Positions 1 through 36,736 of a DNA stretch of 36,736 bases are shown here, piece after piece (the stretch's first letter is position 1; each line of letters starts with the position of its first letter). The notes below the pieces were generated by a model. It was not told where the DNA came from. It was given only the letters and a program-made list of their open reading frames with translations, and ran no database searches. Source of the DNA: a virus. Lineage: Duplodnaviria > Caudoviricetes. The translations under genes and the position numbers were made by a program. The stretch lies in the IMG/VR virus record IMGVR_UViG_3300037462_000677, positions 1-36,736 of that record; one strand, 5' to 3'.

Positions 1-123
1 GCGCTGACGGCGCTGATCGGGCTTGCTCAGAACGCCAAAGGCCCCGCGGACGCGGGGCCTTTTGGCGGTTCGGTTAGGGTGGTTGCGGGGGCAGGATTTG
101 AACCTGCGGCCTTCAGGTTATGA
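1..123 (+). CDS. 3' end of a truncated ORF, possibly a site-specific recombinase of a neighbouring element, reading through the tRNA fragment
   Basis: Frame 1 is open from base 1: ALTALIGLAQNAKGPADAGPFGGSVRVVAGAGFEPAAFRL*. The VAGAGFEP tail is the antisense translation of a tRNA 3' end, a pattern I associate with recombinases next to tRNA att sites. Only 40 codons are visible. Confidence 0.45.
   Translation, partial: ALTALIGLAQNAKGPADAGPFGGSVRVVAGAGFEPAAFRL
34..66. terminator. GC-rich hairpin, likely intrinsic terminator downstream of the tRNA CCA end
   Basis: GCCAAAGGCCCCGCG-GA-CGCGGGGCCTTTTGGC, near-perfect inverted repeat with T-runs on both strands. Confidence 0.6.
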
Positions 124-126
124 GCC
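80..126 (-). other. att site: 3' half of tRNA-fMet(CAT), not a complete tRNA
   Basis: Reverse complement is GGCTCATAACCTGAAGGCCGCAGGTTCAAATCCTGCCCCCGCAACCA: CAT anticodon loop, T-arm, acceptor 3' strand and CCA. Similarity stops at 126 and there is no D-arm. Confidence 0.85.
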
Positions 127-692
127 GCAACATACGGTTACTCGAAATCTCTTGATTTCAATTGGTTAACTGACAAGCTTTTGAAATGACGCATGATTTT
201 GTCGGTGCTCACCGACTCTCACCGACGCTCGGCGGATCAAACCGTCACCAAAACTGCGTTCACGGGTTGACCAGGCGTTGACAAGCGATGTTTCCCAACA
301 CGACAGACCATCAAACTGCGAAGGGCGGAAAGCCGTCTGACGGCGGTGCCGTTTGACGCTCGCGTCAACTCTGACAGCGCAGCCGTACTGGCTGACTGCA
401 ACGAGTTCACGGAAGATGAGCAGTGACTACCGAAAGCCGCCCCTCCCCGAGAATAGTACCAGAGGCCAACTTGCGACCAACGTCATGGGCAGACTTGTTG
501 AGCGGATCACGCTGGTACACCTCCTGCGCGTCCTTAGCTGGCCTTCTCTTCGCGACAGCAGCGCGGAGAGCGATCCCTGATGGGCCTAGCAGAAGCTATT
601 GACAAGCAAGGATTTCAGTCAATCGGCAACTTCGCGGTGGCCTTCTGCGGACGCCTTGCATATAACCATCCACGAGTCAATGGCGTAGGATC

Positions 693-1580
693 ATGGTCGG
701 TATGGAAGTGGGAGGCAGTCTGGACCTATCGGCCTACGAGAGGCCGCACGTTCAGGATATGGCTTCTCCCTTTCGTTATCCGGGGGGCAAGGGCTTCCTG
801 ACCGGCTATCTTGCCGCCAAACTTTCCGAGATCGACGCGACCGAAAGGCACTACGCTGAGCCGTTCTGCGGGGGTGCCGGTGCGGCTGTTAATCTCCTGA
901 AGTCCGGCATCGCGCATGTAATCCATTTGAACGATGCGGACATCCGGATCTATTCGGCCTGGCGGGCGATGTTGATCGAAACAGACCGCTTTCTGGACCG
1001 ATTGCGGAGCGCGAAGGTCGACATGGAGGAATGGTACAGATCAATCGATCTGGTCCAGAACGCCGATAACTTCAAAAATTATTCATTCGAATTGGGCTTT
1101 GCGACGTATTTCGTGAACCGAACGAGCAGGTCTGGGATCATTTTGGGCGCAGGTCCGATCGGCGGCTACACCCAGACCGGGCGCTGGAAGATCGACGCTC
1201 GTTGGTATCGGGACAGCATGTCGTCACGGATTCGCTGGCTCGGAACAATGCGGGATCGAGTCCATTTGACGAATGAAGACGCTTTAGCCTTCATGGCGAG
1301 GTCCAGAACTCGGTTACCCCTTAGGGACTGTCTGATCTTCGTCGATCCGCCTTATGTGCAAGTCGGGTCGCGCCTCTACCTCAACGCGATGAACGAGGCC
1401 AAACATAGCGCCCTTGCCGATATGCTACAGGGAGGGACATTCCCGAATTGGATTCTCACTTACGACAACCATCCCCTGATTCACAAACTGTATGCGCAGC
1501 GCCGGATCGAGACCATTTCCGTGAACTACAGCCTCAGGACCACGCGCAAGGAGAAGGAAGTCCTAGTTCGGTCTTTCTAG
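693..1580 (+). CDS. Dam-like (D12 class) DNA adenine methyltransferase
   Basis: SPFRYPGGKG, YAEPFCGGAG (motif I), FVDPPY (motif IV), WILTYD. Alternative start at ATG 759. Confidence 0.9.
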   Translation: MVGMEVGGSLDLSAYERPHVQDMASPFRYPGGKGFLTGYLAAKLSEIDATERHYAEPFCGGAGAAVNLLKSGIAHVIHLNDADIRIYSAWRAMLIETDRFLDRLRSAKVDMEEWYRSIDLVQNADNFKNYSFELGFATYFVNRTSRSGIILGAGPIGGYTQTGRWKIDARWYRDSMSSRIRWLGTMRDRVHLTNEDALAFMARSRTRLPLRDCLIFVDPPYVQVGSRLYLNAMNEAKHSALADMLQGGTFPNWILTYDNHPLIHKLYAQRRIETISVNYSLRTTRKEKEVLVRSF

Positions 1581-2551
1581 GCCGCCAAGGCAAAGACGCG
1601 GTAATCTGCGAGCCAATTGGTGATCTGGGCTACATTCCCCGCTTCGTCCATGGGCATGCCCTGCTTTGCCAAGGAGATTCCGGCCAGCGCGTGTTTCGGA
1701 GTTGTGCACCTTTCGCAGACATGGCCGTGCTTGTTTGACGCTTGGTTCCAGAGAAGATCATCAACCACTCTAAACGGAATTAGCGTCACAAAATTGTGCT
1801 GTCCGGTCCCAATGTCATCGAAGAAGTCGTTGATGAATTGCCGATATTCAAGGTTTGCCGGTTTCTCAAGCCAGTTGTGACCCGAAGCTAGTTGGCCGAA
1901 CCAGATCGCCGACGGGGGCGGGCGATCTTGGAATGGCCATCCGATCACATCTATTCCGCCATCTTTGGCTTGCGGATTCGCGTGTCGTCCAGGCTTGTCC
2001 CTCGGTGCCAGCCCGATGCCCCAACTTTCCGCCCGCCGCAACGCGTCCAGGATGCTTTCCTTCGTTTCCCTTGGAAAGCCCAGACTGATCGCCGGTCCGC
2101 CGGCGTGACCGGCCACGGCAAGGGTTCCCATAACTTGGTACACCCGGTTCCGGAACCGCGTCAGGATATCTCCCGCTGGAGGGGTAGTGAGTATCGGCGA
2201 CTTGGAAATGTGAGAAGCAATCAAGCAAAGAAGATAGAAGCAAGCGTTCTCACTGTCCGTCGGGACAGTGAACCCGATCTCTTCTCCATCATCGGTCATA
2301 TCGAAGGGATAGGCAGCACCGAGGCTCTTCTTGCGATTTTCAAGTTCGGTTTCGATTTCGGAGCGGAACGCGTCGTCGGCAACGTCGAATTCGGCGATAT
2401 CTTCAGGTTGCTCTTCCTCCAAGGTGCGTCGCCCCCCCGAAAGCTCGTCGAGGCGAGCCTTGCCGAATTCATCGAAAAATGCGCGCAGTTCCAACCAGTC
2501 AAGCTGAACGTCCGCCGCCGCATTTGATGCGGGCAATACGAGCAACGCCAT
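1577..2551 (-). CDS. Hypothetical protein, possible PD-(D/E)xK / Mrr-like nuclease fold
   Basis: 324-aa ORF with KDGGIDVIGW...WFGQLASGHNWLEK, resembling the D-x-G-x-D...Q motif of Mrr-like nucleases. Starts 1 nt after the upstream gene ends. Confidence 0.6.
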   Translation of the reverse strand: MALLVLPASNAAADVQLDWLELRAFFDEFGKARLDELSGGRRTLEEEQPEDIAEFDVADDAFRSEIETELENRKKSLGAAYPFDMTDDGEEIGFTVPTDSENACFYLLCLIASHISKSPILTTPPAGDILTRFRNRVYQVMGTLAVAGHAGGPAISLGFPRETKESILDALRRAESWGIGLAPRDKPGRHANPQAKDGGIDVIGWPFQDRPPPSAIWFGQLASGHNWLEKPANLEYRQFINDFFDDIGTGQHNFVTLIPFRVVDDLLWNQASNKHGHVCERCTTPKHALAGISLAKQGMPMDEAGNVAQITNWLADYRVFALAA

Positions 2552-2552
2552 T

Positions 2553-3689
2553 TTACTTCTTCTCTGCCTTCGAGATCTTTCGCTCCATCACCGCGAGGAT
2601 CGAGTCGGCGCGAACCGAGCAGCTTTGGGCAAATTCAAGAAGTTCCGGTTGGGCCTCGGGGTCATAGTCCGCGGCCGTCTCGAGGCTGACTTTCAGGGTT
2701 GCAGCCGATGCCACGATATTCGAAGCGAACAAACTCGAGCGCGGAGTTGCGGTTACCACCGCGTCCTCCAAATTGCCGCGCTCGGTCAGTTCCCGTAGAG
2801 CGGCTGGGTGCGCAATCACTGCCTTGAGACGGTTCAAATCTTTGGCTTGGGTTTGAATTACCGGATCAACGCCATCTCGCTTTGAACCGTAAAGCCACTT
2901 CAAGAGCCGTCGCAGCTCCTCCACCTTTGCAGGCGGGACCGGATCCACAATCGGGTCAGATGTTCGGGCGGGGCGCTCCATTCCGAGATATGTCGTGAAC
3001 TCTGTATAGGAAAGCGCCGTGTAGAGATGGGAAAAGCTGAAAGACTTCTTGGTGCGCTCGTCGAGATCATAGATCCCCGCGCTTTCTGCCTGGCGTATCA
3101 CGTAGGCGGCCGTGACCATTCGCAGAAGAGTGTCATGCTTGTCCCCCATCCGCGAAGCAATATCGGACAACGAAAGACCGTCGGGCTTCGCTCGTTCGGT
3201 GTCAAGCCAGCGCTGGGCAAATAGGGCCTTGGCATATGCATCCCATGACTGAGGGCCGTTGATATGCTTGAACCCGATAAGGTTCTTCGCCCCGTCTTTG
3301 TCCGCGACGCGGTAGACCAAGATCTTTTGGAACGAAGCCAAAACCTCATCCGCTAGGGTATCCGGTGTCGAAACTCCGCATTCTTTCGCAAGAGCTTTGT
3401 CCCGGAGGCATTTGATCGCTGCCAAGCGACGGTTGCCCTCCAACACCACAAGTCGGTCATTCGCCGCATAGACGATCATCGGTTCGATGCCGATGTAGCC
3501 ATTGAAGCCAAGTGATTGGATCAATTCGCCCAAATCGGCAGTACGATTCAGTTGGATAATGATGGCCTGGTCGGACGTGTTCTCCGGTTCCTTATCCGGA
3601 GTGAAACGCGGATTCTCCCGGTCGAAATCGAGAAGGTCCACCGACACCGGCGTCGGTTTGGAAAGTGGAACGTCATCTTCTAGGGCCAT
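2553..3689 (-). CDS. ParB/Srx-like N-terminal domain protein
   Basis: LLDFDRENPRF, EPMIV, VVLEGNRRLAAIK (ParB GxRR box), then an HTH-like LSDIASRMG. ATG 3689 is preceded by GGAAG. Confidence 0.8.
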   Translation of the reverse strand: MALEDDVPLSKPTPVSVDLLDFDRENPRFTPDKEPENTSDQAIIIQLNRTADLGELIQSLGFNGYIGIEPMIVYAANDRLVVLEGNRRLAAIKCLRDKALAKECGVSTPDTLADEVLASFQKILVYRVADKDGAKNLIGFKHINGPQSWDAYAKALFAQRWLDTERAKPDGLSLSDIASRMGDKHDTLLRMVTAAYVIRQAESAGIYDLDERTKKSFSFSHLYTALSYTEFTTYLGMERPARTSDPIVDPVPPAKVEELRRLLKWLYGSKRDGVDPVIQTQAKDLNRLKAVIAHPAALRELTERGNLEDAVVTATPRSSLFASNIVASAATLKVSLETAADYDPEAQPELLEFAQSCSVRADSILAVMERKISKAEKK

Positions 3690-4019
3690 GGCCGGTCTTC
3701 CATAATCTTCTTTTGGGGTTCGAATCAAAGACCAAACCCCGCGCTGCGACACGCGTTTCAAGCTGTTGCTGGCACCTTGCCCCGACACCGGGTGAATGCC
3801 AACAGCAAACTCGCTCTGGCCATAGTCTCCGGCCGGTTTGTGCGCCGTCGCCGAAGGTCAGTGCGGATCTGGGGCCATCACCGACCGCTGCCAAAAGGCG
3901 CTGACCATGATCAAACCGTCCGCGCAGGCGCTGTTATGTTTCCGAAAGGTACACGCCATGCTTGCTGGGCCACTTCACCCAATCCCTCGTACTTCCAGCC
4001 CGGAATCGCTCCTTGCCGT

Positions 4020-4046
4020 CAATTCCACCTTCCGCCTGTATTCCGG
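4020..4046 (+). repeat. 27-bp repeat copy 1, upstream of the integrase
   Basis: CAATTCCACCTTCCGCCTGTATTCCGG; 26/27 identical to 6530-6556. Confidence 0.85.
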
Positions 4047-4118
4047 TCCCTGCCCCGTGGTCCGACTTGATAGCGGCGCGGGTCTACGCCTGTGTCGTCG
4101 GGCAAGGAGGCGGAATGG

Positions 4119-5390
4119 ATGGTCAAGAGACTGAAACTGAATGAGAAGACTCTGCGCGAGGCGGAACCGAAGCCCGGCGTCAGCTATCAGATCTTCGACA
4201 CGGAGGTGATCGGCTTCGCCGCCCGGGTGCAGGCCTCGGGCGCGCGGACCTTCACCATCGACTACCGGTATGCCGGGCGGCAGCGGCGGATGACCATCGG
4301 GCGCTGGCCGGAGTGGAGCGTCACGGCCGCCCGCGAACGCGCCAAGGAACTGCGCCGCGCCATTGATGAGGGACAGGATCCTCTGGCCGCGCGCGACGAG
4401 TGGCGCGGGGCACCGCGCGTCACGGACATGATCGACCGATACATCGCCGAACATCTGCCGAAACTCGCCAAGACCAATGCGGGCGACCAGGTCTCGATGC
4501 TGAAGAAGATGCTGGAACCGGCCTGGGGCACCCGTCTGGTGACGGAAATCACCAAGTCCGACGTGGCCAAGTTCCTCGATTTCGTGGCTGAGGGCCGCCC
4601 CCGCCCCTGCAAGCAGAAGCCCAACAATCGCGCCCGGAAACTGCAGGGTCACAAGCCCACGCCGATCCGCGCCAACCGGATGGGCGAGGTGCTGCGCAAG
4701 ATGTTCACACTGGCCGTGGAATGGGAATGGCGGACAGACAACCCCGCGCAGGGGTTCCATCGGCGCATCGAACACGCCCGTGAACGGTTCCTGTCACCAG
4801 AGGAACTGACCCGGCTGGCGGCTGTGCTGGATGCCGCCGAGGATCAGCGCGCCGCGGCGATCATCCGCATGTGCATGCTGACCGGCGCCCGGGTGGGCGA
4901 GGTTCGGACGGCGCGGTTTGAACAGTTCAACCTCGACTACGCCATCTGGTCGAAACCCGCCTCGACCACCAAGCAGCGCAAGATTCACCGCGTCCCGATT
5001 TCGCAGGACGTGGCGGCCATCGTACGGTTGCGCCAGCAGGTGGTGCCACGCGGCAACCAGTGGCTGTTCCCCGGCGACACGGTCGGCCAGCCGGTGCGGG
5101 AAATCCGCCGCTTCTGGGCCAAGGTCCAGAAGGACGCCGGGCTGGCCGACGTCCGTATCCATGACCTGCGCCACACCTTCGCCTCGCTGCTGGTCAGTGG
5201 CGGTGCGTCGCTGGAAATGATCGGCAAGCTCTTGGGCCACAGCCAGATGCAGACCACGCAGCGCTACGCACACCTTATGGATTCCCCCCTGCGCGCGGGC
5301 GTCGACACTGTGGCCAGCCTCCTGCGCCCGCGGCCGCGCCTTGTGCATGACGCGGCGCAGGAGGAGGCCGACCTGCCGAAATCGGCCTGA
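4119..5390 (+). CDS. int: Tyrosine integrase with N-terminal arm-binding domain
   Basis: Arm domain (RRMTIGRWPEWSVTAARERA), catalytic TGAR, HDLRH, LLGH and RY motifs; GGAGG before ATG 4119. Confidence 0.95.
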   Translation: MVKRLKLNEKTLREAEPKPGVSYQIFDTEVIGFAARVQASGARTFTIDYRYAGRQRRMTIGRWPEWSVTAARERAKELRRAIDEGQDPLAARDEWRGAPRVTDMIDRYIAEHLPKLAKTNAGDQVSMLKKMLEPAWGTRLVTEITKSDVAKFLDFVAEGRPRPCKQKPNNRARKLQGHKPTPIRANRMGEVLRKMFTLAVEWEWRTDNPAQGFHRRIEHARERFLSPEELTRLAAVLDAAEDQRAAAIIRMCMLTGARVGEVRTARFEQFNLDYAIWSKPASTTKQRKIHRVPISQDVAAIVRLRQQVVPRGNQWLFPGDTVGQPVREIRRFWAKVQKDAGLADVRIHDLRHTFASLLVSGGASLEMIGKLLGHSQMQTTQRYAHLMDSPLRAGVDTVASLLRPRPRLVHDAAQEEADLPKSA

Positions 5391-5393
5391 CCG

Positions 5394-6017
5394 TCACGCG
5401 GCATCCTCGCCGCGCAACCTGCGCCAGAGCGAGGACAGCCGCTTGCGGATGGTGCTTTCATCCGGCACTTCGCCCGACTTCGAGTTCTGAACGAACCAGT
5501 CCTGCACCAGCGTGACCAGCGCGGTCTGGGTATCGGGTACGCCCTTTTCGAACAGGAACCACGTCAGCCACGCGTACATCGCGTCCCAATCGTAGCGCGG
5601 GCTGGCCCCGATGGTTGAAGCCGGGCGCCGCAGCAGATCGCGTTCCTCTTCGAAGGCCTGCAGCGTTCCGGAATCCAGCAGCAGGTCGGAAGACCGGACC
5701 AGCACCCCCTCGGCCGGATCGGTGATCGTAAGCCAGGTCTTGCTGCCGAGCGGCATGACCCGCCTGAGCCTGGCCTGCTCATCGCTCGGACCCATTCGCC
5801 GGAACATCCCCATCAGTTCCGCCATCGGCACCTGGACCATTCCGGCAACCGTCTCCTCGCCGCAGAGGACGGGCGGAATGCCCGCCACTACATGCAGATG
5901 CCCTGCCGCTGCCCAGCCCGCCACATCGGCCGGGGGGCAACCCCAGCGCACGGCGATTTCGTAGATCGAGAAGAATGCGACGGGGGGCAGTGGCATCGGG
6001 AAACTCCTTTCAGACAT
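5394..6017 (-). CDS. Hypothetical protein, probable DNA-binding regulator
   Basis: HTH-like N-terminus (YEIAVRWGC) and C-terminus (RYDWD...VPDESTIRKRL); convergent with int. Start uncertain (6047, 6017 or 5996). Confidence 0.65.
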   Translation of the reverse strand: MSERSFPMPLPPVAFFSIYEIAVRWGCPPADVAGWAAAGHLHVVAGIPPVLCGEETVAGMVQVPMAELMGMFRRMGPSDEQARLRRVMPLGSKTWLTITDPAEGVLVRSSDLLLDSGTLQAFEEERDLLRRPASTIGASPRYDWDAMYAWLTWFLFEKGVPDTQTALVTLVQDWFVQNSKSGEVPDESTIRKRLSSLWRRLRGEDAA

Positions 6018-6298
6018 GCAGCATCCTTCGGCCAGGGCCGTCGGCATGCAGGTTACAAATGACCCGCCGTGCCGAGCACGTGGGCGTACTGGGGTTCAGA
6101 GCACGTCGTCGAGGAAAACCGCCTGTAAGCCAGAGGCACACCGTGACCGGCGTGCGCATCCGACTGCGTTCGTCTTTTCGATTCTTATGGACTGCTCAAC
6201 GACGAATCTACTCAGCCGACGGGCGAGTCTGCAACAGGCATCCCGTGCGCTTCGACCATCGTCGGCAGAGTTTCGGTGGATATCGTCGAGCGCCTCCG

Positions 6299-6313
6299 GA
6301 ACGCGACCGGAAC
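6299..6313. promoter_or_regulatory. Putative alphaproteobacterial LexA box
   Basis: GAAC-GCGACCG-GAAC matches GAAC-N7-GAAC, in the divergent intergenic region. Confidence 0.4.
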
Positions 6314-6529
6314 GACCCATTCCGGCAATTCCGGCCCCGACAGAACCGGCGAATCCGTCCCAACACCGCTCAATCGGCCCGCCCCGGAGAGAGTGGTAAC
6401 GCTGGCGCATGGATCGCCGCCCGGAACCGGCTCGGATGACGGTTCCCGAGACGCCTTCCAGCGGTGACCCTAGCGAGCCTCAAGGCGTAAACCTCAATGA
6501 AACAAGGGGTGGAACCGGGTGGTGGTCTG

Positions 6530-6556
6530 CAATTCCACCTTCCGCCTGTCTTCCGG
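6530..6556 (+). repeat. 27-bp repeat copy 2, upstream of the Xis-like gene
   Basis: CAATTCCACCTTCCGCCTGTCTTCCGG. Confidence 0.85.
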
Positions 6557-6620
6557 CCCTCGCGCTCTGCTTCGCTGCCCCAGCCCCCGCCAGAGGGGCG
6601 AAAGGCCAACGGAGCAGCCC

Positions 6621-6869
6621 ATGAAGGACATCCAGACCGATCTCGACGAAGACATCCCCGACCTGCTGGCTGACTGGATCAGCCGGGAGCAGTTGGCCCG
6701 GGCGCTGGGCCTGACGGCCGATACGCTGTCCCGGTGGGAAGCCCGCCGCCAGGGGCCGCCCTGCACACGCATAGGTCGAAAGACCTTCTATCGCCGCGCC
6801 GCCATCCAGGAATGGATCCGGTCGCAGGAGCAGGCCCATCCGGTGCGCAAGACGCGGGGGCGGTCATGA
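6621..6869 (+). CDS. Excisionase/AlpA-like HTH DNA-binding protein
   Basis: ISREQLARALGLTADTLSRWEARRQGPPCTRIGRKTFYRRAAIQEW; GGAG before ATG 6621. Confidence 0.85.
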   Translation: MKDIQTDLDEDIPDLLADWISREQLARALGLTADTLSRWEARRQGPPCTRIGRKTFYRRAAIQEWIRSQEQAHPVRKTRGRS

Positions 6870-7105
6870 CGATCCAGCCCTACAGTTCCGCCTGGCCCGC
6901 CGACCGCGTGGCCGAGGCGCGCGCCGTGATCGCCGATGTCGCGCATCACAGCGATCTCCTGATCCGGCTCGCCTGCAACGTGCTCGTCCAGCATGGCGAG
7001 ACTCCGGGCGAACGTGCCGATGCCCAGCGCCTGCTTGTCGTCGTGGACGCGCGGCGGCCGGTGCGGCGCGCCCAGCGCGAAGATCAGGAAAGGGCCGTGC
7101 GATGA
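6866..7105 (+). CDS. Hypothetical phage protein
   Basis: 79 aa (MTIQPYSSAW...), with 4-nt overlaps to both neighbours. Confidence 0.7.
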   Translation: MTIQPYSSAWPADRVAEARAVIADVAHHSDLLIRLACNVLVQHGETPGERADAQRLLVVVDARRPVRRAQREDQERAVR

Positions 7106-7497
7106 TGCGCCGTGGCACCCCCGAGGCCGATCTCCAGCGAGCCGTCGTGCAGGCGCTGCGCATGGCCCTGCCCCGCACCGCCATCGTCCATCACTGCGCC
7201 AACGAGGTGACCGAAGCTGGGCCCCGCGGGGCCCGGCGCCAGGCGATCCTTGTCGGCATGGGCGTCCATGCCGGGTTCGCCGATCTGATGGTCCTGTGCG
7301 AGGGCCGCGTCCTCTTCCTCGAACTGAAGGCACCGAAGGGGCGGCTGCGGCCGGAGCAGGAGGCGTTTCGCGACGCGGTACAGGCGCAGGGGTTCGGCTG
7401 GGCGCTGGTGCGCAGCCTCGACGATGCGCTGGGCGCGCTGGCCGATCACGGCTTCACCACGCGCATCGCCGCTGCCCCGCGGAGGCCTGCGCCATGA
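7102..7497 (+). CDS. VRR-NUC domain nuclease
   Basis: EADLQ...GVHAGFADL...FLELKAPKGRLRPEQEAF. Confidence 0.85.
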   Translation: MMRRGTPEADLQRAVVQALRMALPRTAIVHHCANEVTEAGPRGARRQAILVGMGVHAGFADLMVLCEGRVLFLELKAPKGRLRPEQEAFRDAVQAQGFGWALVRSLDDALGALADHGFTTRIAAAPRRPAP

Positions 7498-8498
7498 GCC
7501 ACGAGGCCACCAACTGGGCCATCAAGCAGCGCGGGTTGAAGCCCACGACCAAGATCGTGCTCTGGCACCTCTGCGACCGGTTCAACCCCGACTACGGCTG
7601 CTTTCCCTCGCAGGACCGGCTGGCGCATGACTGCGAGATCAGCCGGTCCACGCTGAACGATCACCTGGGCCAGCTGGAGACCGTGGGCCTGCTGCGGCGC
7701 GTGCCTCGGCTCGATCCTGTCACCAAGCGCCAGCTGCCGACTCGCTACATCCTGGGGTTTGAGCCGGGCTTCACACCTGTGGCTGTGGTGCCGTGTCCGG
7801 AAATCGGACACGGGGATGACGGCGCTGCGGAAATCGCCGACATGGCAGAGGGTTCGCCCCCGGATGCCACGGCCGACGCCCTGCCGTGTCCGGATTTCGG
7901 ACACGGGGATGACGCGGAAGCCGTGTCCGATTTTCAGGCCGACCCGTGTCCGGAAAATCCCGAAAGCCGTGTCCGGAATCCGGACACTAACACTGTAAGG
8001 GAACCTCTAAGTAAACCAGTAAAGGAGGAGGGCGCGCAAGCGCGCGAGGCGATTTCCGATGAGGTTTTCGGGGATCTGCTCGACGCGCTGGGCCTCGACC
8101 CCGCCGCCCTGCCCGGCTGGTGGCAAGGCCGGCCGCCCCGGCTGCACGTCCAGCGCTGGCGCGACGAACTGGGCCTGACCGAGGCCGAGATCATCGCTGC
8201 GGCCGAAGCCTCCCGCCAGGAGCACCCGGAACCGCCCGATGGGCCGAAGGCGCTGGATCGCACCATGCAGCGCGCCGCCCAGCGCAAGGTCGAGGATGTG
8301 GGCCGGAAGCGCCGGAAGCCCAAGGCACCCCCTGCCCCGGCCGTGAAGCCGATCACCGACCTGCCCGCCTTCTACGCCGAGCTGGTCAACTCCGACCGCT
8401 ACCTGCCGGTCAGCGCGATCAGCAACACGATGCGCGACGCCATGCTGGCCCGAGGGCTGGTGACGCCGAAACGCCTGCGCGAGCGCGGGGTGCGGTGA
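7494..8498 (+). CDS. HTH replication initiator (lambda O analogue)
   Basis: N-terminal winged HTH (KIVLWHLCD...CFPSQDRLAHDCEISRSTLNDHL); central iteron-coded PCP repeats; ATGA overlap with the upstream gene. Confidence 0.8.
   Translation: MSHEATNWAIKQRGLKPTTKIVLWHLCDRFNPDYGCFPSQDRLAHDCEISRSTLNDHLGQLETVGLLRRVPRLDPVTKRQLPTRYILGFEPGFTPVAVVPCPEIGHGDDGAAEIADMAEGSPPDATADALPCPDFGHGDDAEAVSDFQADPCPENPESRVRNPDTNTVREPLSKPVKEEGAQAREAISDEVFGDLLDALGLDPAALPGWWQGRPPRLHVQRWRDELGLTEAEIIAAAEASRQEHPEPPDGPKALDRTMQRAAQRKVEDVGRKRRKPKAPPAPAVKPITDLPAFYAELVNSDRYLPVSAISNTMRDAMLARGLVTPKRLRERGVR
7791..8023. repeat. Iteron cluster plus A/T-richer tract, putative phage origin
   Basis: CCGTGTCCG at 7791, 7884, 7921, 7944 and 7967; three copies are completed as palindromes with CGGACAC; A-rich tract at 7988-8023. 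Confidence 0.75.
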
Positions 8499-9571
8499 AT
8501 GGCATGGTGTCACGTCCCCGGCACGGATTGTCCCTCTGCGCAGGCGGCGGAGGCCTTGATCTGGGCCTCATGCTCGCCGAGCCCGGCTATCACACCCGCG
8601 CCTTCGTCGAATGGGAGGACTGGCCAAGGGCGGTGCTCATCGCAGCGCAAGCAGCCGGATACTTCGCCCCGGCCCCGATCTGGACCGATCTGCGCAGCTT
8701 CGACGCCAGGCCCTTCCGCGGCGCCTTCGATGCCGTCCTCGCCGGATATCCCTGCCAGCCCTTCAGCGCGGCCGGAAAACGCGGTGGCGCCGACGATCCC
8801 CGGCACCTCTGGCCCGAAGTCGCCCGTGTCATCGGCGAATGCCGCCCGGAATGGGTCTTCCTCGAAAACGTCGCCGGTCACGTCACCCTCGGCCTCGAAA
8901 CCGTCCTGCGAGAGCTTTGGGGACTGGGCTACACGCCTGCGGCAAGCTTGTTCTCGGCGGCAGAGGTCGGCGCGCCGCATGAGCGGCTCCGCATCTTCAT
9001 CCTGGCCCACACCGATGAGCCTGCACCCCGGCACCGGCCGTTACAACCCGGCCGGGAACAGCGACTTCACCCGCAAGGCCGAGGCGCTGGCGCTGGGCAT
9101 CGCAAAGGCCCTGCCGAACCACTGGCCCACCCCGGCCGCCCAGAACTGGAAGGGCAGTTCAGAGGCCAGCATCACCCGCATCGACGGCAAATCCCGGATG
9201 GATCTGCTGCACTACCGGGCGGAACAGGGCTTCACCCACCCGGCCCCGGCGACCTTCCCGGATGGGCGACGGTCCTCGCCACACGCCCCGATCTCGCGCC
9301 CGCTCTGGGCTTCGATGATTGCCTCGCATGGGCGCGCCGTCTCGCGGCGGATCCTGAAGGGCCGGTCGCGGCGACGGCTGAACCCGCTCTTCGTCGGATG
9401 GCTGATGGGCTGGCCCATCGGGCACGCGCTCTGCGCCTGCTCGGCAACGGAGTTCACCCTCTGGCAGCGGCACATGCGTGGCGCTCTCTCGCAGCTGCCC
9501 ATGGCCTCGGGCCCGTGGATCTGGCGGCCGACGGATGCTGCCCAGCGCCCGGCGCAGATGGATTTCCTTGA
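8495..9571 (+). CDS. C5 cytosine DNA methyltransferase, alpha-type chain (motifs I-VIII and X)
   Basis: SLCAGGGG (I), AGYPCQPFS (IV), FLENV (VI), PHERLRIF (VIII), RLLGNGV (X). Start GTG 8495 or ATG 8504. Confidence 0.85.
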   Translation: MNGMVSRPRHGLSLCAGGGGLDLGLMLAEPGYHTRAFVEWEDWPRAVLIAAQAAGYFAPAPIWTDLRSFDARPFRGAFDAVLAGYPCQPFSAAGKRGGADDPRHLWPEVARVIGECRPEWVFLENVAGHVTLGLETVLRELWGLGYTPAASLFSAAEVGAPHERLRIFILAHTDEPAPRHRPLQPGREQRLHPQGRGAGAGHRKGPAEPLAHPGRPELEGQFRGQHHPHRRQIPDGSAALPGGTGLHPPGPGDLPGWATVLATRPDLAPALGFDDCLAWARRLAADPEGPVAATAEPALRRMADGLAHRARALRLLGNGVHPLAAAHAWRSLAAAHGLGPVDLAADGCCPAPGADGFP

Positions 9572-9587
9572 AGGATTGCAGCCATGA
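8979..9587 (+). CDS. Overlapping alternate-frame protein, putative MTase beta chain (TRD plus motif IX)
   Basis: Frame is open 8499-9587; WPTP repeats and RRRLNPLFVGWLMGWP (motif IX-like); stop overlaps the next ATG. Start uncertain (8499, 8979 or 9015). Confidence 0.65.
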   Translation: MSGSASSSWPTPMSLHPGTGRYNPAGNSDFTRKAEALALGIAKALPNHWPTPAAQNWKGSSEASITRIDGKSRMDLLHYRAEQGFTHPAPATFPDGRRSSPHAPISRPLWASMIASHGRAVSRRILKGRSRRRLNPLFVGWLMGWPIGHALCACSATEFTLWQRHMRGALSQLPMASGPWIWRPTDAAQRPAQMDFLEGLQP

Positions 9588-10258
9588 GTTTCCACAGCCG
9601 CGTCAGCGGCACCAGGATCAAGCGCGCGCTGGGCGTGCAGGCCGCGCTGGAATGGGCGTTCCGGGTTGAACAGGCGCAGCTGGAACTGCCCCTGCCTCCG
9701 GACATCACCGAAGAAGGGTTCGGCTTCGGTCTGGAATACGTCCTGCTGCAGCGCGCCGTGCTGGGCTGCAAGATCGACGGCGGCCAGCACAAGATCGGCG
9801 GCTACACCCACGAGGACGCCGAGGTGATCGCCGCCACTGTCGCCGGGATCCCCGACAACCTCGGTGGCAAGCGCATGGCGATCCGCTTGGCCGAACTGGC
9901 CCGCGCTGGACTGACCCCGGACTGGATGCCGGGAGCAGTACCTCGCTGCGTGCCGACCATCTTCAAGCAGAACCAGCATGGCGCGCATGCGGGGGCCATC
10001 GTTGTGGGGTTCGAGCGTATCCGCGTTCGAGGCGCGGGCGCCCGTGCCAAATGGAAGACCATCGACATTCTCGCCTGCCCGGTCACCTTCTCCCCCCACC
10101 CCCAACAGATCGAAGCCGCCCGGCGTGGCTATGAAGACTGGTGGCAGGCGCTGGGCTGGGTCCGCGATGGGCTGATCGCGGGCGGGATGCTGCGGGAGGT
10201 TGAGGTCACAGCGGCGATGCCGAAGGCGCGGCCTTGGAAATCGCGTGACGGTCGATGA
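9584..10258 (+). CDS. Hypothetical phage protein, possible late-gene regulator
   Basis: 224-aa ORF, last gene of the early operon at the position lambda Q occupies; function inferred from position only. Confidence 0.65.
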   Translation: MSFHSRVSGTRIKRALGVQAALEWAFRVEQAQLELPLPPDITEEGFGFGLEYVLLQRAVLGCKIDGGQHKIGGYTHEDAEVIAATVAGIPDNLGGKRMAIRLAELARAGLTPDWMPGAVPRCVPTIFKQNQHGAHAGAIVVGFERIRVRGAGARAKWKTIDILACPVTFSPHPQQIEAARRGYEDWWQALGWVRDGLIAGGMLREVEVTAAMPKARPWKSRDGR

Positions 10259-10267
10259 CCGTCACGC
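10243..10267. terminator. Perfect 11-bp hairpin at a convergent gene junction
   Basis: GCGTGACGGTC-GAT-GACCGTCACGC. Confidence 0.5.
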
Positions 10268-10273
10268 ATCCTT

Positions 10274-13576
<3,303 letters not shown>

Positions 13577-13587
13577 GGCTCTACCCC

Positions 13588-16374
13588 TTAAACCTCAAAT
13601 CTCATCTGACCGCTGCGGTTCGTCAGCGGCGCGGTGGCGGCTTCGCGGGTCAGGTCGGTCCAGTCCGCGATCAGCGCGTTGTAGGCGGTCGCCTCCTTCG
13701 CGTCGCCCCGCTTTTCGCAGATGTTGTAAAGCACATAGGCGAGGTCGCGCACGTCATCCGCCTTGGGGCCAAACTTCTTCAGCATCACCGCCGCCTCATA
13801 GCCGATCCCGTATTTCTCGTGCAGGCGCACCAGATGCTGGCAGCATTCCCAGACGGTCAGGTGACCATCGGCATCTGGCTCCCACTCGGCGTCCATCTCG
13901 TCACGCTTCAGGATCCGCACCTTACCGGCGGCGCTTTCCACGATCCCGGCATGCTTCACGCTTTCGACCGAGATGCCGCGCGCGGTGGCGATGTTGTTCG
14001 CCGTGCCATAGTCGCCCGCCTTCAGCCCGTTCTGTTCGAACCAGGTGATGGCAAAGCGGGTGTCGGCGTCGAACTCGCCCTGGATGCCGCCGAGGTATTC
14101 GTCGAGCTCGCGGTTGATCAGTTGCAGCGCGGCCTTCACCGTCATCGGGCTGTCGTCGGACTCCAGCACCGACTTGTAGCGCGAGAAGACGCCCATGCCG
14201 GGGCCGATGGCCGATTGCGGCATGTCGGCCGGGGCAATGTTGGCGGCCTGAAGCTCGGCGATGGCCGGAGGCAGTTCGCGTTTCAGGGCACGGATGAACT
14301 CGGCCCGTGTGATGACGTCAGCTGACGCTTGCTTTCGCCTGCAAACAATTACTACGGAATTGGCCAGAACGTTCATGCTGACTTTCAGCCCGGTGTCACG
14401 CTCGGTCCTAACAGGCCATGTACCAACAATCTGATATCCAGCCTCAATCACAGCGGCCAAGAAGGTCGCCCACCCGGTAGAGCTAATACCTTCCTCTTGA
14501 ATTTCGCTTTGCTTAAAAGCATAGTAAATTGCAGCCGGGAAATTACGACTGGATTGATCGGCCATAGCCTTTATTGCCTGCCTCATTCCATCCAAGAAAT
14601 GAAGCTCCGCAGCTTCCTTGCTGCCATATCGTGAGGCTGAAGCCACAAGCTCTTCAGCTTTTGGGGTTGCCAGTGATTGGAAAATTTCCGGATAAATGTC
14701 TCCAACATTCTTCTTCAAAAACTCGTAGAAAAAATCTGAAAGGTCAGCATAGTCAATATTGTCGTAATAAGGTGGATCCGTGCTTATTACAGCCCCCTCC
14801 GCATAAATCATTGATTGAGCATCACACTGCTGCTGCGTACCCACTGCGGAAGGCGCAAAGCGGTTCAGGGCCTTTACGATGCTGTAGAGCGACGTTCGAT
14901 AATCACCAGCCATTTCCGAAAACAATCCCGTCTCGGCAAAATCCCACACCATTGGAATCGCCTGGCGACCAAAAAGGTGTACCGCTTGATTAGCCGAGCG
15001 CGACCAGTTGCAGTGTGCATTCGAGATATCGGCCAATCGACTGATACCAAATGCCAAATAAACACTGATTGCTTCGGCGTAAGCGCGAGAGCCAGTCCCA
15101 CCACTCCGCAGCGGCACGTCATCTTCCAATAGATTGGCCCGACGCGCGTCAGCCTCAACCTCGGCGCGGATCTCTCTTACAAGCCGCGACAGAGTATTCA
15201 ATGACGTGAGCTGCCTGTTGGTAAAGAGCTGCCCAAAGTTCTCAATTCCGTAGTTACCGACGTTAACCTTTGACTTTCCTTGAAGTTGCAGTGAAGGTTT
15301 CCAGTCTGGCAGTTGCACTTCGGCTGCACGAACGTGTTGATCGTTCGCGGAGAGGAAGACTCGACCGCGTACGCCGTCCGCGACAATTGCCACCAACCTG
15401 GCTCCCATTCTTCCAGCCTGGCCCATGCGTCGAATGTAGTCGTATGTGATGGCAGAGTCGGAAATCAGGCAGCGAAAACCTTGTCTCTTTCCGGATGTTG
15501 CGCCCAATTCAGCGGCCTTCTTTTCCGAATTAGTCCCTTCGCTTCGAATCCGGAATTCGATGGTTTTCAACACACGATCGATGATTGGCTCGATCCAAAC
15601 TTCGCTTCCTTTCTTTGAAGAGAGCAGAAAGCTCGAAAGCAGAGGCACTTGTACGTCAGAGAATGCGGGATCAGGACTGGGCACTGTTCTGACCCATATC
15701 CAGGCAATGACCTTGCCGAGCTTCTTGGTACTGGACGAGCTGACGCCGACAGGAATTTCAACGGGGGGGTATAAATCACCAAGCTCCTCCAGAGCCCTTT
15801 GTCGAATTAATTCCCCATAATATTCAACATCTTCGGCGATTCCTTCCGCGAATCGATATTGGTTTCGATCCTTTCCACCGGGGTGGACTGGATTCTTCCC
15901 CAAAAATTTCGGCGGGATCTCGATCATCGCCTTACCGATCATCACCGCCACCGGGTTCAGGTCAGAGCCGTACGCAGGCAGACCAAGCCGCTGCGCCTCG
16001 AGCGGGATCGACCCGCCACCCGAGAACGGGTCATAGACCGGCGGGAGCACTCCGCCGCAGGACCGCCGAATTTCCGCGCGCGCACGCTCCAGGACCTCTT
16101 CGTTTGTTGAGTTCTCCCAAGTCACTAAGTCCTCAATGATGGCAAACAGCCGCTGCCTCTCGCGTTCTTGATCAGCATGGGTCGGGAATTGGTCAGGATG
16201 GCTAGACGGATCATCAACCAACTGCCCAAATAGAACGGCCCGACAAGCCGCCAACGGACGTCTTGCCCAATAAAGGTGCAAGGTTGATGGATGACCATGC
16301 CGGATAGACTTTTCACGAATGGAGGCTTTGTTGATTGCCTCTAATGGTAGTGCGACCTCAATCAGTTTCTTCAT
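13588..16374 (-). CDS. DUF1156-containing DNA adenine methyltransferase
   Basis: LHLYWARRPLAACRA, DPFSGGGSIPLEA (motif I), TDPPYYDNIDYADLSDFF (motif IV). Confidence 0.9.
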   Translation of the reverse strand: MKKLIEVALPLEAINKASIREKSIRHGHPSTLHLYWARRPLAACRAVLFGQLVDDPSSHPDQFPTHADQERERQRLFAIIEDLVTWENSTNEEVLERARAEIRRSCGGVLPPVYDPFSGGGSIPLEAQRLGLPAYGSDLNPVAVMIGKAMIEIPPKFLGKNPVHPGGKDRNQYRFAEGIAEDVEYYGELIRQRALEELGDLYPPVEIPVGVSSSSTKKLGKVIAWIWVRTVPSPDPAFSDVQVPLLSSFLLSSKKGSEVWIEPIIDRVLKTIEFRIRSEGTNSEKKAAELGATSGKRQGFRCLISDSAITYDYIRRMGQAGRMGARLVAIVADGVRGRVFLSANDQHVRAAEVQLPDWKPSLQLQGKSKVNVGNYGIENFGQLFTNRQLTSLNTLSRLVREIRAEVEADARRANLLEDDVPLRSGGTGSRAYAEAISVYLAFGISRLADISNAHCNWSRSANQAVHLFGRQAIPMVWDFAETGLFSEMAGDYRTSLYSIVKALNRFAPSAVGTQQQCDAQSMIYAEGAVISTDPPYYDNIDYADLSDFFYEFLKKNVGDIYPEIFQSLATPKAEELVASASRYGSKEAAELHFLDGMRQAIKAMADQSSRNFPAAIYYAFKQSEIQEEGISSTGWATFLAAVIEAGYQIVGTWPVRTERDTGLKVSMNVLANSVVIVCRRKQASADVITRAEFIRALKRELPPAIAELQAANIAPADMPQSAIGPGMGVFSRYKSVLESDDSPMTVKAALQLINRELDEYLGGIQGEFDADTRFAITWFEQNGLKAGDYGTANNIATARGISVESVKHAGIVESAAGKVRILKRDEMDAEWEPDADGHLTVWECCQHLVRLHEKYGIGYEAAVMLKKFGPKADDVRDLAYVLYNICEKRGDAKEATAYNALIADWTDLTREAATAPLTNRSGQMRFEV

Positions 16375-16808
16375 TTGACTTTCTCCAAGAGCGCCATCTC
16401 GAAGGCTTCCTCCATTATGGAAAAGCTCTGCGGCGGATTGAAGGAGAACTGTTGCTTCAGAACGGACAGCTCCGCAGGTATAGCGAAGAGGGTCGGCGCA
16501 GAGATCCTTATGGCATTAACTTCACCGAGCTGCCCTACGTACCTTATCAGCTCATTTTCAGTGATCGCACCCAGGGTTCGGATTTCAACCGCCTCGCGCA
16601 GGTTAATACTGGTAATGCCCTCAACCTCCGCAAAGCCAATTATAGCTTTCACAGGGACACCGACGTAGAAGAATATCCGTCGAGGCAGTTTTGTTGGTCG
16701 TCTTTTTCTGAAGAATACGCGAACTTGCCCTTTGCGAAGAGCTTCCTCCCACCTGCCCTCGAAGGAGTAGACGACCGATGAATTGTTATTCTTGATTGTG
16801 GCAGTCAT
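16371..16808 (-). CDS. ASCH/PUA-like domain protein
   Basis: YSFEGRWEEALRKGQVRVFFRKR...FFYVGVPVKAIIGFAEV...FNPPQSF follows the ASCH pattern; ATGA overlaps on both sides. Confidence 0.7.
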   Translation of the reverse strand: MTATIKNNNSSVVYSFEGRWEEALRKGQVRVFFRKRRPTKLPRRIFFYVGVPVKAIIGFAEVEGITSINLREAVEIRTLGAITENELIRYVGQLGEVNAIRISAPTLFAIPAELSVLKQQFSFNPPQSFSIMEEAFEMALLEKVK

Positions 16809-19800
16809 TTCGGCCCCTCTGCCCGCTCGAGCAGGCGTTTTAGATTGAATTGTATGGCGGTGTGTTCGAACGAGGGTTCATGGTCCGACAGCGCCCCCCG
16901 CACATACCGCGGTTCTTGCGCGTAGCCACTCTCGATCTGCACGATGGCCAGAATGTATTTGCCCGGTTCGTGGAGGGACGTGATGATCTCTTGCCGGGTC
17001 AGCATGACGGTATCGGCGCCGTCGATGCGACCCTTGACCTCGATGAAGCGCAGATGGCCAGAGCGGGGATCGAAGGAGGCAATGTCATAGCCTACCTTCT
17101 GCGCCGACACATCGCGCGGCTCATTGCCCAGCGCCCGCTCGGCTTTGATGACCGCTTCCATGGCCTTCAACTCGCTGATCCGACGAGCCTCCGGGTCTTC
17201 GGCAAAGGCGCTGGGCTTGGCCCCAGTTGCGGCGGCAGCCTTCGCCAGCAGCACCCCTTTTGGCACGACGACCATGCCACCCCGCACCCGCGGCGGCTGG
17301 GCAGAGATGAAGCGCTCCTTCTCCAGCAGCTCCATCCGGCGTTTCAGGCGGTCAGCCAAGTCCTCGGCCCTGCGCTCGGCGTTCTGCCAGTTCAAGCGGG
17401 TCTTCTTCCCGGCCTTTTCATCCTCGCGCAGTTCGGCGGCCCGGTTGTCCCAGAAGTTGATCTCCTTCTTGAGACGGGCCTTCACCTCCTGCTCGACCTT
17501 GGCGATCTCGGGCAGGCGTCTTGCCTTCACTTCGGCCACATGGCTCTGCGCCAGATCGACGGTAGCGAAGCGGATCGCAGCCTTTTCCAGATCGTTCCGC
17601 AACCAGTCCTCGTGCAGCTTGTCGGAAACCAGTGCGATTTCCTCGGCCGTGGCGGGGCGAAGGTTAAGGTGTGGGGCGATCCCCGCATTGGCCGCTTTCC
17701 CTGTCTTGTCGATCGAGGCGAACTGCAGTTTTTCCGAGATGATGTGAGGTTTGCCGGTACTGGTCGGGCGGCCGTCCTGGACGCTGTGCTCCAGCAGGAA
17801 GATGGCCGACAAGTCCTGGCCAAGGTCGGTTTCATCGACCATGACGGCACCTTGCCTCATCAGGTGGTCGTGCTGTTCGCGCACGATGCTGATGACAGCT
17901 TCCAGCAATGGGTGGCCCGGACAGACGAAGGTCGCCACCGGCTGCTGGTTCACCTTGCCCTTCTCGAAGCAGATGCGTTCATACTTCTTCTGAACTGGCG
18001 AGCCAGTGCCAATCTGCCGGTCACGTTCGCGGATGCTGACTGGGACATGAATGATCTCCCACCGCCCCTCCTCCCGCGGCTTGATCTGACCACCGAGGCG
18101 CTTGAACGCCTCGACAAAGAAGCTCTGGATATGGTGCGGCTGCAGGCGCTGGGCCTCAGCGCGCTCCATGTCGATGCGGATTTCTTGCACCTTGGCGGCT
18201 GGCATCGTGTCGTTGGTCAGCGCCCGGCGTGCCAGCAGATCAAGCAGATGCTGCTGATCAACGGCCCCATCGACGGCCTGGAACAGCCGGGCCTTCACAT
18301 CAGGCTGCTCGCCATACTGGATGGCCTCGAACAACAGATCCTTCAGCGCCGTGCCATCGAACAACTCGCCAAGTACGTCGTAGACTCGCCCGCCCAGCGC
18401 CTCGCGCGCAGCCTCCAACTTTTCCAGAAGCCGGGCATAGACCTCGCCCTCACGCGTATCAGCCGCCACGAGGTTCCAAAGGTGGCAGACCTCGGTCTGG
18501 CCAATCCGGTGAATACGACCGAACCGCTGTTCAATCTTGTTCGGGTTCCAGGGGAGGTCGTAATTCACCATCAGGTGACCACGCTGGAGGTTCACACCTT
18601 CACCCGCCGCGTCGTTCGCTATCAACACCAGCATGTCGCGGTCCTGCATGAAGCGCTCGACGATCTTCCTCCGATCCTCGCGGGACACGCCACCATGGAT
18701 CACCTCGACAGCATCAGCACGACCAAGGCGCGACCTCACACGATCATGCAGGTAGTAGAGTGTGTCCTTCGGCTCGGTGAAGATGATGAGCTTCCGACGG
18801 TTGCCGTGGGAGTCGACCATCAGCTCGTCATCGAGGATGCGGTTCAGCTGCGACCACTTGGTGTCCTGGCCGGAGCTGAGAACGCCCAGCGCCATTCGCT
18901 CCAAGCCTTGCAGCGTTTCGACCTCAAGGGCGAGCTGATCGACGGTTTCTGCCGTGGTAGCGGTCGTGGAAATCCGGTCCTCGATGTCGTCGATCTCGTC
19001 CTGACCAAGTTCCTCAAGGTTCTGCAGCGCATCATCCGGCACATCAGGGACATCGAAACCGGACCTCTTGCCGCGGACCATCAGCCGCGCCTCGGCCAGT
19101 TCTGCCTCAAGCCGTTCGCGCCGCCTTTTCAGCGACTGGTAAATCGCGGCTGGTGACGATGCGAGACGACGCTGAAGGATTTGAAGGGCAAAGCCGACGT
19201 TATTCCGTTTCTTGCCATCCTCGGCCGCGAAGCGCTGGACCCGGTTCATCTCGTTGCGGACGTACTCAGTCACAGCGGCGTAGAGCGCGGCCTCTTCGGG
19301 CGACAGCTCATACTTGACCGTGTAGGCGCGACGCTCGGGGAATAGCGGGCGGCCGTCGAAGCGCAGCAGCTCCTCTTTCGTCAGGCGCCGCATCATGTCG
19401 GCGGTATCCGCGTAATGCACGCCATCACGGAACCGGCCCTCGAACCGGTCACCATCCAGCAGCGCCATGAACAGCTGGAAGTCCTGCTCATGCCCATTGT
19501 GCGGCGTTGCCGACATCAACAGCAGGTGACGGCAGGCTTCCCCGAGTTTCTGACCAACGCGATACCGTTTGGTGTACTTGGCTTCACCGCCGAAATACGT
19601 CGCGGACATGCGGTGAGCTTCGTCACAGATGATCAGATCCCACTCCGCCGCCTGTGCCAGCTTGTCCTGCAGTTCCTCATTCCGGGCTAGAACATCAAGC
19701 CGAGCGATCAGTCGATTGCGGTCGCTGAAGGGATTTCCTGACCGGGAGTTTTCGATCATGTCACGGGTCAAGATGTCGAACTCCAGCCCGAACTTTTCCC

Positions 19801-20314
19801 CAAGTTCATCTTGCCACTGTTCGACCAGACTACCGGGTGCAACGACCAGACAGCGTTCAAGATCGCTACGGGCGATCAATTCCTTGATCAGCAGTCCCGC
19901 CATGATCGTCTTTCCGGCCCCGGGGTCGTCGGCGAGAAGAAAACGCAACGGCTGGCGCGGCAGCATTTCGCCGTAGACTGCAGAAATCTGGTGAGGAAGC
20001 GGATCAACCAGGCTGGTATGAATAGCGAGATAGGGGTCGAAATAATGCGCCAGCTTTATACGATTGGCCTCGGTTACAAGGCGAAGAAGATCGCCATCCG
20101 CATCGAATGACCATGCACGACCACGGGAATCCATCTCAATTCTGGCCTGATCATCACGATACAGGGTTGTTTCAGCGACACCGCCACCGGGCACGCGATA
20201 GACAAGGTTTATTGCCTGATCCCCAATCCACTCGACAGAAACAACCTCGACGGGCTGGCCCGGAACGACGCCGCGCAATTGAGCGCCATTCTTGATATCT
20301 TCCAGAACCGTCAT
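16805..20314 (-). CDS. SNF2-family helicase with C-terminal DUF3883 nuclease domain
   Basis: LLADDPGAGKT, ICDEAH, SATPH, GEGVNLQ, QRFGRIHRIGQ; C-terminal GYDIAS...RFIEVKG; GGAGG before ATG 20314. Confidence 0.92.
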   Translation of the reverse strand: MTVLEDIKNGAQLRGVVPGQPVEVVSVEWIGDQAINLVYRVPGGGVAETTLYRDDQARIEMDSRGRAWSFDADGDLLRLVTEANRIKLAHYFDPYLAIHTSLVDPLPHQISAVYGEMLPRQPLRFLLADDPGAGKTIMAGLLIKELIARSDLERCLVVAPGSLVEQWQDELGEKFGLEFDILTRDMIENSRSGNPFSDRNRLIARLDVLARNEELQDKLAQAAEWDLIICDEAHRMSATYFGGEAKYTKRYRVGQKLGEACRHLLLMSATPHNGHEQDFQLFMALLDGDRFEGRFRDGVHYADTADMMRRLTKEELLRFDGRPLFPERRAYTVKYELSPEEAALYAAVTEYVRNEMNRVQRFAAEDGKKRNNVGFALQILQRRLASSPAAIYQSLKRRRERLEAELAEARLMVRGKRSGFDVPDVPDDALQNLEELGQDEIDDIEDRISTTATTAETVDQLALEVETLQGLERMALGVLSSGQDTKWSQLNRILDDELMVDSHGNRRKLIIFTEPKDTLYYLHDRVRSRLGRADAVEVIHGGVSREDRRKIVERFMQDRDMLVLIANDAAGEGVNLQRGHLMVNYDLPWNPNKIEQRFGRIHRIGQTEVCHLWNLVAADTREGEVYARLLEKLEAAREALGGRVYDVLGELFDGTALKDLLFEAIQYGEQPDVKARLFQAVDGAVDQQHLLDLLARRALTNDTMPAAKVQEIRIDMERAEAQRLQPHHIQSFFVEAFKRLGGQIKPREEGRWEIIHVPVSIRERDRQIGTGSPVQKKYERICFEKGKVNQQPVATFVCPGHPLLEAVISIVREQHDHLMRQGAVMVDETDLGQDLSAIFLLEHSVQDGRPTSTGKPHIISEKLQFASIDKTGKAANAGIAPHLNLRPATAEEIALVSDKLHEDWLRNDLEKAAIRFATVDLAQSHVAEVKARRLPEIAKVEQEVKARLKKEINFWDNRAAELREDEKAGKKTRLNWQNAERRAEDLADRLKRRMELLEKERFISAQPPRVRGGMVVVPKGVLLAKAAAATGAKPSAFAEDPEARRISELKAMEAVIKAERALGNEPRDVSAQKVGYDIASFDPRSGHLRFIEVKGRIDGADTVMLTRQEIITSLHEPGKYILAIVQIESGYAQEPRYVRGALSDHEPSFEHTAIQFNLKRLLERAEGPK

Positions 20315-20604
20315 CTTCCCTCCGCCCACTTGCACCGGGATCGAATCGGCGCAGCACTCCAGTCTACTCGAAACGCATGGTCAAACAGCCTGAAAGCCCT
20401 GCAATTTCTATCAGATGGACGTTAGACGCCGTTGCATCCGGGAACAAGCGGCGACCGTCGCCGAAAGCCGATGATCTAAGGTCTGGCTACCCCTCTGAGC
20501 CTACCACTGGTCTGACCTCCCCCCTCCTCTGGTTCCTCCCCGGCCCTGAACGTATGCGGGGGGGCGCAGCGCGGCGGTTCGCTAGCGCGAGGCGTTTTCA
20601 CCGG

Positions 20605-20763
20605 GGAAGCCAGGCGGAAGCCACCTTGCGACCCGGAGCCGAAATTCATGAGTCAGATCAGCGGTTTGCATAATCACGATCTGGCCGGGGTGGATTCCCG
20701 GCGGGAAGCCAAGGAAGCCACCTCCGGGGAAGCCAGGTGGCGGGAAGCCACCCCGGAAAGCCA
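20605..20763 (+). repeat. Cluster of GGAAGCCA octamers
   Basis: Exact copies at 20605, 20616, 20704, 20713, 20728 and 20743; variant GAAAGCCA at 20756. Confidence 0.85.
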
Positions 20764-20801
20764 ATGCCTTAGAAGCTGTTGAATCCGCTTCACTTTTCCG
20801 G

Positions 20802-20831
20802 TTGACAGACCTGCCCCCATTGACCTACCCC
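20802..20831 (+). promoter_or_regulatory. Putative late promoter
   Basis: Perfect TTGACA at 20802 with only a weak -10 (TACCCC region), upstream of the long rightward operon. Confidence 0.4.
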
Positions 20832-20849
20832 TTGATCATCGAAGAATTG

Positions 20850-20886
20850 CGCCCGGAGGAACCCCCTCGCGGGCGGTTTTCATTTC
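20850..20886 (+). terminator. Leader hairpin followed by a T tract
   Basis: CGCCCGGAGG-AACCC-CCTCGCGGGCG then GTTTTCATTT. Confidence 0.5.
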
Positions 20887-20914
20887 ACCTCCCCCACATC
20901 CCGAGCCCCGCCCC

Positions 20915-22177
20915 ATGGACCTCGTCTTCGCGCCTAGCCAGGTTGAGTCCTGGCCGATTGCCCGGCTGCGCCCCTATGCCCGCAATGCCAAGATGCACGG
21001 TGACGACCAGGTGGCGAAGATCGCCGCCAGCATGGCGAAGTTCGGCTGGACCGTGCCCTGCATGGTGGCCGACGACGGCGAACTGATCGCGGGCCATGGC
21101 AGGGTGCTTGCCGCGACCATGCTCGGGCTGACCGAGGTACCGGTGATCCGGCTCAGCCATCTCGACGAGGCGGAACGCCGGGCCTACCGGATCGCCGACA
21201 ACAAGCTGACCGAACTGGGCGAATGGGATGAGGCGATCTTGCGTGACGAGATCGCAGGGCTGCTGGCCGAGGATTTCGACCTGACGCTCTTGGGCATCAG
21301 CGACGATGACCTAGACGCCCTGCTGCAGGATCCCGAGGCGCTGGGCGGGGATGGCCCGGTCGAGGGCGAGGATGACGTTCCCGAATTGCCGGTCACGCCG
21401 GTGTCGGTGCCGGGCGACCTTTGGCAGCTCGGGGCGCACCGGCTGATCTGCGGCGATAGCACCTCGGCCGATGTGGTCGAACGGCTCTTGGGTGATGTGC
21501 GCCCGCTGCTGATGGTGACCGACCCACCCTATGGGGTGGAATATGACCCCTCCTGGCGTAATGCAGCCGGGGCCGCGAAGACCAAGCGCACCGGCAAGGT
21601 TCTGAACGACGACCGGGCCGACTGGCGCGAGGCATGGGCGCTGTTTCCCGGCGACGTCGCCTATGTCTGGCACGGCGCGCTGCATGCCGCGACCGTGGCG
21701 GACAGCCTGACCGCCGCGGGTTTCGCCATCCGGTCGCAGATCATATGGGCAAAGGACCGGCTGGTCCTCAGCCGCGGCGATTACCACTGGCAGCACGAAC
21801 CCTGCTGGTATGCCGTCCGCGCCAAGGGCAAGGGTCACTGGGCCGGAGACCGCAAGCAGACCACGCTGTGGCAGATCGCCAACCGGGATCAGGATACCGA
21901 CACCGTGCACGGCACCCAGAAGCCGGTCGAGTGCATGCGCCGCCCGATCCTGAACAATTCCAGCCCCGGCCAGGCAGTCTACGAGCCCTTCATGGGTTCC
22001 GGCACCACGCTGATCGCGGCCGAGACCACGGGCCGGGTCTGTTTCGGGGTCGAGTTGAACCCGGCCTATGTCGATGTGGCTATCGAACGGTGGCAGTCGT
22101 TTACGGGTCAGGAGGCGGTACTGACGGTAACCGGCGAGACCTTCACCGCCCTGAAGGCCAAGCGGCTCGCCGCATGA
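20915..22177 (+). CDS. ParB-like domain fused to N6/N4 DNA methyltransferase (DPPY)
   Basis: LIAGHGR...RIADNK, VTDPPY, HGTQKP, YEPFMGSGTT (beta-class order). Confidence 0.92.
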   Translation: MDLVFAPSQVESWPIARLRPYARNAKMHGDDQVAKIAASMAKFGWTVPCMVADDGELIAGHGRVLAATMLGLTEVPVIRLSHLDEAERRAYRIADNKLTELGEWDEAILRDEIAGLLAEDFDLTLLGISDDDLDALLQDPEALGGDGPVEGEDDVPELPVTPVSVPGDLWQLGAHRLICGDSTSADVVERLLGDVRPLLMVTDPPYGVEYDPSWRNAAGAAKTKRTGKVLNDDRADWREAWALFPGDVAYVWHGALHAATVADSLTAAGFAIRSQIIWAKDRLVLSRGDYHWQHEPCWYAVRAKGKGHWAGDRKQTTLWQIANRDQDTDTVHGTQKPVECMRRPILNNSSPGQAVYEPFMGSGTTLIAAETTGRVCFGVELNPAYVDVAIERWQSFTGQEAVLTVTGETFTALKAKRLAA

Positions 22178-23547
22178 ACGCGCCCCTCCTGCCTGGCCGG
22201 ATCGAGCATTGGCCCCTCACCCGCCTCCGGCCCTACACCCGAAATGCCAAGACCCACGATGCCGATCAGGTCGCAAAGATCGCCGCCAGCATGGCCGAGT
22301 TCGGCTGGACCGTCCCGTGCCTCGTCGCCGCCGACGGCGAATTGATCGCGGGCCATGGTCGCGTCCTGGCCGCCGCGCAACTGGGGCTGGCCGAGGCGCC
22401 GGTCATCGTCCTGGGCCACATGACTGAGGCGCAGCGCCGCGCCTACCGGATCGCCGACAACAAGCTGACCGAACTGGGCGGGTGGGACGAGGCGCTGCTG
22501 CTCGAGGAGTTGCGCGCGCTGATGGCCGAGGATTTCGACCTCGGGCTGATCGGGATCCCCGAGGAAGAGCTGGACGCGCTGTTGAACGATGTCGACGATC
22601 GCGCGCCCATCGACGATGACGCAGCCGACGCAATCCCCGAGCCCCCGGCCGATCCGATCACCCGGCCCGGCGACATCTGGCGGCTCGGGCATCACCGGCT
22701 GATCTGCGGCGATGCGACCGACCCGGCCGTGGTGGCGCGGCTGATGGATGGGGCGCAGGCAGCGCTGATGTTCACCTCCCCGCCCTACGCCCAGCAGCGC
22801 GACTATGGCGCGGCGAAGGAAAAGGTCGGCGATTGGGATGCGCTGATGCAGGGCGTCTTCGGCTCGGCATCCGTCACCGCCGATGCCCAGCTGCTGGTGA
22901 ACCTCGGCCTCGTCCACCGCGATGGCGAGTGGATCCCCTATTGGGAAGGCTGGGTTGACTGGATGCGCGCGCAGGGCTGGCGGCGCTTCGGCTGGTATGT
23001 CTGGGACCAGGGGCCCGGCCTGCCCGGCGACTGGAACGGCCGCCTCGCGCCGTCACACGAGTTCATCTTCCACTTCAACCGCCAGCCCCGGAAGCCGAAC
23101 AAGACGGTCGAAAGCAAGCACGCGGGCGAAACCCTCGGCGGCGGCGGCCTGCGCGGGGCCGACGGCACCGTCCACCGCAAGACGGGCTACGGCAACGCGA
23201 TCCAGAGCCACCGCATCCCCGACTCTGTGTTCCGCATCATGCGCCACAAAGGGGGCTTGGGCGCGGCCGGATCGCACCCGGCCGTGTTCCCGGTGGCGCT
23301 GGTCGAGGCGGTGCTGGAGGCCTTCACCGATCCCGGCGACCTGGTGTTCGAACCCTTCTGCGGTTCGGGGACGCAGCTGATCGCCGCAGAACGCACCGGG
23401 CGGCGCTGCTCCGCTGTGGAGCTGGACCCGGTCTACTGCGACGTGGCGGTGCGGCGTTGGGAGTTGGCGACTGGGAGGAAGGCAAGTCGGACCAACGGCC
23501 ATGATGAAACTCAGACCCAGCAGCGCCGCAAACGGAAACCGGCATGA
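22174..23547 (+). CDS. ParB-like domain fused to N4/N6 DNA methyltransferase (SPPY)
   Basis: LIAGHGR...RIADNK, FTSPPY, HPAVFP, FEPFCGSGT; ATGA overlap. Confidence 0.92.
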   Translation: MNAPLLPGRIEHWPLTRLRPYTRNAKTHDADQVAKIAASMAEFGWTVPCLVAADGELIAGHGRVLAAAQLGLAEAPVIVLGHMTEAQRRAYRIADNKLTELGGWDEALLLEELRALMAEDFDLGLIGIPEEELDALLNDVDDRAPIDDDAADAIPEPPADPITRPGDIWRLGHHRLICGDATDPAVVARLMDGAQAALMFTSPPYAQQRDYGAAKEKVGDWDALMQGVFGSASVTADAQLLVNLGLVHRDGEWIPYWEGWVDWMRAQGWRRFGWYVWDQGPGLPGDWNGRLAPSHEFIFHFNRQPRKPNKTVESKHAGETLGGGGLRGADGTVHRKTGYGNAIQSHRIPDSVFRIMRHKGGLGAAGSHPAVFPVALVEAVLEAFTDPGDLVFEPFCGSGTQLIAAERTGRRCSAVELDPVYCDVAVRRWELATGRKASRTNGHDETQTQQRRKRKPA

Positions 23548-23753
23548 CCCAGTCACACCGCATGTCACTGGTCGAGGCCGCGACCAATGTGATCGTCGGC
23601 TACGCCCTCGCAGTCGGCATCCAGATCGTGGTGTTTCCGGTCTTCGGCATCCACATCGCGCTGGGCGATCAGCTGGCCATCGGCCTCGCGTTCACCGGCG
23701 TATCGCTGGTGCGGGGATATGTGCTGCGCAGGCTGTTCGAGAGATTCCGTTGA
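23544..23753 (+). CDS. Small membrane protein
   Basis: 69 aa with two hydrophobic segments; ATGA overlap. Confidence 0.75.
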   Translation: MTQSHRMSLVEAATNVIVGYALAVGIQIVVFPVFGIHIALGDQLAIGLAFTGVSLVRGYVLRRLFERFR

Positions 23754-23778
23754 CGGGAAATCCTCAGTTCTCTACCGT
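23750..23778 (+). promoter_or_regulatory. Sigma70-like promoter of the HNH moron
   Basis: TTGACG (23750-55), 17-nt spacer, TACCGT (23773-78). Confidence 0.55.
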
Positions 23779-23784
23779 TCGGTC

Positions 23785-23985
23785 AAACGAAGGCTCAGAA
23801 GTGAGCTTTGACGAGGGCATAAGCCCCGTCAGGTCGGCAGTGAAAACCCTGACGGCATCGTTGTACGGACTGCGGAACCACGAACCATCGGGTCTCGCGC
23901 AAGCATAAGCTTCCCGCCGGGGAGCGCCCCTCCAAGGCGCCGCGCATTCGCTTCTCACGAAGTTGAATGGAGACCCCTTGGATGG
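23785..23985 (+). ncRNA. Putative structured ncRNA/leader associated with the HNH gene
   Basis: At least six hand-verified stems, two hairpins sharing a GC-AUAA-GC cap, a possible pseudoknot, and a closing stem covering the SD and ATG. Confidence 0.55.
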
Positions 23986-24362
23986 GAAAGCTGTCGAATA
24001 TTCGCCGAACCAAAATGCTGGCGCAGGGCGGCCGGTGCTACTACTGCGACCTGCCGATGTGGGATCCGGAGATGGATCCTGCCGTGCCCGAATTCTGCCA
24101 GGCACCAGCCTTGCGGAAGTATCTTCGCTGTACCGCAGAGCACCTGCGCCCCCGCTCCGACGGCGGTGCCGACGCGCCCACAAATATCGTCGCTGCCTGC
24201 TGGTACTGCAACACAAGGCGGCATCACAGAAAGGAGCCACCCTCCCCGGACGCCCATCGCGCACGCGTCCGAGAGAGGATGGCAAATGGGAAATGGCTGG
24301 CAGCGCACCTGAAAGACATCAGGAGCGCTGTCGGCTTGGGTTTGAGCACCCGAAGGGTCTGA
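23982..24362 (+). CDS. HNH endonuclease (Zn-binding)
   Basis: CYYC...TAEHL..RSDGGAD...NIVAACWYCN; GGAGA 8 nt before ATG 23982 (alternative start 23967). Confidence 0.88.
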   Translation: MGKLSNIRRTKMLAQGGRCYYCDLPMWDPEMDPAVPEFCQAPALRKYLRCTAEHLRPRSDGGADAPTNIVAACWYCNTRRHHRKEPPSPDAHRARVRERMANGKWLAAHLKDIRSAVGLGLSTRRV

Positions 24363-24376
24363 TCCTGCAAACCTGA

Positions 24377-24931
24377 TCAAGGCAGCTTGTAGACCGTCCC
24401 CCTACCCTCGACCTTCTCGGCGGTGATGGGCAGACCCAGCTTCTTCTTCAGCGCCCCCGAGATGCAGCCGCGGACGGTATGGGCCAGCCATCCGGAGGCC
24501 TCGACCATCTCGGCTACCGTCGCACCCTCGGGACGCTGGAGCATGGCAATGATCTGCGCCTGCTTGGTGCCAGCGCGGATGGCGACCGCTTTCGTGGTGT
24601 CAGTTTCGTCGGGCGCCTGCACCGGTTCCGGCTTCGACTTCCGCAAGCCTGCAACGGTACTGGCCACCACCGGTTCGATCCCGACGGCCTCCAACCCGGC
24701 CTCGGTGGCGATCAGCGTGGTGCCATGGCCGTCGCCGGTTTCGCGCCACATCGGCTCGCCGCGCCGCAGGTTGGCCTCGACCTCTTCAAGCCAGCCGCGG
24801 GCAATCATCTTGCCGACGACCATCTTGGCCGCGGCGCCGACCAGCCCCTCGGGCAGCGGCAGGGCGAGGTTCCCCGGCCGGGTCGCGGCGCGGGACAGGA
24901 TCAGGGACTGGGTGTCGGACGGGGTGGTCAT
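24377..24931 (-). CDS. DUF3489-like wHTH protein
   Basis: RAGTKQAQIIAMLQRPEGAT...GWLAHTVRGCISGALKKKLGL; GGAGG RBS. Confidence 0.85.
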   Translation of the reverse strand: MTTPSDTQSLILSRAATRPGNLALPLPEGLVGAAAKMVVGKMIARGWLEEVEANLRRGEPMWRETGDGHGTTLIATEAGLEAVGIEPVVASTVAGLRKSKPEPVQAPDETDTTKAVAIRAGTKQAQIIAMLQRPEGATVAEMVEASGWLAHTVRGCISGALKKKLGLPITAEKVEGRGTVYKLP

Positions 24932-25026
24932 CAGGGCCTCCGTGGCTGTGGGCGCGCGCTGTGCGCGCCTTCTACGGAGGCAAGCCCCGTCCTCGGGCGG
25001 GGCGGCCGTCGCGCCGCGTGGGCGCG

Positions 25027-25254
25027 TCAGGCGGCGTGTTCGCCTTCCTTGAAGGCGCTGTCGGTGATCTGGCGCAGCATGCCCGCGTAGTGTTTCAGCG
25101 TGCCGACATGCCCCCAATGGATCTCGTCGGGGTGGGTCTCGAAGTGGTCGTCGCTCAGGGCCTTTAGGCGCTCCAGCATGGTGTCGATCTCGGCCTTGGC
25201 GACCATGAAAGCGTCGAGGGCCTTGGAATTGTCGGTGGCGCGGCGGGTGGTCAT
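25027..25254 (-). CDS. Small hypothetical phage protein
   Basis: MTTRRATDNSKALDAF...PDEIHWGHVG; AAGGA RBS. Confidence 0.75.
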   Translation of the reverse strand: MTTRRATDNSKALDAFMVAKAEIDTMLERLKALSDDHFETHPDEIHWGHVGTLKHYAGMLRQITDSAFKEGEHAA

Positions 25255-25365
25255 GGCAGGGTGTCCTTCGGTGAGTTGCATCGTTCTGGCGCCAACACCA
25301 TGGCTCTGTCGGGGCAATGATCGTAGGCAAATCGGAGCAATATCAGTGCTTTCTGATCGCTCCCG

Positions 25366-25581
25366 TCAGATCAGCCGCATCTCGGCCAGCGTGCGGCTGG
25401 CCGCACCCAGCTGCTCGGTCGGCAGTTCGATCTTCAGGTGCGAGAGGACGTCGGAGGCCTCGGCCGGGATCCCGCTCTCCCGCAGCGCCTGCTCGATGAC
25501 CTCGGCGATGGCGTCCGGGCGGCTCAGATCGAAGCCCTCGGGAAAGGCAGAATAGTCGATGCGGATGGTGGTCGTGGACAT
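25366..25581 (-). CDS. Small hypothetical phage protein
   Basis: 71 aa; AGGAGG RBS. Confidence 0.7.
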   Translation of the reverse strand: MSTTTIRIDYSAFPEGFDLSRPDAIAEVIEQALRESGIPAEASDVLSHLKIELPTEQLGAASRTLAEMRLI

Positions 25582-25649
25582 GGTGAAGCCCTCCTGGGGT
25601 CGGCGCGATGCGGCCTGTTGATGGGGTCAGAATCGCTCTGGAGGGGAGG

Positions 25650-25670
25650 ACAATCAACCGGCTTGATTGT
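25650..25670. promoter_or_regulatory. Palindromic operator-like site in an AT-rich divergent gap
   Basis: ACAATCAA-CCGGC-TTGATTGT. Confidence 0.45.
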
Positions 25671-25714
25671 ATTTTTCTGTTCATTTTCAATATTTTGATA
25701 GGCCCACCAGCGCC

Positions 25715-26251
25715 ATGAAGGGCATGAGCGAACGCGAGTATGCGGCCCATTCCGGCCTCTCCCGAGGCGGGGTGCAGAAGGCGCGCAAGAACGGGCGACT
25801 GGTGGTCCATGACGACGGCTCGATCAACGCCGCGGCCTCGGATGTGCGGCGGGCAGAGATGACGGACCCCGACCAGCAGCGCCGGTCGCTCGGTGGCGAA
25901 ACCCTCGCCAGCGGTGCGGGCGAGACCTCGTCCTACATCAAGGCGCGCACGCTGCTGACGGTCTATGCCGCGCAGGACAAGCAGATCGCGGTCCAGAAGA
26001 AGAAGGGAGCGCTGGTCGACCGTGCGCGGGCAGAAACGCTGGTGTTTCGCCTGGCGCGGCAGGAACGGGATGTCTGGGTCACCTGGCCCGGACGGGTGGC
26101 CGCGCTGATGGCGGCGCAGATCATGGCGGAGGTGGAACGGCAATCCGGGGCATCGGTAACGATCGAGACCGCGATCATGCAGAGGGTGCTGGAAGCCCAT
26201 GTCCGCGAACAGCTCGACGCCCTCGCCGACCTCCGGATCTCGCTTGCATGA
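25715..26251 (+). CDS. Terminase small subunit (Nu1-like)
   Basis: N-terminal HTH (SEREYAAHSGLSRGGVQKA), KKGALVDR; immediately upstream of TerL. Confidence 0.75.
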   Translation: MKGMSEREYAAHSGLSRGGVQKARKNGRLVVHDDGSINAAASDVRRAEMTDPDQQRRSLGGETLASGAGETSSYIKARTLLTVYAAQDKQIAVQKKKGALVDRARAETLVFRLARQERDVWVTWPGRVAALMAAQIMAEVERQSGASVTIETAIMQRVLEAHVREQLDALADLRISLA

Positions 26252-28250
26252 TGAGGACGATGACAACGATCTGACCGCGGGTCTCGACCTCGGCTTCGAC
26301 GGCGCCGAGGACCTGCTCCGGGTCTGGCGGCAGGGGCTGCGCCCAGATCCGAACCTGACAGTGTCGGAATGGGCGGATCAGCATCGCTGGCTATCTTCGC
26401 GGGGCGCAGCCGAACCGGGGCGGTATCGCACCGCCCGCGCGCCCTACCTGCGCGAGATCATGGATGCGCTGTCGCCCGGCCATCCGGCCCAGCGCATCAC
26501 TTTCATGAAGGCCGCGCAGGTCGGCGCGACAGAGGCCGGGAACAACTGGATCGGCTTCGTCATCCATCACGCCCCGGGACCGATGCTGGCGGTGCTGCCG
26601 AGCCTGGAACTGGCGAAGCGCACCTCGCGGGGCCGCCTTGATCCCCTGATTGCGGACAGCCCGGCGCTCCGCGAGCGGGTGAACCCGGCCCGCTCGCGCG
26701 ATGCCGGGAATTCGATGCTGTCGAAGGAATTCCCCGGCGGCATCCTGGTCCTGACCGGGGCGAACAGCGCCACCGGCCTGCGGTCGATGCCCGCGCGCTA
26801 CGTCTTCCTCGACGAGGTCGACGCGTATCCGGCCTCGGCTGACGAGGAAGGCGATCCGGTCACGCTGGCGGAAGCCCGCACCACTACCTTCTCGCACCGG
26901 CGCAAGGTGTTCATGGTCTCGACGCCCACGATCCGGGGGCTGTCGCGGATCGAGCGGGAGTTCGAGGCGTCCGACCAGCGGCGCTACTTTGTCCCATGCC
27001 CGCATTGCGGGGCGAAGCAATGGCTGCAGTTCGACCGGCTGCGCTGGGCGAAGGGAAAGCCCGAGACCGCCGCCTATCACTGCGAGGGCTGCGAGCGCCC
27101 CATCGCCGAGCACCACAAGACGGAGATGCTCGCCCGCGGCGAATGGCGAGCAACATCGGTTTCCAAGGATCCGAAGGCCATCGGTTTCCACCTCTCGGCG
27201 CTCTACTCGCCGCTCGGGTGGAAAAGCTGGTCCGACGTCGCGCGGGAATGGCTGGCGGCCCAAGGCTCGGACGAGACGCTGCGCGCCGCGCGCAACACGC
27301 TGCTTGGCGAGACTTGGGTCGAGTCGGGCGACGCGCCGGAATGGCAGCGGCTGGCGGATCGTCGCGAGGTCTGGAAGCCGGGCACCGTGCCGATGGCCGG
27401 ACTGTTCCTGACCGCAGGCGCCGACGTCCAGAGGGACCGGATCGAGGTCGATATCTGGGCGTGGGGTCGCGGCCTCGAGTCCTGGCTCGTCGATCACATC
27501 GTCATTCCGGGTGGGCCTGACGATCCGGCGGCCTGGAACAAGCTGACAGCGCTGTTGGGGAAGAGCTGGCAGCACGCCAACGGCGCCTTCATGACCGTGG
27601 CGCGGCTGGGCGTCGACACCGGGTACGAGGCCGCGGCCGTATATGCTTGGTCCCGCATGGTCGGCTTCGAACAGGTCGCCCCTCTGAAAGGCCTCGAAGG
27701 GTTCAACCGGGCGGCACCGGTCTCCGGCCCGACCTTCGTCGACGCCACCATCGGCGGGAAGCGCCTGCGCCGGGGCGCGCGGCTTTGGTCGGTGGCGACA
27801 GCGACCTTCAAAGCGGAGACCTACCGGTTCCTGCGGATTGAACGGCCCTCGGATGAAGACCGGGCGCTGGGCGTGCTGGAAGCGCCCGGCACGATCCACC
27901 TGCCCGGCTGGGCCGACACCGAATGGCTGAAACAGCTGGTGGCCGAGCAGCTGGTCACCATCCGCAACAAGCGCGGCTATGCCCATCAGGAATGGCAGAA
28001 GATGCGCGAGCGGAACGAGGCGCTGGACTGCCGGGTCTATGCCCGCGCCGCGGCGTGGATCCTCGGCGCCGACCGGTGGGACGAGGCCACTTGGCGGCGG
28101 CTGGAGGCACAAGCTGGTGTCGAAACCAGGATGCCAGCTGCCACCGCACCTGATCCTACACCGCCCGATCCGGCCCAGCCCAAGGCCGGAACCCTGACCA
28201 CGCCACGCCGGAAACGGCGGGCCTACACCCCGAACTTCATGAGGGACTGA
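26244..28250 (+). CDS. Terminase large subunit, GpA family
   Basis: VSEWAD, KAAQVGAT (Walker A variant), FLDEVD, STPT, CPHC, RNEALDC. Start TTG 26244 or ATG 26199. Confidence 0.95.
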   Translation: MHDEDDDNDLTAGLDLGFDGAEDLLRVWRQGLRPDPNLTVSEWADQHRWLSSRGAAEPGRYRTARAPYLREIMDALSPGHPAQRITFMKAAQVGATEAGNNWIGFVIHHAPGPMLAVLPSLELAKRTSRGRLDPLIADSPALRERVNPARSRDAGNSMLSKEFPGGILVLTGANSATGLRSMPARYVFLDEVDAYPASADEEGDPVTLAEARTTTFSHRRKVFMVSTPTIRGLSRIEREFEASDQRRYFVPCPHCGAKQWLQFDRLRWAKGKPETAAYHCEGCERPIAEHHKTEMLARGEWRATSVSKDPKAIGFHLSALYSPLGWKSWSDVAREWLAAQGSDETLRAARNTLLGETWVESGDAPEWQRLADRREVWKPGTVPMAGLFLTAGADVQRDRIEVDIWAWGRGLESWLVDHIVIPGGPDDPAAWNKLTALLGKSWQHANGAFMTVARLGVDTGYEAAAVYAWSRMVGFEQVAPLKGLEGFNRAAPVSGPTFVDATIGGKRLRRGARLWSVATATFKAETYRFLRIERPSDEDRALGVLEAPGTIHLPGWADTEWLKQLVAEQLVTIRNKRGYAHQEWQKMRERNEALDCRVYARAAAWILGADRWDEATWRRLEAQAGVETRMPAATAPDPTPPDPAQPKAGTLTTPRRKRRAYTPNFMRD

Positions 28251-28462
28251 TGGACCTGGAACGCATGCAGGCCCTGCTGACCTCGCTGCAAGAAGCCCGC
28301 TTCGCCGGGCTGCGCAGCGTCAGCTACGACGGCAAGACCGTGACCTATGGCTCGGATGCCGAACTGGCCGCGGCCATTCGCGATCTGGAGGGGCGCATTG
28401 CCACCGCCTCGGCCACCCCGCGCCGCCGCCGCTGGGGCACGGTCGCGACGAAGGGTCTGTGA
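28250..28462 (+). CDS. gpW-like head-tail joining protein
   Basis: 70 aa with SVSYDGKTVTY, between TerL and portal. Confidence 0.8.
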   Translation: MDLERMQALLTSLQEARFAGLRSVSYDGKTVTYGSDAELAAAIRDLEGRIATASATPRRRRWGTVATKGL

Positions 28463-29976
28463 CCATGGTGCTGGATGCCTTCCGTCAGCGCCTTGGCAGC
28501 ATCATCGGCGGGTTCGACGCGGCGCAATCCCACCGGCGCATGCGCGGGTTCCGGGCCACCCGCGCCCATGTGAACACGCTGATCGCAGCCTCGGGCGAGA
28601 CCATCACCGCACGCGCGCGCTGGCTGGTCCGGAACAACGGCTATGCCGCGAATGCGGTCGATGCCTTTGCCAATCACGTCGTCGGCGACGGGATCAAGCC
28701 TTCGTCGAAGATCGCCGATGCCGCAAAGAAGGAGGAGCTGCAGAAGCTGTGGCTGGCCTGGACCGACGAGGCCGATGCCGAGGGGCTGACCGACTTCTTC
28801 GGGCTCCAGCGCCGGGCCGCGCGCGAGGTGTTCCTGGCAGGCGAGGTCTTCCTGCGAATCCGCACGCGGCGGCCGGAGGATGGTCTGACCGTACCGATGC
28901 AGCTGCAGATGCTGCCTTCGGAAATGCTGCCCCAGGACATGACCCGCGTCCTGCCCGGTGCCGGGTCGATCCGGCAGGGCATCGAGTTCGACGGGATCGG
29001 CCGCCGCGTGGCCTACCACTTTCTGCGACGCCATCCGGGCGACCTGACCGATCCGGGGCTGGTGGGCGAGACGGTGCGGGTTCCGGCCTCGGAGGTGATC
29101 CACATCCTCGACCCGGTCGAGGCAGGCCAGTTGCGTGGCGTGTCGCGCTTCGCCGCGGCCGTGGTGAAGCTCTTCACTCTCGACCTCTACGACGACGCCG
29201 AACTCGAGCGGAAGAAGACGGCGGCGATGTTCGCGATGTTCATCACATCCCCTGCCCCGGAGACCGCGCTTGATCCCGCCGAGGACGATCTCGAGGTGGA
29301 ACCGGGCCAGGTGGTGCGCCTCGATCCTGGTGAAGACGTCACCACGCCATCCACCCCGGATTCCGGCAGCACCTATGAACCGTTCCAGTACCGCACACTA
29401 TTGCAGATCGGCGCGGCGCTGGGCGTACCTTACGGCTATCTGACCGGCGACACCGCCAAGGGCAACTTCTCGAACACCCGGATCGCGCTGGTGGACTTCC
29501 GCCGCCGCATCTCGGCCTTCCAGCATTCGGTCATGGTCTACCAGCTCTGCCGTGCCGTCTGGACGCGCTGGATGGACATGGCGGTGCTGGCAGGCGCCGT
29601 TGACCTGCCGGGCTATGCGACGGAGCGGCGGCAATACCTCGCCTGCGACTGGCTTCCGACCAAGTGGGACTGGATCGACCCGGCCAAGGATGCCGCGGCC
29701 GAGATCCTGCAGATCGAGGCGGGCCTGAAATCCCGCACACAGGCCATTGCCGAGCGCGGCTACGACGCCGAACAGGTCGACCGCGAAATCGCAGCCGAAC
29801 GGAAACGCGAGGCCGAGCTGGGCCTCGACTTCCGACGGCCGGGGTCGCCCGCGCAGGCGGCCGGTGGTGGCGCGGGGGCGGGTGATACCGAGGGCCAAGG
29901 GCAGGATCAGCAGGATGACGGCAATCAGGAAGATGATGGCGAGGACCGGGAACCCCGGCCTGCGGAGGAAGGATGA
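28459..29976 (+). CDS. Portal protein, lambda family
   Basis: RARWLVRNNGYA, GQLRGVS, NFSNTR, WIDPAKD. Confidence 0.95.
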   Translation: MTMVLDAFRQRLGSIIGGFDAAQSHRRMRGFRATRAHVNTLIAASGETITARARWLVRNNGYAANAVDAFANHVVGDGIKPSSKIADAAKKEELQKLWLAWTDEADAEGLTDFFGLQRRAAREVFLAGEVFLRIRTRRPEDGLTVPMQLQMLPSEMLPQDMTRVLPGAGSIRQGIEFDGIGRRVAYHFLRRHPGDLTDPGLVGETVRVPASEVIHILDPVEAGQLRGVSRFAAAVVKLFTLDLYDDAELERKKTAAMFAMFITSPAPETALDPAEDDLEVEPGQVVRLDPGEDVTTPSTPDSGSTYEPFQYRTLLQIGAALGVPYGYLTGDTAKGNFSNTRIALVDFRRRISAFQHSVMVYQLCRAVWTRWMDMAVLAGAVDLPGYATERRQYLACDWLPTKWDWIDPAKDAAAEILQIEAGLKSRTQAIAERGYDAEQVDREIAAERKREAELGLDFRRPGSPAQAAGGGAGAGDTEGQGQDQQDDGNQEDDGEDREPRPAEEG

Positions 29977-31280
29977 TGCATCACACCCAGATCGCCCAGC
30001 GCGTCTTCAACACGCCACTGATGGTCGATCCGGCGAAGGCGATGGCCTTCCTGACCGGGCTTGGCCCGCGCATCACGGGCAGAGAAATCAGCGTCGAGGG
30101 GGTCGAAATCGCCGCCGAAGCGCAGGATGCAGCCACCCTGCCCGCCCGAGCCTCGCTTTTTGGCGATGATGTCACCAACCGCCAGGCGCGGAACGGCAGT
30201 CAGCCCTTCACCGTTATCGACGGAATAGCTGTCATCGAAATCGCTGGGACGCTGGTACATCGCGGCGCGTGGATCGGGCAATCCTCCGGGCTGACATCTT
30301 ACGAGGGGATCGCCGCCCAGCTGCAGGTGGCCCTTACCGACCCAGCGATCCGTGGCATTGCCCTCGACATCGACAGCTTTGGCGGTGAAGTCGCGGGGGC
30401 CTTCGATCTGGCCGACCGCATCCGGGCCGCCCGGACGCAGAAGCCAATCCATGCCTTCGTCGCCGATCACGCGCTATCGGCCGCCTATGCACTGGCCTCC
30501 CAGGCCAACCGGATCATCCTGCCCCGTACCGGCGCGGTCGGCAGCATCGGCGTCGTGGCCATGCATAGCGACATGAGCGGGGCGCTCGACCAGAAGGGCA
30601 TCGCCGTCACACTGATCCATGCCGGGGCCCGCAAGATCGATGCGAACCCCTATCAGCCCCTGCCCGAGGCGGTCCGCACCCGCATCTCGGGCGAGTTGGA
30701 AGACCTCCGCCAGCTCTTCGCCGAGACTGTCGCCGAAGGGCGCGGCCGCCGACTCGACACAAGCCAAGCGCTTGGCACCGAGGCCGCCGTCTTCCGCGGC
30801 GAAGCGGCCGTCTTCGCCGGTCTCGCCGATGAGGTGGCCGATCCGGTCATCGCCTTCCGCGCTTTCGCCGCCGCACCTCGCGGCACAACCACCCCAAGAG
30901 GAAAGGGCCCGATGATGACCACCGCCCCCGAAGACCATGCGCAACCTCCGGCCGCGCCTACTGCAAACGCCGCGCCGGAACCGGCCCCGCCCGCGGCAGT
31001 CGCACCGCGGCAGGCAGAGACCCTGTCGCCCGAAGCGATCCGCGCCGAAGCGGCCGAGGTCGCGCAGGTCTGCGCGCAGGCCGCCCGGCTCGGCATCCAG
31101 ATGGACGCAGCCGATGCTGTCGCCAAGGGCGTGAAGCCCGAAGCGCTGCGCGCCAAGATCCTCGCCGATCTCGCTGCGCGCAGCGATGCCGCTGGCATCA
31201 TCGCAACGGCCCCCGCACCCGGAGCCAAGGAAAGCCCCATCGTCGCGGCTGCAAAGAAATCGGCTGCCGCTTCGCGCTGA
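29973..31280 (+). CDS. S49 family prohead protease (gpC-like) with C-terminal scaffold region
   Basis: DIDSFGG, ALSAAYALAS, VGSIGV; Ala/Pro-rich linker and helical C-terminus. Confidence 0.92.
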   Translation: MMHHTQIAQRVFNTPLMVDPAKAMAFLTGLGPRITGREISVEGVEIAAEAQDAATLPARASLFGDDVTNRQARNGSQPFTVIDGIAVIEIAGTLVHRGAWIGQSSGLTSYEGIAAQLQVALTDPAIRGIALDIDSFGGEVAGAFDLADRIRAARTQKPIHAFVADHALSAAYALASQANRIILPRTGAVGSIGVVAMHSDMSGALDQKGIAVTLIHAGARKIDANPYQPLPEAVRTRISGELEDLRQLFAETVAEGRGRRLDTSQALGTEAAVFRGEAAVFAGLADEVADPVIAFRAFAAAPRGTTTPRGKGPMMTTAPEDHAQPPAAPTANAAPEPAPPAAVAPRQAETLSPEAIRAEAAEVAQVCAQAARLGIQMDAADAVAKGVKPEALRAKILADLAARSDAAGIIATAPAPGAKESPIVAAAKKSAAASR

Positions 31281-31334
31281 CAATTTCGCCCGCACTGGGC
31301 GCACCCCATCCCCCAACATCCTGGAGACTGAACC

Positions 31335-31715
31335 ATGCCCGTCCTGACGGAACCGCCCAGCATGGGCGATGTCCTCAAATACGAGGTCAACCCGAACTAC
31401 ACCCGTGAGGTGGTGACACTGCTCGCGGGCACGCCCTTTCCGGTCGGCGCCGTCCTCGGCCGCATCACCGCCAGCGGCAAATACAAGCTGGCCACCAGCG
31501 GCGGCACCGATGGCGCGCAGACCGCCACGGCCGTTCTGCTCTATGCCGTCGATGCCACGCTGGCGGACGCCGTGGGCATCGTCGTGGCCCGCGGCCCGAC
31601 CATCGTCTCGCGCGCAGGCCTCGCCTACGACGCCACCGTCGATGACGCGGCCAAGATCACCACCAAGATCGGCCAGCTGGCCGCCGCAGGCATCATCGCC
31701 CGCGACGGCGTCTGA
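31335..31715 (+). CDS. Head decoration protein (gpD-like)
   Basis: YTREVVTL...GAVLGRIT; lies between protease and capsid; GGAGA RBS. Confidence 0.85.
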   Translation: MPVLTEPPSMGDVLKYEVNPNYTREVVTLLAGTPFPVGAVLGRITASGKYKLATSGGTDGAQTATAVLLYAVDATLADAVGIVVARGPTIVSRAGLAYDATVDDAAKITTKIGQLAAAGIIARDGV

Positions 31716-31762
31716 CGCCTACCAACCAGCCGCGCACCTCCCCTCATCCCCCGGAGCACCCC

Positions 31763-32785
31763 ATGACCCTCGTCCGCAATCCCTTCGACGCTGGCGGCTA
31801 TTCGCTGGCCGAGATGACGCAGGCCATCAACATCCTGCCCAACCTTTACACCCGCCTCGCGCAGATCGGTCTCTTCCGCTTCGAAGGCGTCAGCCAGCGC
31901 TCGGTCATCATCGAGCAGTACGAAGGCGTTCTGAGCCTCCTGCCCTCCGTCCCGCTCGGCGGCCCCGCCACCGTCGGCACCCGGGAAGGCCGGTCCATGC
32001 GCAGCTTCGCCTTGCCGTGGATCCCGCATGACGATGTGGTCCTGCCTGCCGACATCCAAGGCCAGCCCGCGCTGGGCGCCTTCGATGCGGCCGATCCGCT
32101 GGTCGAGGTGATGAACCGCAAACTGCTGCTCATGCGCCGCAAGCATGCCCAGACGCGGGAATACATGGAGATGAACGCGCTGCGCGGTATCGTGAAGGAC
32201 GGGGCCGGGACCACCCTCTACAACTACTTCACGGAATTCGGCCTGGCGCAAATCTCGGTGGACTTCGTGCTGGGCACCGCAGGCACGAACGTGCAGGGCA
32301 AGGTCCGGGAGGTGCTGCGCGCCATCGAGGACAACCTCCTCGGGGAGGCCATGACCTCGGTCCATGCCCTCGTCAGCCGCGAGTTCTTCGACAAGCTGAT
32401 CGCGCATCCAAAGACCGAGGAAGCCTACAAGTTCTACGCCTCGACCGGTGCCCAGCCCCTGCGCGAGGATGTCCGCCGCAACTTCCCCTTCGGCGGGATC
32501 CTGTTCGAGGAATACTCCGGCACCGTCACCCTCTCGACCAAGGCCACCGAACGGCTGGTCCCGGCGAACGAGGGCATCGCCTTCCCGCTCGGCACGATGG
32601 ACACCTTCACCACCTATGGCGGCCCGGCGAACCTCCTGGAAACCGCCAACACCATCGGCCTGCCGCTCTACGCCCGCCAGCATCTCGACGAAAAGGGCCG
32701 CTGGATCGACGTGATGACCGAGGCCTCGATCCTGCCGGTCAACAAGCGGCCGCGGCTGGCGATCCGCCTGCACACGTCGAACTGA
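31763..32785 (+). CDS. Major capsid protein (gpE-like)
   Basis: 340 aa, TQAINILP, TREYM..NALRG; position in the operon. Confidence 0.92.
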   Translation: MTLVRNPFDAGGYSLAEMTQAINILPNLYTRLAQIGLFRFEGVSQRSVIIEQYEGVLSLLPSVPLGGPATVGTREGRSMRSFALPWIPHDDVVLPADIQGQPALGAFDAADPLVEVMNRKLLLMRRKHAQTREYMEMNALRGIVKDGAGTTLYNYFTEFGLAQISVDFVLGTAGTNVQGKVREVLRAIEDNLLGEAMTSVHALVSREFFDKLIAHPKTEEAYKFYASTGAQPLREDVRRNFPFGGILFEEYSGTVTLSTKATERLVPANEGIAFPLGTMDTFTTYGGPANLLETANTIGLPLYARQHLDEKGRWIDVMTEASILPVNKRPRLAIRLHTSN

Positions 32786-32797
32786 CGGACGCCGCCC

Positions 32798-33112
32798 ATG
32801 TCCGTCTTCGCTGCCGCCATGGATCGCATCTTCACCCATGCCTCCATGGCGGCCCCTGCCCTCTGGATCTCGGCCACCACATCCGAGGAACGCCCGATCC
32901 GTGTCATTCGTCGTGCACCCGACCGCGTCACCGACTTCGGCGCTGGGCGGTTCGTCAGCGACACGACGGTGGTCGAGGTGCGCGTGGCCGACCTGCCCGC
33001 TCCGCGTCCGGGCGATGTGATCGTCATTGGCGCCGACAGCCATGTGATCCAGGGGGAACCGCTGCGGGATCGCGAACGGTTGATCTGGACGCTGGACCTG
33101 AGGCCTGCGTGA
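32798..33112 (+). CDS. Head-tail joining protein (FII-like)
   Basis: 104 aa, beta-rich, PRPGD motif; follows the capsid gene. Confidence 0.7.
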   Translation: MSVFAAAMDRIFTHASMAAPALWISATTSEERPIRVIRRAPDRVTDFGAGRFVSDTTVVEVRVADLPAPRPGDVIVIGADSHVIQGEPLRDRERLIWTLDLRPA

Positions 33113-33116
33113 CCCG

Positions 33117-33746
33117 ATGAAGCTGAAGCTGGAAATCAGCCCCGACCTCGCCGCCCTGATGCAGGCCGAAATCGCCGCCGGTGAAAAGGCTGTCACTATC
33201 GCCATGCGCGAGGCGGGCGCGGGCCTGAAATCCGCCTGGCGCGGTCAGATCACCGGCGCGGGGCTGGGCACCCGGCTCGGCAACTCGATCCGGCTGGCCA
33301 CCTATCCCAAGGGCGGCGAAAGCCTGAACGCCGCGGCGCTGGTCTGGTCCAACGCCCCGGTGATCGTCGGCGCGCATGACACGGGGCCGATGATCCGGTC
33401 GCGCGACGGGTTCTGGCTGGCCATCCCCACCGCCGCCGCAGGCAAGTCCACCCGCGGCGGCCACATCACTCCCGGCGAATGGGAACGCCGCACGGGGCTG
33501 CGGTTGCGCTTCATCTACCGGCGCCGGGGTCCGAGCCTGCTGGTTGCGGAGGGGCGGCTGAACTCGAAAGGCCGAGCCGTGGCCTCCCGCGCAAAAACCG
33601 GCCGCGGGTTGACCACCGTGCCGATCTTCCTCCTGGTGCCGCAGGTCAAACTGCGGAAGCGACTGGATCTGGCAAGGGATGCAGATCGGGCCATCGACGG
33701 CGTGCCGGGGCGGATCGTGGCGGGGTGGGTGAAGGGCAAGTTCTGA
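33117..33746 (+). CDS. Neck/tail completion protein (gpZ-like)
   Basis: 209-aa basic protein, WLAIPT motif; position. Confidence 0.65.
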   Translation: MKLKLEISPDLAALMQAEIAAGEKAVTIAMREAGAGLKSAWRGQITGAGLGTRLGNSIRLATYPKGGESLNAAALVWSNAPVIVGAHDTGPMIRSRDGFWLAIPTAAAGKSTRGGHITPGEWERRTGLRLRFIYRRRGPSLLVAEGRLNSKGRAVASRAKTGRGLTTVPIFLLVPQVKLRKRLDLARDADRAIDGVPGRIVAGWVKGKF

Positions 33747-33850
33747 TTTCTGCTATGCGGACGAAGCGGCCGTTTGGTGCAGTACTTACAACGACAGGTT
33801 ATGATCCATTTCATGGTCGCAAGAAGAGAAGAAAGTCATCCTTGGGAACG

Positions 33851-34735
33851 CTATTTTTGAAAGAGCTCCGCCAAGCGGTTCGCAATCCATTCAAACGACT
33901 GTTTCGGGGTTTCGAATGCCGGGACATTCGAGAGAGGATCAAAAATGGCTTTAAGCACATATGTAGAATTCTCGAGGCCAGCACTTCTTTCTCCCATTTC
34001 GAAAATCGATGTCGCGTCCTGAAAACGAATGATTGCAGCTGGATGGTCACTTCCTTTACCAAGCGTCTCCTCGTTAAGGAAAAGCCAAGACAAGGCAACA
34101 CAAACCGCTAAAACGCGGAACTCCCGCTCGATGCCTGAACCCGCTTCGTCAAGTATCCAGCGAGTAGCAAAATTATCGGCCTGGAATTCCTGCCTCAGTC
34201 TTTGTTCAACCGGTATGTATTTCTCATGCTGAAGGTGTACATGCCCGATCTCATGCAAAAGCACCCAAGACATTGCACCAAAGAACAAATTGTTCACACG
34301 CCCTTCCGATGTATCAGGCCTGACGTTGATGTCAGGTGGCTGAATGTTGATCGGCCATTCGCGATCACTGCGAAAAAGACTTCTAGCGTAGTCCAGATGC
34401 TCATTAATCTGCATCTTCGCGCAGTGTTCCCCAATGTTGATATGCGTCTCTGCTTTGTCGACATCCCTTTGGGAACGCGACGCAATGTCAGATATATGAA
34501 ATGCCGCGTAAGAGAGACACCATAGGCTGGCCAAACCCGCGTAGGTGGCTGTAACCCTTGTTTCGCTGGGGTATGCGTGGAAGTTGGCCTCACCGGCCAT
34601 GGCTGTTAGTTGCCATCGCGCCTTATTGAAAATCTCATAGGCGAGATCCGGCCCACGTTCAGGAGCTATGTTGAAAGGAGTTCTCTTTGCGAATTGGAAC
34701 AAAGGTTCCATCAGGGTCTGAGTGTCTCTTGCCAT
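33851..34735 (-). CDS. Lit-like (peptidase U49) zinc metalloprotease
   Basis: WVLLHEIGHVHLQH and RQEFQADNFA; 294 aa; AT-rich and antisense within the morphogenesis operon. Confidence 0.75.
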   Translation of the reverse strand: MARDTQTLMEPLFQFAKRTPFNIAPERGPDLAYEIFNKARWQLTAMAGEANFHAYPSETRVTATYAGLASLWCLSYAAFHISDIASRSQRDVDKAETHINIGEHCAKMQINEHLDYARSLFRSDREWPINIQPPDINVRPDTSEGRVNNLFFGAMSWVLLHEIGHVHLQHEKYIPVEQRLRQEFQADNFATRWILDEAGSGIEREFRVLAVCVALSWLFLNEETLGKGSDHPAAIIRFQDATSIFEMGERSAGLENSTYVLKAIFDPLSNVPAFETPKQSFEWIANRLAELFQK

Positions 34736-34874
34736 AGGGCACCATAACTAACTTTTCTTGAGGTTTCACAGTGGCACGCAAGACGACGAACCACCGTAAT
34801 CCGCGATAAGCGGTCGTTCAGCCTTTGCGCAGCAGCTGTCACCATTGGCTCCTTTCTACAACCTAGAGCATCAT

Positions 34875-35297
34875 TTGCCCACTACCCGCGAACTCATCCT
34901 TGCCGCGCTGCACGCGCGGTTGCAGCCGCTGGCCGCCGCCACCCTGCGCGACGAGGTGCTGCCCGAGCGGATCCCGGCGGCCGGGCTGATCATCCTGCGC
35001 GACGGTCAGCCGGGCGAGCCGGAGGTGACGCTGTCACCCCTGCGCTACCACTACCAGCACCGGGCGGAACTGGAGGTCGTCGTCCAGGCGGGCACCGGCC
35101 GGGCCAGTGCCTTCGACGACCTGATCGCCGCTATCGGCGGGGCGCTGGAAGCGGACCGGACGCTCGGCGGCCTCTGCGACTGGGTTGAACCCGAGGCCCC
35201 GGCATCGGTCGATCTGCCCGTCGACGGCGCGGCGGCGCTGAAGGCGGCGGTGATCACCGTCGTCCTGCACTACACCACGACCGGCCCTCTGGCCTGA
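34875..35297 (+). CDS. Tail terminator-like protein (gpU analogue)
   Basis: TTG start (PTTRELILAAL...), ADRTLGGL; directly before the tail tube gene. Confidence 0.7.
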   Translation: MPTTRELILAALHARLQPLAAATLRDEVLPERIPAAGLIILRDGQPGEPEVTLSPLRYHYQHRAELEVVVQAGTGRASAFDDLIAAIGGALEADRTLGGLCDWVEPEAPASVDLPVDGAAALKAAVITVVLHYTTTGPLA

Positions 35298-35320
35298 ATT
35301 CCCCCAAATAGGAGACTCCC

Positions 35321-36259
35321 ATGGCACGCGCACAAGGCGCGCGGGCGCAGATGGCGCTTGCGTTCGAAACCGTCTACGGCACCCCGCCCGCCAGCGGCTA
35401 CCGGCTGATGCCCTTCGCCCGCACCACGCTGGGCGCGGAACAGCCGTTGTTGAACAGCGAGCTGCTGGGCTACGGCCGCGATCCCCTTGCACCCATCAAG
35501 GATGCCGCCACCGCCGATGGCGAAGTGGTGGTGCCGATCGATGTGGAGGCCTTCGGCTTCTGGCTGAAGGCCGCCTTCGGCGCCCCGACCACGACGGGGA
35601 CCACACCCAAGACCCACACCTTTCAGTCCGGCTACTGGACCCTGCCCTCGATGGCCATCGAAGTGGCCATGCCCGAGGTGCCGCGGTTTGCGATGTATGC
35701 GGGCTGCGTCATGGACCAGTTGTCCTGGCAGATGAGCCGGTCGGGCCTGCTGACCGCCACGGCCCGGCTGATCGCGCAAGGCGAGGCAATTGCCACGACC
35801 ACCGCCGCGGGGACGCCCACCGCGCTGGGCTTGCAGCGCTTCGGCCATTTCAACGGCGTGGTGAAGCGCAACGGCACGGCGCTCGGCAACGTCGTCTCGG
35901 CCGAGATTACCTATGCCAACGGCCTCGACCGGATTGAGACCATCCGCAACGACGGCAAGATCGAGGGGGCCGATCCTGGAATGGCCGCGCTGACCGGCCG
36001 GATCGAGGTGCGTTTTGCGGACAGCGCCCTCGTCACCCAAGCCATCGACGGCACGCCCTGCGAGCTCGAGTTCGCCTACAGCCTCGGCGCCAATGCCAGC
36101 TTCACCTTCACCGCCCATGCCGTCTATCTGCCCGTCCCGCGGATCGAGATCCCCGGGCCGCAAGGCATCCAGGCCACCTTCGACTGGCAGGCTGCCAAAG
36201 CCACCAGCCCCGCCCGCATGTGCACCGCCGTTCTCGTCAACACCGTCACGGGATACTGA
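35321..36259 (+). CDS. Tail tube (major tail) protein
   Basis: 312 aa, FETVYGTPP, Thr-rich; AGGAG RBS; position. Confidence 0.85.
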   Translation: MARAQGARAQMALAFETVYGTPPASGYRLMPFARTTLGAEQPLLNSELLGYGRDPLAPIKDAATADGEVVVPIDVEAFGFWLKAAFGAPTTTGTTPKTHTFQSGYWTLPSMAIEVAMPEVPRFAMYAGCVMDQLSWQMSRSGLLTATARLIAQGEAIATTTAAGTPTALGLQRFGHFNGVVKRNGTALGNVVSAEITYANGLDRIETIRNDGKIEGADPGMAALTGRIEVRFADSALVTQAIDGTPCELEFAYSLGANASFTFTAHAVYLPVPRIEIPGPQGIQATFDWQAAKATSPARMCTAVLVNTVTGY

Positions 36260-36261
36260 TC

Positions 36262-36699
36262 ATGATCCGTCTGAACCTGTCGAACCGGCCCGAATGGCTG
36301 GACCTGCTGCCCGGCCTCCGCGTCCTGGTAGCCCCCCTGACCACCGCGCTGATGGTCTCCGCCCGCGCCGACCCCGCCATCGATGGCCTGTCAGAAACCT
36401 TCAGCCAGGAGGACATGGCCCTCGCGATGGCCAAGGCCGTCGCGCGCCGCGCCGTGCTGGATTGGGAAGGTGTCGGCGATGAGGCGGGCAACCTTGTCCC
36501 CGTCAGCCCGGCCGGGATCGACGCCCTCCTCGACATCTGGCCGGTCTTCGAAGCCTTCCAGGCGCAATACGTCGCCCGCGGCCTGATGCTGGACGCGGAA
36601 AAAAACGCCTCCGCGCCCTCGCCGACTGGTCCTTCGGCGGGGGCGACGGGTATTGCGCGGCCTGCGCGGGCCCCTGCCCCGACTGCCCCGCAAGACTGA
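36262..36699 (+). CDS. Tail assembly chaperone (gpG-like) with predicted -1 frameshift extension
   Basis: AVLDWEGV, EKN motif at the A AAA AAC heptamer (36600-36606); the -1 frame is open to the window end. Confidence 0.8.
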   Translation: MIRLNLSNRPEWLDLLPGLRVLVAPLTTALMVSARADPAIDGLSETFSQEDMALAMAKAVARRAVLDWEGVGDEAGNLVPVSPAGIDALLDIWPVFEAFQAQYVARGLMLDAEKNASAPSPTGPSAGATGIARPARAPAPTAPQD

Positions 36700-36736
36700 A
36701 CCGGCCGCAGACGGTCGAGGGCTGGCAGGTCTGGGA

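What the first reader, a model, noticed from the sequence alone, without database searches (positions are those of the whole stretch)
23750..24362. Self-contained moron: promoter, ~200-nt highly structured RNA and small HNH nuclease, a candidate RNA-associated nuclease system
Seen after TTGACG-N17-TACCGT: hairpin AAGGCTCA-GAAG-TGAGCTTT (23790-809); GGGC-ATAA-GCCC (23815-26) and AAGC-ATAA-GCTT (23901-12) with the same cap; stem CCGTCAGG/CCTGACGG (23826-33/23848-55) whose loop GCAGT can pair with ACTGC (23869-73) as a pseudoknot; an alternative pairing of CGTCA with TGACG (23809-13); CGCC-GGGG-AGCG-CCCC-..-GGCG (23915-39); CATTCGCTTC-TCAC-GAAGTTGAATG (23945-69); and a closing stem CCATC-GGGTCTC (23885-96) with GAGACCC..GATGG (23970-85) that buries the SD and ATG of a 126-aa Zn-HNH gene with basic termini. 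I do not recognise the RNA family, and the protein has no RuvC, so it is not IscB. Inferred: an RNP nuclease, an RNA antitoxin or a phage-triggered translational switch releasing a toxic nuclease.
Basis: partly seen in the sequence, partly recalled or inferred. Interest (0 to 1): 0.85.

Follow-up and report, generated by a model that had tools for sequence, protein, structure and literature searches.

The report
RNA switch gating a prophage nuclease
A conserved, intricately folded RNA not listed in the Rfam catalogue sits in front of a small DNA-cutting enzyme gene in bacterial prophages and other mobile DNA, and is predicted to flip between a shape that hides the ribosome's landing site and one that frees it, which would likely keep the nuclease silent until a trigger such as virus infection.

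Summary
The cassette is real: a promoter, a ~200-nt structured leader and a 126-aa Zn-HNH gene fill a hypervariable prophage slot (13 of 88 alleles). The leader covaries strongly (46 homologues; 42 independent compensatory events against a null mean of 3.7). It had no Rfam match, and every intact motif hit was followed by this HNH. The conserved fold is a 5' four-way junction plus a core: a long-range helix (paired in 149 of 150 cells across three subfamilies), a second four-way junction and a different, less certain pseudoknot. The core competes with hairpins that bury the Shine-Dalgarno site. Start regions of 84 family members are harder to open than those of 80 neighbouring genes (11.1 vs 7.6 kcal/mol). 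Best reading: a timP-like translational switch that gates a nuclease toxin, probably for defence, with no antitoxin gene found. RNA-antitoxin binding stays possible; RNA guiding and terminase-cofactor roles are unlikely. Transcription, toxicity, trigger and defence are untested.

The parts
23750..23778 (+). Predicted sigma-70-type promoter (TTGACG-N17-TACCGT); the -35 box overlaps the stop codon of the upstream DUF7220 gene
   Evidence: Sequence; TTGAC in 45 of 46 and TAnnnT in 39 of 46 homologues while the spacer varies; below the scanner threshold
23786..23862 (+). 5' four-way junction, 77 nt: P1 23786-90/23858-62, P2 23791-97/23802-08, P3 23810-18/23823-30, P4 23833-38/23851-56
   Evidence: 87-95% of cells paired and 19 of 26 pairs with double changes; 27 independent compensatory events; it is the MFE when folded alone, z -4.1; coordinates
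23866..23868 (+). 5' strand of a candidate pseudoknot that pairs with the P9 loop (23917-19)
   Evidence: 3 of 4 pairs invariant in the Rhodobacter-type set, so no covariation within it. Between subfamilies one pair is GC in 21 and AU in 9 of 30, and Erythrobacter-type members have a fully compensated 4-bp version; only 2 of 4 pairs hold in the third subfamily
23872..23876 (+). 5' strand of long-range helix PX (pairs with 23947-51), predicted anti-anti-SD element
   Evidence: 99.6% of cells paired in 46 sequences; 149 of 150 cells in 30 sequences from three subfamilies, with the register shifted by hand for 5 of them
23877..23893 (+). Hairpin P6' with a bulged A; its 3' strand overlaps the anti-SD segment
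   Evidence: 96.5% of cells paired, AU/GC double change in 12 of 46; 3 independent events
23890..23896 (+).
   Evidence: 79.5% of cells paired in fixed register; predicted at p>0.5 in 18 of 46, p 0.99 in the window
23897..23945 (+). 3' four-way junction (P7 closing P8, P9, P10)
   Evidence: 98-100% of cells paired; 11 of 15 pairs with double changes across subfamilies
23946..23968 (+). Hairpin P11 next to the SD; its base competes with PX
   Evidence: 98.3% of cells paired; p>0.5 in 43 of 46; in two other subfamilies the same hairpin covers the SD itself
23969..23972 (+). Shine-Dalgarno-like GGAG
   Evidence: Sequence; purine-rich at this position in alignment A2
23982..24362 (+). 126-aa basic (pI 9.9) Zn-HNH nuclease with C19/C22/C73/C76 and E53-H54, N68, N77, H81
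   Evidence: fold like the Cas9/McrA/Gme HNH domains, best Z 7.6, no Foldseek hit at E<=0.001
23544..23753 (+). Left flank, DUF7220 (prophage backbone, not part of the cassette)
24377..24934 (-). Right flank, DUF3489, convergent (prophage backbone, not part of the cassette)

Best explanation
This is a stand-alone cassette in which a conserved, covarying ~200-nt leader RNA precedes a small HNH nuclease gene and is predicted to act as a two-state translational switch that likely keeps a DNA-damaging nuclease silent until a trigger, most likely phage infection, favours the open state. OFF state (predicted lowest energy): hairpin P11, and in part of the family the anti-SD helix, bury the ribosome-binding region. 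ON state (inferred from covariation): the long-range helix PX takes the 5' strand of P11, hairpin P6' takes the anti-SD, and a pseudoknot to the P9 loop probably stabilises this core, which frees the SD. The nuclease made would nick or cut DNA and abort the infection, protecting lysogens. Shown: the cassette, its conservation, the covariation, the tight RNA-protein linkage, the mutual exclusivity of the helices, and intact catalytic residues. Predicted: the energies and SD occlusion. Inferred and untested: transcription, switching in vivo, toxicity, the trigger, and the defence role.
For: (1) Structure. The revised model has 95% of cells paired and 28 of 59 pairs with double changes, 0 of 500 shuffles as high. 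Counted on a tree of the HNH coding sequences, 42 compensatory branch events against a null mean of 3.7, maximum 13 in 1000. GU 204 vs AC 28 puts the structure on the sense strand. (2) Two exclusive folds are both conserved: PX 99.6% paired and P11 98.3%, sharing one strand. Across three subfamilies PX is paired in 149 of 150 cells with ten sequence variants, and in the two other subfamilies the competing 3' hairpin covers the SD. (3) Family-wide occlusion. Opening the start region costs a median of 11.1 kcal/mol in 84 non-redundant HNH leaders against 7.6 in 80 neighbouring genes (p 6e-8). Against shuffled leaders the median z is +1.75 vs -0.26 (p 1e-12). (4) Dedicated linkage. 26 of 27 viral motif hits are followed by this HNH, and the 27th is cut by the contig end. 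21 of 22 hits for a distant leader type are too. All 3 model hits in 151 Paracoccaceae-family genomes and both strong hits in 151 genomes of a second family abut it. Two rhizobial plasmid loci outside the training set score 88 and 74 bits. The Rhodobacter-type leader marks one protein clade. (5) No protein partner: 125 neighbouring ORFs from 33 loci show no recurring antitoxin or immunity family. (6) Defence-like setting. Distribution is patchy: 5 of 151, 2 of 151, and 1 of 401, that one being the centre genome. The same slot elsewhere holds HamC-like, PDC-S44 and Phd/YefM genes. This prophage also carries HmaABC and a Lit-like gene. No match in 50,697 isolated phage genomes. (7) Precedent: timP needs a pseudoknot plus a long-range pairing that opens an RBS stem-loop (PMC13000454, abstract and first part of the Discussion read).
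Against: No expression data: the four RNA runs laid are contigs, one flat over 13.8 kb, so transcription is not shown. Nearest-neighbour folding gives the ON core about 0 probability in all 46 leaders, a median 10.3 kcal/mol above the MFE, with pseudoknots and tertiary contacts not modelled. Something must pay for that gap, and nothing is identified. The anti-SD helix is predicted in only 18 of 46 Rhodobacter-type leaders, and their SD is unpaired with median probability 0.41; many of these have zOpen near 0. PX has only 1 independent compensatory event and the pseudoknot 0 within the 46-sequence set, so their support rests on a few between-subfamily transitions. The control genes had partly coding upstream regions, and starts were picked by rule. 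No PADLOC or NCBIfam family claims the protein (best PADLOC E 0.001). Only 3 of the 35 alternative cargo ORFs scanned from the slot are recognisably defence or TA genes. The core is more sequence-conserved (median 84% identity) than the protein (62%), which fits protein or ligand binding as well as switching.
Confidence: 0.45

Rival explanations
1. Type III-like toxin-antitoxin pair: the leader accumulates as a separate ~190-nt RNA (by processing, or by Rho termination and trimming), binds the HNH protein and inhibits it; host shut-off lets the RNA decay and frees the nuclease, as in AvcID or AbiF/RCd22. It could coexist with the translational block.
For: Same layout of promoter, RNA and toxin gene with no protein partner. 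The RNA core is highly conserved with invariant loop bases. The proteins are very basic (median pI 10.2, n=192). Leader type tracks protein clade. Precedents read: PMC12373285 abstract and two Results sections; PMC10511110 abstract and Introduction.
Against: No intrinsic terminator between RNA and gene (no U-tract in alignment A2), unlike RCd22. No tandem repeats. The conserved fold runs into the SD, and its alternative pairings involve the SD. Leaders in distant homologues are much shorter and differ in architecture while the protein stays similar.
Confidence: 0.22
2. Selfish free-standing homing endonuclease whose leader merely dampens translation, as the RBS hairpins of T4-family endonucleases do; it spreads by cutting empty alleles.
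For: It occupies the same slot in 13 of 88 alleles, across flanks whose DUF7220 protein is 53-95% identical to the window's, and 26 empty alleles exist. RBS-sequestering hairpins are known for T4-family enzymes (PMC2988022, passages).
Against: No separate DNA-binding domain (126 aa, HNH fold over residues 1-103), whereas the T4 mob enzymes have one. The family occurs in unrelated settings: plasmids, chromosomal intergenic spots, next to integrases, resolvases and HipBA, and on ~10-kb filamentous-phage-like contigs. It is absent from isolated phages. A multi-junction two-state RNA is far more than damping needs.
Confidence: 0.12
3. Ordinary type I toxin-antitoxin system: the leader is the toxin mRNA's inhibitory fold, and a small antisense antitoxin that I did not find completes the pair (as TimR or RalA do).
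For: The leader behaves like type I toxin leaders. RalR/RalA is a prophage DNase with a trans-encoded RNA antitoxin (PMC4041452, search listing only).
Against: No room for a divergent gene: the -35 box overlaps the upstream stop codon and only 14 nt separate the downstream stop codons. No antisense promoter scored. The best complement elsewhere in the window is 13 nt, E 0.09, and none recurs across loci. The structure is on the sense strand.
Confidence: 0.1
4. RNA-guided nuclease of the OMEGA kind (IshB-like): the RNA is a scaffold with a guide.
For: The HNH fold is closest to the Cas9 and IscB HNH domains (Z 6-7.6; partial NCBIfam IscB hit, 30 bits against a cut-off of 175). The RNA is multi-stem and lies upstream.
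Against: P1 starts about 7 nt after the -10 box and the 3' end runs into the SD, so there is no terminal variable guide. PLMP-like motif in 0 of 199 proteins. No RuvC. No conserved 3' end and no recurring transposase among neighbours. No Rfam match.
Confidence: 0.05
5. Terminase cofactor (gp74-like packaging HNH) with an incidental leader.
For: It lies about 1.3 kb upstream of the small terminase gene in this prophage; one other locus has a terminase small subunit nearby (L068).
Against: 75 of 88 alleles of this prophage slot lack it. Most other loci have no terminase among the nearest ORFs. 0 matches in 50,697 phage genomes.
Confidence: 0.02

Closest known systems
timP mRNA of the timPR type I toxin-antitoxin system (PMC13000454: abstract and Discussion part 1 read; PMC11228461: abstract and opening text read)
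   Same: A long toxin leader with mutually exclusive folds; the active fold needs a pseudoknot plus a long-range pairing that opens the RBS stem-loop; the inactive fold is the more stable one.
   Different: The toxin here is a Zn-HNH nuclease, not a small membrane protein. No antitoxin sRNA gene was found. The fold has two four-way junctions and no sequence relation was tested or seen. It sits on mobile elements of several proteobacterial groups.
AbiF/RCd22 of C. difficile prophage phi027 (PMC12373285: abstract and two Results sections read)
   Same: Prophage moron of promoter, structured RNA and nuclease-type toxin gene on one transcript; the RNA is tied to one protein family.
   Different: RCd22 ends in an intrinsic terminator, carries two abiF motifs (RF03085) and binds the toxin. 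Here there is no terminator, no repeat and no Rfam hit, the control point looks translational, and binding is untested.
AvcID type III system (PMC10511110: abstract and Introduction read)
   Same: A single non-repeated RNA paired with an enzyme gene; release on phage infection is a plausible parallel.
   Different: AvcD is a dC deaminase inhibited by direct binding. Here the enzyme is an HNH nuclease and the conserved RNA helices overlap the ribosome-binding site.
IscB/IshB with omega-RNA (PMC11610941: passages read)
   Same: A structured RNA upstream of an HNH of the Cas9/McrA structural type.
   Different: No RuvC, no PLMP motif, 126 aa against about 180 (IshB) or 400 (IscB), no guide position, no transposon ends.
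RBS-sequestering hairpins of T4-family homing endonucleases (PMC2988022: passages read)
   Same: RNA structure hides the RBS of a nuclease gene.
   Different: Those are single hairpins bypassed by a nested late promoter, in lytic phages, on enzymes with DNA-binding domains. This is a multi-domain two-state RNA with its own upstream promoter, absent from isolated phage genomes.
Small prophage HNH nickases such as Gme HNH (PDB 4H9D; PMC3592412: abstract read)
   Same: Similar size, a [CxxC]2 zinc site and HNH residues; top Foldseek row (E 0.007).
   Different: Those lie next to cos and terminase as packaging-region genes. This family is accessory, leader-linked and only 22% identical to 4H9D.

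Membership tests
Rfam 15 RNA families (including C4, abiF, HEARO-type models if present) | Score at or above the family gathering threshold | tested here: not met
   0 hits in the window; at E<=10 in 23600-24500 only 4 weak unrelated hits, none near its threshold; no hit on the leader in 20 homologous loci
IscB (OMEGA) | Split RuvC plus HNH, about 400 aa | tested here: not met
   126 aa, HNH only; 30 bits against a cut-off of 175
IshB (OMEGA) | N-terminal PLMP domain with HNH, about 180 aa (size from PMC11610941; PLMP in IshB is recalled, not read) | tested here: not met
   P[LI]MP in 0 of 199 proteins; the zinc-binding region starts at residue 19
IscB/IshB (OMEGA) | Variable guide at the RNA's 5' end and RNA-guided cleavage | tested here: inconclusive
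   No room for a 5' guide if the predicted promoter is used; the start site is not mapped and cleavage is not testable here
Type I toxin-antitoxin (timPR-like) | Toxin mRNA leader that sequesters the RBS in alternative folds | tested here: met
   By prediction and covariation only:
Type I toxin-antitoxin (timPR-like) | Antisense antitoxin sRNA complementary to the toxin mRNA | tested here: inconclusive
   None found in the window or within 2.5-3 kb flanks; a distant trans-encoded RNA in host genomes was not searched
Type I or III toxin-antitoxin | The protein is toxic | not testable with these tools
   Catalytic and zinc motif found in 166 of 192 full-length homologues by regex; activity unknown
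Type III toxin-antitoxin (AbiF/RCd22 type) | Intrinsic terminator between RNA and toxin gene | tested here: not met
   No + strand terminator-like site in 23400-24700; no U-tract after P11 in alignment A2
Type III toxin-antitoxin (AbiF/RCd22, AvcID) | RNA binds and inhibits the toxin protein, also in trans | not testable with these tools
   No RNA-protein modelling or binding assay is available here
Terminase-associated HNH (gp74-like) | Core packaging gene next to terminase in all relatives | tested here: not met
   Absent from 75 of 88 alleles of the slot; 0 hits in 50,697 phage genomes
Free-standing homing endonuclease (T4 mob-like) | HNH fused to a distinct DNA-binding region | tested here: not met
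   No second domain in Pfam or in the model
Free-standing homing endonuclease (T4 mob-like) | Site-specific cutting of empty alleles and biased inheritance | not testable with these tools
   Empty alleles exist (26 of 88); cleavage unknown
Catalogued anti-phage systems (PADLOC 2.0) | Full-length match to a system protein model | tested here: not met
   Only weak partial HNH-motif hits; best for the window protein E 0.001

The most novel reading that the evidence does not exclude
A one-gene anti-phage system in which the sensor is the RNA itself: a riboswitch-like leader that recognises an infection signal (a phage protein, RNA or small molecule) and switches on translation of a lethal nuclease, with no protein sensor and no separate antitoxin, spread over hundreds of proteobacterial HNH clusters in several leader architectures.
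Probability: 0.2. Interest if true: 0.9.

Novelty: new variant of a known kind. Interest (0 to 1): 0.66.

Why it matters
The RNA family is not in Rfam 15 and was not found in my literature searches. It is tied to a large, unstudied HNH family: 340 clusters at 50% identity with E<=1e-30. At minimum this is a new structured-RNA and nuclease module with a precise, testable two-state model. It extends structural switching of toxin mRNAs, shown for the membrane toxin TimP, to a nuclease on mobile elements. If the switch responds to infection it would be an immune sensor made of RNA and an orphan-riboswitch candidate with an unusual output. If the RNA binds the protein instead, it would be a new type III-like toxin-antitoxin family with an HNH toxin. 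Either result can be reached with a 610-bp construct.

Tried and rejected
Rfam at gathering and E-value thresholds: nothing on the leader. ARAGORN on 10 loci: the 5' four-way junction is not called as tRNA or tmRNA. My first structure model paired 23863-68 with 23888-93 (P5) and put a small hairpin at 23872-81. It scored well overall, but that P5 had no double change and the small hairpin was 65% paired, so I replaced it with PX, P6' and the pseudoknot; P5 may still be an alternative pairing. RNA-seq: 22 runs listed, none holding half of the words; the 4 laid were contigs and cannot show expression. Two DNA patterns found nothing (mis-specified). A loose pattern for the distant leader type gave 120 matches; none of the rows I could see (the output was cut) had the HNH, and they looked like chance coding matches. 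So whether that short leader type also serves other genes is open. One weak model hit in the second genome family (E 0.008, partial, no HNH) and one (E 0.002, partial) look like chance. Models R1 and R2 do not detect the short leaders of distant homologues; homology of those leaders to this RNA is not established, although they have their own conserved hairpin (6 of 8 pairs with double changes, n=23). No trans-antisense partner found. Foldseek gave no hit at E<=0.001 and VIA-align no Z>=8. Literature: 10 searches found no description of this RNA or system. A 2026 language-model ncRNA preprint has no 'HNH' in its main text (supplements closed). Fremin 2023 (PMC10690425) lists about 30 candidate RNAs upstream of HNH genes. 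Of the six I checked, three are from gut Firmicutes phages and three have no host; all are 53-113 nt. Its alignments could not be read, so an overlap cannot be excluded.

Full report
Setting. The window is a 36.7-kb virus record of a lambda-type prophage: integrase, gpA terminase, lambda portal, major capsid E. Its closest HNH relatives lie in Paracoccaceae genomes. The finding lies between a DUF7220 gene, whose stop codon overlaps the -35 box, and a convergent DUF3489 gene. I fetched 106 loci with the DUF7220 gene. After dropping duplicates and 8 loci without DUF3489 in range, 88 distinct alleles remained: 26 empty, 13 with this cassette, 49 with other cargo. The query favours close relatives. 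Of 35 alternative cargo ORFs scanned, three are recognisably defence or toxin-antitoxin genes (HamC-like, PDC-S44, Phd/YefM) and most are unknown. The prophage also carries HmaABC and a Lit-like gene. 'Moron' is therefore correct.

Observation. The promoter misses the scanner's threshold, but both boxes are conserved at 17-18 nt spacing in 46 homologues (45 of 46 and 39 of 46) while the spacer drifts.

The protein. It is a 126-aa basic HNH with invariant E53-H54, N68, C73, C76, N77, R80 and W105 in 46 aligned relatives. The model is confident (pLDDT 87) and resembles the HNH domains of Cas9, McrA, IscB and the Gme nickase without a decisive match. The family is large: 105 close proteins, and 340 clusters at E<=1e-30 in the 50% library. 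It is patchy (5 of 151 and 2 of 151 genomes in two families, 1 of 401 across the class). It is present on 13 plasmids and absent from 50,697 isolated phage genomes. No defence or NCBIfam model claims it. In 33 diverse loci the 125 nearest ORFs show no recurring partner; they include integrases, a resolvase, TnsA, HipBA, RES, EVE-HNH, methylases and ordinary chromosomal genes (ORFs called by a crude rule).

The RNA. I aligned 46 leaders whose proteins are 52-98% identical to the window's. RNAalifold gave 23 of 55 pairs with double changes. The revised model has a 5' four-way junction (P1-P4), then a core: helix PX closes hairpin P6' and a second four-way junction (P7-P10), with a candidate pseudoknot from just upstream of PX to the P9 loop. 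It has 95% of cells paired and 28 of 59 pairs with double changes; slid controls give 37-43%. To allow for kinship I counted compensatory changes on a tree built from the coding sequences: 42 events over these helices and P11, against a null mean of 3.7. G-U pairs outnumber A-C 204 to 28, so the structure is on the sense strand. Two more distant subfamilies (Erythrobacter-type and a second type found in metagenomes, Paracoccaceae and rhizobial plasmids) keep the core: 18 of 29 pairs with double changes in 30 sequences, and PX paired in 149 of 150 cells with the register moved by hand for five. The pseudoknot is fully compensated in the Erythrobacter type, but only 2 of 4 pairs hold in the other; it is the weakest part of the model.

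Two states. In the two distant subfamilies the competing 3' hairpin covers the SD directly. Energy models favour the closed forms: the core lies a median 10.3 kcal/mol above the MFE with near-zero probability, P11 forms in 43 of 46, and the anti-SD helix in 18 of 46 (0.99 in the window). In stepwise folding of the window's leader, P6' and the 3' junction form before the SD is made, and the anti-SD helix takes over afterwards. Across the whole family, including short leaders that my models do not detect, the start region is harder to open than in neighbouring genes: median 11.1 vs 7.6 kcal/mol, 84 vs 80, p 6e-8; 56 of 84 vs 16 of 80 exceed their shuffled leaders by z>1. The effect is weaker in the Rhodobacter-type subset, and the controls are imperfect.

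Linkage. The RNA was not found without the nuclease, apart from two weak partial model hits that look like chance: 26 of 27 viral pattern hits (the other cut by a contig end), 21 of 22 for a distant leader type (the other near a contig end), 3 of 3 and 2 of 2 strong model hits in two sets of 151 genomes. The two Paracoccaceae HNH genes missed by model R1 carry the second-type leader. Two rhizobial plasmid loci not used in training score 88 and 74 bits. On a fast protein tree the 18 Rhodobacter-type leaders form one clade (support 86). These searches sample collections and do not prove absence elsewhere.

Mechanism. The simplest reading that uses all of this is a cis translational switch: closed by default, and opened when the PX/P6'/pseudoknot core is stabilised. 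timP is the closest working precedent: its active form needs a pseudoknot and a long-range pairing that opens a more stable RBS stem-loop, and its authors leave a ligand trigger open (PMC13000454). Unlike timPR, no antitoxin gene fits in the 610-bp cassette and none was found nearby. That a nuclease so guarded is toxic and serves defence is inference from its residues, patchy spread and neighbours. I put the switch itself at about 0.7 and the full defence mechanism at 0.45. The main rival is a type III-like RNP (AbiF/RCd22, AvcID). It fits the conserved core and the basic protein but lacks a terminator, and the two models can coexist. Homing, a hidden type I antitoxin, RNA guiding and a packaging role rank lower, for the reasons given under rivals.

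Novelty. No Rfam family. No description in 10 literature searches of an open-access library (listed under Tried and rejected); subscription papers and unreadable supplements (Fremin 2023 alignments, the 2026 preprint's files) could hold the motif. The scan's own index had no look-alike by DNA or protein and no note on this genome. It did hold notes on other structured leaders before unrelated phage HNH genes, which supplied the 'passenger' and 'homing' rivals. Verdict: a real, apparently undescribed RNA family dedicated to an unstudied nuclease family, working like a toxin-mRNA switch; a new variant of a known kind, with a 0.2 chance of being an RNA-sensor defence system. There is no experimental or expression evidence yet.

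Noticed in passing
window 10274-20335 (-): Complete Hma defence system (HmaA helicase, HmaB methylase, HmaC ATPase) with a small 145-aa ORF between HmaA and HmaB that resembles PDC-M11B, inserted in the prophage.
   Followed up: partly
window 33851-34735 (-): Lit-like peptidase U49 gene on the opposite strand within the morphogenesis region (113 bits against an NCBIfam cut-off of 274; PADLOC Lit E 1.5e-30): a second likely defence moron.
   Followed up: partly
window 693-3788: D12-class methylase with two opposite-strand ORFs, one partly like PD-Lambda-5_A/PDC-M38A; lower GC (54-58%) than the prophage body.
   Followed up: no
L381, L384, L392, L403, L408-L410, L412, L414, L464 (slot between DUF7220 and DUF3489): A recurring ~308-nt alternative cargo with its own promoter-like motif and a small unannotated ORF; no Pfam or PADLOC hit.
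   Followed up: partly
L097-L114, L116 (contigs mostly 6-14 kb): Filamentous-phage-like contigs (TraX-like and repressor-like neighbours by my reading) carry the same HNH family behind a shorter three-hairpin leader in which an upstream segment is complementary to the SD region.
   Followed up: partly
L026, L028, L032, L161, L169, L175 (Acidovorax-type): These leaders have no obvious Shine-Dalgarno sequence, yet L026's start region is among the most occluded relative to shuffles (z 6.5).
   Followed up: no
L144, L150, L155, L167 upstream of the HNH: An upstream loop segment and the region just before the start codon change together, seen by eye, suggesting a long-range start-site block in this subfamily; not counted formally.
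   Followed up: partly
window 23786-23790/23858-23862 and 23872-23876/23947-23951: In most homologues the strands of P1 and PX have the same sequence, so the 5' domain's closing strand could cross-pair with PX (columns 87-90 with 101-104 and 13-16 with 185-188): a possible relay linking 5'-domain folding or processing to the switch.
   Followed up: partly
L010/L054, L156, L191: Broken or truncated copies of the HNH: a frameshift near the start in L010/L054 and a 54-aa frame in L156, both with the leader retained, and an 89-aa frame in L191.
   Followed up: no
window 20580-20800: Short GC-rich repeats upstream of the first DNA methylase gene; they give the best (13-nt, E 0.09) complement to the leader's P9 region, probably chance.
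   Followed up: partly
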